DNA of 64,000 nt from Microcystaceae cyanobacterium (lineage in GTDB: Bacteria; Cyanobacteriota; Cyanobacteriia; Cyanobacteriales; Microcystaceae), in NCBI GenBank assembly GCA_041746575.1, contig JBGTGT010000116.1:1-64000 (forward strand), read 5' to 3'. A program made the position numbers and the translations under genes. Positions 1-64,000 of the stretch are shown piece after piece. A model generated the notes under the pieces. It was not told the origin of the DNA, made no database searches, and worked only from the letters and a program-made list of their open reading frames with translations. Each line of letters opens with the position of its first letter. Position 1 is the stretch's first letter.

Positions 1-117
1 TGGAATTACCGTCAAATGGGTTCCAATACCATCATTGAAGCCTTTGGACAAGCTGTCGCCATTTTACAGGGAATCAATGCCATTAGCTTAACCGAAGACA
101 ATTTCACATTTACGTAA
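1..117 (+). CDS. C-terminal end of a gene entering from the left, probably a secreted RTX/Ca-binding-type protein
   Basis: Frame 1 is open to TAA at 115-117: WNYRQMGSNTIIEAFGQAVAILQGINAISLTEDNFTFT. This resembles the C-terminal tail of cyanobacterial hemolysin-type Ca-binding proteins. Confidence 0.5.
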   Translation, partial: WNYRQMGSNTIIEAFGQAVAILQGINAISLTEDNFTFT

Positions 118-122
118 AAAAC

Positions 123-150
123 GTAGGGGCGCAAGACTTGCTTGCGCCTA
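123..150. repeat. GTAG-family REP-like palindrome between convergent genes
   Basis: GTAGGGGCGCAAG-acttg-CTTGCGCCTA. Related hairpins lie at 29603-29651, 37538-37559, 49678-49705 and 51034-51053. Confidence 0.6.
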
Positions 151-155
151 TTAAC

Positions 156-1850
156 TTAATTTGTCCCCTGATTTTCCTTAAACTCCACCCAACATCTTAC
201 CGTACCGGCTCGTTGAGCGATCGCTGTGATTTGCATTTTGCCCCCTGTTGGGGCTTTAATCACCCATTCTCGATGACAACGGTTATCGTTCCCTTTCGCA
301 TAACTACGATAGACTTTATTAGCCCGTCCTTCCAAATGGCCGATCTCCTGTTCGCGTTGTCCACTGACAAGAGTAGCATCCTCAGGAAGTTGAAGTAAAA
401 TCTTAATCGGTTGCACTGCTTTACGTTCTAGGGCTTTTTGACTGGTATAAGTCGGTAAAAAGCCAATATTCTGCCATTGTACAGTCACATGATAGATATT
501 CTCTCCCTGATGACTCACCTCATGACGCACCACTGTCAACCGAGGGGACATCAATGCGTGAGAAATCGCAAAATCACATTGTTTTTGACATAATTCAGGC
601 AAATATTGCGCGGGTGCATTACGCCAGACATTTTTCTCATCCCATCCCCCAATTTCCACCGTTCCCAGTTGCGGATGGTCAAAAGGAGTCCAAGCAATAA
701 AGCCTTTACCCCCTAAGTGTTCATCATTCCATTTTAGCAATTTTAAGTCATCCTCTGGCGGATGCCAAGAAAACCAACGAATATAATCCTCTTTTTGGAT
801 TCCTGCTTCCGTTGGTGCATCCCACAGTTCAATTGTAAAGCCAAACCACCCCCAATGATCATAGGCATAATCATCCATCACACCCGTCGTGGTTTCTTTA
901 GGATGATAACGGAAATCGTGATACACAGAGATACAGGGATATCCTGTTATTTTAGTACCTTTTTCGCCAATTAACTTGAAAATTTCCAAATCTTCGACGG
1001 GAAAATGGTCATCAGGATGCGTGCTATAAGGGCGCAAAATAACGGCTGAATAGGTATGATAAGTAATAAATCCATTAATATTAGGATGAGTTCGCCAAAA
1101 TTCAGCTTCTGCACGAGTTTCTGGCTCAGAAAAGGGAAATTCCCCTGCTCCTTGCTGCTCTGCTTCGGGTTGCCACAGATAAGGATAGTTTCGATTAAAA
1201 TCCAATCCTTCCACCGAGGGAGCGAGTTTCACCTCATAGCCATCGTAGTTGCGAATAGTTCCTTCTGGGAAAAGATTATAGTACGTTCCGCCGAATTCAT
1301 CAGGTTCACGGGGTATCATTAAGCGAGGATCATCTGTTGAGACTTTCCATGCACCGGCTTCATCTTTTATGCGCATTTGTAAGATTAGACCATCATTATT
1401 GATATCTTCTCGATGCAGTCCATCTTTTTCGTCGTCGTGAGGATAAGGACGAATGCTTGAGCGCAAGTAATAAGGCGTTGTTAGGTACTTTTCCGCCCCA
1501 TCTACCGCAATACGGGGCAAAATATAGATCGTATAGTGATCAAGAAGATAAGTAACTTGCTCCACTTGACCATAGTGGGTTAAAAGATAATAAAGAATAT
1601 AGCAGGCAACGGCTGATCCTGTCACTTCGCTAGCGTGGGTATTTGCATCAATCCAATAGGCAGGTTTTTCGAGGAAATCTCCGGTATTTTGCTGAGTTAA
1701 GGTCGCTAACCAGATATCTTTACCCCCATAACTTTGACCAATGACTTGCCGTTGGATTAAGTACGGATAATTGATCGCCATTTGATCTAAAAAGGCAACC
1801 AATTCATCATGTCGGAAGTAATGGCTGAAATCGAAGGAAGAAAGGGTCAT
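156..1850 (-). CDS. M14 family zinc carboxypeptidase
   Basis: HxxE zinc motif (DANTHASE), DFNRNY, FSEPET, ITYHTY and FTIELW motifs; no signal peptide. Confidence 0.9.
   Translation of the reverse strand: MTLSSFDFSHYFRHDELVAFLDQMAINYPYLIQRQVIGQSYGGKDIWLATLTQQNTGDFLEKPAYWIDANTHASEVTGSAVACYILYYLLTHYGQVEQVTYLLDHYTIYILPRIAVDGAEKYLTTPYYLRSSIRPYPHDDEKDGLHREDINNDGLILQMRIKDEAGAWKVSTDDPRLMIPREPDEFGGTYYNLFPEGTIRNYDGYEVKLAPSVEGLDFNRNYPYLWQPEAEQQGAGEFPFSEPETRAEAEFWRTHPNINGFITYHTYSAVILRPYSTHPDDHFPVEDLEIFKLIGEKGTKITGYPCISVYHDFRYHPKETTTGVMDDYAYDHWGWFGFTIELWDAPTEAGIQKEDYIRWFSWHPPEDDLKLLKWNDEHLGGKGFIAWTPFDHPQLGTVEIGGWDEKNVWRNAPAQYLPELCQKQCDFAISHALMSPRLTVVRHEVSHQGENIYHVTVQWQNIGFLPTYTSQKALERKAVQPIKILLQLPEDATLVSGQREQEIGHLEGRANKVYRSYAKGNDNRCHREWVIKAPTGGKMQITAIAQRAGTVRCWVEFKENQGTN
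217..224. repeat. HIP1 octamer GCGATCGC (representative copy)
   Basis: Other copies include 3358, 4633, 5590, 20794, 39082 and 60447. HIP1 is a hallmark of many cyanobacterial genomes. Confidence 0.9.
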
Positions 1851-1891
1851 TATTCCTATTAATGTCTCAAAACAATTTTAGATTGATGACT

Positions 1892-2272
1892 CTAAGAAGA
1901 TTGAACAAACAGACGTAAGCGTAATAAGCTCAATGTTTGTCCCAGATTAAGGGGCAACAGAGAAATTCCTTCTAAACGAGATTGTACCCAACCTTCTCCC
2001 CAATACCATTGATGGTAACCGTCAATCCCTTTACTCAAGAGCATCTGCAAAGAATTTTCACTGACCTTTTCGACATGATGTTCAATGGCAATTAATCCTG
2101 TCCAACTGGTAAAAGTTGTTCCCACTTGCAGGTATTCAGGGAGATTAGGGGAAAGAAACTGTGGAAGTAACCATTGACGTAATTTTGGCGTATGGCAAAG
2201 ACTGTCACGAATTTTTGCTTCAGAAGCCGCTAATTCAATTCGAAGTTGACTTTGTTGAAACGTTCCTAACAT
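1892..2272 (-). CDS. conserved cyanobacterial hypothetical protein (possibly SRPBCC-like)
   Basis: 126-aa ORF with GIDGYHQWYWGEGWVQSRLEG, co-oriented with the M14 peptidase. Confidence 0.65.
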   Translation of the reverse strand: MLGTFQQSQLRIELAASEAKIRDSLCHTPKLRQWLLPQFLSPNLPEYLQVGTTFTSWTGLIAIEHHVEKVSENSLQMLLSKGIDGYHQWYWGEGWVQSRLEGISLLPLNLGQTLSLLRLRLFVQSS

Positions 2273-2554
2273 GGTTTCAAAGCGAAAGGTCTAAACTTAG
2301 GGTAGCAAAATTTATGGGGTATCAGTACGAGTCTTAATTTGTTCCTCTCCGTTGGTTGGTAAAAATAAGAGAAAAACCCATTAATAGCACAAAATACTTG
2401 AGGTTCTGACGGTTTCTTCTGGCCCCTTGCCTTTGTTAAGTCCTCATTTCACGTTTATTTTCCGCCATCGACTCACTGAAATAATAGACAAGAAAGACCG
2501 CTTAATCTTATAATGATAAAGGCCTGATAAAGGTATCAAAGTAGGGAAAGTTGG

Positions 2555-3484
2555 ATGAGTCCTAAAAAACTGAACGACGACGACAAAACAGAAATTCTCA
2601 AGCTTTATCGAGAAACGTCGGCCACTACCTCTACGTTGGCCGATCACTATGGCGTGAGTAGCTCCACTATCAGTCGCTTTCTCAAGACGAATCTTTCAGA
2701 GACAGAGTATGAAGACCTCATTCAACAGAAACGCTTAGCTCGTACTTCAAAAGTGGAAGATAATGAGGATTATTCCTCAAAACAAACCAGCTTAGAGCTT
2801 TATTTAACCCAGACGCTCGCTGAATCTTTTCCCCTCAAAGAAGAACCTACCGCCAATATTGAATCAAAAACTGAAGAAAAAAAAACAGAAGATCAGCATG
2901 AACCTCAAAAGTTACTGAAGAATTTTATAGAAGAACCTAAAAAGACAATTCTTCCCGTTTTTCCCAAAAAAGCCGAACCCATCCTCAACAATTCCTCGCT
3001 AGATGAAGAGGAAGACGACGAAGATGAAAGCGTACAGATAGCTGCCCTAGGAGAGATGTTTGGGGAGGATTTATTAGATTTAGACGAAGAAGATGACCTT
3101 GAAGAAGATTGGGACGAAGAAGACGACCTTGAAGCAGATTATCCTGCCTCTTTAACGACTGAAGCGAGTTTACAAATTCTGCCGCTTGCCGACGCTCAGT
3201 TTCCCCCTACCTGTTATATCGTTATAGACCGTACCGCCGAGTTAATTACTTGCCCCTTGCGAGAATTCACCCATTTAGGCAATATTCCCGACAATGAAGT
3301 CTATCAGCGCACATTGCCCATCTTTGATAATCATCGAGTGGCACGACGATTTTCTAAGCGATCGCAACGAGTGATTAAAGTTCCCGATGCCCGTATTTTT
3401 CGGAAAACCTCCAGTTACTTAGCGGCTAAGGGCATTACACGAATCTTCTTAGATGGTCGAATTTATGCCCTATCTTCGGTATGA
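2555..3484 (+). CDS. N-terminal HTH protein with acidic linker (conserved cyanobacterial hypothetical)
   Basis: HTH-like TTSTLADHYGVSSSTISRFLK, a D/E-rich middle and a folded C-terminal domain (CYIVIDRTAEL...LPIFDNHRVARRF). Confidence 0.75.
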   Translation: MSPKKLNDDDKTEILKLYRETSATTSTLADHYGVSSSTISRFLKTNLSETEYEDLIQQKRLARTSKVEDNEDYSSKQTSLELYLTQTLAESFPLKEEPTANIESKTEEKKTEDQHEPQKLLKNFIEEPKKTILPVFPKKAEPILNNSSLDEEEDDEDESVQIAALGEMFGEDLLDLDEEDDLEEDWDEEDDLEADYPASLTTEASLQILPLADAQFPPTCYIVIDRTAELITCPLREFTHLGNIPDNEVYQRTLPIFDNHRVARRFSKRSQRVIKVPDARIFRKTSSYLAAKGITRIFLDGRIYALSSV

Positions 3485-3521
3485 GTAAGCATTAACCTTT
3501 GATTTCTCATCAACTAATTTT

Positions 3522-4739
3522 ATGATACATCAAGCACCGGCCGGCGCAAGGGATTTACTGCCCCTTGAAGTGGTTCAGAAAGCATGGATTAATGATAGTC
3601 TGCAAGCGACTTTTCAACGCTGGGGATATCAACGAATCGTCACCTCAACCTTAGAATGGGTAGAAACCTTAACGGCGGGAGGGGCAATTGACTCTTCAAC
3701 GGTGATTCATCTTCAGGATAACTCAGAAGGTTATCTCGGACTACGACCCGAATTAACAGCATCGATTGCGAGAGCGGCGGTTACCCGCATGGCAGGGAGT
3801 ACCTATCCCCAACGGTTATGTTATCGCGCCAATGTCTTTCGCCATCCCGAAAAAGGTCACCATGGTCGTCAGTTAGAGTTTTTTCAGGCAGGAGTTGAAT
3901 TATTATTTGCAGGAGGCGTGTTAGCCGATGCGGAAATTCTCTTATTATTAGCCGATTGCTTGAATCAACTGGGTATTCCACAATGGCAGTTAGTTTTAGG
4001 AGAAGCTGGATTAACGCGATCGCTTCTTTCTGCGTTTCCTAAGGGGTTAAAAGCGCAAGTTCGGGACTGTATTGTCCATTTAGACTATGTAGGCTTACAA
4101 AATCTGGATTATCCGACGGCTGACTTAGAAAAACGAGCAATGTTGCTATTTGACTTACGGGGTAATCCCCAAACCGTGTTAGCAACGGTATTAACCTTAG
4201 ACTTAGACAATACCATTAAAGAAAGCGTCAATAACCTTACCGCGTTGATAACGGTGATCAATCAAAATTATCAAGACTTGCCAATCGTTTTAGATTTAAG
4301 CCTCTTGCAAACGTTTGATTACTATACCGGAATTGTCTTTAAAGTCCTTAGTCAAGGGGAACATCAACTCTTAACCTTGGCACAAGGGGGACGTTATGAT
4401 CAATTGCTCAGTGTGTACCATCCCCAAAAAGAAGCCTCACCGGGCATTGGTTTTTCGTTAAATATTGAAGATTTATACACAAAATTGCTTAAAACAGCCC
4501 ATTTGCCCCAGATTTTACCCCAAATTGACTGGCTAGTGATTCCCCAATCCCCTCAAGCGGCGGCGGCGGCTTTTCACTATGCCCAGAATCTACGGCAAGC
4601 GGCAGAAAAAATCCGAGTTGAAATGGAAATTGGCGATCGCACCCCACAAGACATTCGAGAATATGCCCGTCATTGTCGGATTAAATCGTTAGTGTGGGTT
4701 AATGAATTAGGAGAAGCGAAGATTGAACAAAATGCTTGA
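3522..4739 (+). CDS. hisZ: ATP phosphoribosyltransferase regulatory subunit
   Basis: HisRS-like fold: GARDLLP, LRPELTASIAR, EFFQAGVEL, YYTGIVF, GGRYD. Confidence 0.93.
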   Translation: MIHQAPAGARDLLPLEVVQKAWINDSLQATFQRWGYQRIVTSTLEWVETLTAGGAIDSSTVIHLQDNSEGYLGLRPELTASIARAAVTRMAGSTYPQRLCYRANVFRHPEKGHHGRQLEFFQAGVELLFAGGVLADAEILLLLADCLNQLGIPQWQLVLGEAGLTRSLLSAFPKGLKAQVRDCIVHLDYVGLQNLDYPTADLEKRAMLLFDLRGNPQTVLATVLTLDLDNTIKESVNNLTALITVINQNYQDLPIVLDLSLLQTFDYYTGIVFKVLSQGEHQLLTLAQGGRYDQLLSVYHPQKEASPGIGFSLNIEDLYTKLLKTAHLPQILPQIDWLVIPQSPQAAAAAFHYAQNLRQAAEKIRVEMEIGDRTPQDIREYARHCRIKSLVWVNELGEAKIEQNA

Positions 4740-4926
4740 GGAGAGTCCCCTTTTCTCACTTTCATCTCTAAGAGAACTCCCATTAGGTTTTGATAATCCG
4801 ATTTAGCTGAGATAGCCTCAGAGAAACCCGTCTTGCGACTTGATGAGGTACAGGGTTGATGGTGGGGTTGCAAGGTTTGTGCGCCAAAGTGGATGATATT
4901 AACTCGCAATTTGCAATAAATTGACG

Positions 4927-6372
4927 TTAACGGACAGAATTTGCCCAATCTCTTGCCCATTCAAGGGTTTTTCGCACCTCTGCCATCGTTGGAGCTTCAC
5001 AATACAATCGCAATACAGGTTCAGTGCCACTAAAGCGAATCAGTAACCAACGGCTATCCGCCAATCGGAATTTATAGCCGTCTTGGGTAGAGCAATCCGT
5101 AACCTTCTGAGCCGCAATTTCAGTCAACGGATGATTTTCTAAGGTTTCTAACAACTTTTCTCGCACTTCCATACTCGCAAGGGGCAAATCAATGCGATCA
5201 TAGCAATGATAAAAATTCATTTTATCCTGCAATTGAGCATACAATGCCCCTAAATCCTTGCCACTCTCCACCACTGCCTCTAAGACATACAACGCCGATA
5301 ATAGGGCATCTCGTTCGGGAATATGGACACCATATCCCACTCCTCCTGATTCTTCGCCGCCAATCAACACTTGAGCGTTTAACATTCGATCCGCAATATA
5401 CTTATAGCCAATGGGTGTTTCAAAAACCGAGAGATGGTACGATTTTGCGAGTAAGGGAATTAAATCTGAACCACTGAGCGTTTTAACGATTTCTCCTGTT
5501 TGTTTTTTGTGTTCGACTAAATGTTCAATTAAAATGGGAATGAGTATCTGAGAACTCAGAAAATTCCCCTCGCCATCCACCGCCGCAATGCGATCGCTAT
5601 CCCCATCAAACACTAATCCAACCCGTAATTGAGTTGAATTTTGTGATTTTGCGGTTTTAACAGCAGTAAATAACTCAGATAAATACTTAGGCAACGGTTC
5701 AGGTGGATTTCCCCCAAATAGCACATCTCTTTGAGAGTGGATTTCCGTAATCGGACAGCCTAAAATCCGTTCTAAGCCACTGGCGGCGGCTCCGTACATC
5801 ACATCAGCAAAGACTTTCAATTTGCCCGATGCCACTGCCTGACGAATGGGGGCAACATTCACTTTTTCCTGTAATCCTTGACAATAGCTTTGCCAAGGGT
5901 CGAATGTTTCTAACTTACCCTTTTCTGCCTTAAATTCGGGTGAATTGGGCAATAATGCTTCAATTTGTTGCGTTAATTCAGGAGAAACTGATCCGCCAAA
6001 CGCCCCTTTTACTTTTAAGCCTAAATACTGGGGAGGATTGTGGCTAGCCGTTAAAACAATTGCCCCCAACGCTTTTCGCTCATAAGCCGCCCAACTAAAG
6101 GCAGGGGTAGGAGCATAACCATCCGAGAGTAAAACATCGTAACCAGCAGATTGTATGGCTTCTGCTGCCACTTTTGCAAATTTTTCTGCCATGAATCGTC
6201 GATCATAGCCTACAATTACCCAACGTCCTTGACTGGTTTGACCATAATTGTCTTCTAAAATTTTGGCCGCCAACGGGGCAAGCAGAGCCACGCGTTCAAA
6301 AGTAAAATCAGCCGCAATTATACCACGCCAGCCATCCGTGCCAAATTTGATAGGATTTACCGTAAACATCAT
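4927..6372 (-). CDS. phosphoglucomutase/phosphomannomutase
   Basis: FGTDGWRG, TASHNP (catalytic Ser), FDGDSDR, GGEESGG and RFSGTEP. The real start is probably the ATG at 6372 or 6369, not 6459, which overlaps fabD. Confidence 0.92.
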   Translation of the reverse strand: MMFTVNPIKFGTDGWRGIIAADFTFERVALLAPLAAKILEDNYGQTSQGRWVIVGYDRRFMAEKFAKVAAEAIQSAGYDVLLSDGYAPTPAFSWAAYERKALGAIVLTASHNPPQYLGLKVKGAFGGSVSPELTQQIEALLPNSPEFKAEKGKLETFDPWQSYCQGLQEKVNVAPIRQAVASGKLKVFADVMYGAAASGLERILGCPITEIHSQRDVLFGGNPPEPLPKYLSELFTAVKTAKSQNSTQLRVGLVFDGDSDRIAAVDGEGNFLSSQILIPILIEHLVEHKKQTGEIVKTLSGSDLIPLLAKSYHLSVFETPIGYKYIADRMLNAQVLIGGEESGGVGYGVHIPERDALLSALYVLEAVVESGKDLGALYAQLQDKMNFYHCYDRIDLPLASMEVREKLLETLENHPLTEIAAQKVTDCSTQDGYKFRLADSRWLLIRFSGTEPVLRLYCEAPTMAEVRKTLEWARDWANSVR

Positions 6373-6442
6373 AGAATTTTGTTTAATTTTTCTGCATAAA
6401 GATTGTATCAAGCTTAGCGGCTTAGGGAAGTTTTGCAAACGG

Positions 6443-7318
6443 TCATTCGTTGTCACCACTACTTATATTTTGCAATTCAATGTCAGGGCAAGCTCGCTTG
6501 AGTAATCCGGTTAAAACTTTACCCGGCCCAACTTCAATCACTTTTGTCACGCTTTCTTGGTTAAATTGCGCCATAATTTCTCGCCATCGGACTGAACCTG
6601 TCATTTGCTGACTCAAACGCTGTTGTAACTCCGCTAAATCCATAGTAGGGGTGGGATTTACATTAGATAAAATTGCTGCTTGAGCCGGTTTTAAGTCAAT
6701 TTCAGCTAAAATAGTTTGAAATTTTTGAGATGCTTCTGCCATCATCGGCGAATGGAAAGCTCCCGATACTTTTAAAGGAACGACTCGCTTGGCTTGAATT
6801 TGGGCAATGGCTTGAGCAACCCCTGAAGGCGTTCCCGAAATGACCACTTGCTGACCGCTGTTATCGTTGGCTAGAACCACATCTGAAAGCTCATTAATGA
6901 CTTCATTTAGGCGATTTCGGTCAAATTTCATTAAAGCAGCCATTTGCCCTCCCGATGCACTATCCATCAACTCAGAGCGGGCTTTGACAAGGGTTAACCC
7001 TGTGGCAAAATCAAATACTTTGGCGGTGTAAAAGGCGGAATATTCCCCTAGACTATGACCGGCAACAAAATCGGGAATTCCCCTTTTTTCTGCCAGCAAA
7101 TCGCTTAAAATGGCTTCAATTACATAAAGACAGGGTTGAGTATATAATGTACGGGAAAGGGTGTCCTCGTCTCCTTGGCATTTTTCTAAGACCGACCATC
7201 CTAAAATTTGTTCAGCTTGCTCGAATTTTGCCTTTGCAGTCGAAAAATTGACTAAATCTAGCCCCATACCGACGGACTGCGAGCCTTGCCCCGGAAATAC
7301 CCACGCTATCTTTGACAT
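6443..7318 (-). CDS. fabD: malonyl-CoA:ACP transacylase
   Basis: FPGQGSQ, GHSLGEY, SGAFHS and EVGPGKVL motifs. Confidence 0.96.
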   Translation of the reverse strand: MSKIAWVFPGQGSQSVGMGLDLVNFSTAKAKFEQAEQILGWSVLEKCQGDEDTLSRTLYTQPCLYVIEAILSDLLAEKRGIPDFVAGHSLGEYSAFYTAKVFDFATGLTLVKARSELMDSASGGQMAALMKFDRNRLNEVINELSDVVLANDNSGQQVVISGTPSGVAQAIAQIQAKRVVPLKVSGAFHSPMMAEASQKFQTILAEIDLKPAQAAILSNVNPTPTMDLAELQQRLSQQMTGSVRWREIMAQFNQESVTKVIEVGPGKVLTGLLKRACPDIELQNISSGDNE

Positions 7319-7394
7319 TTTTCTTTTGAATTTTGGTTTACTCTTTTCAACGAATCGATCTTATCATTCAGCGGGATCGTAATAGGGATAAATT

Positions 7395-7631
7395 ATGAAA
7401 ATTTTGGTTATTCAAATGATTAAAGGGTATCGTTTATTGATTTCGCCTTTATTTCCACCCAGTTGTCGTTTTACACCGACTTGCTCACAATATGCACTAG
7501 AAGCAGTGGATCGCTTTGGGGCAATTCAAGGCAGTTGGTTGGCTCTTAAGCGGGTTTTACGGTGTCATCCCTGGCATCCGGGAGGCTATGATCCGGTGCC
7601 TCCTCGTCATTTCGTCGATGATCATCATTAA
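7395..7631 (+). CDS. yidD: membrane protein insertion efficiency factor
   Basis: [19 protein letters not shown]...[14 protein letters not shown]. Confidence 0.95.
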
Positions 7632-7683
7632 TTGAGAATTATTTGCAAAAAGTATTGACAATTATTTTCAATAAGCTTATAGT
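7632..7683 (+). promoter_or_regulatory. sigma70-type promoter overlapped by Fur-box-like palindromes
   Basis: -35 TTGACA at 7655-7660, a 17-nt spacer and -10 TATAGT at 7678-7683. The near-palindrome ATTGACAATTATTTTCAAT (7654-7672) has a second similar copy just upstream. Confidence 0.8.
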
Positions 7684-7687
7684 AAAC

Positions 7688-7749
7688 ACAGTGTTCTCTT
7701 CTCAAGGATCGGTTATGGAATCGCTTGATCGCTGTCAGGCGATTCTTTT
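7688..7749 (+). ncRNA. isaR1: IsaR1-type iron-stress activated small RNA
   Basis: Starts ACAGTGTTCTCTTCTCAAGG (the conserved IsaR1 5' segment as recalled) and ends in the terminator GAATCGCTTGA-loop-TCAGGCGATTC-TTTT. It has a Fur-box promoter and sits directly upstream of crtH, as in Synechocystis. Confidence 0.85.
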
Positions 7750-7826
7750 ACTGAGTATTGACTGAGACGAAACAGGCTAAACTAGAGGACTGAAGGCAAG
7801 ATAATCCAACTGATTGAACGTTCAAT

Positions 7827-9335
7827 ATGGTAAACCTACAGACAACGACCTACGATGTGATTGTAATTGGCTCAGGGATAGGCGGATTGGTAACGGCGAC
7901 GCAATTAGCCGCCAAAGGGGCTAAGGTTTTAGTATTAGAACGCTATGTGATACCGGGGGGAAGCGCAGGATATTTTGAGCGAAATGGCTACCGTTTTGAT
8001 GTAGGTGCGTCAATGATCTTCGGATTTGGACAAAAAGGCACAACGAACTTGCTCACCCGTGCCTTAGACGCCGTTGACATGAGGATTGAGACCCTTCCTG
8101 ATCCCGTTCAGATTCACTATCATTTACCTAATGGGTTAGATTTAAAGGTTCATCGAGATTATGAGCAGTTTTTGCGAGAAATAATCGCTCATTTCCCCCA
8201 TGAGAAGGCAGGGATTGAACGCTTTTATGGGGAATGTTGGCAAGTGTTTAACTGTCTTAATGCCATGGAATTGTTGTCGTTGGAAGAATTGGGCTATTTA
8301 ACGAGGGTTTTTTTCCAGCATCCGTTAGCTTGTTTGGGATTGCTTAAGTATTTGCCTTTAAATACGGGAGATATTGCTCGAAAATATATAAAAGACCCTA
8401 TTTTACTCAAATTTATTGATATAGAGTGTTATTGTTGGTCGGTTGTTCCAGCCAATCAAACGCCGATGATTAATGCTGGGATGGTTTTTTCGGATCGTCA
8501 TTATGGTGGAATTAACTATCCGCAGGGGGGAGTGGGAAAAATTGCCGAGAAGTTAGTGGAAGGATTAGAAAAGTTTGGCGGTGAAATCCAGTATAAAGCC
8601 AGAGTGACTCAGATTTTAACAGAAAACGGTCGAGCGATCGGGGTTAAATTAGCCAACGGACATCACTATTTAGCCAAACGGATTGTGTCTAATGCCACGC
8701 GGTGGGATACCTTTGAGAAGTTGTTATCAACCGAAAAAATGCCGAATCGAGAGAAACGTTGGCAAAAACGCTATCAACAATCTCCTAGTTTTCTCAGTCT
8801 TCATTTAGGGGTTAAAAAAGACGTTTTACCTATTGGAACAGAATGTCATCATATTTTGCTAGAAAATTGGCAAGAAATGGAGAAAGAACAGGGAACGATC
8901 TTTGTTTCGATTCCTACCTTACTAGATCCCACCCTAGCACCTGAAGGTTACCATATTATCCATACCTTTACGCCGAGTTGGATGAGCGAATGGCAAGATC
9001 TTTCCCCGCCAGCGTATCAACAAAAGAAAGAATTAGCGGCAGAACAGTTGATTGAGCGATTGGAAGGTCTTTTTTCCGGGTTAGCGTCTGCGCTAGACTA
9101 TATGGAAGTGGGAACACCCCGCACTCATCGTCGTTTTCTGGGACGCCAAAATGGCACTTATGGACCCATTCCTCGGCAAAAACTGCCTGGATTATTAACG
9201 ATGCCCTTTAATCGTACTGCAATTGCTGGTTTATACTGTGTGGGAGATAGTACATTCCCCGGACAAGGATTAAACGCTGTAGCTTTTTCGGGGTTTGCCT
9301 GTGGTCACCGTATTGCGGTGGATTTAAACTTATAA
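7827..9335 (+). CDS. crtH: carotenoid (prolycopene) isomerase
   Basis: FAD-binding [28 protein letters not shown] and GDSTFPGQG. Confidence 0.93.
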
Positions 9336-9608
9336 GGTTGCCGTGTAAATACTATTGTGGAATCGCCCATATCTGACGGATGATTAGGATAGAAACCGAC
9401 TAGACTAAGGGTAGAGACGAATCTCCTTTTAACACCGGATGATTAAGGTAAAAACCGATAATTAGACGAGCCTGTAAGAGAGTAAGTCCTCATGTCTTAG
9501 GAACATCGTATTGATAGGCAAACTGGTCGCTTTCTAGGGTTTCATGGTTGGTTATTATTTGCTCACCTAACCCTTTCTTCCCAGCATAATGATTCGTGAA
9601 TTGATACA

Positions 9609-10919
9609 ATGACCGATGATAGTAGCACATTCCCTGATCTTGGACAACAAATTCTGAGGATCATTCAGCGTTATTCCAATTCTCAAGAAATGCTCTCAGA
9701 AATTGCCGCTTTTCTGGGAGAACGATTTAATGCTGATAGCTGTATATTGATAGTCGATCAAGCTTCACTCCTCGTTGTTTGGCCGCCTCAAGAGGATAGT
9801 GATAGACTTAGGGAATTGCAGGTCAGTTTGGGGGATCAATCTGGGCTCAAAACCTTAAAAAACAGTCAGAATAAGCAAATTATTATCTTAAATCATTTTT
9901 CTCAGTCGGGGTTAATTCTAGAAACCGTTCTCGCTATGACCACAGTTTTCCGATTGAAAAAAAATGGAATTTTGTTATTAGGGAGTATTAAACAGCGTAA
10001 ATGGACTGAAAGCGAGAAAAATAGTCTAGAAAATTTGGCTGATGCCCTCTCAATCGCTTATTTTATGTCTCATTCTTCGGATACGGCTTTTTTAGTCGAC
10101 TCATCAAAATCAACAAATACCATGAGTCCGATTGTTCTTCGATTATATGAACTAAAGCAACAACAATTGGCGCAACAACAACAATTAAACGAAATGAAGG
10201 ATAATATCATCGATGCAATTAGTGATAAGGCTAGAAATCCGTTATCGGTTATGCGTATAGCACTTGAGATGTTGAAACAAGATAATTTGCCTCATGCGCT
10301 ACAACAACGTTCTGTTTCTAGTTTAGAAGAGGCGTGGCAACAGTTAAATATTTTGATTAATAATATCGTAACGCTCAAACAATTACAAGCAAACGAAATA
10401 ACAGTTACAGCTCACGCTTTGTCTTTACAATCTTTTATTGAGGAAATTATCCAGCCTTTAAGGGAAAAATGGCAAAATGATCCCCGTAAATTACTGAACT
10501 TAGAACTGAAATTTGAAGCCTTGCCTCACCCCTTTTATACAGATCCTAAGTATTTACAATTGATTATTGAAGAATTATTAGGAAATGCAGCCAATTATGC
10601 TGACAAGGAGTCGACGATTCAGGTTCATCTTGAACCCTACTTGATTGATTCAGAACAATACATAATGAGGATTCAGAATGTTGGATGTCCCATTGAAGCC
10701 ACTGAAACTGAACAAATTTTTGCTTTGTTTAGGCGAGGAAAATATGCCTTAGAAAAATCGATTCCGGGAACAGGAATTGGATTATCTTTAGTTAAGGGAT
10801 TGGTCGAATTATTACAAGGTCGCATTCAGTTACACCGTGAACCCAGTGACAAAACTGGCTCAGATGTTATTACTGTAACTGTTACCATTCCTTCGATTGT
10901 ACCTATTGCAAACCGTTAA
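9609..10919 (+). CDS. GAF-domain histidine-kinase-like protein with degenerate H-box
   Basis: GAF-like N-terminus, DHp helix ISDKARNPL, N-box ELLGNAANYA, F-box IFALFRRG and G2 GTGIGL. Confidence 0.8.
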   Translation: MTDDSSTFPDLGQQILRIIQRYSNSQEMLSEIAAFLGERFNADSCILIVDQASLLVVWPPQEDSDRLRELQVSLGDQSGLKTLKNSQNKQIIILNHFSQSGLILETVLAMTTVFRLKKNGILLLGSIKQRKWTESEKNSLENLADALSIAYFMSHSSDTAFLVDSSKSTNTMSPIVLRLYELKQQQLAQQQQLNEMKDNIIDAISDKARNPLSVMRIALEMLKQDNLPHALQQRSVSSLEEAWQQLNILINNIVTLKQLQANEITVTAHALSLQSFIEEIIQPLREKWQNDPRKLLNLELKFEALPHPFYTDPKYLQLIIEELLGNAANYADKESTIQVHLEPYLIDSEQYIMRIQNVGCPIEATETEQIFALFRRGKYALEKSIPGTGIGLSLVKGLVELLQGRIQLHREPSDKTGSDVITVTVTIPSIVPIANR

Positions 10920-10926
10920 GTGAATT

Positions 10927-12618
10927 ATGGGAAATGAACAAATTATTCGTTCAATCTCTCGCCCCTTACGCTGGCAGAAATCATTATATTCTCCTTGGCT
11001 CCGTCAGTGGGAGATTTTTGGGGTTTTGTGGGGATTTTTACGTCGCCTGGGGTTTGATAAGATCACGGGTAATGAAACCGCAAAACAACGCCGTCGTCGA
11101 GCAAAATGGTTGGTGAGAAAGCTATTAGAATTAGGTCCAACATTTATCAAAATTGGTCAATCATTATCCACTCGAATTGATTTACTTCCTATAGAATATG
11201 TACAAGAATTAAGTCAGTTACAAGATAAAGTTCCAGCTTTTGAAAGTGAAACGGCGATCGCTGTTATTGAATCAGAATTAGGAAAACCCCTTGCTGAGTT
11301 ATTTGAAGGGTTTGAATCTCACCCCTTAGCATCAGCGAGTCTGGGACAAGTTCATCTAGCCAAATTGAGAACCGGCGAGGTGGTAGTGGTTAAAGTTCAG
11401 CGACCGGCATTAGAACCCCTATTTAACTTAGATTTTGAGGTTTTACACCGATTTGTGCGATGGAGTAAGAGGTTATTACCGGGATTAAAAAAGTATGAAC
11501 TAGAGGGAATCTATCAAGAGTTTTTCGAGTTATTATTTAAGGAAATTGATTATATTCATGAAGGAAAGAATGCAGAACGCTTTCGAGAAAATTTCAAAAA
11601 CCATGCTCGTATTAAAGTTCCTAAAGTCTATTGGAAATATACCACAAAAAAAGTTTTAACGCTCGAATATTTACCCGGCATTAAAGTTGACGATCGTCAA
11701 ACTTTGCAAGAAAAAGGAATTAACTTAGATCAGGTTATCCAGCGGGGGATTTGTTCTTATTTAAAACAGCTTCTACAGGATGGTTTTTTTCAATCTGATC
11801 CCCATCCCGGTAATATGGCAGTGGCATTAAATGGTGACTTGATTTTCTATGATTTTGGCACAATGGCTGAAGTTAAAACTATGGCCAAAGATCAGATGAT
11901 TCAAACTTTTTTTGCTATTCTGCGTAAAGATACGAATAAAGTGGTTGAAACGCTAGTTTATATGGGATTAATAGAACCCGTTAAAGACATGACTTCTATT
12001 AAGCGAATTGTTGCTTTTTTGCTCGAAAATTTTCGGGATAAACCCGTCGATATTAAAGCGTTAGAACGGATGAGTGATGAAATCTATGATATGTTCCGAC
12101 AACAACCGTTTCGTCTGCCGCCTCAAATGACCTTTATTATTAAATCAGTCACCACTTTAGATGGCATTGCAAGGGCATTAGATCCCCAGTATAATTTATT
12201 AGCAGCCAGTCAACCTTTTGTCAGAAGTTTAGCCGTTTCTCAGTCCAAACAATCTTTAGTCACAACCTTGGTTCGGCAAACCCGCCAAGTATTCCTTAGT
12301 CAGTTTATCTCCCGTCAGCGATCTCAACAACATTTAAGGGAAGTTACGGATAAAATTGAACGAGGTGACCTAGAAATTTTCACTCGCTCTCGTCAACAAG
12401 AAAAGCTATTAAAAAGAATTTACTTAGGTCTCAAAACCCTTCTTTATACCTTTCTCAGTGGGTTTAGTCTATTAGCGGCTCTTCTGTTATTATCAACCGC
12501 TTATGCTAAAATAGCCCTGATTGGCTTTAGTTTATCAACATTATTTGGTTTATTTTTATTACAATCGTTGATCAAATTATGGCTACAGGAAAAATTCGAT
12601 CAAGCGACTGAGCGATAA
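10927..12618 (+). CDS. ABC1/UbiB (AarF) family kinase
   Basis: LGPTFIKIGQ, ASASLGQVH, VKVQRP, DPHPGN, DFG and two C-terminal TM helices. Confidence 0.93.
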   Translation: MGNEQIIRSISRPLRWQKSLYSPWLRQWEIFGVLWGFLRRLGFDKITGNETAKQRRRRAKWLVRKLLELGPTFIKIGQSLSTRIDLLPIEYVQELSQLQDKVPAFESETAIAVIESELGKPLAELFEGFESHPLASASLGQVHLAKLRTGEVVVVKVQRPALEPLFNLDFEVLHRFVRWSKRLLPGLKKYELEGIYQEFFELLFKEIDYIHEGKNAERFRENFKNHARIKVPKVYWKYTTKKVLTLEYLPGIKVDDRQTLQEKGINLDQVIQRGICSYLKQLLQDGFFQSDPHPGNMAVALNGDLIFYDFGTMAEVKTMAKDQMIQTFFAILRKDTNKVVETLVYMGLIEPVKDMTSIKRIVAFLLENFRDKPVDIKALERMSDEIYDMFRQQPFRLPPQMTFIIKSVTTLDGIARALDPQYNLLAASQPFVRSLAVSQSKQSLVTTLVRQTRQVFLSQFISRQRSQQHLREVTDKIERGDLEIFTRSRQQEKLLKRIYLGLKTLLYTFLSGFSLLAALLLLSTAYAKIALIGFSLSTLFGLFLLQSLIKLWLQEKFDQATER

Positions 12619-12731
12619 CCCTTATTCTCTACTCAATCCAATCAGCCATGAATGCTATTGGTTTTCCCTTCCTTGCTTACTTGTTTTGTCCTGCTTTTTC
12701 CTTCATTTAATAACTCACTATATCAGGATTT

Positions 12732-14558
12732 ATGATGAGACATCCTGCTCCTCGCCTTACACAATATCGCATTTTGGGACAAATTGGAGAAGGTCAATTT
12801 GGTCAAGTTTATTGTGCGCTTCACCGTCAAACGGGAGAATTAGTGGCGATTAAACGGCTAGATCTTCAAGGATTTCCTACTAATCAATTTATTCGAGAGA
12901 TGGCTTTTTTATTAAGCTTAAAGCACCCTAATATTGTCTCTTGTAAAGGAATGCAATATCAAAAAAATGACCGCTATTTAATAACTGATTATTGCGAAGG
13001 TGGAACGTTACGAGATTTGATAGAATTGCAGGGAGAGATTACATTATTCCAGCGTCTTAAGTTAATTTCAGATATCTTAAAAGGATTAGATTATGCTCAT
13101 CAGCAAAAGATTATTCACTGTGATTTAAAACCCGAAAATATTTTATTAACGGTAGAATCGTCAGGATGGCAAGCGAGAATTACCGATTTTGGAATTGCAA
13201 GATTGCAAGAATGGGGAAATCAAAATACAGGAAGAGGATATACAGGTTCACCAGCCTATATGGCACCTGAACGCTTTTATGGTCGCTTTTCTGTTCATTC
13301 TGATATTTATGCAGTGGGAGTCATGCTGTATGAAATTTTAATAGGAAAACGCCCTTTTTCGGGACTTCCGGGGCAATTAATGGTGGCACATCTGAATCAA
13401 CGTATCGAGATGCCGACGCATCTTCCTAAAGTCTTTTATCCAATTATTATTAAAGCGTTAGAAAAATTACCCCAACGGCGTTATGATAGTGCCAACGAAA
13501 TGTTAATTAAACTCGAAAATGCCATTTCTTCTTTACCTAAATCATTAATTTTTTCAGGGATGAAATCTGGGTTGTCATTCCCCCACTCTTTTTGTCAGCT
13601 TAAATTGTTACGTTATACCCCCTTAGCTTTTCAAGTCACTCATTTAGCCGTTAAAGACCGACAAATTTATTTAGCTTTTGATAAACAATTATGGTGTCAA
13701 ATCTATCCCAGCGATCAGGTCGAAGGTTTTCCTTGCCAAGAATGGCAAATTTTATTTAATCATTCAATTGTGGCTTTAGAAGTAGGCAAACAAGGTTGTT
13801 TTATCCTATCAAAAGGCAAACAAAAGTTTTATTTATACCAAATTCCCTTTAACCCAATTTCCGCTCATGCGGTTGCTGAGGACTTTTTACTAACTTCATG
13901 GACAGCCACGAAATTTACCTTTACTCTTGATCCAGAAGGTCATTGGTTAGGAATGGTTTATCGTCCGACTGAAGATAAATCATCGACGGTTTTTCAATTG
14001 CTTAAATTGCCTGAGTTAAAGCTTCTTAAAGCACCCATTGCGTTCTCTTATCCCATTTATTTTGCGTTTTTGGATCAACGTCATGGTATTGCGTTTCATC
14101 TATACCAAAGGGGAGAAGAATGGCAGACGCGGTTTAAGTTTTTCAATCGTCGGGGAGCAATTATTTCAGGCTTAACTTTACCGTTTGGCTTGTATAATAT
14201 TACAACCCATAAAACTTTGCCCTACTGTCTTTTTGCGACGGATATTGCTCATCGTTCTCTCGGCTTTGTTATTCAGCTCAAACCGTGGAAAATAAGCAAA
14301 ATTTCTTTAGAAATTGAGATTGACTTTATTGCTCCCCATGTCATGGGTTTTTGCGTAGCTAATCAGCAAGGTACGTTGATTATTTTAGACAATCAAGGCA
14401 TAAGAATTAATCAATGTTTGTTAGCGATTGAAGGAAAAATGACCGCTATGACCATGGCTAATCATACCCAATTACTAATAACAACTTGGCATAAAAAACA
14501 AGGAAAGTTATATTATTTTGACTTCAGAAAACTTTTAGAAAACGCAGAAGACGAATAG
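12732..14558 (+). CDS. Hanks-type Ser/Thr protein kinase
   Basis: GEGQFG, VAIK, HCDLKPEN, DFG and YMAPE, with a beta-rich C-terminal domain. Confidence 0.93.
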   Translation: MMRHPAPRLTQYRILGQIGEGQFGQVYCALHRQTGELVAIKRLDLQGFPTNQFIREMAFLLSLKHPNIVSCKGMQYQKNDRYLITDYCEGGTLRDLIELQGEITLFQRLKLISDILKGLDYAHQQKIIHCDLKPENILLTVESSGWQARITDFGIARLQEWGNQNTGRGYTGSPAYMAPERFYGRFSVHSDIYAVGVMLYEILIGKRPFSGLPGQLMVAHLNQRIEMPTHLPKVFYPIIIKALEKLPQRRYDSANEMLIKLENAISSLPKSLIFSGMKSGLSFPHSFCQLKLLRYTPLAFQVTHLAVKDRQIYLAFDKQLWCQIYPSDQVEGFPCQEWQILFNHSIVALEVGKQGCFILSKGKQKFYLYQIPFNPISAHAVAEDFLLTSWTATKFTFTLDPEGHWLGMVYRPTEDKSSTVFQLLKLPELKLLKAPIAFSYPIYFAFLDQRHGIAFHLYQRGEEWQTRFKFFNRRGAIISGLTLPFGLYNITTHKTLPYCLFATDIAHRSLGFVIQLKPWKISKISLEIEIDFIAPHVMGFCVANQQGTLIILDNQGIRINQCLLAIEGKMTAMTMANHTQLLITTWHKKQGKLYYFDFRKLLENAEDE

Positions 14559-14683
14559 GAGATAGAAAGTAGAAAAAGACAAGAGTCTACCATTCGTTAT
14601 TCATAATTTTTAAATCTAGATCAGTTAAGTTTTCATGATATAATAGCGGGAAACGGCAAAATTAAAACAATAAATTTAAGTTT

Positions 14684-15046
14684 ATGACTGACACGAACAA
14701 CAACGATAAAACCCTCGAAATGATGAAAAACTTCGCTGAACAATATGCTAAGCGAACCGACACCTATTTTTGTAGTGATCTTTCCGTAACGGCGGTGGTT
14801 ATTGAAGGTTTAGCTCGCCATAAAGAGGAGCTAGGCGCACCCTTGTGTCCTTGCCGCCACTATGAAGATAAAGAAGCAGAAGTCAAAAATACGTTCTGGA
14901 ATTGCCCTTGCGTACCTATGCGGGAACGGAAAGAGTGCCACTGTATGTTATTTATCACCCCCGATAATGATTTTGCAGGAGACCAGCAAGATATTGATTT
15001 GGCGTATCTTCAAGAAATCAAAGCCAGTATGGGTCAAAAAACATGA
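14684..15046 (+). CDS. ftrC: ferredoxin-thioredoxin reductase catalytic chain
   Basis: CPCRH, CPC and CHC motifs. Confidence 0.96.
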   Translation: MTDTNNNDKTLEMMKNFAEQYAKRTDTYFCSDLSVTAVVIEGLARHKEELGAPLCPCRHYEDKEAEVKNTFWNCPCVPMRERKECHCMLFITPDNDFAGDQQDIDLAYLQEIKASMGQKT

Positions 15047-15444
15047 CCCCGTCGGCTTTTTGGCAAGGCGTAGCCGAATTTAATCACCGAGAGTTCTACG
15101 CCTGTCATGATACTTTGGAATCCCTTTGGATGGAAGCGATCGATCTTGATAAAAAGTTTTATCAAGGAATTCTGCAAATTGCAGTGGCTTGCTATCATCT
15201 GGGTCATTATAATTGGCAAGGGGCAGTCACGCTATTAGGGGAGGGGGTTCATCGTTTAATCCCCTATCAACCCGCCTACAAAGATATTGATGTGTCAAAA
15301 TTGGTGGCGGACAGTCATCATCTGCTACGACAATTACAACAGATTGCCCCCGACGACGTTGAGGCATTTGTGACTCAGTTATCTCCCCTTGCCAATCAAG
15401 GATTACCGAAAATAACGCCGTTAATCATTGAAAAACAAGAATAA
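15043..15444 (+). CDS. DUF309 family protein
   Basis: FYACHDTLESLW...YQGILQIAVACYH; ATGA overlap with ftrC. Confidence 0.88.
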   Translation: MTPSAFWQGVAEFNHREFYACHDTLESLWMEAIDLDKKFYQGILQIAVACYHLGHYNWQGAVTLLGEGVHRLIPYQPAYKDIDVSKLVADSHHLLRQLQQIAPDDVEAFVTQLSPLANQGLPKITPLIIEKQE

Positions 15445-15562
15445 AAAGTGAAATAGCTCATTTAACATTCCTAAGATAAAATAAGCGGATATTGACTCTG
15501 CGTAGCTTAGAGCCGTACTCGATTGTCTCCATTATTCACTTTTCAGACGCCCTTGAGCGATA

Positions 15563-15599
15563 ATGCCTCTTTTGCATAATGCTCATGTCCTTTGCTAAT
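15563..15599 (+). promoter_or_regulatory. two tandem LysR-type (NtcB-like) AT-N11-AT sites
   Basis: AT-N11-AT at 15563-15577 and 15585-15599, centred about 51.5 and 29.5 bp upstream of the NtcA box centre. This is the arrangement known from cyanobacterial nirA promoters. Confidence 0.6.
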
Positions 15600-15614
15600 G
15601 ACCGAGACTTTTTT

Positions 15615-15628
15615 GTATTCAACGTTAC
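15615..15628 (+). promoter_or_regulatory. NtcA-binding site upstream of nirA
   Basis: GTA-ttcaacgt-TAC matches the GTA-N8-TAC consensus, with T-run and A-run flanks. Confidence 0.85.
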
Positions 15629-15735
15629 AAAATTCTTCAGAAGAAAACGAATTAAATAGCTATAGACCGCAATCTTATGGAACTTAATAGAATCCTTTAC
15701 ATATAAAAAATAAGCCATTTCGGAGGACATATTTC

Positions 15736-17280
15736 GTGGTACAAACAGCAGAAGGCAAAGACACGGCTAAACTCAATAAATTTGAGAAATTTAAAGCAGA
15801 AAAAGACGGATTAGCTGTTAAAGATGAACTCGAACAGTTTGCCCGAATGGGTTGGGAAGCGATGGACAAAACCGACTTAGAACATCGCCTCAAATGGGTA
15901 GGGATTTTTTATCGTCCGGTAACACCGGGTAAGTTTATGATGCGTCTGCGAATTGCCAATGGCATCCTCACCAGTACCCAGATGAATACCTTGGCGGAAA
16001 TCGTACAACGTTACGGGGAAGATGGCAACGCCGATATTACCACCCGTCAGAACCTGCAATTGCGAGGGATTCGCATTGAGGATGTGCCTGATATCTTTCA
16101 ACGACTCAAAAGCGTTGGGATGACTTCTGTTCAGTCGGGAATGGATAATGTCCGCAATATTACCGGTTCCCCAATGGCAGGCATCGACCCCGATGAATTA
16201 ATTGACACCCGAGAATGGGTGCAAAAAACCCAAGATATGATTACCAATCGGGGCGAAGGTAACTATGAGTTCACCAATCTTCCTCGTAAGTTCAATATCG
16301 CTATTGAGGGGGGACGGGATAACTCAGTTCATGCCGAAATCAATGATATTGCCTTTGTTCCAGCTTACAAAGAGGGCGAATTAGGGTTCAATGTCGTTGT
16401 TGGTGGTTTTTTCTCAGCACGACGCTGTGAGGCTGCGATTCCCTTAAATGTATGGCTTCTCCCCAACGAGGACGTAGTGAGCCTTTCCCGCGCCATTTTG
16501 GAAGTATATCGTGAACACGGATTGCGAGAAAACCGTCAAAAATCTCGTTTAATGTGGTTAATTGAAGAATTAGGGCTGGAAACTTTTCGTTCTATGGTGG
16601 AAAAACGGATGGGTAAACCCTTAACCACGGCGGCAGCAGAAGATGCCATTGACTGGGAAAAACGAGACCATATTGGCGTATTTAAGCAAAAACAAGCTGG
16701 ATTGAACTACGTCGGACTGTACGTTCCTATCGGCCGACTTTATGCCCAAGATATGTTTGATTTAGCCCGCTTAGCAGAAGTCTATGGCAAGGGAGAGATT
16801 CGCTTGACGGTGGAGCAAAATTTGATTATTCCTCATATTTCCGACGAAAATTTGGACACTTTCCTAGCTGAACCCCTCTTAGAAAAGTTTACTCTCAATC
16901 CTGCACCTTTAGAACGGTCGCTCGTGTCCTGTACTGGGTCACAATTTTGTAACTTTGCCCTTGTAGAGACGAAAAATCGTGCCTTAGCCATGACTCGTCA
17001 ACTGGATGAAGAATTAGAAATCCCCGAAAAAGTGCGAATTCATTGGACAGGATGCCCTAATTCCTGCGGACAACCCCAAGTAGCCGATATTGGCTTAATG
17101 GGAACAAAGGTTCGTAAAGACGGCAAAACGGTTGAGGGTGTTGACCTTTATATGGGTGGAAAAGTGGGTAAAGAGGCAAAATTAGGAGAATGCGTCCAGA
17201 AAGGTATTGCTTGTGATGATTTACCTGCTACCTTGCGTCAATTACTTATTGATAACTTTGGGGCAAAACTGAAAGGTTAA
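15736..17280 (+). CDS. nirA: ferredoxin-nitrite reductase
   Basis: TNLPRKFN, SCTGSQFC and GCPNSCGQ siroheme/4Fe-4S motifs; GTG start with GGAGG RBS. Confidence 0.96.
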   Translation: MVQTAEGKDTAKLNKFEKFKAEKDGLAVKDELEQFARMGWEAMDKTDLEHRLKWVGIFYRPVTPGKFMMRLRIANGILTSTQMNTLAEIVQRYGEDGNADITTRQNLQLRGIRIEDVPDIFQRLKSVGMTSVQSGMDNVRNITGSPMAGIDPDELIDTREWVQKTQDMITNRGEGNYEFTNLPRKFNIAIEGGRDNSVHAEINDIAFVPAYKEGELGFNVVVGGFFSARRCEAAIPLNVWLLPNEDVVSLSRAILEVYREHGLRENRQKSRLMWLIEELGLETFRSMVEKRMGKPLTTAAAEDAIDWEKRDHIGVFKQKQAGLNYVGLYVPIGRLYAQDMFDLARLAEVYGKGEIRLTVEQNLIIPHISDENLDTFLAEPLLEKFTLNPAPLERSLVSCTGSQFCNFALVETKNRALAMTRQLDEELEIPEKVRIHWTGCPNSCGQPQVADIGLMGTKVRKDGKTVEGVDLYMGGKVGKEAKLGECVQKGIACDDLPATLRQLLIDNFGAKLKG

Positions 17281-17407
17281 TCTTCCTTTTTGGAGTCTCG
17301 AGAGACATTTAACCCCCCTTACTCTGCCCTTTTCCGCTAAGAGAGAGAAAAAGAACCTTTTTTCAACAGAGGAGTGGGGGGAATTCAAATCAATGAATCT
17401 CGTATCC

Positions 17408-18289
17408 TTATTCTTCCGATAACTCATCCGGGGGTTGACTTTCCAGTTGTTTGACAAGGGATTGCATCGGAGGGGTATTTAAAAAGGTTTCCGTATCCTT
17501 TAATAAACGTTTCCCCCAGAGATTGTCCGCTAAAAACGTCAAATCGCTGTAACGAGCGTCTATTTTAAGGGCTTCTTCTCCTAATTTGAGTCCTTCTGCT
17601 TGTTTTCCTTGGGCATAGACCGCCACCGCCACCGCCAGACGGGGTTCTGCTTGCTGTTGATCAATTTTAATGGCCATTTGCCACTGTTCAATCGCTGACT
17701 TGGTTTCTCCTTGTTCGTACTTAATTAGGCCAATATTGTTAATCGCTGGCCAAAAATCCTTTTCTTGCTTAACTGCTGTTTCATAAGCTTTAATAGAATC
17801 CCCATAGCGATTCATTTTTAGATAAACATTGCCCAAGTCAAACAAAGCCGTTGGCGTATCTGGCTTGAGTTTTAGTCCTTTTTCTAGGTATTGAGCGGCT
17901 AATTTGTAGTCTTTTTGTTGGAAATAGGCATTGCCAAGGGTAAACAGAATTCCCGGTTCTTCGGGTGCCAGTTCTAAAGCTTTATTCAGGGTTTCCACCC
18001 CTTGATCTAGGTCTTCTTTTTGGAGATAGAGGCTCCCCAGAATAAACCACGTTTGATATTGATTCGGTGCCAGTTGAGTCGCCAATTTTGCCCGAGCTAA
18101 GGCCAAATCATATTGACGAAAGCGAACCAGTTGAATCGCTTCTTCGGCATAGACTAACCCTTGTTCTTCTAGTTGTTCGAGATCGAGATTTGGCGTATAG
18201 GGCAATAGTGCTTGTCCAACAGTCGGAAGGGACGCACTCCATACACCAGCACAAGTCAGTAAAGATAATAACCAATGACGTTTAGACAC
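17408..18289 (-). CDS. exported tetratricopeptide-repeat protein
   Basis: Signal peptide followed by multiple TPR units (WFILGSLY, LFTLGNAY, LFDLGNVY, INNIGLIK). Confidence 0.88.
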   Translation of the reverse strand: MSKRHWLLSLLTCAGVWSASLPTVGQALLPYTPNLDLEQLEEQGLVYAEEAIQLVRFRQYDLALARAKLATQLAPNQYQTWFILGSLYLQKEDLDQGVETLNKALELAPEEPGILFTLGNAYFQQKDYKLAAQYLEKGLKLKPDTPTALFDLGNVYLKMNRYGDSIKAYETAVKQEKDFWPAINNIGLIKYEQGETKSAIEQWQMAIKIDQQQAEPRLAVAVAVYAQGKQAEGLKLGEEALKIDARYSDLTFLADNLWGKRLLKDTETFLNTPPMQSLVKQLESQPPDELSEE

Positions 18290-18402
18290 TTAATAGATGC
18301 TCTGAATCGCTTAACAAATCCATCTTATTATAGGATACAGGATGCCTTATGCTATCTTTAGGTCAATTCTGTAATAATGCCTAAAAACCTTAACCCACCT
18401 TC

Positions 18403-18708
18403 ATGAGTAACGATACCCCAGAGAATCTTCATTTAGCCGATTCTCTCGATAAAATGAGCCAAATTATTTGGGAAATTGCCTACAATTGTCAAGGAAACTC
18501 CCAAGACCTCTTAAGTTTACTGCGTACCCTCGAATTATTACACCGTTGTATCCGCATTGAACTGTTTGAAGACAGCCTTCCTGATAACCGCCAAGCACTG
18601 TATCATCTTCTGCGAGAGATTGAGGAGAAAGGAGGGTGGCCGTATATCGAACGGATGCGCCTCAATGCGCTTTTTGAGCATCTTTTCGAAAAAAATCATA
18701 ATCCATGA
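18403..18708 (+). CDS. conserved cyanobacterial hypothetical protein
   Basis: 101 aa, LLRTLELLHR...LPDNRQALYHLLREIEEKGGWPYIERM. Confidence 0.7.
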   Translation: MSNDTPENLHLADSLDKMSQIIWEIAYNCQGNSQDLLSLLRTLELLHRCIRIELFEDSLPDNRQALYHLLREIEEKGGWPYIERMRLNALFEHLFEKNHNP

Positions 18709-18915
18709 TAGATTTGGCTTAAACATCGCCCCAGAGAAAGAGAAAATAAGGAAGTTTGGGCAACGCCCGAAACCATCAGTTCTCCGCTCCCTCATCTTCA
18801 TAAACGACTGTTCAGCGATCCCCATCAATGATAATCTAGGAGTTGGCAAAATTTACGTTAGCTTAACAATTTCGCCTCTCCGCTGTGAATATACATTAAC
18901 TCCCAAGATAGATAA

Positions 18916-20370
<1,455 letters not shown>

Positions 20371-20465
20371 TCCAGCCTTCAGTAACCAGTCAACAATGTC
20401 CGTTTGTCTGTGTCTCGGAGACTGGTTACTTTATTGTCTTTTATATTTAACCTCTTTCAACCGCT

Positions 20466-20876
20466 ATGACCTTATCAGTACGCGTCATTGCCCCCGATAA
20501 AACCGTGTGGGATGACAAAGTCGAGGAAATCATTTTACCTTCCACCAGTGGACAACTGGGCATTCTGAGTGGCCACGCTCCCTTATTAACCGCTTTGGAT
20601 ATTGGGGTGATGCGGGTTCGTCCCAGCAAAGAATGGAAAAATATCGTCGTAATGGGCGGTTTTGCCGAAGTCGAGAATGATGAAGTGAAAGTTCTGGTGA
20701 ATTCAGCCGAATTGGCAGATTCCTTAGATAAGGAGACAGCTCGCACCGAATATAATACGGCGCAGGATACCCTTGCCGAAGCCACCAAAAGCGGCGATCG
20801 CAAAGCCCAATTAAAAGCCAATCAAGCCTACCGTAAAGCCAGAGCGCGGTTTCAGGCAACAGGGGGCATGGTTTAA
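20466..20876 (+). CDS. atpC: ATP synthase F1 epsilon subunit
   Basis: [12 protein letters not shown]; follows the beta subunit. Confidence 0.97.
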
Positions 20877-20913
20877 CCTTCAAGGAAATCAAACCCAAAA
20901 TCAGCGCGAAACT

Positions 20914-20943
20914 GGGCAGAAAAGCAAATCGTCTGCCCTTTTT
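20914..20943 (+). terminator. intrinsic terminator after atpC
   Basis: GGGCAGA-loop-TCTGCCC followed by TTTTT. Confidence 0.7.
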
Positions 20944-21008
20944 GATTTTTTTTTGAACGATGGCACCCTACAATTCAGTGTTTGACGTTATCAGAAGAGG
21001 TTATAGCC

Positions 21009-21368
21009 TTAATTGCTGCCGCTAAAAACAATTTTAGGAAATTTTTTCTGAGCCTCAGCCATAGAAAGCCGTCTACCTTGGTTTTTAAGCTCTTGCCAAC
21101 AGTTAATCACCTCAGTCGCTTCATTTAGCACTTGAATACGGTCGGTCTCCGAAATCCAGTGTTTCGCTTCTAATTCGTTTTTCAATTCTTCCCAAGCATC
21201 ACGGCGAGGCCAGAAAAAGTAAGCGGTTAGAGGACTCGTTCCCTTCCCAACCACTTGGTCAACGGCAATGGCGACATTCTCATCTAGCCAAAGCACTTTT
21301 AAAATAAATTTTTGATCTTGAAAGGGCTGCGCTTGCTCTACCGATAATTCTAATCCATTGACGGACAT
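21009..21368 (-). CDS. ycf65: 30S ribosomal protein PSRP-3 (Ycf65)
   Basis: FILKVLWL...[28 protein letters not shown]. Confidence 0.92.
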
Positions 21369-21543
21369 AATGATTGATTCAGACTAATAGGACAATATTC
21401 GATTATATCATAATTCATTTGACGTTAAGCCGCTTAGTGTTTTAATCCCTAAGCTAAGTAAGCACACATCATCGGGCAACAATGGAGTAAAGCTAGACTT
21501 TGCTTCAAATTGCGTTTGATTATTGCTGTTAAAAATAAAGCGA

Positions 21544-22593
21544 TTAAAATAACATCCAATCTCTAGCAGTGAACCGCTTAAGTTGTTCCAATCGGTGACG
21601 AAAATATCCCATATCTAAACGACAGTAATCATAAAATTGCGTTGCATTTAAACTAATTGCCCATGACCAAATATAGGCGGTTTGAGTTAAGGCCTGCAAA
21701 CAATCCATTTCTAGAGAATCAAGGCTTTGAACGGCTTGGTAGCCCTCAATAAACGCTTCTCGAATACGACGATTTAATCCACTTTGCATTGACACTTGCA
21801 GAAATTTTGCGATATCAAAAATGCGCCATCCATAACCACATTGATCAAAGTCAAATAAGGTTAATTGATTATCGGCGGTAAAATGAACATTACCACTGTG
21901 AGGATCTCCCCAACACACCGACCAATAAGGGGCATGATCAGGCAATTGTTTTAAGGTTTGTTTAATCGTGCTGGCAATTTCTAGTAATTCTGCTAAATCT
22001 TGGCTATGGGGTTGTAAAAATGGAACAATAAACGCTAGAGAGTCATCTAATAAGTAATTAAGGGTTAAAGATTGCCGCTCAAAAGTACAATCAAATTCCT
22101 GAGAAACCCGATGAATATTCGCTAAGGTTTCTCCTAAAAGATGGGATTGTGTGAGGTTTAAATCACCTAAGGCTACCGTTCCCTCCGCGTAGGTAAATAG
22201 GGTTAAATAACGCTTTCCTTCAGGCGCATTAATCTCAATAAAAAGTTGACCTTGTTGCGTTCTAATAGGACAAGCAACAGGTAATTGTTGCTGATACAAG
22301 AAATCCAATAATTCTAATTCAAAAGCAATGTCTGATTGCGATCGCCAATGGTGATGAGAAACCCTTAGAATGTAGGGGTAATGGTCGATATTGACGAGAT
22401 AAGTATCACTTAATCCTCGATGCCAAAATTGACATTGTTTGACCTCTGGGAGCGAATAATGGGTACGCAACATCGCCACTAAGGCCTGGGGGGACAAAAT
22501 AGAATAAACGACTGGAAACATTTCTACATTATCTTCCGTCTCCCTAGAAGGGCTTTGGTTGCTAAAAGAGGACAAAAACGGTAACATTTTCAT
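21544..22593 (-). CDS. APH/type II homoserine kinase-like phosphotransferase
   Basis: CWGDPHSGN and FDFDQCGYG motifs. Confidence 0.88.
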   Translation of the reverse strand: MKMLPFLSSFSNQSPSRETEDNVEMFPVVYSILSPQALVAMLRTHYSLPEVKQCQFWHRGLSDTYLVNIDHYPYILRVSHHHWRSQSDIAFELELLDFLYQQQLPVACPIRTQQGQLFIEINAPEGKRYLTLFTYAEGTVALGDLNLTQSHLLGETLANIHRVSQEFDCTFERQSLTLNYLLDDSLAFIVPFLQPHSQDLAELLEIASTIKQTLKQLPDHAPYWSVCWGDPHSGNVHFTADNQLTLFDFDQCGYGWRIFDIAKFLQVSMQSGLNRRIREAFIEGYQAVQSLDSLEMDCLQALTQTAYIWSWAISLNATQFYDYCRLDMGYFRHRLEQLKRFTARDWMLF

Positions 22594-23192
22594 GTTTTCT
22601 TCCGATTTTTAAGGGAGTTTCTCAGAAAAAGGACATATTTACGGTAGACATTTAATTCACTAATTCGGAAATAGCGAATTGGCGGTTACGGCGCAAGAGT
22701 AAATCATTGAGATCCAGCAATGAGCCATTTAAATACACAACAAATTATTAATCATATTTATTCGTTAAAGTGATTTGTCGTTTTTTTAGGTACACTTTTC
22801 CCTTATAAAAATAAAATAAAGCCAAAAGGCAAGCTTCATCGTATCAAAAACGACAATTTTCAGAAAACAAAACCCTTTTCTCTAAATCAGGATTTCTAAT
22901 TTTTTAGGAAACAACTCATAATAATGGTTTTTATGTCCTTTGCTCTCATGGGCGTTGTTGCTTCTTGCATAAAATCAGTTTTTTCGATTTATCGCTGTAT
23001 TATCTCTCAAAATCTCTAATGATCTTTAATTTAAACCTTTTATCTGCTTTTCTTGACTTCTACAGGGGTCATAAAGGGCTTCATTACTGAGAGCCTTGAG
23101 TTTAAGCAAGTTCTCATCAACGATGAAATCTCCCGCTAGACGTTATCAGTCCGGTCAGAATGATGTCTAAACTGTCAAAGGACGTTTAATCG

Positions 23193-24479
23193 ATGCGATT
23201 TTTTATGATGGGAAATATTTATATTCTGAACTTGTTGGCGATCGGGTTTTTACTGTTACTCGTTACGCTAGGATCTGGTTGGATTTCCCAATGGCCGCTT
23301 TCTTTTACCCTTATCTATCTTGTGGTAGGGATTATATTAGGGCCTTATGGATTTGGACTCATTCAAATCCGACAATCCGAAGAATTTGATGCTCAGCTTT
23401 TAGAAAGAATTACCGAATTTGTCGTGATTGTGTCCGTTTTTACCAGTGGCTTAAAAATTGTTCATTCTTTACGATCGCGGCTTTGGCATATTACGAAGCG
23501 ATTGCTCATTTTTTTGATGCTCATCACGATTTTTGCTCTAGCAGGGGCGGGTAAACTCTTTTTAGGGATGAATTGGGGCGAGGCCATTTTATTAGGGGCA
23601 ATTTTAGCACCGACTGATCCGGTTTTAGCGTCTGAAGTTCAATTAACGAATATCCAAGATGACGACGAATTGCGCTTTGGCTTGACCTCTGAAGGGGGAT
23701 TAAATGATGCTTTAGCGTTTCCTTTTGTTTATTTAGGATTATACGCGCTAAAAGACCCTGATTGGTCAAATTGGTTTTGGACTTGGCTGAAGGTTGACGT
23801 GATCTGGGCCATTGCGACGGGGATTGGCATAGGAATTGTTGTTCCTAAAGTGGTAGTGTGGTGCGATCGCAAAATTCAACAACACCGTCAAGTTGACGAA
23901 TTAATGGAAGATTTTATTGCCCTTAGCCTCATTTTATTGACCTATTCCCTCACAGAATTGGTTAATGGCTATGGTTTTATTGCTGTTTTTGTGGCAGGTT
24001 TAGTAGATCAGCGTAGTTATAAAGATGAAGGCAAACCTTTAGCCCAACTGGCATTTTTAAAACGCATTGAAAAATTATTAGAAGTGGGAACGATTCTGAT
24101 CTTAGGCTCGATTTTATTGTGGCAACCCATGTTGAACTATGCTCATCAATCCCTACTAATTGCCTTTTTACTCTTTATGATCATCCGCCCTGTGGGAGCT
24201 TGGCTGAGTACAATGGGTAAAATTTCGCTCAATTCGCAACGTCGCAAATTGCATTCTAGAACCCGTTTGTTATTGGGTTGGTTTGGTATTCGAGGAGTCG
24301 GATCACTATACTACCTAACCTATGCCTTTAGTCACGGATTGAAAGAAGAACCTGCCGAGCAAATTGCTTGGATAGTTTTGACAACGATTGTTCTTTCAAC
24401 GCTGGTACATGGCATAAGTGCAACGCCCCTAATGAAATGGTATGAAAATTATGACCGTCCTCGCACAAAAGCTGATTGA
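23193..24479 (+). CDS. CPA1 cation:proton antiporter
   Basis: LAPTDPVLA, EGGLND, GWFGIRGVGS and multiple TM helices. Confidence 0.9.
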   Translation: MRFFMMGNIYILNLLAIGFLLLLVTLGSGWISQWPLSFTLIYLVVGIILGPYGFGLIQIRQSEEFDAQLLERITEFVVIVSVFTSGLKIVHSLRSRLWHITKRLLIFLMLITIFALAGAGKLFLGMNWGEAILLGAILAPTDPVLASEVQLTNIQDDDELRFGLTSEGGLNDALAFPFVYLGLYALKDPDWSNWFWTWLKVDVIWAIATGIGIGIVVPKVVVWCDRKIQQHRQVDELMEDFIALSLILLTYSLTELVNGYGFIAVFVAGLVDQRSYKDEGKPLAQLAFLKRIEKLLEVGTILILGSILLWQPMLNYAHQSLLIAFLLFMIIRPVGAWLSTMGKISLNSQRRKLHSRTRLLLGWFGIRGVGSLYYLTYAFSHGLKEEPAEQIAWIVLTTIVLSTLVHGISATPLMKWYENYDRPRTKAD

Positions 24480-24542
24480 AAATCCCTAGACAATTATTCT
24501 ATTTATTCCTTTTTATAGGTTTCCCTGAAGGAAAAAATCTTC

Positions 24543-25259
24543 TTGATGAGGGATTACTTCTACAGGCTGAAGCCGGTAATCTTGAAGGATGTTCAAATTA
24601 CTGAAAAAGCGAGGAAAACGATGGAATCTAGACCTATCAACCGCGACATAGACCGTGTTATGGAACGACCTGTGGCCGTTACCCCTTCTGATTATCATGA
24701 TCGCGTGCGCTGGGGACCCGTTATTTCAGGACTATTTGTGGCTTTGGCAACGCAATTAGTTCTTACCGGATTAGGGGCAGCGATTGGACTTAGCACTATC
24801 GCCAATTCGAGTGCGCCTCGTACGGGTTCAGGTGATGTTGGCTCGGCAGTCGGCATTTGGTCACTGATTAGTTTATTAATTTCTCTGTTTGTAGGTGGTT
24901 GGATTACAGCGAGGGCTTGCGGCCCGATGAATCGTAATACGGCATTACTCAATGGGGCAATTCTGTGGGCAACGACATTGGCGTTGAGTTCTTGGTTGCT
25001 GAGCAGTGGTGTATCTGGGTTGTTTGGCTTAGTCGCCAGTAATGCGGGCGATATCGTCCAACAGGTACAACAGGGTACAGTCGATGTCCCCAATCAAGTC
25101 CCTAACGTAACGGCTCAACAAACACGAGACTTTGCGGGTAATGCTGCTAAAGTGGGTTGGACGTTTGCCTTGGGTTCTCTTTTAGGATTGGCTGCTGCAA
25201 TGATTGGTGCTTCTGTGGGTGTCCGTCGTCACCGAGGAAACAATGTCTATACCGAGTAG
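24543..25259 (+). CDS. hypothetical membrane protein (about 4 TM); start may be the ATG at 24621
   Basis: RVRWGPVISG followed by Gly/Ala-rich TM helices. Confidence 0.7.
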   Translation: MMRDYFYRLKPVILKDVQITEKARKTMESRPINRDIDRVMERPVAVTPSDYHDRVRWGPVISGLFVALATQLVLTGLGAAIGLSTIANSSAPRTGSGDVGSAVGIWSLISLLISLFVGGWITARACGPMNRNTALLNGAILWATTLALSSWLLSSGVSGLFGLVASNAGDIVQQVQQGTVDVPNQVPNVTAQQTRDFAGNAAKVGWTFALGSLLGLAAAMIGASVGVRRHRGNNVYTE

Positions 25260-25525
25260 GGAGCGCATAATCGCGTTTGATACGGAAGAGATTCTCAATG
25301 CGTCAGAGACCACTTGTAAAATTTAGACTATCTGGTCAAGAAAAACGACTTGATATTCACAGCTTAGAAATTGATAGTTTTTGCTTTTTTTCTTGATCAA
25401 TTTGTACCCGTTTTTTTAATCCTTGAAAACGCTACTGAAGCGATCGCTACTAAAGAACGCCTAACTCCCGTCTCATCTTTTAAAGCTTATCTCAATCCCT
25501 CTGGGTTACTATTTAGTTGATGGAA

Positions 25526-26371
25526 TTAGGCTTCTTCTTCTGAATTCAAAGCAGTAAACATCGCTTTCTGTTGAGCGATTTGATACACTTGTTGCAAAAA
25601 TTGCGTAACTAAATTGGCATCTTCATAGGGTAAGGGAATTTGCCCTAGAATATCCAATAAACTTTTCTGTTGAGCGGGTGGCGTAATTACCACTAAATCA
25701 GCATCTAAAGGATGAGTATATCGCCAAAATTCTAGATAATCGGCTTCTGGTGACGGGGATGATGGTGGAGAAGATAAATCTTCATTCGACTCGACGGAAA
25801 AACAAAAATCTGTCAGGGATCTAGGATTTTCCATGGCGATTTTACGGCGTTTTTCTCCTAGCTTTTCGAGGATTTGAACTTTGGTTTGTCCACGCAATTG
25901 AAAAATAATAAAGGGATCTTCACTAAAATAATCTGCCAGTTGATAATAGACAGCCGCAATATGTTTACAGGGATTTGCTTTGTCGGGACAGCTACAACGA
26001 GAACGCACTTCCCCTAAGCGAAAAGGAAATAAGCTTAAGCCACTTTGTTCAAAAACTTTTTCAATATTATCTGGCATCGTTCCTGCCAATAATTGTGCTG
26101 AAAAGATAGCTTTTTCAGACAAAGTTTCTATGACATAATCCCAATCTTCATCGCTAAATTTTTCTAAGCGAATAGACACTTCATAAGGGTCAATTTCACT
26201 GCCTTGAACTTGAGCAAAAGCTTGAGAATCTTTAAAATCAATGTTTAAAACATGACCTTCCCTAGCATAATTTCTGGCTCGTTCGAGTCGCTTTTTAAAA
26301 CGATAAGAATCCAATAATTCTAACCATCTTTCGACCCACCATTCTCGACTTTCTACTTGATAATTGGTCAT
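25526..26371 (-). CDS. SWIM zinc finger protein
   Basis: CSCPD...CKHIAA motif. Confidence 0.9.
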   Translation of the reverse strand: MTNYQVESREWWVERWLELLDSYRFKKRLERARNYAREGHVLNIDFKDSQAFAQVQGSEIDPYEVSIRLEKFSDEDWDYVIETLSEKAIFSAQLLAGTMPDNIEKVFEQSGLSLFPFRLGEVRSRCSCPDKANPCKHIAAVYYQLADYFSEDPFIIFQLRGQTKVQILEKLGEKRRKIAMENPRSLTDFCFSVESNEDLSSPPSSPSPEADYLEFWRYTHPLDADLVVITPPAQQKSLLDILGQIPLPYEDANLVTQFLQQVYQIAQQKAMFTALNSEEEA

Positions 26372-26385
26372 TCGACTTTTCAGAA

Positions 26386-27306
26386 TTACTTTTGAGGGCT
26401 TGTCGTGCTAGGGGGAATTTGTTCACGAGTAATAACAATAACTTCAAAGAAGTTACGTATTCTATCTGGGTCAATCGGCACAATACCATCTTTGCCGAAA
26501 TAACGATTTACCATTTCAGTATAACGGGCATCCCCAGTTAGGTAACCATCCATCATTTTAACAATGGCATAATTCACGGTATGCAGAAAACGGGAATCGC
26601 CTTGGGGAACCATACAAGCAATCCCATGATTATAGTAGGCTTCTTTGGGAATAACCGCATAAGCATCGGGACTTGCTAATGTTTGACGCATTCCTTCTAA
26701 AATAGCAGAATCAAAGGCAAAACCATCAATTTTTCCTGTTTCTACTGCTTGTAATCCCTCTTCAAGAGTGGCAATGGAAACAGGGGTAATATTGGCAGAT
26801 AAAGTATCAATAGAACGTTCTTTAATAAGATTACCAATAAAGCCAATTCTTTTTCCGCGTAATGCTTCTGGATTGGTGATATTACTGTCTTTTTTGACTA
26901 AGACTTTAATGCCCGATACCCCATATCCTAAAGAAAAATCTACGTATTTATCCCGTTCCCACGTAAAAACCGTATCACAAACCAAGTCCAACTTCTTATC
27001 AATAACTTTTTGAATTCGTTCACTGAAGTTTTCGCTGGTATCATAGTCTAGTCGGACACTTCTCCCTAAATCCTCTTCTAACTGTTGACGAATCACTTCT
27101 AGAAGTTCCACCGAGTATCCGGTTAATTCCTGTTTATCATTAACATAAGAAAAGGGAACAATATCCGTTCTCACGCCGACACTTAACACACCTGTTTTTG
27201 AAACCTTTTCCATCACAGTTTCTGCTAACGTTGAAGCGGGGACAGCAAAAATTGCGATTAAGCTGAGAAGACTAGCGGATAACGTTTTTAACATTTTGCG
27301 AGACAC
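26386..27306 (-). CDS. grrP: extracellular solute-binding-like orphan protein, GrrP family
   Basis: Signal peptide and amino-acid SBP fold (FTWERDKYVDFS, GIACMVPQGDS). No permease or ATPase is adjacent, and it is divergent from the Gly-rich precursors. Confidence 0.85.
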   Translation of the reverse strand: MSRKMLKTLSASLLSLIAIFAVPASTLAETVMEKVSKTGVLSVGVRTDIVPFSYVNDKQELTGYSVELLEVIRQQLEEDLGRSVRLDYDTSENFSERIQKVIDKKLDLVCDTVFTWERDKYVDFSLGYGVSGIKVLVKKDSNITNPEALRGKRIGFIGNLIKERSIDTLSANITPVSIATLEEGLQAVETGKIDGFAFDSAILEGMRQTLASPDAYAVIPKEAYYNHGIACMVPQGDSRFLHTVNYAIVKMMDGYLTGDARYTEMVNRYFGKDGIVPIDPDRIRNFFEVIVITREQIPPSTTSPQK

Positions 27307-27443
27307 CTAATCGGATAACATTAGAGATTATTCTAAAGGAGTTTTGCCCCAAACATCACAAAAGTTTGTTTACAATTTGTGTCATTCTCGTCCCTTTTTT
27401 GCTACAGTTCTCAAAGACCTTATGCTGGTGGAGTTAGTATTTC

Positions 27444-27797
27444 ATGGAGATGACCCGAAAAATTTCTTGTGTTGGTTTTCTATTAGCCGTTTCGACGATT
27501 ACTGCTTCTATGAAAGTTAATGCAACCCCTTCACTTCCCCATTTGTCTATAGAATCCCGTTTATCCCGTTTAACTGAAGCCATGCAACAAAGTGGCATTG
27601 AGGCTTCTCACCCCCTTGCTGAAGATAATTTCCTTCTCGGTATTGGTTGGGCTGATGGGAATCACCGAGGTTGGGTTAACACAAACCGGGGGGGATTTGC
27701 CAATCATCAAGGTGGGGGGGGATTTGCTAATCGCAATTGGGGAGACGGTGGCCGCTTCTATAATCATCACGGGGGGGGTGGTTTCCTAAATCGTTAA
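27444..27797 (+). CDS. grrA: GrrA/OscA-family RiPP precursor 1
   Basis: Signal-like N-terminus, leader IESRLSRLT, and a Gly-rich core with WAD, WVN, FAN, FAN, WGD, FYN, FLN. Confidence 0.9.
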   Translation: MEMTRKISCVGFLLAVSTITASMKVNATPSLPHLSIESRLSRLTEAMQQSGIEASHPLAEDNFLLGIGWADGNHRGWVNTNRGGFANHQGGGGFANRNWGDGGRFYNHHGGGGFLNR

Positions 27798-27839
27798 TCT
27801 TAAATTCTTGACAATTACTTAAATATTGGAGACTATTTA

Positions 27840-28235
27840 ATGAATTTGAGCAATAAAATCACTTTTTTAGGAATTCTACTGTCAGTTTCTACTTTAACAA
27901 GCACTTTAGAAGCTCAAGCATCTTCCCAGTCCCCCGATTCTACCATTGAATCCCGTCTTTCTCGACTCACCGAAATCATGAAACAGCGAGGAGTTGACCT
28001 AGACGAAATGAGTCCGTTTATTGAAGATGAATCCCTCCTTAGTGTTTGGGCAAATGGTCGTGGCGGTACTTGGGTTAATACTCGTTTAGGGGGATTTGGC
28101 GATCATAATCGCGGAGGGGGTTTTATTAATCGGAGTCCTTGGCGTGATGGCGGATATCGTCGTTGGGGAGATGGGGGTCGTTTTTATAATCGTGGTCGCT
28201 GGCCGAATGGCAGCGGCTTTCTTAATCGTTGGTAA
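27840..28235 (+). CDS. grrA: GrrA/OscA-family RiPP precursor 2
   Basis: Same leader IESRLSRLT; core with WAN, WVN, FGD, FIN, WRD, WGD, FYN, WPN, FLN. Confidence 0.9.
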   Translation: MNLSNKITFLGILLSVSTLTSTLEAQASSQSPDSTIESRLSRLTEIMKQRGVDLDEMSPFIEDESLLSVWANGRGGTWVNTRLGGFGDHNRGGGFINRSPWRDGGYRRWGDGGRFYNRGRWPNGSGFLNRW

Positions 28236-28317
28236 TCCATCATAATTATTACAATTAGGGATGATTCTCCTGTCTGGTTTTCCCTACCTTAATTCCCCTA
28301 CTCCGTAAATTAATTAG

Positions 28318-29520
28318 ATGAATCAGCAATCTTGTTTAACGCCTTCTTTTAATCCGAATCATAGTCTTGATATTACTGAATTTGGTCCTATTTCTTTAGT
28401 TGTCATTCAACCGACTGCTTATTGCAATCTTAATTGTGATTATTGTTATTTACCCAATCGCCATCTCAAAAACAAACTTTCTTTAGACTTAATTGAACCC
28501 ATTTTTCAAAGAATTTTTACCAGTACTTTTTTGGGAGAATTTATCGATGTTTGTTGGCACGCCGGGGAACCGTTAGCTGTCCCTGTCTCTTTTTATAAAG
28601 ACGCTTTTAAAGAAATTGCAAAAGCGAGCCAAAAGTATAATACCAATAATATTCCCGTTTATCATTCAGTGCAAACCAATGGTATTCTCATTAATCAAGC
28701 TTGGTGTGATTTATTTAAAGATTATCAGATTGCTGTCGGAATCAGTATTGATGGTCCTGCTTTTCTCCATGACCGTCATCGTCAAACCCGTACAGGATTG
28801 GGCAGTCATGATGCTGTGATGCGGGGGATTGATTATTTACATAAAAATGAAATTCCTTTTAATATTATTGCTGTTATTACTGAAGACTCCCTTGATTATC
28901 CTGATGAAATCTTCAATTTTTTCTTAGAAAATGGCATTGATGATGTTGCTTTTAATATGGAAGAAACGGAAGGCATCAATCAATCTTCTTCTTTAGATAA
29001 AGTGGGAATTGAAGAACGTTATACTGCTTTTATTCAACGGTTTTGGCAACTGACTACCGCTAGAGAAGCTCAAATGAGAGTAAGGGAATTTGAGTCGATT
29101 TGTAGCTTAATTTGTGAAGATAAACGACTAGATAAAACCGATATGAATCACCCTTTTATGATTGTCAATATTGACGCACAAGGTAATTTTTCGACTTTCG
29201 ACCCTGAATTATTAGCAATTAAAACTGAACCTTACGGCGATTTTATTTTAGGAAATGTTTTAACCGATAGTTTTGAATCCGTTTGTGATCAGGATAAATT
29301 TAAACAGATTTACCAAGATGTGGCAGAAGGGGTAAATTTATGCCGTCAAACCTGCTCCTATTTTGGCGTTTGTGGAGGAGGAGCAGGTAGTAATAAATAT
29401 TGGGAAAATGGCACATTTCGTTCTACAGAAACCCGCGCCTGTCTTTATCGTGTTAGAACAGTAACCGACAGAGTTTTAATTGAACTAGAAAATGCTTTTG
29501 GGATAATTAACAATGAATAA
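28318..29520 (+). CDS. grrM: cyclophane-forming radical SAM/SPASM peptide maturase, GrrM/OscB family
   Basis: QPTAYCNLNCDYC (CxxxCxxC), WHAGEP, FNMEETEG, FSTFDPEL and the C-terminal CRQTCSYFGVCGGGAGSNKYWENG...C. Confidence 0.92.
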   Translation: MNQQSCLTPSFNPNHSLDITEFGPISLVVIQPTAYCNLNCDYCYLPNRHLKNKLSLDLIEPIFQRIFTSTFLGEFIDVCWHAGEPLAVPVSFYKDAFKEIAKASQKYNTNNIPVYHSVQTNGILINQAWCDLFKDYQIAVGISIDGPAFLHDRHRQTRTGLGSHDAVMRGIDYLHKNEIPFNIIAVITEDSLDYPDEIFNFFLENGIDDVAFNMEETEGINQSSSLDKVGIEERYTAFIQRFWQLTTAREAQMRVREFESICSLICEDKRLDKTDMNHPFMIVNIDAQGNFSTFDPELLAIKTEPYGDFILGNVLTDSFESVCDQDKFKQIYQDVAEGVNLCRQTCSYFGVCGGGAGSNKYWENGTFRSTETRACLYRVRTVTDRVLIELENAFGIINNE

Positions 29521-29698
29521 CGAATCTTTCCTGATTATCTTTTTAAAGACTAGAAGGTATCTGTACAATCAATCTTAAGAGATTGTTTAAGACTTGCGTT
29601 TCGGTAGGTTACGGCGAATAGATAGTTAAATCTCCGCCTAACTCACCCTACCAAAGGGTTTAATCTTTTATTGATAGATACCCTCTAACTATTAACGA

Positions 29699-31183
29699 CT
29701 AGCGGGATTGTAACGCTTTCGCTGCCTCTTCACGGTCGTCAAAGTGAATCTTCTCTGTACCGAGAATCTGATAGTCTTCATGGCCTTTTCCAGCAATTAA
29801 AATCCCATCTCCTGCTTTAGCGTTCATTATCGCTTGATAAATTGCTTGAGCGCGATCGCCATTGACCTGTAAGCTCGCTTCTTCATGAATTCCTGCTAAA
29901 ATATCCTGTAGTATCTGTTCGGGATCTTCAGTACGAGGATTATCAGAAGTGACATAGGTTATGTCTGCTAAATTAGAGGCAATTTTACCCATAATAGGGC
30001 GTTTTGTGCGATCTCTGTCACCCCCACAGCCAAATACACAAATTAAATTTCCCTTAATAAACGGTCGTGCCGCTTTTAAGGCATTCTCTAGACTATCAGG
30101 GGTATGAGCATAATCAACGATAACACTGATATCCTGCTGACCACTGACTTTAACCTGTTCCATACGCCCCGGAACACCCGTAAATTGGGGTAATTGACTT
30201 AAGAATGCTGAAATATCCAATCCTAGATGATGCACCGTTGCAACAGAAGCCAAGACATTTGCTAAATTAAATTGACCCACAAGAGGGGATTCAAAAGGAA
30301 AAATCCCTTGTGGTGTGTTCAGTTTTCCCGCCACCCCATTAAATTGATAGATTAAATCGCGGGTATAAAAATCTGCCTCAGGATTGCTGACGCTATATGA
30401 CCACACTTGAGACTCAACCAAAGCCCCAATTAAACGTTGACTGTAAGCATCATCTAGATTGATAATTGCTCGACCCTTTAAGTATTTTGGGCTAAATAAT
30501 AAGGCTTTTGCCTGAAAATAATCCTCCATACTCTGATGAAAATCAAGGTGATCTTGGGTTAAATTAGTAAACACCGCCACTTCATATTGACATTGTTTGA
30601 CTCGTCCTTGTGCCAACGCGTGGGAACTAACTTCCATCACCCCATACTGATTACCCGCTTTAACTGCTTCTGCAAGGTTTTTCTGTAAATCTGCCGCAAA
30701 AGGCGTGGTATGCAAGGCTGTTTGTTGATATCCTTGCCAACGGGTGTACAATGTTCCGAATAAGGCAGTGGATAACTGAGATTGCCGTAGAAAGAATTCA
30801 ATCAAATGAGTAGTTGTCGTTTTGCCGTTTGTGCCTGTGACCCCAATTAAAGTCAAATTTTGAGCCGGATAGTCGTAAAAAATCGCCGCTATCTCCGCAC
30901 AAGCAGTCACCATATCTTCTAGGACAATCACGCAATCTTTATCTGTCGGAGGACACTGGCTGGCCGCCATCGGACTAATAACTGCTGCAATTGCGCCGGA
31001 TTCTAAGGCACTTGACCAAAATTCGCCCCCATCTACTCTTGTACCCGGCATTCCGATAAAAAGATCCCCTTTTTGGCAAGTGTGGGAATTGGTACAAATT
31101 CCTTTGACTTCTTGATTAAGGGCAGTATGATCGGAAATTTCTGTCAAAATAGCTACTTTTTTGAACAATTCACCCAGTTTCAT
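29699..31183 (-). CDS. murE: UDP-MurNAc-tripeptide (meso-DAP) ligase
   Basis: GVTGTNGKTT, EVSSH, DYAHTPD, DNPR and GKGHE. Likely start MKLGEL at 31183. Confidence 0.96.
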   Translation of the reverse strand: MKLGELFKKVAILTEISDHTALNQEVKGICTNSHTCQKGDLFIGMPGTRVDGGEFWSSALESGAIAAVISPMAASQCPPTDKDCVIVLEDMVTACAEIAAIFYDYPAQNLTLIGVTGTNGKTTTTHLIEFFLRQSQLSTALFGTLYTRWQGYQQTALHTTPFAADLQKNLAEAVKAGNQYGVMEVSSHALAQGRVKQCQYEVAVFTNLTQDHLDFHQSMEDYFQAKALLFSPKYLKGRAIINLDDAYSQRLIGALVESQVWSYSVSNPEADFYTRDLIYQFNGVAGKLNTPQGIFPFESPLVGQFNLANVLASVATVHHLGLDISAFLSQLPQFTGVPGRMEQVKVSGQQDISVIVDYAHTPDSLENALKAARPFIKGNLICVFGCGGDRDRTKRPIMGKIASNLADITYVTSDNPRTEDPEQILQDILAGIHEEASLQVNGDRAQAIYQAIMNAKAGDGILIAGKGHEDYQILGTEKIHFDDREEAAKALQSR

Positions 31184-31398
31184 AAGACCCCTCTTAGAAT
31201 TTTTGTCTATTTTAGTTAGTATAGATTCCCATAGCAAGGCAATTTGTTTCTGAGTTGCGGCTAGATTGTAATTTTAAACCGTTAACAAATATTAAATTAA
31301 GAGATAATTCCCTATTTAGGGTAATTGAATTCACATGCTCCTCAAAATACTCTATCTTCAAGTAAGTTTATGGCAATTTGCCTAAAAATCAACATTTT

Positions 31399-31854
31399 TC
31401 AAAAGAGTTTATCGTTAACGGTTTCCGGCTACCCATTTTCTGCTAATATTTGTTCAAGTGTATAAGAATTTGTTTTTGGTAAATTCAATTCTGATTTTAA
31501 GTGAGCAATCTTTTGAGCTTTACAATAAAGATAATCAAGTCTTTCTTGAAGATATTATTTGAGATTAGTGTTCAATTTTAGTTCAACTTGGGTTCTAAAA
31601 GTCACGATCTCGCTCTGTCAATGGCGACCATTATACTTTCGTTCTTGTTGTCAATATTGATAGAGGAAAAGAGGTTGAATAAGTCTGATCAGTAAACTTT
31701 CTACTGCACTTTTTAATGCTTCTAATTCCTCGATTAAATGTTCAGAATCTAATGGCTCGAATTGACCTGCTTTAATCTATTTCACCATTTTGTCTAACTA
31801 TTATCAGTAATCAAGCTCATAAAGCTGTTTAAAATCAAGTGAATACTGATTCAT
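31399..31854 (-). pseudogene. DUF29 family pseudogene
   Basis: One frame reads MNQYSLDFKQLYELDY***LDKMVK*IKAGQFEPLDSEHLIEELEALKSAVESLLIRL...YQY*QQERKYNGRH*QSEIVTFRTQ...YTLEQILAENG*PE. This is the DUF29 pattern with 8 internal stops. Confidence 0.85.
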
Positions 31855-32132
31855 GTTTTAGCTGATTTTATTGCAAATTCTTAATAGAAATTATATCTTA
31901 CCCCGTCAGGCTCGCCAAACCTGAATGATTAAATCAGTTTTAGGCTGAAAAGGGAACTGAAATACTATAATCACAGCAATTAATTCCAATTTATGCCACC
32001 AACAAGGTTAAGCTTTACCTAAATAGCGTTAAATCTTGCTAAGTTGCGTGACAAAAAATCCAAAATCTAAAATCGATTTGGCCAAACTCTCTTATAATGT
32101 AACTTGACATTTCTAAGCAGTTAAAGCCTTTC

Positions 32133-32690
32133 ATGATTTCGAGTAATGACTTTCGGAGCGGTGTCACCATTGAGTTAGATGGCTCAGTGTGGCGAGTGGT
32201 GGAATTTCTGCACGTCAAACCAGGTAAAGGTTCTGCCTTTGTACGCACCAAACTCAAAAACGTGCAATCCGGTAGCGTGGTAGAACGAACTTTTCGCGCC
32301 GGTGAAACCGTTCCCCAAGCCACCATTGATAAACGAACGATGCAACACACCTACAAAGAGGGTGAAGAATACATCTTCATGGACATGGAAACCTTCGAGG
32401 AAGCCCGACTCAATCCCGATCAAATTGGCAGTGGGGTTAAATATCTCAAAGAAGAAATGGAAGTCAACATTTTATTCTGGAATAATCAGGTTTTAGAAGT
32501 TGAACTACCGAATTCTGTTGTTTTAGAAATCACGGAAACCGACCCAGGCGTTAAGGGAGACACCGCTACAGGCGGCACAAAACCGGCTATTGTCGAAACC
32601 GGCGCACAAGTCATGGTGCCGTTATTTATTTCCATCGGAGAAAGAATTAAGGTTGATACCCGCACCGACAGTTACCTCGGCCGCGAATAA
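32133..32690 (+). CDS. efp: elongation factor P
   Basis: [12 protein letters not shown] and PGVKGDT motifs. Confidence 0.98.
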
Positions 32691-32766
32691 TCACTCAAGT
32701 TGGGGAAATAAAACGTATTTTCCCGAAAAATAGTCACATTCATGACGGGATGGCAGGAGTTGAGTT

Positions 32767-33243
32767 GTGTCCATTAATATCGCTGAAATTCGAGAACTGT
32801 TATTGGCGATTGCCCAAACCAATATTACAGAAGTTAATCTAAAAACCGACGACTTTGATCTAACAGTGAAAAAAGAAATGAGGCTAACAACCACGCCAAT
32901 GGCTGTCTCCTCCGAGGCAATTCTGCCCGTTTCTCCTCCTCCTGTCTCTAAACCTCCTGAATCAACGGAAATCACTACCCCACCGCCGATTAATCAAAAA
33001 TGGGTGGCGATTACTGCTCCCATGGTGGGAACGTTTTACCTCGCCCCTGCCCCCGGAGAAAGTGCTTACGTCAATCCTAATGATCGCATTCAAGTCGGTC
33101 AGGCGGTGTGTATCGTCGAAGCGATGAAATTAATGAACGAAATCGAATCAGAAATCGCAGGACAAATTATGGAAATTGTGGCAGAAAACGGCGAACCCGT
33201 TGAATATGGTCAGACGTTAATGTGGGTTAAACCCGATGCCTAG
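32767..33243 (+). CDS. accB: acetyl-CoA carboxylase biotin carboxyl carrier protein
   Basis: EAMKLMN biotinylation motif; efp-accB synteny. Confidence 0.96.
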   Translation: MSINIAEIRELLLAIAQTNITEVNLKTDDFDLTVKKEMRLTTTPMAVSSEAILPVSPPPVSKPPESTEITTPPPINQKWVAITAPMVGTFYLAPAPGESAYVNPNDRIQVGQAVCIVEAMKLMNEIESEIAGQIMEIVAENGEPVEYGQTLMWVKPDA

Positions 33244-33256
33244 AAAAGAGCAAACG

Positions 33257-34369
33257 TCACGGCTCCCATACTTGCACCTTCCCGTTTCCATCACCGATCA
33301 GGAATAGGCGACCATCGGGACTAAAGGACATGGCAACTACGGCGTTTCCTTTGACGCTATTTAAGGGCATTCCCGTCGAAATATGCCAAAACTGGACTGT
33401 TTCGTTTTGCCGACTCGCACTGACTAGCAATTTTCCATCGGGACTAAAGGTAATATCGGTCACGGCCTCCGAGTGACCACTCAAGGTACGAACCACTTGT
33501 CCACTGACGGGATCCCATAGCTTAATCGTGCCATCATGACTAGCAGAGGCTAAAAATTGGTCATTGGGACTAAACGCAATCTTAGAAATCGGAAATAAAT
33601 GACCGGCAAAGACACGGTGTAATTTACCATTTTGGACATTCCACAATCTCAAGGCCCCACCATAATCGCTACTGGCGAGAATTTTGCCATTTTTATTAAA
33701 AGCGACGGAAGTAACTTGATTATCGTGATCTCTCAGGGTGCGTATCAACTTCCCTGACGCAATATCCCAGAGTTTAAGGGTTTTATCCCAACTGGCACTG
33801 GCAAGAATTTTGCCATCTGGACTAATGCTCAGAGCGGAAACCACCACCCGATGACCTTCGTAAGTCCGCAGGAGTCGTCCCGTTTGGGTGTCCCATTGCT
33901 TAATGTTGCCATCCGTATCTCCGGTGAAAAAGGTTTGATAGGTTGGAGTCACGGCGATCGCTTCAATGCCATTAGCTTCCTGTTTTTCGTAGAGCGGTTT
34001 CATTTCTCGAAAGTTCCAATAGGCTAAGTTTCCATCAAACGTGCCAATTAGAACTGTTGGCTGGTCAGGATGAACGATTAAAGCTCGAATGGGTGAATTA
34101 TCGACGATAAAGGTCTGTTTGCGTTGAACGACTTGCCACGGACTCGCAGGAGAGGGAACAGGAGAGGAGAGAGGGGTGGATTGAGACGGAGAAAAGGCAG
34201 TATGAGGCGAAGAACAGGCAATGAGCAATAAGGGTAAGAGGCGGTATAAAAGTCGAAATTGAATCATGTTGATTAAGTAATAAATAGGAAGGAGATCAAT
34301 CATTAACCTTGCAAAATGAGCGAGCAAAAATTTATGTCTTACCCTTGTCTTATGCGAATTTACCAACAC
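33257..34369 (-). CDS. WD40-repeat protein, probable lipoprotein (start likely near 34268)
   Basis: Repeated GH...LASASxDxTLKLWD units; LLLIAC lipobox-like segment. Confidence 0.88.
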   Translation of the reverse strand: MLVNSHKTRVRHKFLLAHFARLMIDLLPIYYLINMIQFRLLYRLLPLLLIACSSPHTAFSPSQSTPLSSPVPSPASPWQVVQRKQTFIVDNSPIRALIVHPDQPTVLIGTFDGNLAYWNFREMKPLYEKQEANGIEAIAVTPTYQTFFTGDTDGNIKQWDTQTGRLLRTYEGHRVVVSALSISPDGKILASASWDKTLKLWDIASGKLIRTLRDHDNQVTSVAFNKNGKILASSDYGGALRLWNVQNGKLHRVFAGHLFPISKIAFSPNDQFLASASHDGTIKLWDPVSGQVVRTLSGHSEAVTDITFSPDGKLLVSASRQNETVQFWHISTGMPLNSVKGNAVVAMSFSPDGRLFLIGDGNGKVQVWEP

Positions 34370-34373
34370 TAAC

Positions 34374-35780
34374 TTAATTTTTTTGTTTCGGTTTGTCTAA
34401 TTTTTCTTTATTTTCTAATGGGCTTGGTTTTTCTTGATTTTTTTCGATCTGGACGGCCATTTGATTGAGAACTTGGCCATAGTATAGTTGTTGTTCTAAT
34501 TGTTGAGTCGAAGAGACAAGGTTGGTTAAACCATAAATTAAACGAATAATTTCCCGTCTCAATTCTGGATTTCCGGTGATTTCATCGAGATCTGAGGTGA
34601 CTTTTTGGGCATTATCAAAAGCAGAACGAGCAGAATCTAAGATTTGTTGAATCATCAATCTTGTTTGTGGATCATTTAAGTAAATTGAGAATTCCTTTAA
34701 ATTTCCCGTTAATTCAACTGCATTACCCGATATAGTCTCCAAATTGTTCAATAGTTGTCCGGTATCCGCTTCTGCTAGTATGGGATCTAAACGGGTGATC
34801 GTCGTTCGCAATTGATCACTGGTTTGATGAATACTTTTCAGCGTTCCCGTTAATTGATCTTGATTAACTGCCATAAATGCCTGAATTTGGTCTGCTGCCG
34901 CTCCCACAGAATTTAGAGCTTTACGGGCATCCGTCAATGTCGCGTTTAAATTCTCGATACCCCCACTTTCTTCTAAGGCGTTGAGCAATCTTCGGGTATC
35001 GGCAAGGGTAGCGTTTAAATTCTCAATGCCCCCACTGCGTTCAAAAGAGGCAATCAAGGTGCGCGCATCGTTACTGAGAACCCCCACTTCCCCTGCCGCA
35101 CGGTTGAGAGATCTCAGAGAAGTGTTCAATTGATCAATACTACGGGTTCGTTGAACTTCCGCCAGAATTCCAGTCGCTTCTCCACTTAATTGATTAAAAT
35201 TGCCGAGGGCGAGGGAACTTTTCTGGGCAAAGGAACGAATTGCCGAGGTTACTTCAGGATCACTAATTATATTAGAAATTTTCAACAAAGACCGAATGAG
35301 AGTATTGATATCTAAACTGCCTTGTCCTTGCAAGCGAGATCCATTACAAATAATAACAGCAGGATCACAACTTGGCTCAAGGGGTTTTCCCTGAACGCCT
35401 CCCGGCGGCAGAGACTGAAGAGGCGTAATATCAATGGAGGTTTCGCCGACTAACCCGGCTTGAGTGGCTTCAATCAGGGAATTGCTGGGAATGAGGCGAT
35501 TAGCGGGTGAAATCTCGACGCCAATCATCACACCTTCAGGTTCTGGGGTAACACTGACCACTTGGCCGACTCTGACTCCCCGATAGGCAACCCTTGTTCC
35601 TGTCGTCATTCCCCCTGCATTAGGAAATTGAATTTCAGCACGGTAACTGCGTCCCCCAAGCCCAATATTTTTGAGCCATAATACGAGAAATATTAACGCC
35701 CCAATCGCTCCTAAGACCATGAGGCCGACGATACTTTGCATCATGACGGGGGATAACCGCCCACTCCCACTACGTTGCAT
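34374..35780 (-). CDS. mlaD: MlaD/MCE family protein (Ycf22-like)
   Basis: TM helix, MCE domain (VAYRGVRVG, GLVGETSIDITP) and a long helical tail with an internal GGIENLNATL duplication. Confidence 0.88.
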   Translation of the reverse strand: MQRSGSGRLSPVMMQSIVGLMVLGAIGALIFLVLWLKNIGLGGRSYRAEIQFPNAGGMTTGTRVAYRGVRVGQVVSVTPEPEGVMIGVEISPANRLIPSNSLIEATQAGLVGETSIDITPLQSLPPGGVQGKPLEPSCDPAVIICNGSRLQGQGSLDINTLIRSLLKISNIISDPEVTSAIRSFAQKSSLALGNFNQLSGEATGILAEVQRTRSIDQLNTSLRSLNRAAGEVGVLSNDARTLIASFERSGGIENLNATLADTRRLLNALEESGGIENLNATLTDARKALNSVGAAADQIQAFMAVNQDQLTGTLKSIHQTSDQLRTTITRLDPILAEADTGQLLNNLETISGNAVELTGNLKEFSIYLNDPQTRLMIQQILDSARSAFDNAQKVTSDLDEITGNPELRREIIRLIYGLTNLVSSTQQLEQQLYYGQVLNQMAVQIEKNQEKPSPLENKEKLDKPKQKN

Positions 35781-35920
35781 TTTCGTACGCTCCTCGATTA
35801 ATGATGACTGATGGCTGTTTAGATCTTACTGCATCTTCAAACCCTCAGTTCTTTCTCTTAACGCTTAAATTTTAAAGGGGAATAGGGAAAATTTTCCGTT
35901 TGTAGCAATTGTACGAATAT

Positions 35921-36403
35921 TCATTCTCCGTTATGCCCATACGCCATATCTTCTTCTAAGTTAATCTGTTTTGCCGCCTTAACCGCCAATTGGTCACATC
36001 GCTCATTATCCCTTATTCCCGCGTGACCTTTCACCCAGACAAAAGTGACCCGATGATAAGCACATAACTTTAATAATCGAGCCCATAAATCGGAATTTTT
36101 TGCTTTTTCTTGGCTATTTCGTTGCCATTTGTTTTTTTGCCAGCGTTTTGCCCAACCTTGCATGATGGCATCCACCAAATACTTAGAATCAGTATGGAGT
36201 GTCACCTGACAGGGTTGATTGAGCGTTTCCAATGCAACAATCGCCGCTAAAATTTCCATACGATTATTCGTCGTGTGGCGGAAACCGCCAGATAATTCTT
36301 TAGAATGGTTGCCATAACGCAAAACAACCCCATATCCTCCCTTTCCGGGGTTTCCTAAACAAGCTCCGTCGGTGTAAATGGTGACATTTTTCAAAGCATT
36401 CAT
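35921..36403 (-). CDS. rnhA: ribonuclease HI
   Basis: YTDGACLGNPG, TNNRME, TDSKY and WVKGHAG. Confidence 0.97.
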   Translation of the reverse strand: MNALKNVTIYTDGACLGNPGKGGYGVVLRYGNHSKELSGGFRHTTNNRMEILAAIVALETLNQPCQVTLHTDSKYLVDAIMQGWAKRWQKNKWQRNSQEKAKNSDLWARLLKLCAYHRVTFVWVKGHAGIRDNERCDQLAVKAAKQINLEEDMAYGHNGE

Positions 36404-36561
36404 TTTTAATTTTGCAGTATTCTCTTAATTTATCCCCTGATTGTGAATCCCTTGTCAACGGGAAGCATCCGTGTTTCCTTATTATTTTGTAACGTTTTGC
36501 TTTTCTCGGTTAAAGGTCAATCGCTATAATCATCTAGATAACGATTCAGGAAGCATCAATT

Positions 36562-37122
36562 ATGGAAGCCTATTTTTGGTTTAAAGCATTTCATCTGATT
36601 GGGGTTGTGGTTTGGTTTGCTGGCCTATTTTATCTCGTCCGCTTATTTGTTTATCATGCCGAAGCCTCTCAAGAATCAGAACCGGCACAAACCATTTTAA
36701 AAAAACAATATCAAATCATGGAAAAACGTCTCTATGATATTATTACTACCCCCGGTATGATTGTCACGGTTGCCATGGCTGTTGGCTTAATTTCCACTGA
36801 ACCTGATATTTTAAAATCGGGTTGGTTGCACATCAAATTGGCATTTGTTGCGGTGCTTCTCCTCTATCATTTTTATTGTGGACGTCTGATGAAGCAGTTG
36901 GCAAAAGATGAATGTTCTTGGACAGGACAACAATTTCGCGCCTTAAATGAAGCCCCGACCCTTCTTTTAGTGGTTATTGTCATGTTAGCGGTCTTTAAAA
37001 ATAATTTTCCTGTAAATTTAACCACATGGCTGATTGTCGCCCTAGTGGTTTTCATGGCGGCTTCTATCCAACTTTATGCCCGAAAACGCCGACTTGATCA
37101 AGAAAAATTAACTGAAGTTTAA
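36562..37122 (+). CDS. hemJ: protoporphyrinogen oxidase HemJ
   Basis: KAFHLIGVVVWFAGLFYLVRLFVYH...RALNEAPT. Confidence 0.95.
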   Translation: MEAYFWFKAFHLIGVVVWFAGLFYLVRLFVYHAEASQESEPAQTILKKQYQIMEKRLYDIITTPGMIVTVAMAVGLISTEPDILKSGWLHIKLAFVAVLLLYHFYCGRLMKQLAKDECSWTGQQFRALNEAPTLLLVVIVMLAVFKNNFPVNLTTWLIVALVVFMAASIQLYARKRRLDQEKLTEV

Positions 37123-37178
37123 TGGGTTTCTAGACCATTATTCATTATTGAACAATTATCTTTTCATCAAATAAACGA

Positions 37179-37448
37179 ATGACAAAATACATTTTACTGG
37201 GTAGTTATTGCGAAAATGCTTTAGAAAAACGAACCCCTTATCGCCAAGACCATTTAGACGGGTTAGCTAAACAAAAAAAACAAGGTATTTTAATCACTCT
37301 TGGCCCTACAAAAGATAATACGAAAGTCTTTGGTATTTATGAAGCTGAAACCGGAGAAATCGTCCGTCAATTGGTTGAAAGTGATCCCTATTGGCAAAAT
37401 GGAATCTGGACAGATTATGAGATTAAAGAGTGGATTCAAGCGTTTTAA
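37179..37448 (+). CDS. YciI family protein
   Basis: RTPYRQDHL, GPT and DPYW motifs. Confidence 0.88.
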   Translation: MTKYILLGSYCENALEKRTPYRQDHLDGLAKQKKQGILITLGPTKDNTKVFGIYEAETGEIVRQLVESDPYWQNGIWTDYEIKEWIQAF

Positions 37449-37584
37449 ACCTCGCCATTTTGAACCCAGTATCGCTTTAGGTAGATGATGATAATTGACT
37501 TTAAAAATTTCAATTTATCAAACCCCAAAATAGCGAAAGGTGGGCAAAAATACCCACCTGATACAATTACAATCAATTGACGAT

Positions 37585-38475
37585 TTAGCGTCTTCTACGG
37601 AAACCGCCAGAACTCGGACGGGAGAAAGAACGAGAAGGACGACTACTACCGAATCCGGTGTTACTTTTTGGACGACTATAGTTAGAATTGCCCGAATTTC
37701 TCAGTTTGCTATTGCCAAACCCTGACCCTGTTGATTTATTAGTTTTAGAACTATTAGGGCGGCTGTTAGCGGTACTGGCAGGATTACGACGAATGTTACC
37801 CGTTGTTCTTAAGTTTTGACGATTTTTAACAACAGGGGGCGGAGAATTGTACTTAGAACGATAACTATTAATAGCACCGTCATAGGTTCGTCCATAGCCG
37901 CCATAACCTGTCATCACCCCACCCGGACGATAAATAGGGGGAACATAATAGTGAGGCGTAAAGAGAAGACTTCCTATAGCTTGTCCTGCTAATGCTCCCG
38001 CAAAAGGCGACCAAAAGTTAGATTCTCGGCGAACAATGACCGTTTCAGGCTGTCCTGTTTGGGGATTGGTTTGGTTTTCGGTGACGGCATGAACGTATTC
38101 AATCTTAAAATCTTCTGTGAGGTACATAATTGCCTCATTTCCGTCAATTTCTACGGCGGTTTGTTCTCCTTTGCCCAATTGCTCTTCTGTTAAGCGCGCC
38201 ATTTGCAGTTTATCGGTTTTATAAACAGGAGGAACACCTGCAGGCGTGTTGAGTAACATCAAAGTGTAAACCCCATCCACGTCATTATATTCCGCTTGTT
38301 GAACGGGATAGCGGCCACTTTTGACCTGATTAATCGATTGGGAAACGTTATTTGTAAAGTTACCTTGAGAGGGGGCAGTTGGCGCAGAACTACAGGCTAC
38401 GGTTGTCCAACTGAGGCTTAAAATCATCAGAAAGACACTTAGTTTTTTTAACACGGCTTTTAGAGATACATTCAT
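37585..38475 (-). CDS. putative lipoprotein with a Gly/Ser/Arg-rich low-complexity tail
   Basis: Lipobox-like TTVAC; FWSPFAGALAG; C-terminal SGFGNS...SGGFRRRR. Confidence 0.75.
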   Translation of the reverse strand: MNVSLKAVLKKLSVFLMILSLSWTTVACSSAPTAPSQGNFTNNVSQSINQVKSGRYPVQQAEYNDVDGVYTLMLLNTPAGVPPVYKTDKLQMARLTEEQLGKGEQTAVEIDGNEAIMYLTEDFKIEYVHAVTENQTNPQTGQPETVIVRRESNFWSPFAGALAGQAIGSLLFTPHYYVPPIYRPGGVMTGYGGYGRTYDGAINSYRSKYNSPPPVVKNRQNLRTTGNIRRNPASTANSRPNSSKTNKSTGSGFGNSKLRNSGNSNYSRPKSNTGFGSSRPSRSFSRPSSGGFRRRR

Positions 38476-38496
38476 ACAAAGACAAGCAAAATGAGT

Positions 38497-39099
38497 TTAC
38501 AAAGGAATCAATTCAGGAAAATTAATTAAAAGCTGTTCATCTGTTAGTATATCGCCAAATTGAGCAGGAGAAAAGTGAATTTGAATTGCTTCTAATTTAC
38601 CTTGGTAATGCAAATTAATGAGGGCTTTCAGTCCTTCATTTAAGGATTCAAAATCCGCTAAATTGGTTTCTAATTCAGGAGCTTCTCCGGTATAAGCCAC
38701 TGTGATCATAACAATTATATTTGGGGTAATGGGTAAGGATAAAGGCGTATTTTCTACCCTTGTACTTTCCTGCCAATCAGGTTCACTCAAATACCGTTGA
38801 GCTGAATCTGTAAAAAGTTCGGTGACATAATCCCCTGCCATGCCTTCATCCCAAAATACATCTCCTTCATTAGCCACAGAACGCCAATCATATTTCATTT
38901 CAATAATTTTTTGGCAAATGGAGACTAAACCTTCCCCTAATACCTCGAAATCCTCTGAATGATCTACTGCTTCTCGCGCTTTCTGGTTAAGAACCCCTAT
39001 TAAGGGGGCAACATTCTCCCCACCCAGATGGATAAAGAGTCGGGAAACCACATAGCGAGTTTTCCCCGTTAATTGGTTGAAGCGATCGCGCAGACTCAT
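38497..39099 (-). CDS. DUF1517 domain protein
   Basis: IIVMITVA...ALINL...IHFSP...LTDEQLLINFPELIPL, the C-terminal pattern of DUF1517. Confidence 0.75.
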   Translation of the reverse strand: MSLRDRFNQLTGKTRYVVSRLFIHLGGENVAPLIGVLNQKAREAVDHSEDFEVLGEGLVSICQKIIEMKYDWRSVANEGDVFWDEGMAGDYVTELFTDSAQRYLSEPDWQESTRVENTPLSLPITPNIIVMITVAYTGEAPELETNLADFESLNEGLKALINLHYQGKLEAIQIHFSPAQFGDILTDEQLLINFPELIPL

Positions 39100-39100
39100 A

Positions 39101-39162
39101 ACAGTGACCCGTAATCAGTGATTAGTAAACAGTTTAACAGTAAAGCGTAAACCGTAATTCGT
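39101..39162. repeat. degenerate heptameric short tandem repeats (STRR-like)
   Basis: aacagtg acccgta atcagtg attagta aacagtt taacagt aaagcgt aaaccgt. Confidence 0.5.
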
Positions 39163-39264
39163 TTAGTATAGTTAAGTTAAGTTAGTAACTGTCAATAAAC
39201 CTAGGATAGATGTCTAAAATTTGACGTCATTGTCATTGAAACTTTATCATTTATAATTCATCCT

Positions 39265-41259
39265 ATGTTCCCTAACCCTGAAGAATTTAATCATATTGTC
39301 CAAAAATGCCAAAGTAGTCTCATTGGCAAACAATTACCCACGGCGTTATATGTTCATCATTCTGTTTTATCTTATCTCGACCCTGACTTACAAAAGTATG
39401 AACGAAAAGCCCATTTAACGCCAGACATTCAAAAAGCAACGATTATTAAATTTAATACCGATAAACCCCAAATTTCTTACTTATTTTATCCTGATTTTGA
39501 GAGTAACCCCCATCCCGCTTTAACCTTAAGTATTGTAATTAACCTAGCAACCCATCAAGTTAAAGTTTGGGATTATGCAGATAGTGACAATCCGCCCATT
39601 TTGCATCGAAAAGAGACATTTATGCGACCCGATTATCCTCAATATTCTCTTTTTAAACATCTCAGTGAGCTTGAAGAAAAATTAGGATTATTGGACAATT
39701 CTCGTCACATTGGTACGCGTCAAGATTGGGAAAAATGTCTCAATCGCTATCATATTACGTTCATTGACCATTATTTAGCGTGCCATCTTCCCAATAGCAG
39801 AAATCAGCCTTTTATGGTGGAAATTGACCGTCATAAAGCGGCAATTGTTCGGAAAAGTCATTCTCGTCCTGTCCGTCTCGCTCTCGATGCAGAACTCTTT
39901 AATGCTCCTGAAACAACGTTTTTTGACTATGGATGTGGTTACGGGGGAGATATTGAGCGAATAGCAGAAGAAGGCTATAAAAGTGCGGGATACGATCCCT
40001 ATTATCGCCCTAATGATCCCTTGATTGCCTCAGATATCGTTAATTTGGGTTATGTTATTAACGTGATTGAAGACCTCAAAGAGCGTCGGGAAGCCTTAAT
40101 CGCCGCTTGGAATCTCACTCAACGTATCTTAATTGTATCGGCTCAGGTGCTAGTAGATGATCGAGTCAGGGGGTTAGTTGCCTATGGGGATGGCATTATT
40201 ACCAGTCGCAATACCTTCCAAAAATACTATGAACAAGACGAATTGAAGACTTATATTGATCAAGTGCTTAATGTTGATTCGATTCCTGCTGGTTTAGGCG
40301 TTTATTTCGTTTTTCAAGCTGAAAATGAAGCACAAGCTTTTCGTCTATCTCGTTATCATTCATCTGCAAAAACCCCTCGGATTTATCAAATTTTACCTAA
40401 ATTTGAGGATTACGAACCCTTATTAACTCCTCTGATGCAATTTTATACTGAACGAGGACGACTCCCTATTAAAGGAGAATTAGCCAATGAAGATGCTCTT
40501 AAAGCTGAATTTGGGTCATTTCGTCGTGCTTTTAAAGTAATTCTTACGGTAACAGAGCAAAAGGAGTGGGATGAAATTTGCGATAAACGCAGTCAGGATA
40601 TTTTGGTTTATTTAGCTTTAACTCGCTTTAAAGAACGTCCAACTATTAGAAAGCTTCCTGCCGCGCTAAGAGTTGATATTCGCAGTTTATTTGGCAATTA
40701 TGCTCAAGCTTGCGCCTTGGCTGATTTTATGTTTTATCATCTTAGTGATCTAAAAAAAATTGAAAAACTTTGTCTAACGAGTGCTATCGGCAAAAAGCTT
40801 AAAGATTCTCTGCTTATTCATATGAGCGCACTAGACCAATTACCCCCACTTTTACGGCTTTATGAAGGCTGTGCCAGTCAAGGAATCGGACGATTAGAAG
40901 ATGCCAACGTAGTGCGATTATTTTTTAATCAGCCCAAAATTACTTATCTATATTATCCCAATTTTAATAGTCATCCTCATCCAATTTTACGAACGAAAAT
41001 GACAATTTTTTTGGGAAAACTAACCGTTCATTATCAAGATTATGACGATAAAATTGCCGCTCCTGTTCTTCACGAAAAAGACCAACTGGTAAGTCCAGAT
41101 TATCCATTTTATGAAAAATTTAAAACCTTAAGTCAACAAGAAAGGGAATTAGGATTATTCAAAAACTACCGAGAAATTAGTCTTCTACAAGGATGGTTAA
41201 AACGCTTAGAAGCTTTTGGTATCACTCTAGAAGACCATACCTTAATCAAAAATAATTAA
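39265..41259 (+). CDS. DNA phosphorothioation-associated putative methyltransferase
   Basis: Central SAM motif FDYGCGYGGD and NLGYVINVIED, flanked by duplicated ISYLFYPDF...HPAL...LHRKE domains. Confidence 0.82.
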   Translation: MFPNPEEFNHIVQKCQSSLIGKQLPTALYVHHSVLSYLDPDLQKYERKAHLTPDIQKATIIKFNTDKPQISYLFYPDFESNPHPALTLSIVINLATHQVKVWDYADSDNPPILHRKETFMRPDYPQYSLFKHLSELEEKLGLLDNSRHIGTRQDWEKCLNRYHITFIDHYLACHLPNSRNQPFMVEIDRHKAAIVRKSHSRPVRLALDAELFNAPETTFFDYGCGYGGDIERIAEEGYKSAGYDPYYRPNDPLIASDIVNLGYVINVIEDLKERREALIAAWNLTQRILIVSAQVLVDDRVRGLVAYGDGIITSRNTFQKYYEQDELKTYIDQVLNVDSIPAGLGVYFVFQAENEAQAFRLSRYHSSAKTPRIYQILPKFEDYEPLLTPLMQFYTERGRLPIKGELANEDALKAEFGSFRRAFKVILTVTEQKEWDEICDKRSQDILVYLALTRFKERPTIRKLPAALRVDIRSLFGNYAQACALADFMFYHLSDLKKIEKLCLTSAIGKKLKDSLLIHMSALDQLPPLLRLYEGCASQGIGRLEDANVVRLFFNQPKITYLYYPNFNSHPHPILRTKMTIFLGKLTVHYQDYDDKIAAPVLHEKDQLVSPDYPFYEKFKTLSQQERELGLFKNYREISLLQGWLKRLEAFGITLEDHTLIKNN

Positions 41260-41519
41260 TGATAAATCTCTAACTGAACGTATAATGAAGAATAAAAGGA
41301 TTTGTGATAACTCGTGGTGTATTATTCAATTTGTCAACCCCCCAAATGGGTAATTCTATCGTTAGTCTAAATAAATCGTAAAGATTTTCTATGCCTTTAT
41401 TTTGACCTGTATTTCCACCGCTTAAATAAATTGACGATATGTAAATTTCAATACAGATTAAAACACCATTTTTAACTAACATCAATAGCAGTATGTATCG
41501 TCCCATAAAATAACCCTTA

Positions 41520-42074
41520 ATGTTATTGTCCCTAGAACATTTTATCCCTCCTAAATTAGCCACTGCTCCTACCTATGCTTTCCAAAAACTGCCCAATTTA
41601 GTCTTGCGTCGCATTCCTTTAGACTGTAATACCTATTTTGAAGTTTGGTCACCCCGTTCAAGCGCGACGCTCAATCCTGATGAAGTTAGCCTATTAAAAT
41701 CAGATAGATTGCGTTTAGAAGTCATTTGCACGAAGTTAATTTGGTTATTGGGAGCAACGTGCTACGAAAGCCAAAATTATTTATTAGAGTCGGGAAAACA
41801 GCTAACTGATTGGGAAGAGGTCGGAGATTATGCTTCTCGCTATCATTTTTGTCCCGATGTCATTGATATTATTTATTCACCTCAGATTATTCGCCCTCAG
41901 TATAATCGAGTGACGCAACAACCCACCCATTGGATTATTGAACCGCCCTGTTGGGAAATTTGCTTGTTACGTTTAAAGCCAATGGAAAACGGATGGATAG
42001 CGGAGGAAAGAAACCCTGAACTTTCTATTTTAGTTTGGACAGGGAAACCGATTAAGAAAGCAAGAATGATCTAA
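41520..42074 (+). CDS. hypothetical protein
   Basis: 184-aa ORF; no family recognised. Confidence 0.55.
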   Translation: MLLSLEHFIPPKLATAPTYAFQKLPNLVLRRIPLDCNTYFEVWSPRSSATLNPDEVSLLKSDRLRLEVICTKLIWLLGATCYESQNYLLESGKQLTDWEEVGDYASRYHFCPDVIDIIYSPQIIRPQYNRVTQQPTHWIIEPPCWEICLLRLKPMENGWIAEERNPELSILVWTGKPIKKARMI

Positions 42075-42112
42075 GAATTCAAGAGATATCTCGTCATCAA
42101 CCGAAGCAAATA

Positions 42113-43189
42113 TCAATCATCCATTTGCCAAGGCTCAAGTAAATTATTTTCATCAAAAATACGCTTAGGACGAACAATCACAACAACTTGACCCAAAATT
42201 GGCTCAGAAGGCGACTCTTCCCACCATTTAATCCCTAATTCTTCTCCTTGCTTAATTAGGTAATAATAATTTACATCATGATCCTTAACGGCGCGATCAA
42301 TCACCACTAATACCTCTTCCTGTTGCTGATGAGGAAAATTCGGTAAATACTCACCTCTGCAAAGAATCGCCACGGGATCTTGCGCTTTTAAGACAGATTG
42401 CCATCCTGGTAGCGGCAAAGCTTTTAATTCTGTCGTAATTTCCACAAAACGAAACGGTTCAACCACAGCCAAAGCAGGAATACTTAAAAAAATGTGAGAC
42501 AAGAGGGGAAAAGTCCCTGCTAAGGGAACAATGCGTGCTAATTCTTCCTCCGCCTCTAGACGATGAATCGGTAATAACGGTGCGCCACGACTGGAAACCA
42601 AGGTAAAATCCGTCAATAACTTCTCAAGAGCCGTTCTAGCCGTCGTAGAATGGGCAAATTTTAAGCCTTTGGCAATTAAACGCGATCGCTCTTGTAAATC
42701 TTTTTTTTGTCGTGCCTGTCGCCAACATTGATAGGCCATCACATCGCCAGCATCAGACGTAAATCCGTCAGGAAAGTGAGATAAGCGAGAAAATTCTTGA
42801 ATTGCTTTAGCTACCTCTTTGGCACTATCAAACTCAAGGTTCTTCTCATAACAGAGCCGTGCCGCCTCCAAACGTTGATCTTGATTAAGGATGCGTAATT
42901 CATAGAGAATATCACTTTTCGGACCTTGGAAATAGCGTAACAGGGTTTCTTCCCCTTGCCCTTGACTTAAACTGTCATAGACTTGTGAGGCAACGATGAT
43001 TAAATTCTGCTGACTGCTTTGAAATCCCGTCTCTTCAAAAAGTTTTTGTGGAGGATAACCGGCTTTGTGTAAGGTTTGACACGCTTTTCCCCAATCTATC
43101 CACGAGCCTTCCTTATGGAGGAGCGATCGCAACAGATCATTAATCATTTCCTCAGAGAGGGGAACCGGAACATCTGACGGATTAGTCAT
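42113..43189 (-). CDS. raf1: RuBisCO accumulation factor 1
   Basis: LLHKEGSWIDWG, FEETGF, LPGWQ and the C-terminal RPKRIFDE...WQMDD. Confidence 0.93.
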   Translation of the reverse strand: MTNPSDVPVPLSEEMINDLLRSLLHKEGSWIDWGKACQTLHKAGYPPQKLFEETGFQSSQQNLIIVASQVYDSLSQGQGEETLLRYFQGPKSDILYELRILNQDQRLEAARLCYEKNLEFDSAKEVAKAIQEFSRLSHFPDGFTSDAGDVMAYQCWRQARQKKDLQERSRLIAKGLKFAHSTTARTALEKLLTDFTLVSSRGAPLLPIHRLEAEEELARIVPLAGTFPLLSHIFLSIPALAVVEPFRFVEITTELKALPLPGWQSVLKAQDPVAILCRGEYLPNFPHQQQEEVLVVIDRAVKDHDVNYYYLIKQGEELGIKWWEESPSEPILGQVVVIVRPKRIFDENNLLEPWQMDD

Positions 43190-43488
43190 GAATCGCTCAA
43201 CGATAAAGAATTAACTCTTTCCATTTTTTCTAAATTTCTGGGAAAAGTCGGGTTTTTCTTAAGAAAAATTTACAAAACAATTCGCAGTACCTGTTTTCTT
43301 TTTAGCCATGCGCCTCAGGTTTGAGCCACAACCCATCCTGTCATCTCAAGGCATTCTCGACTAGACTAGAAAGAGAAGAATTATCCATGTCTGATCGTGG
43401 ATTGCTAACAAGATTCAAACCGCATCATTACCCTAAGCCTTATCGTCATTACTCACGATTCAACTTAGAAGGAGTGCTATCAGGGACT

Positions 43489-44670
43489 ATGAGGGGAACG
43501 CTCAGTGAAATAGATATTCGTAGCATTTTTCAATTAATCGCTTTAGGACAGCGTACAGGAGAGCTTTTTATAGAAGCCTATCCTCCTGTATCCCCGAATG
43601 CTCATTTAGAAGCCCCCACCCCCGTTTTGCCTTATCCTTACGGAAGCCATCCTTTCTGGTTTGTCTTTTTCGTCAATGGTCAAATGGTCTATACCGCCGA
43701 TCATACCAATGGGCGACTGGGACGGCTAAAAGATTACTTGCGCCGTTATGAAGTTGAACCTGCCCTGAAAAATCTCTCTCTTTCCGAAATTGCCACTACG
43801 AATGATCCCGAATATGCTTATTTATGGTGGCTTTTAGCCCAAAAAAAGCTAACGCCCGCCCAAGCCCGTAAAATTATCGAGAACATGGTACAAGAAACCC
43901 TCTTTGATTTACTGAGCTTGCATAATGGAGCATTTGTCTTTGAAACCGGCTTAGCCTTAGCCCCACAGTTAATTACCTTACCCGTTGCACCGTTAATCAC
44001 AAAAATGATGAAGCAACTGCAACAGTGGAAAGCTTTTTATCCCCATATTCAACTGCCGCAACAAAGTCTGCACATTAGTCATCCCCTTGCCCTTCAGAAC
44101 GCTTTACCCGAGAAAGCCTATCAAAGTTTAGCTTACTGGGCAGACGGCAAAACCACCCTACGACAATTATCCCGTTATCTCAATCGGGATCTCCTATCCT
44201 TAGCTAAAGGAATCTATCCTTATGTAGAACGAGGATGGATTCATTTGGTGAATGAGGATTCAACCCACCGCCCCGAAGAATCACCTTTGCCCGAAAACGA
44301 GGAAACTTCGCCACCGAAGATTGTTTGTATTGATGACGATCTCACCGTTGGACGCAAAATTAAAGCGATTTTGAGCGAAAAAGGCTATCAAGTGACAGTA
44401 ATGAGCGATCCCCTCGATGCTCTCACCCAACTCTTTTACCTAAAACCCGATTTAATTTTATGCGACATTGCCATGCCAAAACTCGATGGCTATGAACTCT
44501 GTGCCATGATCCGTCATTCCCGTGCCTTTCGGCAAACCCCTTTGATCATGTTAACCGGAAGAGATGCCTTTATGGATCGCGTTAGAGCAAGGGTAGCAGG
44601 GGCAACCGATTATCTCACTAAACCCTTCGGCGAACAAGAATTGCTGTTACTCCTAGAGCAATATCAGTAA
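43489..44670 (+). CDS. pilG: PatA-family response regulator (PilG-like)
   Basis: PATAN domain starting MRGTLSEIDIRS (ATG 43489) plus a C-terminal receiver; first gene of the taxis cluster. Confidence 0.85.
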   Translation: MRGTLSEIDIRSIFQLIALGQRTGELFIEAYPPVSPNAHLEAPTPVLPYPYGSHPFWFVFFVNGQMVYTADHTNGRLGRLKDYLRRYEVEPALKNLSLSEIATTNDPEYAYLWWLLAQKKLTPAQARKIIENMVQETLFDLLSLHNGAFVFETGLALAPQLITLPVAPLITKMMKQLQQWKAFYPHIQLPQQSLHISHPLALQNALPEKAYQSLAYWADGKTTLRQLSRYLNRDLLSLAKGIYPYVERGWIHLVNEDSTHRPEESPLPENEETSPPKIVCIDDDLTVGRKIKAILSEKGYQVTVMSDPLDALTQLFYLKPDLILCDIAMPKLDGYELCAMIRHSRAFRQTPLIMLTGRDAFMDRVRARVAGATDYLTKPFGEQELLLLLEQYQ

Positions 44671-44888
44671 AATCCTCTCCCTTAACCCCCTTAGGAGAGC
44701 CTTGAATCTCCGAATTGCGGATATAAATCTTTAAATTGCTCAAAGTTAAAGTTTAAGTGTTGTAAGGGAATCCTATTAGAATGAACAAAGGCCAAATCTT
44801 TTAATTATCATAGAAAGTATAGGCTTCGTCCAGAATAGCGAATTCTCTCTCACTCTCATTGCCCCTCTTGCAGAACAGGTAAAAAGAT

Positions 44889-45254
44889 ATGAACGAAGTA
44901 TTGGTGGTAGAAGACAGTATTCCTCAACGGGAAATGATCTCCGATCTTTTACAAAATAGCGGATTAAAAGTCATTATTGCCTCTGATGGAATAGAAGCCT
45001 TGGAACAGATTCAGCAATCAAACCCTGATTTAATTGTTCTCGATATTGTGATGCCCCGCATGAATGGATACGAGGTGTGCCGCCGCTTAAAACAAGATCC
45101 GAAAACCCGCCATGTGCCTGTGGTCATGTGTTCCTCAAAAAGGGAAGAATTTGATCGTTACTGGGGGATGAAACAAGGAGCCGATGCTTATATTGCGAAA
45201 CCCTTTCAACCGATTGAATTAATCGGCACGATTAAGCAATTACTAAGGGGGTAA
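44889..45254 (+). CDS. pilH: CheY-like response regulator
   Basis: Single receiver domain, LDIVMPRMNG, WGMKQGADAYIAKP. Confidence 0.9.
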   Translation: MNEVLVVEDSIPQREMISDLLQNSGLKVIIASDGIEALEQIQQSNPDLIVLDIVMPRMNGYEVCRRLKQDPKTRHVPVVMCSSKREEFDRYWGMKQGADAYIAKPFQPIELIGTIKQLLRG

Positions 45255-45335
45255 AGCAGTATTTTTTTTCGTTAATTATCGGAAAAGCTTAAAACATCCG
45301 ATCTGGAGACAATTTATACTATCGAATACTCAGCT

Positions 45336-45872
45336 ATGGTCGGCAACACGGAGTTTTTTACCACGAATAATCAGGCGGTCGCCCCAGAAATGCAAGACCT
45401 GCAAACCCCGGAAGGGGAACTGCATTTGCGTTTCTATTTGCCTGAAGGCGACGAATTTGCCTTACCGGCGACTGCCATTCGGGAAGTCGTTCAACAAGCC
45501 CCTGATCGGATTACCCCCATTCCCAATGCTTCTCCTCTCCTACTGGGAACGATGAATTTACGGGGTCAAGTCGTTTGGGTGGCTGATTTAGGGCAATTTT
45601 TAGAAAATCCCACTGCCCTTAACACCGATCGCGCCGAACTGCCTGTGATTGCTGTTGAAACGGAGGACAGCATTTTAGGATTAGCGGTTGATCGTTTAGG
45701 GGAAATGGAATGGTTAGACATCAATCAACTACAACTGTCCAACAGTCTGCCCGACCATATTGCCCCCTATGTTCAAGGGGAATGGGTCTTGGGGAGCGAA
45801 GATGATCATCAGCAAATGTTGCGGCTACTTGACCACGTAGCTATTTTACGGTCGGCTCGATGGGTAACCTAA
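45336..45872 (+). CDS. pilI: CheW-like coupling protein
   Basis: ITPIPN...LGTMNLRGQVVWVADL. Confidence 0.9.
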   Translation: MVGNTEFFTTNNQAVAPEMQDLQTPEGELHLRFYLPEGDEFALPATAIREVVQQAPDRITPIPNASPLLLGTMNLRGQVVWVADLGQFLENPTALNTDRAELPVIAVETEDSILGLAVDRLGEMEWLDINQLQLSNSLPDHIAPYVQGEWVLGSEDDHQQMLRLLDHVAILRSARWVT

Positions 45873-45977
45873 GGCTAATGGGTAACCTAATAACATAAAG
45901 GGCAGGGATCACAATCACGACGCTTGCTCACTCACACCACCGAAGACCCATGATTCACCATTAGGAGGGAGATTAGC

Positions 45978-48668
45978 ATGACAACCGGGACGGAATATGG
46001 AAAATTGTATAATCAAGCCTATGCCGCCTATGGTCAGGGAAATTACGACGCGGCTTTGGCATTAACGGAACGGATGGAACAGTCCTTCCCGGATGATCCC
46101 CACATTTTCCTCCTTCAAGGTAATATTTTTTACGGTCTAGGGCAATACGATCACGCCTGTTATAAATATCAACAGGTCTTAGCCATGGAGTCCCAACTGC
46201 AAGATCAACCCCAAGTGATCGAATATGCTTACCAAGGCTTAGAAAGAGCGCAACAATATCAAAATCAACTCCTCGATCCCTCCCTAGGCATCGCCGAAAC
46301 TGAAAGTGTTTCTGCCGCTCATCACCATGCCGCCTCCCCGTCGGTGATTGAGCAAGAAGACGATGAACCCGATTGGCAGGCCGAAGCTTCCCAATGGAAT
46401 CAAGAACCAGAACTCCCCTCTGACGGTGTTGATTGGGATAGTGCCATTTTTAGTGACGAGGATTTTGGTGAACCCACCCTCGGCAAAGCGGTAGATGCCC
46501 CGTCACATCCTTTTAAAGAAGACCTCCTCGACGAAGCCGGTGAAACGTCTTTTAACCCTTCCCTCGGCCACGCCCCAACCTTTCAAGGGCCGCCGTCTAA
46601 CCCGTTTGAGTCTCAAGCAGAAACCCTTCAGCCGGAGTGGCCGGACTTTACGGACGGGTTGGATGAAGATTTTTCCTTAGACGACGATCAACCTGATAGC
46701 CATTCAGGTTACCCTAACGCCTCAGAACCGACGTTTATGGTGTCTTCTAACTTAGAAACTCCCTCATCTGGGGAAGCCTCTTTCCCTTTTGAGGACAGTG
46801 CGGAGACATCAGCATGGGAGGAAATGTCCATCGGTGATCAAAAAACGATTCAAGCTCCTCCTTCGATGGTACCGAGCGGAGACGACAGTTTTCTCGATAG
46901 TCATTGGGATTCTCTTAATGAGGAAGAACTAGAAGGGCTTTCTAAATTTAATTTAACTGATATTTCCGCAGAATTGCCAGAATCGGGTTTATTCTCAGAA
47001 CAATCCTCTGCCGATTTTACTCTCGATGAAGCCAAATTTTCGACTCGAACGACTGCCGATAGTTCTTCTCATTGGCTGAAAACGGGGGATAATGCGCCAG
47101 ACAATTCCTCAGCCCTTCTTTCCCTTAATGGGGCAAAACCGACGGCTGACGTAGAACAAGGAATGTTTGCTTGGTTAATCAACGCCCCCTTACGCCGTAA
47201 ACAGTTATTGACGTCTGCAGGAGCGGGCTTAATGGCCGCTTTAACGGTTTTAGTGATTGGAGGATTATTCGCCGCCAACAGTCCCAAAGACAAAACACCC
47301 GCCCCATCTCCTCCTAAAACCGAACAACCAAAAACGAAAGATCCTAAGGCGGCTCAAGCCAGCAAAACCGCTCAAACCCCTGAGAAAAACGGGTATTTTT
47401 TGATTCCGATGGCCCTAATGACGGGCTTAAGCAGTTTTGCCATCACCTTCTTATTGATGGAGATTATTCTTCGCTACATCAAGCGTACCCTTGAAGATCT
47501 CCTATTGCAGTTCAATACCGTATATAGTGGCAATTTAAACGTCAAAGCAACCGTTTTTGGCGAAGATGAATTGGGTCACCTCACCCGTTGTTTTAATTTA
47601 ATGACTCGTCAGGTTAATACTATTACCAGCGAAGCTCAACAACGGGCATCGGATGTCGAACAAGCTAGAGAAGATTTGCAAAGACAAGTGATTCGTCTCC
47701 TAGATGATGTAGAAGGGGCGGCACGGGGCGATTTGACGGTAGAAGCGGAAGTGACGGCGGATGTTTTGGGGGCAGTGGCCGACGCTTTTAATTTGACCAT
47801 TCAAAATCTCAGAGGCATTGTCCAACAGGTCAAAAAAGCCGCTAAACAGGTTAATAAAGGCTCAACAGATAGTGAATCGTTTGCCCGTAATAATTCGGGG
47901 GATGCCTTGAGAATGGCGGAGGAATTAGCCGTTACCTTAAACTCGGTTCAGATGATGACGGAATCCATTCAACGGGTAGCCGAAAATGCCCGCGAAGCCG
48001 AAGAAGTGGCTCATACCTCTAGTGTGACAGCATTGAAAGGGGGAGAAGCGGTCGAACAAACCGTGGCGGCAATTTTGCAAATTCGGGAGACCGTCTCTGA
48101 AGCCGCCCGTAAAGTGAAACGTTTAGCAGAAGCCTCGCAGGAAATCTCGAAAATTGTGGCGGTTATTTCGCAAATTGCCAGCAGAACCAACTTACTCGCT
48201 TTGAATGCGTCGATTCAGGCGGCGAGAGCCGGAGAGGCGGGGAAAGGGTTCGCTATCGTTGCCGATGAAGTCCGACAATTGGCTGACCGTTCGGCCAAAG
48301 AGTTGAAAGATATTGAACAAATCGTTTTGCAAATTCAAAGTGAGACAGGTTCGGTCATGAAAGCGATGGAGGAAGGCATTCAACAGGTGATCAAACTCAC
48401 CGATATGTCGGAACAAGCCAAGCGATCGCTGGAGGATATTATTAACGTATCCAATCGCATTAATACCCTTGTTCGTTCCATTACTGCTGATACGGTCAAA
48501 CAACGGGAGAATTCTCGCGCAGTAACCCAAGTCATGCAATCTATTGAATTAACGGCACAAGAAACTTCTCAAGAATCCCAACGGGTGGCAGGTTCTTTAC
48601 AGAAATTGGTGTCAATTTCTCAGAATTTATTATCTTCTGTGGAAAGTTTCCGGGTTGATACCGATTAG
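45978..48668 (+). CDS. pilJ: methyl-accepting chemotaxis protein with N-terminal TPR and acidic linker
   Basis: TPR N-terminus, two TM helices, HAMP domains and the MCP core [30 protein letters not shown]. Confidence 0.92.
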
Positions 48669-48846
48669 GTCGTTGAGAACAGGGTATAGTGGATGATAGC
48701 TCAATTCATCTGCTAAGTCGCAGGACCGCATGAAAGTGAATCATTGAGATAGCGGCAAGAGGCAACAAAACTTTTACCCCTCTCAAACGTTAGCTCACGA
48801 GACATAAGTCCCGCTTCTTATCATGATTAAATCGGAATGATTAACC

Positions 48847-49605
48847 ATGAACTGGTTTAAACGCTTATTGTCAGCCTTTTTTTTAGGAGGACAGGTTTTT
48901 TTTCATTGTCTAACGGCTAAAATTCATCGCCGTAATACCCTTGAACAAATGAGTGTGGTTGGCCCTGAATCGTTAGGAATTGCTCTTGTCACTGCTGGTT
49001 TTGTCGGGATGGTCTTTACCATTCAAGTTGCCCGCGAATTCATTAATTTTGGGGCAGGAACAACTGTTGGGGGGGTATTGGCTATTACCCTGACAAGGGA
49101 GTTAGCCCCCGTCTTAACGGCAGTAGTGGTGACTGGACGAGTAGGGTCAGCTTTTGCCGCAGAAATTGGCACAATGCGGGTTACCGAACAGATTGATGCG
49201 CTCTATATGCTAAAAACTGATCCTATCGATTACTTGGTGGTGCCGAGAGTTCTAGCTAGTAGTTTAATGTTACCAATTTTAAACCTGTTGTCATTAATAA
49301 CAGGATTGTTGGGGGGATTATTGATTGCCAATGGTCTTTATGCTATTCCGACTTCTGTTTTTTTGAAATCCGCTAATGATTTTTTGGAATTGTGGGATGT
49401 GGTCAGTTCTTTGATTAAATCAGGCATTTTTGGGGCATTAATTGCAGTCATTGGTTGTAGTTGGGGTTTAACGACTACAGGAGGTGCAAAAGGAGTCGGG
49501 CAGTCCACCACCACCGCCGTGGTAACATCTTTATTGGCGGTGTTTATTGCCAATTTTTTTCTATCTTGGATCATGTTTCAAGGAACAGGAAGTTCGTTGA
49601 AGTAA
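48847..49605 (+). CDS. mlaE: MlaE lipid ABC permease (Ycf63)
   Basis: RELAPVL, AEIGTMRVTEQIDAL and GAKGVGQSTT. Confidence 0.92.
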   Translation: MNWFKRLLSAFFLGGQVFFHCLTAKIHRRNTLEQMSVVGPESLGIALVTAGFVGMVFTIQVAREFINFGAGTTVGGVLAITLTRELAPVLTAVVVTGRVGSAFAAEIGTMRVTEQIDALYMLKTDPIDYLVVPRVLASSLMLPILNLLSLITGLLGGLLIANGLYAIPTSVFLKSANDFLELWDVVSSLIKSGIFGALIAVIGCSWGLTTTGGAKGVGQSTTTAVVTSLLAVFIANFFLSWIMFQGTGSSLK

Positions 49606-49784
49606 CAGAAAGCGGTATTTTAGGAATGCTCGCCGAGATTTTGGCAGAAGATGGCTTAAATGGGGCTATGAATAAGCGTAGAGACGCTTTCTAGAACGCC
49701 CCTACACTATCCTATCCCTGAATGAAGCATAACCACCGTATTTTCAGCCCACCTTTTGAGGGTGATTTTGAACTCAGGTTGAGC

Positions 49785-50324
49785 TTAACTACGAACGGTC
49801 GGTTTCGTCTCTGCGCCGGGGCGATTGCCTTGACCTTCGAGAGATTCCCCTTCAATAAAGGAACGAAGCATCCAAGCCATTTCTTCGTGTTGTTCCATTA
49901 ATCCCGTCAAAAAGTCGGCAGTTCCTTCATCGTGGAAGGATTCGCCACATTGGTCAATATGTTCTCTAAGATTTCGGATGATCTGTTCATGGTCAGAAAC
50001 TAAACGCGTCACCATTTCATTGGCGGAAGGCAAATCTTGAGGATGCTCTTTAATAGAGCCGTTTTGGATAAATCCGGCGGCTGTTCCGAGAGGATAACCC
50101 CCTAAAGCCCGAATTCTTTCTGCAACTGCGTCTATACTAATAGTCAAAGCCTCATAATGCTCTTCCCATAGCATGTGAAGGGTGCGAAACTGGGGGCCAA
50201 CGACATCCCAATGGTATTTTTTGGTTTTGATCAGTAGAAGGTAAAGATCCGATAAATCAACGTTCAAAAGATCAATGACGCCGTGACGCTGTTCTTCGGT
50301 CAAACCGATGTTAGGCTGAGACAT
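49785..50324 (-). CDS. dps: Dps family DNA-protection/ferritin protein
   Basis: KYHWDVVGPQFRTLH...DAVAERIRALG...HEEMAWML. Confidence 0.93.
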   Translation of the reverse strand: MSQPNIGLTEEQRHGVIDLLNVDLSDLYLLLIKTKKYHWDVVGPQFRTLHMLWEEHYEALTISIDAVAERIRALGGYPLGTAAGFIQNGSIKEHPQDLPSANEMVTRLVSDHEQIIRNLREHIDQCGESFHDEGTADFLTGLMEQHEEMAWMLRSFIEGESLEGQGNRPGAETKPTVRS

Positions 50325-50596
50325 AGATAGATAGTATTACTTGAATAACGACCCTCTCATTAAAACAATTTTTGGCGGTCGCACACATCTAGAATTTGAA
50401 TGACTTTAATTTTGAATCTAAGATCAATCTCTAACTTGAGAGGGAGCTAGATGCCGCTAACGCCCTTCAGGAGAAGGGTCATAGTTGCTACTACAGCAGG
50501 GGTCTTCTTTCTCTAGATAGTTTTTTCTGTTTGATCGACTTTGATCGGGCTAAAATATGCAAAAATTCAATATATAATTAATTGAGGAAAATATTC

Positions 50597-50974
50597 ATGG
50601 TTCAACGCGGTTCTACAGTCAGAGTCTTGCGCCACGAATCCTATTGGTACAAAGACGTTGGTACGGTTGTTTCCGTAGACAAAAGTGGTATCATTTATCC
50701 GGTCATCGTTAGATTCGGGAAAATAAATTATGCTGGCGTAAATACCAATAACTTCGCTGAGCGAGAACTAGAAGAAGTGCAAGCACCCAAAGGAAAGCCC
50801 AAGGCAACGGTGGCTCCTTCAGGGGATAAGCAAACCCCCATTGAGGCCGCAACGCGTCGAACAGGTACAGATGCCAGAGCATCGGATGCAAGAGAAGGGG
50901 CTAAGCCTGAAGCACCCGGTGATAAAAATGTAGATATAGAGGGCGATCCTAATCAAGGAACAGATGCGCTTTAA
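50597..50974 (+). CDS. psaE: photosystem I subunit IV (PsaE)-family protein with a long C-terminal extension
   Basis: [50 protein letters not shown] is the PsaE core. ATG 50597 has a GAGGA RBS. About 60 extra residues follow. Confidence 0.85.
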
Positions 50975-51174
50975 ACTAATCTCGTTTTAAAGTCAGTTTT
51001 AACCTTGTTGAACGTTTGTCTGTTGCCAACTAAGGGCGCAAGTTTCTGCGCCCAATCTTAAAATTAATTACATCTGTCGGCGAGTGAATAGGTAGGTAAA
51101 AACCCACGAATCAGCAAATGGATAGAACAAAATCATACGTTTTTGTTCTCCTAACTTATCTAGGGTAAAGTTCC

Positions 51175-52041
51175 CTATGCACCTACAACAACACCTCCAT
51201 TAGGATGCAATACTTGTCCAGCGAAATAAGAGGAATCTTCGGAGGCCAAAAATACAAAACTGGTAGCGACTTCTACCGGTTGGCCGGGGCGTTTCATGGG
51301 GACTTGTCCACCAAATCCTTCCACTTGTTCGGCAGACATTGCATCAGGAATAAAGGGTGTCCAAATTGGACCGGGAGCAACCCCATTGACACGGATTCCT
51401 TTTTTCAAAAGCGATTGAGCCAGGGAACGGGTAAAAGCCAAAATTGCTCCCTTAGTAGTGGAATAACTCAGCAAAGAAGCGTTACCTTTATAGGCATTAA
51501 TTGAAGTGGTATTAATGATCGAACTTCCTTCTTTCAGATGAGGAATAGCCGCTTTTGAGAAATAAAACATGGCAAAGATATTGGTGCTAAAAATACTGCC
51601 TAGACGGGCTGAATCAATATCTTCTAGATTTTGGGAATCTTCTTGATATTGTTCTGCAGCATTGTTCACCAAAATATCAAGTTTGCCCAATTCTTTAACG
51701 GTTTTTTCGACTGCTTCATGGCAGAATTTTTCGTTACTGATATCTCCGGCGATTAGGAGACATTTTCTGTTTTGCTCTTCTAGCAACTTTTTTGTTTTTT
51801 TGGCATCTTCATGCTCATCAAGATAGACAATCGAAACGTCCGCTCCCTCTTTGGCATAAAGCACAGCAACTGAACGGCCGATACCGCTATCGCCTCCTGT
51901 AATTAGAGCCACTTTATCTAAAAGTTTATCGCTTCCCTTATAAGTATCGCGATCGTATTGGGGGGAAGGGGTCATTTCTGACTCTAAGGCGGGTTGTCTC
52001 TCTTGAGACTGGGCAGGAATTTGATCGGCGGAAATTGTCAT
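51175..52041 (-). CDS. SDR oxidoreductase (general-stress YdaD/YghA-like)
   Basis: ITGGDSGIG, NNAAEQ, YSTTK and PGPIWTP. Confidence 0.92.
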   Translation of the reverse strand: MTISADQIPAQSQERQPALESEMTPSPQYDRDTYKGSDKLLDKVALITGGDSGIGRSVAVLYAKEGADVSIVYLDEHEDAKKTKKLLEEQNRKCLLIAGDISNEKFCHEAVEKTVKELGKLDILVNNAAEQYQEDSQNLEDIDSARLGSIFSTNIFAMFYFSKAAIPHLKEGSSIINTTSINAYKGNASLLSYSTTKGAILAFTRSLAQSLLKKGIRVNGVAPGPIWTPFIPDAMSAEQVEGFGGQVPMKRPGQPVEVATSFVFLASEDSSYFAGQVLHPNGGVVVGA

Positions 52042-52469
52042 AAATTTTCCTCTTTGAATAGTGATTTTCGAGGATTCGTTATCGAAATCGAAAGTTAATA
52101 ATCCTGCTAATTTAAAATAGAAGTTTTATTAACCAATTTCACTTTAAAGAAAAAATAAGCAAAAAAAATATATCACAAGTCATAGTTTATATTCAGCCAA
52201 GAGACGGAATAAAGTTTTTATAGACTGTTTGCATTCTCAAAAATTTTCTTGACTTTTATCTTACTTCATCAGAATCTTCAAATTTTGTAAGATGGATGAT
52301 GCCCCGTCCTTTCTTATACTCTATATTTAACTACTCACTAAAATTTATTTAACAATTTATTTCTTAAGTTAGAAACTGTTTGACCTCTCACCTATGATAG
52401 ATTCAAAACTAAGAAATTTTTGTTTTGATGTAAGTGGAAAACCTAAATGAATAAATTTTCTTTATTATT

Positions 52470-52883
52470 ATGACAGACGCAACTAATGCCAAAGCTGAAG
52501 CAAAAACTATCTTAGAAGCCAAAGAGAAATTATCGAACGTTCTTCCCACACCTTCCGAGCAACAAATGCCGATTTCTAGCCCTCAAGCCTTGAAGGAACG
52601 GCTAGAATGGGGCGAACCTGCATTGACGATTTTAGATGCACGAAGCCGCGAGGCGTATCTGGAAGAACACATTACGGGCGCAATGTTATTCTCTGATTTT
52701 GAGTCGAGTTTTTCGACCGTGTCCCCCCGTCGGGACATGTATGTTTATGGGGAAAATGAAGAAGCGACGAGTCTTGCAGCAGATACCCTACGTCAAGCGG
52801 GATTTGAGCGAGTTTCTCAAATAAAAGGAGGCTTATCCGCTTGGAAATCCATCAAAGGGCCGACGGAAGGAAGAGCCGCGTAA
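52470..52883 (+). CDS. rhodanese-like domain protein
   Basis: LEWGEPALTILDAR...HITGA...GGLSAWK; no Cys at the active-site loop (YVYG). Confidence 0.85.
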   Translation: MTDATNAKAEAKTILEAKEKLSNVLPTPSEQQMPISSPQALKERLEWGEPALTILDARSREAYLEEHITGAMLFSDFESSFSTVSPRRDMYVYGENEEATSLAADTLRQAGFERVSQIKGGLSAWKSIKGPTEGRAA

Positions 52884-52985
52884 GAGATACTATATTGAGC
52901 CATTAATTAATTAAAATGGGTACGCTTTTGTACCCTTTAATTATTAATTATTTAGAGCGAGTTCTTTTAGGAAAAAATCAAGATT

Positions 52986-53186
52986 ATGCCAAGAGAAATA
53001 GACAAGTTTGCCAAAACTGAGCCTTTTATGGAGAGCAATGAGGTTGATCAATTGGGCGAAAAAGCGGGATTAGATATATCTCCCGAAGAAGAATTGGCTC
53101 TCAAAGATAAACTAGAAGAACGGGACAAAGAAAGATTAAACTTGGATGATTTAGATGCTCAAACTCGTGATACCAAATCCGTTTGA
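52986..53186 (+). CDS. small acidic protein, DUF6335-like
   Basis: VDQLGEKAGL...KLEERDKERLNLD. Confidence 0.55.
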   Translation: MPREIDKFAKTEPFMESNEVDQLGEKAGLDISPEEELALKDKLEERDKERLNLDDLDAQTRDTKSV

Positions 53187-53310
53187 TTACCCATCGTCAA
53201 AAGTATTTCGAACCTTTGTTTCTAAAGAATCACAACTATGGTCGATTAATAGGATTCGATATTATCTTTGACGCCCATAATTTAAATGGATTCTCTGGTT
53301 ATCTCAAAAA

Positions 53311-53760
53311 TTATTCAGCTTCTAGTTTAGCGAGTACTCTTAGAATAAACCAAGCGATGACTGTGCCAATTATACCCATTACCCACAAGCCACAACCGAC
53401 TGCCATTCCTAATGCAGATGATATCCAAATTGCGGCTGCCGACGTTAATCCCCGAACCCTAGAACTATGAAAAATCGTTCCTGCACCGATAAACCCAACG
53501 CCTCCAATGATTCCAGCAATGACGCGTCCTAGGGTATCTGGATTTTTTTGAGCGATGCCTAATTCAATAGGAATTAAGACAAAAAGGGCTGAACCAAAAC
53601 TAACTAACATATTTGTTCTTAATCCGGCCGGTTTATCTTTGTCTTCTCTATCTAGTCCAATAATCGCACCGACGATCAATCCTAATCCTAATCTTAAAAA
53701 CAATTCAAAATAAGGAATAGGAGCAATTAAAGTGAGGGTTGATGATGTGTTTTCAAACAT
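53311..53760 (-). CDS. MgtC/SapB family membrane protein
   Basis: GLDRE..KPAGLRT, GVGFIGAGTI and VRGLTSAAAIW. Confidence 0.92.
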   Translation of the reverse strand: MFENTSSTLTLIAPIPYFELFLRLGLGLIVGAIIGLDREDKDKPAGLRTNMLVSFGSALFVLIPIELGIAQKNPDTLGRVIAGIIGGVGFIGAGTIFHSSRVRGLTSAAAIWISSALGMAVGCGLWVMGIIGTVIAWFILRVLAKLEAE

Positions 53761-53844
53761 TTACAAATTGTAATTTAATGTTAACCCGAAATCAACGAAG
53801 TCAAACCTAATCGTTCAACTCTCTTTGATTAAAGCATTTTTAAT

Positions 53845-54075
53845 CGCATGATGGTAAATATATTGGGACTGTAATTGTTGTGCTTGTCAACGACAGTAAA
53901 TATGTAATATTCTTGGATTGTGTAAAAACTGAAGAAGAAAAACAAAAAGTTAAAATGCTTCTTTCAGAAAGAATTTCTCTCAGAGGAATCATAAGATGTT
54001 TGAGAATGTCAATGACTTGGCTCCTAGGATTTGTTAATAGTTTATATTGCTCTGTCCCCTATCGTCTAAAGGTTT
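53845..54075 (+). mobile_element. degenerate IS1-family transposase (InsA-like) remnant
   Basis: EEEKQKVKMLLSERISLRGIIRCLRMSMTWLLGFVNSLY resembles the HTH of cyanobacterial IS1 InsA. A frameshifted Cys-rich stretch lies upstream. No InsB part or terminal repeats are seen. Confidence 0.6.
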
Positions 54076-54503
54076 TAGAGGAAACAGACTTATTTTCTTC
54101 AGATTCCTTTGCCCTTTGCAATAATTCAATTAAGGTTTTAGTGTCTGGTAACGCTTTCATGATTCATCTCCTAAACGGTTAACAATATTTTCCACTCTCA
54201 TTTTATCTCTAAAACAACTCCTAGCATCAGAGATAATCTATTTCCTGCTATCTGTATTTCTTCACTGCTGACTTCTGTAGTAGAGATTAAAGCTGAAGCT
54301 TCATCAAACTATCGTCGCTAATTGACAATAAAAAAGAGAATATTACTCAAATAAGCAAAAAATAGCACTAAAATTGTATTTTCTAAAAATTGAAATAGGG
54401 GAATCCTAACTAAATCAATTCCTTCTGCTGCATTTTGTTCTAATTTGTTCAGTCCTCGCTGAAATCGGTTAATTAAGTCTTGGATTTCAGGGTTTATACT
54501 CAT
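54056..54503 (-). pseudogene. decayed two-gene module (about 115-aa helical protein plus a small downstream partner)
   Basis: The frame continues past the 54318 stop: N*RR*FDEASALISTTEVSSEEIQIAGNRLSLMLGVVLEIK, then a frameshift to RVENIVNRLGDES*. It overlaps (ATGA, 54157-54160) a truncated ORF MKALPDTKTLIELLQRAKESEE. Confidence 0.65.
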
Positions 54504-54565
54504 AGACAGAATAAATGATTAGATAAGGTGAATCTTCAATAATAAAGACCCACCCTAACTTAATC

Positions 54566-57193
54566 CTAACTCAAAACCCCAGCAGGAATCCCTAAAATAT
54601 CCTCAATTTTCGGCATTTCATCCAAAGGAATTACCCGTCCTTCTTCTTCAAATCCTTCAATTTGATCAAAGTTTAAATAACGGTATAATTCCCCCTCAAA
54701 GGGCTGTACTTTTTCCGCTACAATTGATAAATACTCCTCGACCGTTGGGATTTTTCCTAACAAGGCACACACTGCCGCTAATTCAGCAGAGCCAAGATAA
54801 ACCCGCGCGCCTTTGCCCATGCGGTTGTTAAAATTACGGGTAGAGGTAGAGAATACGGTTGCGTTGTCTTCTACTCGCGCTTGGTTGCCCATACAGAGGG
54901 AACATCCCGGCATTTCTGTTCTCGCACCTGCTGCTGCAAAAATACCATACACCCCTTCTTCTCGGAGTTGCTTTTCATCCATGCGAGTGGGGGGACAGAT
55001 CCAGAGACGACCTTTAACCACTCCTGAACCTTCGAGAATCTTAGCGGCGGCACGATAATGCCCGATATTGGTCATACACGAACCAATAAAGACCTCATCT
55101 ACCTTATCTCCGGCACATTCTGACATTAATTTGACGTTATCGGGGTCATTGGGGGCGGCGACGATGGGTTCTTTAATTTTGCTCAAATTGACTTCAATGA
55201 TGTCTGCATATTCAGCATCCTCATCCCCTTCCATCAAGACGGGATTTTTCAGCCATTCTTCCATCTTAGCCGCGCGACGCAACAAGGTTCGGGCATCGGT
55301 GTAACCCCGTGCAACCATGTTTTTAATTAACGCCACATTGGAACGCAAGTATTCAGAAACGGTTTCTTTGCTTAATTTAATAGTACTTCCTGCACAGGAA
55401 CGTTCTGCCGTTGCATCGGTTAATTCAAAAGCCTGTTCTACTTTTAGGTCAGGTAAGCCTTCCATCTCCATAATACGCCCATTGAAGACATTTTGCTTGT
55501 TTTCTTTACCGACGGTTAATTTTCCTTCTTGCATTGCTACCCAAGGAATGGCGTTGACAATATCCCGTAACGTCACACCGGGTTGCAATTCGCCAGTGAA
55601 ACGGACTAAAACAGATTCTGGCATATCTAAGGGCATAACCCCTAATGCGGCGGCAAACGCCACTAAACCGGAACCGGCGGGGAAGGAGATACCCAAGGGG
55701 AAACGGGTATGAGAGTCTCCCCCTGTACCTACCGTATCTGGCATTAACATCCGATTCAACCAAGAATGGATGATACCATCCCCCGGACGCAATGCTACAC
55801 CTCCGCGCGTCGCAAAGAAGTCGGGGAGTTCCTTATGCGTCTTAATATCAACGGGTTTAGGGTAAGCCGCAGTATGACAAAAGCTTTGCAGGGTGAAGTC
55901 TGCGTTAAACCCTAAGCAAGCAAGTTCTTTCAATTCATCCCGTGTCATGGGACCTGTTGTATCTTGAGAGCCTACAGTGGTCATTATGGGTTCGCAGGAT
56001 GCACCGGGACGGACTCCAGGCAATCCACAGGCTTTTCCGACCATTTTTTGCGCTAAAGTGAAGCCTTTTCCCGTATCTTCAGGCATTGCAGAACGTACAA
56101 AGAGGGTACTGGGTTCTAACCCTAACGCTTGACGAGTTTTATCAGTTAAGGCGCGTCCGATAAGGAGGGGTATTCGTCCTCCTGCTCTCACTTCATCGAG
56201 AATTGTGTCAGGTTTGAGGGTAAAGCTTGAGATAACTTCGGAAGAATTGCCATTCGCCTCTGCCCGTGTAATTTTCCCTTCGTAAGGATAAATGGTAATC
56301 ACATCCCCTGTTTCCAGTTTGGTGACATCGCATTCAATGGGGAGTGCGCCGGAGTCTTCCGCCGTATTAAAGAAAATGGGGGCAATTTTACTGCCCAAAA
56401 TATAGCCTCCTGCCCGTTTATTAGGGACAAAAGGGATATCATGACCAATATGCCATAAAACGGAATTAATGGCAGACTTACGGGAAGATCCTGTTCCTAC
56501 GACATCTCCAACATAAGCAATAGGATGACCTTTTTCTTTCAATTTAGCAATGGTTGCAATGCCGTCGGGCATTCTCGATTCTAACATCACTAAGGCGTGT
56601 AAAGGAATGTCGGGGCGCGTGGTTGCGTGGGGTGCTGGGGATAAATCATCAGTATTGGTTTCACCTGGAACTTTAAACACCGTCACGGTGATACTTTCGG
56701 GGAGTTTGCGTTTGCTGATAAACCATGCCCCAGTTGCCCAAGCGTCGATAACTTGTTTAGCATAAGGGTTAGTATCCGCTAAGTCTAAAACATCATTAAA
56801 GGCATCAAATACTAAGAGCGTCTTGCTCAAGGCGGATGCGGCGGCGGAAGTAATATTACTATCCTTAGATTTGAGCAAATTCACTAAGGATTGCACATTA
56901 TAGCCTCCCATCATGGTACCCAGTAAGTCTACTGCACCTTGACGGGAAATAAGGGGACAGGTAATTTCACCTTTGGCAACTCCTGTGAGAAATCCTGCTT
57001 TAACATAGGCAGCTTCATCCACTCCGGGGGGGATACGGTCACGGAGAAGCATTAAGAGTTCTTCTTTCAGGTCCTCTGGGGGATTTTTGAGCATTTCACA
57101 CAATTCTGATGCCTGTTGAGCGGTTAGCGGTAAGGGAGGAATACCTAAGTTAGCTCTTTCTTGGGTGTGTTTGCGGTAGTCGTCTAGGAACAT
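54566..57193 (-). CDS. acnB: aconitate hydratase B
   Basis: [37 protein letters not shown] and GCSLCMGNQ. Start ATG 57193 with AAGGAG RBS. Confidence 0.98.
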
Positions 57194-57340
57194 GATCAAT
57201 TTTGTTCTCCTTCTGGGTAATCTGTAATTATGCCTTCGTTACTTTATTGTAAAAGGAAGCCTTTGAATAGTTACAGGCAAACACCTGCATAAAGTCATCA
57301 CTTGTTTATAAGTTACAATTTTTGGAGTCACATCAACATT

Positions 57341-57628
57341 ATGAAAAAATTCTTAATTCTAATGGGAATTGGTGTGGGCATATTTTTTGCTTTTAAAGAT
57401 AATCAATTGCCTTTGTTAAGTACGGTTTCTAAACCTATTCAAAATAGTGGTCTTAAACCTGATTGTCAAATAAAAGGCAATATCTCTATTAGTAGTGGTA
57501 AAAAAATCTATCATGTGCTGGGGCAAGAAGACTATGAAAATACGAGAATTCAACCTGAGCATGGAGAAAGATATTTCTGCACAGAAGAAGAAGCAAGGCA
57601 AGCAGGATGGGTAAAAGCACCAAGGTAA
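57341..57628 (+). CDS. small membrane-anchored protein with a stand-alone nuclease-associated CxIKGNI...FC(T/S)EEEA..AGW domain
   Basis: N-terminal TM or signal helix followed by DCQIKGNISISSGKKIYH...ERYFCTEEEARQAGW. Confidence 0.75.
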   Translation: MKKFLILMGIGVGIFFAFKDNQLPLLSTVSKPIQNSGLKPDCQIKGNISISSGKKIYHVLGQEDYENTRIQPEHGERYFCTEEEARQAGWVKAPR

Positions 57629-57810
57629 GAGGGCTAAAATTAGCTGTGTTGTTACCAGTTTACTGAGTTTCTGAGGGTTTGCACTTTGTAGGGTTAGATA
57701 GTTGTGTCAAGAGGGGTTGATATAAATATTTTTCTGCTGGTAGTAATAGCTAAAGTGATTTTGGGCATTCTTTAGATTGAGACATTATAATCAAAGGAAA
57801 GGTTATATAA

Positions 57811-58632
57811 ATGAATTCTCTAAGAGGTATTCAAAAGCCTAAAAACTGGAATCAAATTCTTGATTCTTTCAGTGCATGTGATGTACCTTATGCCTATATT
57901 GTAGCTTATTATATTTCTAGATTTGATAAAAAAGCTTATGAAAAACTAGCATTGGGTAATCATACTGAAACTCATGATGCAATTGGAAAAATTTTAGGAA
58001 TTAAGGCTAATACTATTAAAAACCATCGGGACGCATTTGATCCTTACCATGATAATCCTCGAAAAGGTTGGTATCAACGAGAATTATGGCGAGTTGAACG
58101 AGAAGTATATGAAGGATTCAATGTTTATTCCCACGAAGAACTCTATGCAATAGTTCGTCAAATTCTAGACACACCTCAGTATTCTCTTGAATTAATTTTC
58201 ACTTTAGTAAGTCAGGATAAGGATAAATATTATCTTATTGATAGTCAACCATATTTTCCATTAACTGAAGAATTTGTCAATGAATGTGAAAACAAAACTT
58301 TTTATGAAGGAGCAAAACAAACCATTACAGTCAATCGTTATGAAAGAAATAATCAAGCTCGTCAACAATGTATTGAATATTATGGAACAAGTTGTTATAT
58401 TTGTGGATTTGATTTTGAACAAGCTTTTGGAGAACTAGGAAAAGGATTTATTCATGTTCATCATTTAATCCCTTTATCTGAAATTAATCAAGAGTATCAA
58501 ATTAATTCCATTAAAGATTTACGTCCAGTTTGTCCTAATTGTCACGCAATAATTCATAAAAAGAATCCACCCTTTAGCATTGAAGAAATGAAAACTATTT
58601 TGAACAAAAATTTTCAACATAACGATCAATAA
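57811..58632 (+). CDS. McrA-like HNH endonuclease (candidate type IV restriction)
   Basis: EGAK..ITVNRYERN..AR..C, CYICGFDF, IHVHH and CPNCH; AT-rich. Confidence 0.85.
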   Translation: MNSLRGIQKPKNWNQILDSFSACDVPYAYIVAYYISRFDKKAYEKLALGNHTETHDAIGKILGIKANTIKNHRDAFDPYHDNPRKGWYQRELWRVEREVYEGFNVYSHEELYAIVRQILDTPQYSLELIFTLVSQDKDKYYLIDSQPYFPLTEEFVNECENKTFYEGAKQTITVNRYERNNQARQQCIEYYGTSCYICGFDFEQAFGELGKGFIHVHHLIPLSEINQEYQINSIKDLRPVCPNCHAIIHKKNPPFSIEEMKTILNKNFQHNDQ

Positions 58633-58646
58633 TAATCTCAAAATCT

Positions 58647-58681
58647 CTCAAAACTTTGATAAGGGATGCTTGTTTAAGGAT
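58647..58681 (+). repeat. ~35-bp inter-module repeat, copy 1
   Basis: CTCAAAACTTTGATAAGGGATGCTTGTTTAAGGAT; 33/35 identical to 60406-60440. Confidence 0.85.
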
Positions 58682-58756
58682 GTGGGGATATGGGGTGCAC
58701 TCTGCTTGTCTAAAGTGATAAAATAGCGACAATGTTTAATCCCAAAAACTGAAAAC

Positions 58757-59098
58757 ATGGCAAGATTACCTGATAACCTTCTACAAACCATTTTTTTACT
58801 TCTTCAAAAACTATCACAATTGGTTGATGATGCAACAACTGCAGAATATTTACTATTTGAGCGTTTTGGAGAAACTAATGAAACAGTAAACGCGTTAGAC
58901 GAATTAAAAAACGTTGCGCTAGAAGCAGCATCTCGTTACTCTCAACTTTCCACCTTACGATTAAGGATAGCAGAAGCTCAACCCTACTTATCCAATGATA
59001 TGATACAATTGCTAGAGAGAACCATTAATCAAAATCAACTGAAGATTCCAGCAATGGAACGCAGTCTTGAAGAAATTAAAATTGAATGGAGTTTATGA
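58757..59098 (+). CDS. hypothetical helical protein (first gene of a coupled pair)
   Basis: 113 aa; its stop overlaps the next ATG. Confidence 0.75.
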   Translation: MARLPDNLLQTIFLLLQKLSQLVDDATTAEYLLFERFGETNETVNALDELKNVALEAASRYSQLSTLRLRIAEAQPYLSNDMIQLLERTINQNQLKIPAMERSLEEIKIEWSL

Positions 59099-59295
59099 TG
59101 AACGAACAACCTGCTATTCCTAATCAAGAAACAAGAAAACAACTGGTTATAAATTTACGTCAAACTCGTTTAAACTTGCAAGATTTTGGCTTGCAGTTAG
59201 AAGAATTATTAGCAGGAGTTGAAAAAGAAATTAGAAAACAAAAATCAAAAAGATTAGAACAATATAAACAAAATTTACCTGTTAATTTTCCTTGA
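59095..59295 (+). CDS. small coiled-coil hypothetical protein (second gene of the pair)
   Basis: ATGA overlap; LRQTRLNLQDFGLQLEELLA. Confidence 0.7.
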   Translation: MMNEQPAIPNQETRKQLVINLRQTRLNLQDFGLQLEELLAGVEKEIRKQKSKRLEQYKQNLPVNFP

Positions 59296-59308
59296 ATATT
59301 CAGCCCTA

Positions 59309-59427
59309 TAAGCTGTTCATCATCTAAATTGGTATGTAAAGACAAGAGAACAGGGAACGGGAAACAGTGAGGGTTATCAGTTTTTTTACTAATTTGAGAA
59401 TACCCAGTTTAATTGCACAACAGCTTA
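59309..59427. mobile_element. MITE-like element with ~27-bp imperfect terminal inverted repeats
   Basis: Left end TAAGCTGTTCATCATCTAAATTGGTAT; reverse complement of the right end TAAGCTGTTGTGCAATTAAACTGGGTAT. Internal AGGGAAC-type heptamers; non-coding. Confidence 0.65.
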
Positions 59428-59436
59428 AAACTATAT

Positions 59437-59529
59437 GATCTTATTCGGATTATTTCATTAAGGAAAGCATTAAAACATGAACGAATCAAATTTGAGAAAA
59501 ACATCCGCAACCAATTGGGAGAAAATTGA
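59437..59529 (+). pseudogene. 5'-truncated BrnT toxin remnant 1
   Basis: DLIRIISLRKALKHERIKFEKNIRNQLGEN* overlaps the BrnA start; the N-terminus is absent and the MITE-like element abuts it. Confidence 0.75.
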
Positions 59530-59740
59530 TCAAATGACAGATGAGGAAATTGACACATCTGATATTCCTCCCTTAGATGATAATTTCTTTGCTAATGCAA
59601 CTCTAAGAATGCCCAAAAAGAAAATTTCTGTTACCCTTGAAGTTGATCAAGATATTTGGGAATGGTTTTCTGCACAAGGAGAACAATGTCAACCCCAAAT
59701 TAATCAAGCTTTAAAATTGTACGCTAAAGAACATCAATAA
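59477..59740 (+). CDS. BrnA-family antitoxin
   Basis: TNWEKIDQMTDEEIDTSDIPPL...VTLEVDQDIWEWF...INQALKLY. Confidence 0.88.
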   Translation: MNESNLRKTSATNWEKIDQMTDEEIDTSDIPPLDDNFFANATLRMPKKKISVTLEVDQDIWEWFSAQGEQCQPQINQALKLYAKEHQ

Positions 59741-59754
59741 GGGGAAATACGTCG

Positions 59755-59979
59755 ACGAGTAAACCTAATTTTAACACCATGAATCTTAAAGAGTTGCGGA
59801 CTTATGTTTTATCTCATCGAGAGGATGATGAGGCTTTTTATACCTTTGTTGATAGAGTTGATAAAGAGAAGACTTAGAAAACTTATCCACCAATGGAGTC
59901 AGTCGAAGATATGAATCAATATCCTGAAGTTTTAGAGAAGTTAAAACAAGATTCAGGAAGAAAAATTCCTGCAAATTAA
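59755..59979 (+). pseudogene. DUF6887-like pseudogene
   Basis: (ACG)SKPNFNTMNLKELRTYVLSHREDDEAFYTFVDRVDKEKT*KTYPP..., with a mutated start codon and an internal TAG at 59875. Confidence 0.7.
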
Positions 59980-60067
59980 AATATCATGAATATTTAGCTT
60001 TAGTCGGTGTATTGGCTAGTAAAGTTATGACAAGTGTTCCTAAATTCAACAATGGAGATTAGTTTAT

Positions 60068-60169
60068 CGTGTTTTATTAGTCTCTTATACAGAAAGGGGA
60101 GATATCATAAGAATTATTAGTGCTAGACCTGTTACTAAACGAGAACTTAAAGCTTATCAAGGAGGTTAA
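60068..60169 (+). pseudogene. 5'-truncated BrnT toxin remnant 2
   Basis: RVLLVSYTERGDIIRIISARPVTKRELKAYQGG*; no N-terminal half upstream. Confidence 0.78.
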
Positions 60170-60173
60170 AATA

Positions 60174-60371
60174 ATGGAAGATGAACTAAGAGATGAATAC
60201 GACTTAACCCTTCTAAAAGTCAGAAAAATGGGTTCTCAGCGTAAAAGCTTTGGTGAGACAATTATTAAATTAGATTTAGATGTTGCTGAGGTTTTTCCGA
60301 ATGCTGAATCTGTGAATGAAGCTTTGCGATTTCTAATTAGAATTGCTAGAGACAATCAGGCGACATTTTAG
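60174..60371 (+). CDS. BrnA-like antitoxin
   Basis: MEDELRDEYDL...LDLDVAEVFPNAESVNEALRFLI; GGAGG RBS; follows the BrnT remnant. Confidence 0.8.
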   Translation: MEDELRDEYDLTLLKVRKMGSQRKSFGETIIKLDLDVAEVFPNAESVNEALRFLIRIARDNQATF

Positions 60372-60405
60372 TAGATGAAAACTAATATAATAACCCTAAA
60401 ATTAT

Positions 60406-60440
60406 CTCAAAACTTTGACAAGGGATGTTTGTTTAAGGAT
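60406..60440 (+). repeat. ~35-bp inter-module repeat, copy 2
   Basis: CTCAAAACTTTGACAAGGGATGTTTGTTTAAGGAT, followed by HIP1 at 60447-60454. Confidence 0.85.
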
Positions 60441-60509
60441 ATGAGGGCGATCGCTTTGCATTGTCTTCGATAACGCTATTATTATTATGTATCAGTGTTT
60501 TGCCTCATT

Positions 60510-60734
60510 ATGCCCAAAAAAGTCAGAGAATTAAAACGTTTGCTACAAAAAGCAGGTTTTGTCTATCGTTCAGCAAAAGGGAGTCATAGTCGCTGGTATC
60601 ATCCCCTATTACCTCAAGATCCAATTACAATATCAGGTAAAGATGGAGATGATGCAAGACAGTATCTCGAAAAACAAGTTAAAGAAACCCTTGCTAAACT
60701 CAAAGAAATTCAAAATCAGGAGTCAGAATCATGA
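60510..60734 (+). CDS. hicA: HicA toxin
   Basis: MPKKVRELKRLLQKAGF...KGSHSRWYHP; ATGA overlap with hicB. Confidence 0.92.
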   Translation: MPKKVRELKRLLQKAGFVYRSAKGSHSRWYHPLLPQDPITISGKDGDDARQYLEKQVKETLAKLKEIQNQESES

Positions 60735-60949
60735 AATTACCTTATACAATTGTTATTCAATGGAGTGATGAAGATCAATGTTATCTCGTTCACCTACCCG
60801 AATTTCCTTCCCAACCCTTTCACACTCATGGAGATACTTACGAAGAAGCGATTAAAAATGCTCAAGAAGTCTTAGAATTATTGATAGAAGAATATCAAGA
60901 AGATGGAAAACCTTTACCTCAGCCTTTAGAGTCTTTTGTAACTTTTTAA
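60731..60949 (+). CDS. hicB: HicB antitoxin (short form)
   Basis: YTIVIQWSDEDQCYLVHLPEF...THGDTYEEAIKNAQEVL...LPQP. Confidence 0.92.
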   Translation: MKLPYTIVIQWSDEDQCYLVHLPEFPSQPFHTHGDTYEEAIKNAQEVLELLIEEYQEDGKPLPQPLESFVTF

Positions 60950-60987
60950 AATGAGCATCAATTCCTATTTAAAAATCCTAAAAATAA

Positions 60988-61019
60988 CTTAAAACTTTGA
61001 TAAGCAATGCTTTTTAGGA
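60988..61019 (+). repeat. inter-module repeat, degenerate copy 3
   Basis: CTTAAAACTTTGATAAGCAATGCTTTTTAGGA, just after hicB. Confidence 0.65.
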
Positions 61020-61181
61020 ACGTATCTGTTGTGGGAATTTAGGAAGGCGATTTACTTTATTATCATTTTATTTGCAACGCAGTAAAAAGCAGTTACAATA
61101 AAGATAATTTTTAGATAGTAACAACTTAACCTATTAACGAGCTTGAAACGAGAGTGCGAAATCGTCTCGATATCCACCTTA

Positions 61182-61319
61182 CCTTGCTTTGAAAAGTTAA
61201 CAGAAGACTTAACCGGAGCATATTCTCTTAGAATTAATAGAAAACATCGCTTAGTATCTAAAATTCTTGAGGAGAAAAGAATCGTCAAAATTATTAGAAC
61301 GTAGGCACATTATGAGTAA
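61182..61319 (+). pseudogene. Txe/YoeB toxin remnant
   Basis: PCFEKLTEDLTGAYSLRINRKHRLVSKILEEKRIVKIIRT*AHYE* is a YoeB C-terminal half with a premature TAG; the N-terminus and YefM are missing. Confidence 0.78.
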
Positions 61320-61451
61320 AAGTGTCGTCATAAAAATATCTTCAAACTCCCTCGGATAAACATTTTATTCAAGTTGGAAATTAAAAAGAGTTGTATCTTA
61401 AAACATTGAGTAGAATTGAAGTAATCGGTTGCGAAATACGGATAATTAGTA

Positions 61452-63464
61452 ATGTTTCAGTCCGCCTCCTCGTCTCCCCTCGATACCTTTCTCGTCTGTG
61501 GTTTAGGCAGTTTAGGACAGCATTGTGTGTTAGCGTTGAAGGAATTTGAGATTAAAATCGTTGCCATTGAGCAAAATAAACCCAAAATCTGGGAAATACC
61601 CCAAGTTCCATCCTTAATTGACTCCTTATTGATTGGCGATTGTCGGCAAGTTTCTATCCTACAACAAGCGAACATTGATCGATGTCGATCTGCCTTACTT
61701 GTTACGACGAGCGAGCAAGTGAATGTCGAAACGGCTCTAGCGATTCGTCAACTAAACCCTCATACTCGTTTGGTGATGCGATCGGCAAAAGATAACCTAA
61801 ATGAACTATTATCGGACTATTTAGGCAATTTTATCGCCTATGAACCCACTCAACTCCCTGCAACTGCCTTTACCTTAGCTGCATTAGGAACAGAAACCAA
61901 AGGAATGTTTACCCTTGATGGGGAAAGACTACAAGTCATTCAACGACGGATTTTATCCCAAGACCGTTGGTGTAAAACTCGACTTCTGCACGAGTTACAA
62001 AGTCGAAATCGCCGCCTTCTGATGGTCAATGGCAATTTTGATCTCTCTTTAACTAATTTTCACCAATGGATGCCAAATGCGACGGTACAAGCGGGAGATA
62101 TAATAACCTATATTGAGATGGTGGATACTTCTTATTTACAACCTTTCACTTCTTATGCCAAAAACGACCGAGAAACCTCTGAAAATCCTCTAAATTTCCG
62201 GCAAAAAGTTCATAAAATCAAAAACTTCTGGCAAAATACTTGGCACCATAACGTCAGACAACAAGGTCGTCGAGTAGCGGTTATTTGCGGTTTAAGCGTT
62301 CTTATGTTATGGATAATTGGTACAATATTACTGCTAGTAACCTACAAAGGAACAACGCCTCTGTCAGCATTTTCTGCGACCGCTATTCTCTTATTAGGGG
62401 GCTATGCCGATTTATTTGGTGAATTCCAAGAAATAGATAGTATTCCCCCATGGTTACAGCTATTTAGCCTAGGAATGACCCTTGCAGGAACAGCTTTTGT
62501 CGGAGTATTATACGCCCTTCTGACGGAGACATTATTGTCAGCTAAGTTTAACTTTACGCCGAATCGTCCAACTATCCCTCAACAAAATCATATCGTCGTT
62601 GTAGGGACGGGTAGAGTTGGCCAGCGAGTTGCGACGTTATTACAAGATTTTAAACAATCTTTAGTAGTTATTGCGCTACAATCCGATGTTAATGGCAATA
62701 TTTTACCTAATATTCCCTTAATAACAGGAAATCTTCCAGAAACGCTAACGCAAGTTTATCTTCATCAAGCCAAAAGTCTAGTGATTGTCACCGATGACGA
62801 AATTCTCAACCTAGAAGTAGCCTTAATGGCAAAAAGACTCAATCTTGATAGCCATCTAGTGATTCGGACATCAGGATTAGGCTTAAGTCAGCAAATGACT
62901 CAGTTATTGCCAAATGCACAAATTTTAGGGGCGTATGCAGTGGCAGCAGAGGTGTTTGCAGGAGCCGCTTTTGGCGAAAATATTGTTAATCTGTTTCGTT
63001 TAGGCCATCAAACGATTTTGGTAACGGAATACGAAATTGAAGCTAATGATACATTAGACGGATTATTATTATCTGAAGTCGCTTACGGTTACGGTATTGT
63101 ACCCATTTTGCATCAAAAACCCCCATCTAAAGCGATCTTGATGCCTTCTGATGATATTCGTCTTTCTGCTGGTGATCGCATGGTTATTCTGGCGACGAGT
63201 GAAGCCCTACAGCGTATCGAACAAGGAAAACAGAATTTAAGCGAAAAATGCTATTATTTACACGTTGAAAAGGCATTTACCGAAGATAGCATCTTTGAAG
63301 GAGCGAACATTATTGTTCGGATTTCAGGTTGTCCTTTGAATACTGCCAGAACATTAATGAATCATTTACCCAGTTGTCTAGAAATACCTTTATATAAGCA
63401 TCAAGGATTGCGCCTAGTACGAGCGTTAAGCAAAATTCAAGTCAAATCTTGTTTATTGCAATAA
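61452..63464 (+). CDS. potassium-channel-family protein with two TrkA-N/RCK domains
   Basis: VCGLGSLG and VVGTGRVG Rossmann motifs flank a TM-pore-TM segment; TrkA-C domain follows. Confidence 0.85.
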   Translation: MFQSASSSPLDTFLVCGLGSLGQHCVLALKEFEIKIVAIEQNKPKIWEIPQVPSLIDSLLIGDCRQVSILQQANIDRCRSALLVTTSEQVNVETALAIRQLNPHTRLVMRSAKDNLNELLSDYLGNFIAYEPTQLPATAFTLAALGTETKGMFTLDGERLQVIQRRILSQDRWCKTRLLHELQSRNRRLLMVNGNFDLSLTNFHQWMPNATVQAGDIITYIEMVDTSYLQPFTSYAKNDRETSENPLNFRQKVHKIKNFWQNTWHHNVRQQGRRVAVICGLSVLMLWIIGTILLLVTYKGTTPLSAFSATAILLLGGYADLFGEFQEIDSIPPWLQLFSLGMTLAGTAFVGVLYALLTETLLSAKFNFTPNRPTIPQQNHIVVVGTGRVGQRVATLLQDFKQSLVVIALQSDVNGNILPNIPLITGNLPETLTQVYLHQAKSLVIVTDDEILNLEVALMAKRLNLDSHLVIRTSGLGLSQQMTQLLPNAQILGAYAVAAEVFAGAAFGENIVNLFRLGHQTILVTEYEIEANDTLDGLLLSEVAYGYGIVPILHQKPPSKAILMPSDDIRLSAGDRMVILATSEALQRIEQGKQNLSEKCYYLHVEKAFTEDSIFEGANIIVRISGCPLNTARTLMNHLPSCLEIPLYKHQGLRLVRALSKIQVKSCLLQ

Positions 63465-63467
63465 AAC

Positions 63468-63497
63468 AAAAAAAAGGTGAGTTTTTGCCCACCTTTC
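63468..63497 (-). terminator. terminator between the convergent channel gene and ndhJ
   Basis: AAAGGTG/CACCTTT hairpin with an 8-A run, which is the U-tract on the minus strand. Confidence 0.6.
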
Positions 63498-63503
63498 CGT
63501 TAC

Positions 63504-64000
63504 CTAATAAGCATCTTGCATCTCATAAAAATCAGGGGAAATATAATCCTTTCGCATCGGCCAACCTACCCAATCTTCCGGCATTAAAATCCGTTTTAGA
63601 TTCGGATGATTTTCATAGACAATGCCATACATATCATAGCTTTCCCGTTCTTGCCAATCGGCTGCTTTCCAAATCCAATAGACAGAAGGAACAACAGGGT
63701 TATCCCTCGGTAAAAACACTTTTAAACGGACTTCTTGCAGTTGGTCAACCTGATCGGTTACCTTGACTAAATGATAGAAACTGACTAATTCTTGGCCGGG
63801 TCCGAGATCATAAGCCCCCTGACATTGGAGATAATTAAAACCATAGGCATACAATGCTGTCGCCATCGGTAATAAAAATTCTGCTTCGACTTTAATGAGT
63901 TCAATGCCTAAATGGTCAGGTTCTAAAATATCATGATCAAAGCCATTTTCTGTTAACCAAGTTGACACTTCCCCCGCTTGAATAATCGCAGATTCTTCAG
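63504..64000 (-). CDS. ndhJ: NDH-1 subunit J (5' end runs off the window)
   Basis: [25 protein letters not shown] and [17 protein letters not shown]. The frame stays open to the window edge ([14 protein letters not shown]). Confidence 0.96.

What the first reader, a model, noticed from the sequence alone, without database searches (positions are those of the whole stretch)
26386..29520. Multi-cyclophane RiPP locus: GrrP, two different precursors and one GrrM/OscB radical SAM
Seen: a CxxxCxxC/SPASM enzyme sits directly downstream of two paralogous Gly-rich peptides sharing the leader IESRLSRLT. Core 1 has 7 aromatic-X-(N/D) triplets (WAD, WVN, FAN, FAN, WGD, FYN, FLN). Core 2 has 9 (WAN, WVN, FGD, FIN, WRD, WGD, FYN, WPN, FLN). 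Established: GrrM/OscB-type enzymes cross-link the aromatic ring of residue 1 to residue 3, making three-residue cyclophanes (triceptides). Inference: one enzyme could install up to 16 rings on two substrates, including W-x-D, F-x-D and Pro-containing W-P-N sites. The family is known, but I know of no described product or biological role for these particular peptides.
Basis: partly seen in the sequence, partly recalled or inferred. Interest (0 to 1): 0.8.

Follow-up and report, generated by a model that had tools for sequence, protein, structure and literature searches.

The report
Known cyanobacterial GRRM cyclophane-peptide cluster
This is an intact, ordinary copy of a catalogued cyanobacterial system in which one iron-sulfur enzyme staples many aromatic residues of glycine-rich, probably exported small proteins into tiny rings; the already studied reference cluster has the same four-gene layout, and what the product does remains open.

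Summary
All four genes pass their NCBIfam cut-offs: GrrP 243/190 bits, GrrA 84 and 90/31, GrrM/OscB 619/310; the sulfatase-maturase model fails (166/349). All 7+9 triplets are present. The locus of the characterised enzyme OscB (OIP69445.1, 63% identical) has the same layout: divergent grrP, two precursors, rSAM. Of 80 related loci, 21 have two or more precursors; precursors carry a median of 8 triplets, and 9 loci exceed 16. W-x-D rings are already described for OscB; only F-G-D and W-P-N are rare motifs. Precursors begin with a Sec-like signal (76 of 82 pass; control 21 of 345), and no protease or exporter is conserved nearby. Where the cluster splits, grrP stays with grrA rather than grrM (6 of 7 genomes, not independent). 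Likely mechanism: ring formation in the cytoplasm, general-pathway export, and an envelope role with GrrP; export and role are inferred. This scan has reported the same system before on other DNA. Verdict: new member of a known kind.

The parts
26386..27306 (-). grrP: orphan family-3 periplasmic binding protein with signal peptide; likely true start ATG at 27294; mature chain probably starts at E29 (A|ETV)
   Evidence: TIGR04262 243.3 bits > 190; PF00497; AlphaFold2 pLDDT 89, closest solved folds are GltI/DEBP Glu/Asp-binding proteins, TM 0.76; A28-E-T-V nearly invariant in 53 GrrP
27400..27408 (+). candidate extended -10 promoter element (TG-C-TACAGT) for grrA1-grrA2-grrM
   Evidence: TTTTTTGCTACAGT identical in 4 of 6 aligned divergent intergenic regions including the window; function inferred; not picked up by the consensus scan
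27444..27797 (+). grrA1 precursor: Sec-like signal (about 1-27, VNA|T), conserved helix 36-53 (IESRLSRLT), 49-aa Gly-rich core with 7 aromatic-x-N/D triplets
   Evidence: TIGR04260 84.2 bits > 31; triplets; signal test
27840..28235 (+). grrA2 precursor: Sec-like signal (about 1-27, AQA|S), same helix, 62-aa Arg/Gly-rich core with 9 triplets including the rare FGD and WPN
   Evidence: TIGR04260 90.3 bits > 31
28318..29520 (+). grrM/oscB: cyclophane-forming radical SAM maturase; CxxxCxxC at 36-43; invariant C342, C346, C352, C375; no room for an N-terminal RRE domain
   Evidence: TIGR04261 619.3 bits > 310; 247/393 (63%) identical to OscB OIP69445.1 with no gaps; Radical_SAM domain starts at residue 30; Cys conservation over 80 sequences

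Best explanation
This is a standard GRRM (GrrP-GrrA-GrrM, also OscA/OscB) triceptide locus of a unicellular cyanobacterium. Step 1 (inferred from orthology to OscB, about 0.9): cytoplasmic GrrM makes a 5'-deoxyadenosyl radical from SAM, removes H from C-beta of the Asn/Asp at i+2, and joins that carbon to the ring of Trp (C7) or Phe (C4) at i. Each ring costs 2 Da, up to 7 rings on GrrA1 and 9 on GrrA2. Step 2 (inferred, about 0.7): the enzyme grips the conserved IESRLSRLT helix, which both paralogs share, so one enzyme serves both. Step 3 (inferred, about 0.6): with no dedicated protease or exporter, the precursors leave by the general Sec route and signal peptidase I cuts at AxA. This gives 90- and 104-residue ring-studded, cationic small proteins of about 9.7 and 11.8 kDa (14 and 18 Da lighter if fully modified), not short released peptides. 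Step 4 (least supported, about 0.35): they serve a housekeeping role in the cell envelope together with GrrP, a degenerate amino-acid-binding protein. The second precursor comes from the kind of lineage-specific duplication that recurs across the family.
For: All four genes pass their curated cut-offs. L031's rSAM is OIP69445.1, the accession that PMC11002830 gives for OscB with Trp-C7/Asn-or-Asp and Phe-C4/Asn cross-links. L031 has the same four-gene layout. The window enzyme departs from consensus at only 5 of 160 highly conserved columns, none in Cys motifs. grrA and grrM occur in the same 23 of 41 genomes, with none discordant; grrP lies beside grrA in 21 of those 23. Signal-like N-terminus: 76 of 82 precursors against 21 of 345 control ORFs; 0 of 82 have twin-Arg or lipobox motifs; one member is annotated 'conserved exported hypothetical protein' by its source. 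No neighbouring gene family recurs in more than 13 of 81 loci, and the two top clusters are Microcystis synteny. Where grrM lies elsewhere, grrP stays next to grrA in G012, G019 and G041-G044. In several lineages the paralogous precursors group by lineage with starred support. The helix is conserved (45% mean identity) between variable linkers (14% and 21%).
Against: No experiment exists for this enzyme or these peptides. Full occupancy of all sites is not shown, and F-x-D makes up only 10 of 612 family triplets. The signal test is a simple rule of mine, not SignalP, and the segment could be an uncleaved anchor. The bufferin preprint states that macrocyclic peptides would be poor Sec substrates. 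In G045 all three genes lie on different contigs, and four of the six P-with-A splits are Microcystis kin, so only about two independent events support the GrrP-GrrA link. GrrP keeps the Arg and Asp that anchor amino acids in GltI (R118, D199).
Confidence: 0.85

Rival explanations
1. Classical secreted bioactive RiPP: the ringed core is cut into short cyclophane peptides by unlinked host proteases (for example at the many Arg residues) and released as an antimicrobial or signal; GrrP acts as receptor or immunity factor.
For: The cores are Arg-rich (5 and 11 R+K). Core sequences vary while the leader is conserved. Other three-residue cyclophane RiPPs are antibiotics (dynobactin and darobactin, PMC11002830). 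Distribution across the class is patchy: 13 of 121 genomes.
Against: No conserved peptidase or ABC exporter is nearby. The system is near-universal in this family (20 of 24) and is retained after operon splitting. It sits among housekeeping genes (murE, efp, atpD region) with no GC anomaly.
Confidence: 0.25
2. The N-terminal hydrophobic segment is not a cleaved Sec signal. It is a membrane anchor or part of the enzyme-recognition leader, and ringed GrrA stays on the cytoplasmic or thylakoid membrane.
For: The segment is somewhat more conserved (40%) than the GrrP signal from the same loci (33%). Rings may hinder passage through SecY (statement in the bufferin preprint).
Against: It has the tripartite n/h/c anatomy with a small-x-Ala site in 82 of 82 precursors. 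The gene stays linked to a periplasmic-type protein with an invariant Cys pair.
Confidence: 0.2
3. GrrP is an ordinary orphan amino-acid-binding protein that works with an unlinked ABC permease and is only co-regulated with grrA.
For: Its fold and closest solved relatives are Glu/Asp-binding proteins. R118 (98%) and D199 (100%) are kept. The genome has further orphan paralogs, one of which passes the same model with no grrA nearby.
Against: The two Thr positions of the GltI pocket (T92, T140; their ligand role is recalled, not tested) are variable in linked GrrP (V113, I161) but kept in the unlinked paralog. grrP is found in 53 of 59 precursor-bearing loci.
Confidence: 0.3
4. The rSAM is an anaerobic sulfatase maturase and the Gly-rich ORFs are bystanders.
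For: anSME is the best PDB sequence match (E 1.6e-24).
Against: The sulfatase-maturase models score far below their cut-offs (166/349, 126/484, 114/441). The enzyme is 63% identical to OscB and co-occurs perfectly with grrA.
Confidence: 0.01

Closest known systems
OscA/OscB triceptide locus of Oscillatoriales cyanobacterium CG2_30_40_61 (OscB OIP69445.1; precursors OIP69446.1 and OIP69447.1; Nguyen et al. 2020 as summarised in PMC11002830)
   Same: Same gene order and orientation (divergent grrP, two precursors, rSAM); rSAM 63% identical with no gaps; same Cys ligand set; same signal-helix-core anatomy; shares the WGD and FIN triplets.
   Different: 16 triplets against 12. The window adds FGD, WPN, WRD, WAD, WAN, WVN, FAN, FYN and FLN motifs and a His-rich core 1. 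These exact proteins are singletons at 90% identity.
GRRM system: TIGR04260 GrrA/OscA1, TIGR04261 GrrM/OscB, TIGR04262 GrrP
   Same: All three models are passed above their cut-offs and the genes are adjacent.
   Different: Nothing of substance. The GrrP score (243) is at the low end of grrA-linked copies, shared with its nearest relatives.
Bufferins (MNIO-modified RiPPs; bioRxiv 10.1101/2024.03.18.585515)
   Same: Works like them in logic: a long precursor with a Sec signal, a cytoplasmic maturase, no dedicated exporter or protease, and a protein-sized product.
   Different: Different enzyme class and chemistry (thiooxazoles on Cys). GrrA cores have no Cys. Export is shown for bufferins and only inferred here.
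Other 3-CyFE triceptide synthases (XyeB/XncB, FxsB/MscB, AmcB, YhhB, ChlB)
   Same: Same aromatic(i) to C-beta(i+2) chemistry class; sequence relatives.
   Different: All of their models score below cut-off here (AmcB 300/425, YhhB 152/445, FxsB 121/370, XyeB 74/450).

Membership tests
GRRM / OscA-OscB triceptide system | rSAM passes TIGR04261 (GrrM/OscB) | tested here: met
   619.3 bits, cut-off 310; OscB itself scores 629
GRRM / OscA-OscB triceptide system | Adjacent Gly-rich precursor passing TIGR04260 | tested here: met
   84.2 and 90.3 bits, cut-off 31; only these two copies in the genome
GRRM / OscA-OscB triceptide system | Adjacent orphan binding protein GrrP (TIGR04262) without ABC permease or ATPase | tested here: met
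   243.3 bits, cut-off 190; the flanking genes are a SWIM-domain protein and murE
GRRM / OscA-OscB triceptide system | Repeated W/F-x-N/D motifs in the core | tested here: met
   7 and 9 motifs; 0 of 100,000 shuffles reach these counts
Triceptides (3-CyFE products) | Aromatic to C-beta C-C cross-link on a three-residue motif, shown by -2 Da and NMR | not testable with these tools
   Definition from PMC11499958; needs co-expression, MS and NMR
Radical SAM superfamily | CxxxCxxC motif and radical SAM core | tested here: met
   C36/C40/C43; PF04055 59 bits > 29.5
Canonical two-cluster SPASM domain | Seven to eight Cys for two auxiliary clusters | tested here: inconclusive
   No Pfam SPASM hit at E <= 0.01. 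Only C342/C346/C352/C375 are invariant in the C-terminal part; C323 is 73/80 and C262 is 62/80; OscB has the same set. One auxiliary cluster is likely; the anSME ligand pattern used for comparison is recalled.
Anaerobic sulfatase maturase | TIGR03942, PRK13745 or PRK13758 above cut-off | tested here: not met
   166/349, 126/484, 114/441
Sec-exported RiPPs (bufferin-like logic) | Sec/SPI signal peptide on the precursor | tested here: inconclusive
   Rule-based test met by both window precursors and by 76 of 82 family members, control 21 of 345; no trained predictor and no localisation data

The most novel reading that the evidence does not exclude
GrrA-type products are not short peptides. They are Sec-exported small proteins carrying 7-9 strained carbon-carbon rings that are made in the cytoplasm and then threaded through SecY, and they are received in the periplasm by GrrP, a repurposed amino-acid-binding protein. 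That would be a radical-SAM macrocycle RiPP using general secretion, against the published expectation that macrocycles are poor Sec substrates, and it would point to an unrecognised envelope function conserved in 20 of 24 genomes of this family. This is a property of the whole family, not of this locus, and the scan noted the signal before.
Probability: 0.3. Interest if true: 0.6.

Novelty: new member of a known kind. Interest (0 to 1): 0.2.

Why it matters
As a locus it adds little: two more natural substrates, with two rare motifs (F-G-D, W-P-N), for an enzyme family whose chemistry is published. The open questions belong to the family: the native product, how a many-ringed chain is exported, and what GrrP does. 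Any culturable, genetically tractable carrier would test these better than this record.

Tried and rejected
(1) Complex prediction of mature GrrP with GrrA2 residues 28-131, both as alignments: no verdict (score 0.00, partner fold uncertain). It is not evidence either way.
(2) RNA-run search: no RNA holder was listed, so expression was not examined.
(3) Promoter and terminator scan: counts at chance level (13 vs 8.9 +/- 3.3; 3 vs 2.9 +/- 1.6).
(4) Search for a conserved protease or transporter among neighbours: none.
(5) The primary OscB papers (PMID 32807886, PMID 38742762) and DOI 10.1021/acschembio.2c00621 are not held. I saw only their titles in reference lists and a review's summary. Whether F-x-D or W-P-N rings, or the signal peptide, are discussed there or in their supplements is unknown to me.
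(6) Paper searches for GrrA/GrrM/GrrP and the TIGR numbers (0 papers), for OscB + Gly-rich + cyanobacteria + precursor (0) and for triceptide + cyanobacteria + signal peptide (1, not relevant) found no role for the product. One search was swamped by plant OSCA channels.
(7) Synechocystis locus tags recalled from memory (sll0224, sll0064, slr0304) could not be tied to these genes by any search and were dropped.
(8) The precursor trees could not settle whether the two window copies are sisters (SH-aLRT 89, unstarred, long branches).
(9) A phylum-wide genome search returned no answer; a class-wide one was used instead.

Full report
Observation. grrP is on the minus strand, head to head with a plus-strand run of precursor 1, precursor 2 and the rSAM gene. 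Both precursors contain IESRLSRLT, and all 16 triplets are as listed. Every W/F in core 1 and 9 of 10 in core 2 have N or D two residues on; 0 of 100,000 shuffles of either core reach that. The grrP start is probably the ATG at 27294 rather than the GTG at 27306. The context is housekeeping (atpD region, a SWIM protein, murE, efp), and GC of 38-39% is within the window's range.

Family. All four proteins pass curated NCBIfam cut-offs: GrrP 243/190, GrrA 84 and 90/31, GrrM/OscB 619/310. Sulfatase-maturase and other cyclophane-synthase models stay below their cut-offs. The genome has one grrM and only these two grrA. The best named rSAM matches are Crocosphaera MAGs at 71-72%.

The reference locus has the same layout. 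A genome scan with GrrM confirmed 101 relatives and returned the best 80. In one of them, L031, the rSAM is by exact look-up OIP69445.1. A review names that accession as OscB and reports Trp-C7 to C-beta(Asn or Asp) and Phe-C4 to C-beta(Asn) links shown by co-expression and NMR (PMC11002830, passages). L031 reads divergent grrP, precursor, precursor, rSAM. The window enzyme is 63% identical to OscB without gaps and leaves family consensus at 5 of 160 highly conserved columns. A 2024 paper is titled as showing that OscB accepts diverse Gly-rich precursors (title seen in a reference list only). Neither primary paper could be read.

How ordinary. Of the 80 loci, 59 have a precursor within the DNA held and 21 have two or three; one of those has a broken first copy. 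Six have the window's exact intact layout (L007, L008, L026, L031, L032, L038). Among 80 full-length precursors (four fragments dropped) the median is 8 triplets, range 3-12, and nine loci exceed 16 in total, up to 30. Of 612 triplets, W-x-D makes up 129 and F-x-D 10. FGD occurs only here in this set, and WPN in two other loci plus L085. Among 40 relatives, 22 have grrA and 13 of those have two or more matches; across the class, 13 of 121 genomes have it. In trees of 56 precursors, paralogs from several lineages group with each other, so duplication is recurrent. The position of the window's pair is not resolved.

All 82 full-length precursors have an uncharged hydrophobic stretch followed by a small-x-Ala site, and 76 also have a preceding basic residue; 21 of 345 other ORFs of similar length pass the same rule; none has a twin-Arg or lipobox motif. 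The rule is mine, not a trained predictor. After the signal come a variable linker, a conserved helix (45% mean identity; R39 invariant), a variable spacer and the core. The rSAM core starts at residue 30, leaving no room for an RRE domain, so the helix is the likely docking site (inference). No protease or exporter recurs among neighbours. The simplest reading is modification in the cytoplasm, Sec export and signal-peptidase cleavage, giving chains of 90 and 104 residues (9.71 and 11.81 kDa before rings). Bufferins are the precedent for a Sec-exported RiPP. That preprint also says macrocycles would be poor Sec substrates (passages), which is both the main argument against this step and the reason it would be interesting.

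GrrP. grrA and grrM occur in the same 23 of 41 genomes, and grrP adjoins grrA in 21 of those. Where grrM lies elsewhere, grrP stays with grrA in G012, G019 and G041-G044; in G045 all three are apart. Four of these are Microcystis, so this is about two independent events. The model is confident (pLDDT 89) and matches Glu/Asp-binding proteins (TM 0.76, 24% identity). The residues aligned with GltI R97 and D182 are kept (R118 98%, D199 100% of 53), while those aligned with T92 and T140 vary; that these four bind the amino acid is recalled. An unlinked paralog on contig C84 also passes TIGR04262 and keeps both threonines. This fits a linked GrrP with a changed ligand, but does not show it.

Enzyme detail. 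Beyond CxxxCxxC, only C130, C342, C346, C352 and C375 are invariant in 80 sequences, and OscB has the same set. Pfam finds no SPASM domain. One auxiliary cluster is likely, which again is a family trait.

Mechanism and odds. Ring formation on both precursors, about 0.9 (orthology). Helix as leader, about 0.7. Sec export as a ringed small protein, about 0.6. Envelope housekeeping role with GrrP, about 0.35. The rivals are a released bioactive peptide (0.25), an uncleaved anchor (0.2) and GrrP as a plain amino-acid binder (0.3); they address different steps and are not exclusive.

Literature and earlier notes. Searches found no role for the product in the held library, which lacks the primary papers, so absence from print is not established. 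PMC11499958 (parts 1 and 2 of 3) gives the triceptide definition and about 3900 putative pathways. This scan already reported the system at least five times on other DNA, including two-precursor loci and the signal peptide. Those notes are leads, and the points used here were tested independently.

Verdict. Real, correctly named and ordinary: a new member of a known kind, interest 0.2. The family-level question of a Sec-exported polycyclophane protein with a dedicated periplasmic partner remains worth testing (probability 0.3, interest 0.6 if true).

Noticed in passing
L001:5559-6470 (G000:C84): A second, unlinked protein passes the GrrP model (215.6 > 190 bits), 36% identical to the linked GrrP and with a more canonical amino-acid pocket. 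Similar lower-scoring unlinked matches occur in most family genomes, including G018 and G020 where no grrA or grrM was found, so TIGR04262 over-calls GrrP.
   Followed up: partly
L002:3705-4535 (G000:C46): A third orphan family-3 binding protein (123 bits, below cut-off), again with no ABC permease among the ORFs of 150 aa or more beside it.
   Followed up: no
L014-L021, L023, L024, L047, L064; G012, G019: grrM stands alone in these 12 Microcystis loci. In the four Microcystis genomes checked and in G012 and G019, grrP-grrA lie elsewhere (0.5-2.3 Mb away in the closed chromosomes). Genome-mining tools that look only near the rSAM would miss the precursor.
   Followed up: yes
L075:5352-7191: A GrrM (62%) with a precursor-like gene apparently split over two frames, in a Candidatus Eremiobacteraeota assembly, outside Cyanobacteria.
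   Followed up: no
L039:4093-7210: In a Planktothrix MAG, grrP, the first grrA and grrM are each broken into pieces; decay or sequencing error.
   Followed up: no
window 27648-27794: Core 1 has four His (GNH, NHQ, NHH), and its composition stands out in the family alignment; possible metal binding, untested.
   Followed up: no
window 25526-26371 (-): A SWIM zinc-finger gene starts 14 bases after the grrP stop on the same strand. It was not shared with any of the 80 related loci, so it is probably not part of the system.
   Followed up: partly
L001:6683-7624: A methyltransferase-like ORF carries a run of 12 prolines in mid-sequence; possible low-complexity insertion or assembly artefact.
   Followed up: no
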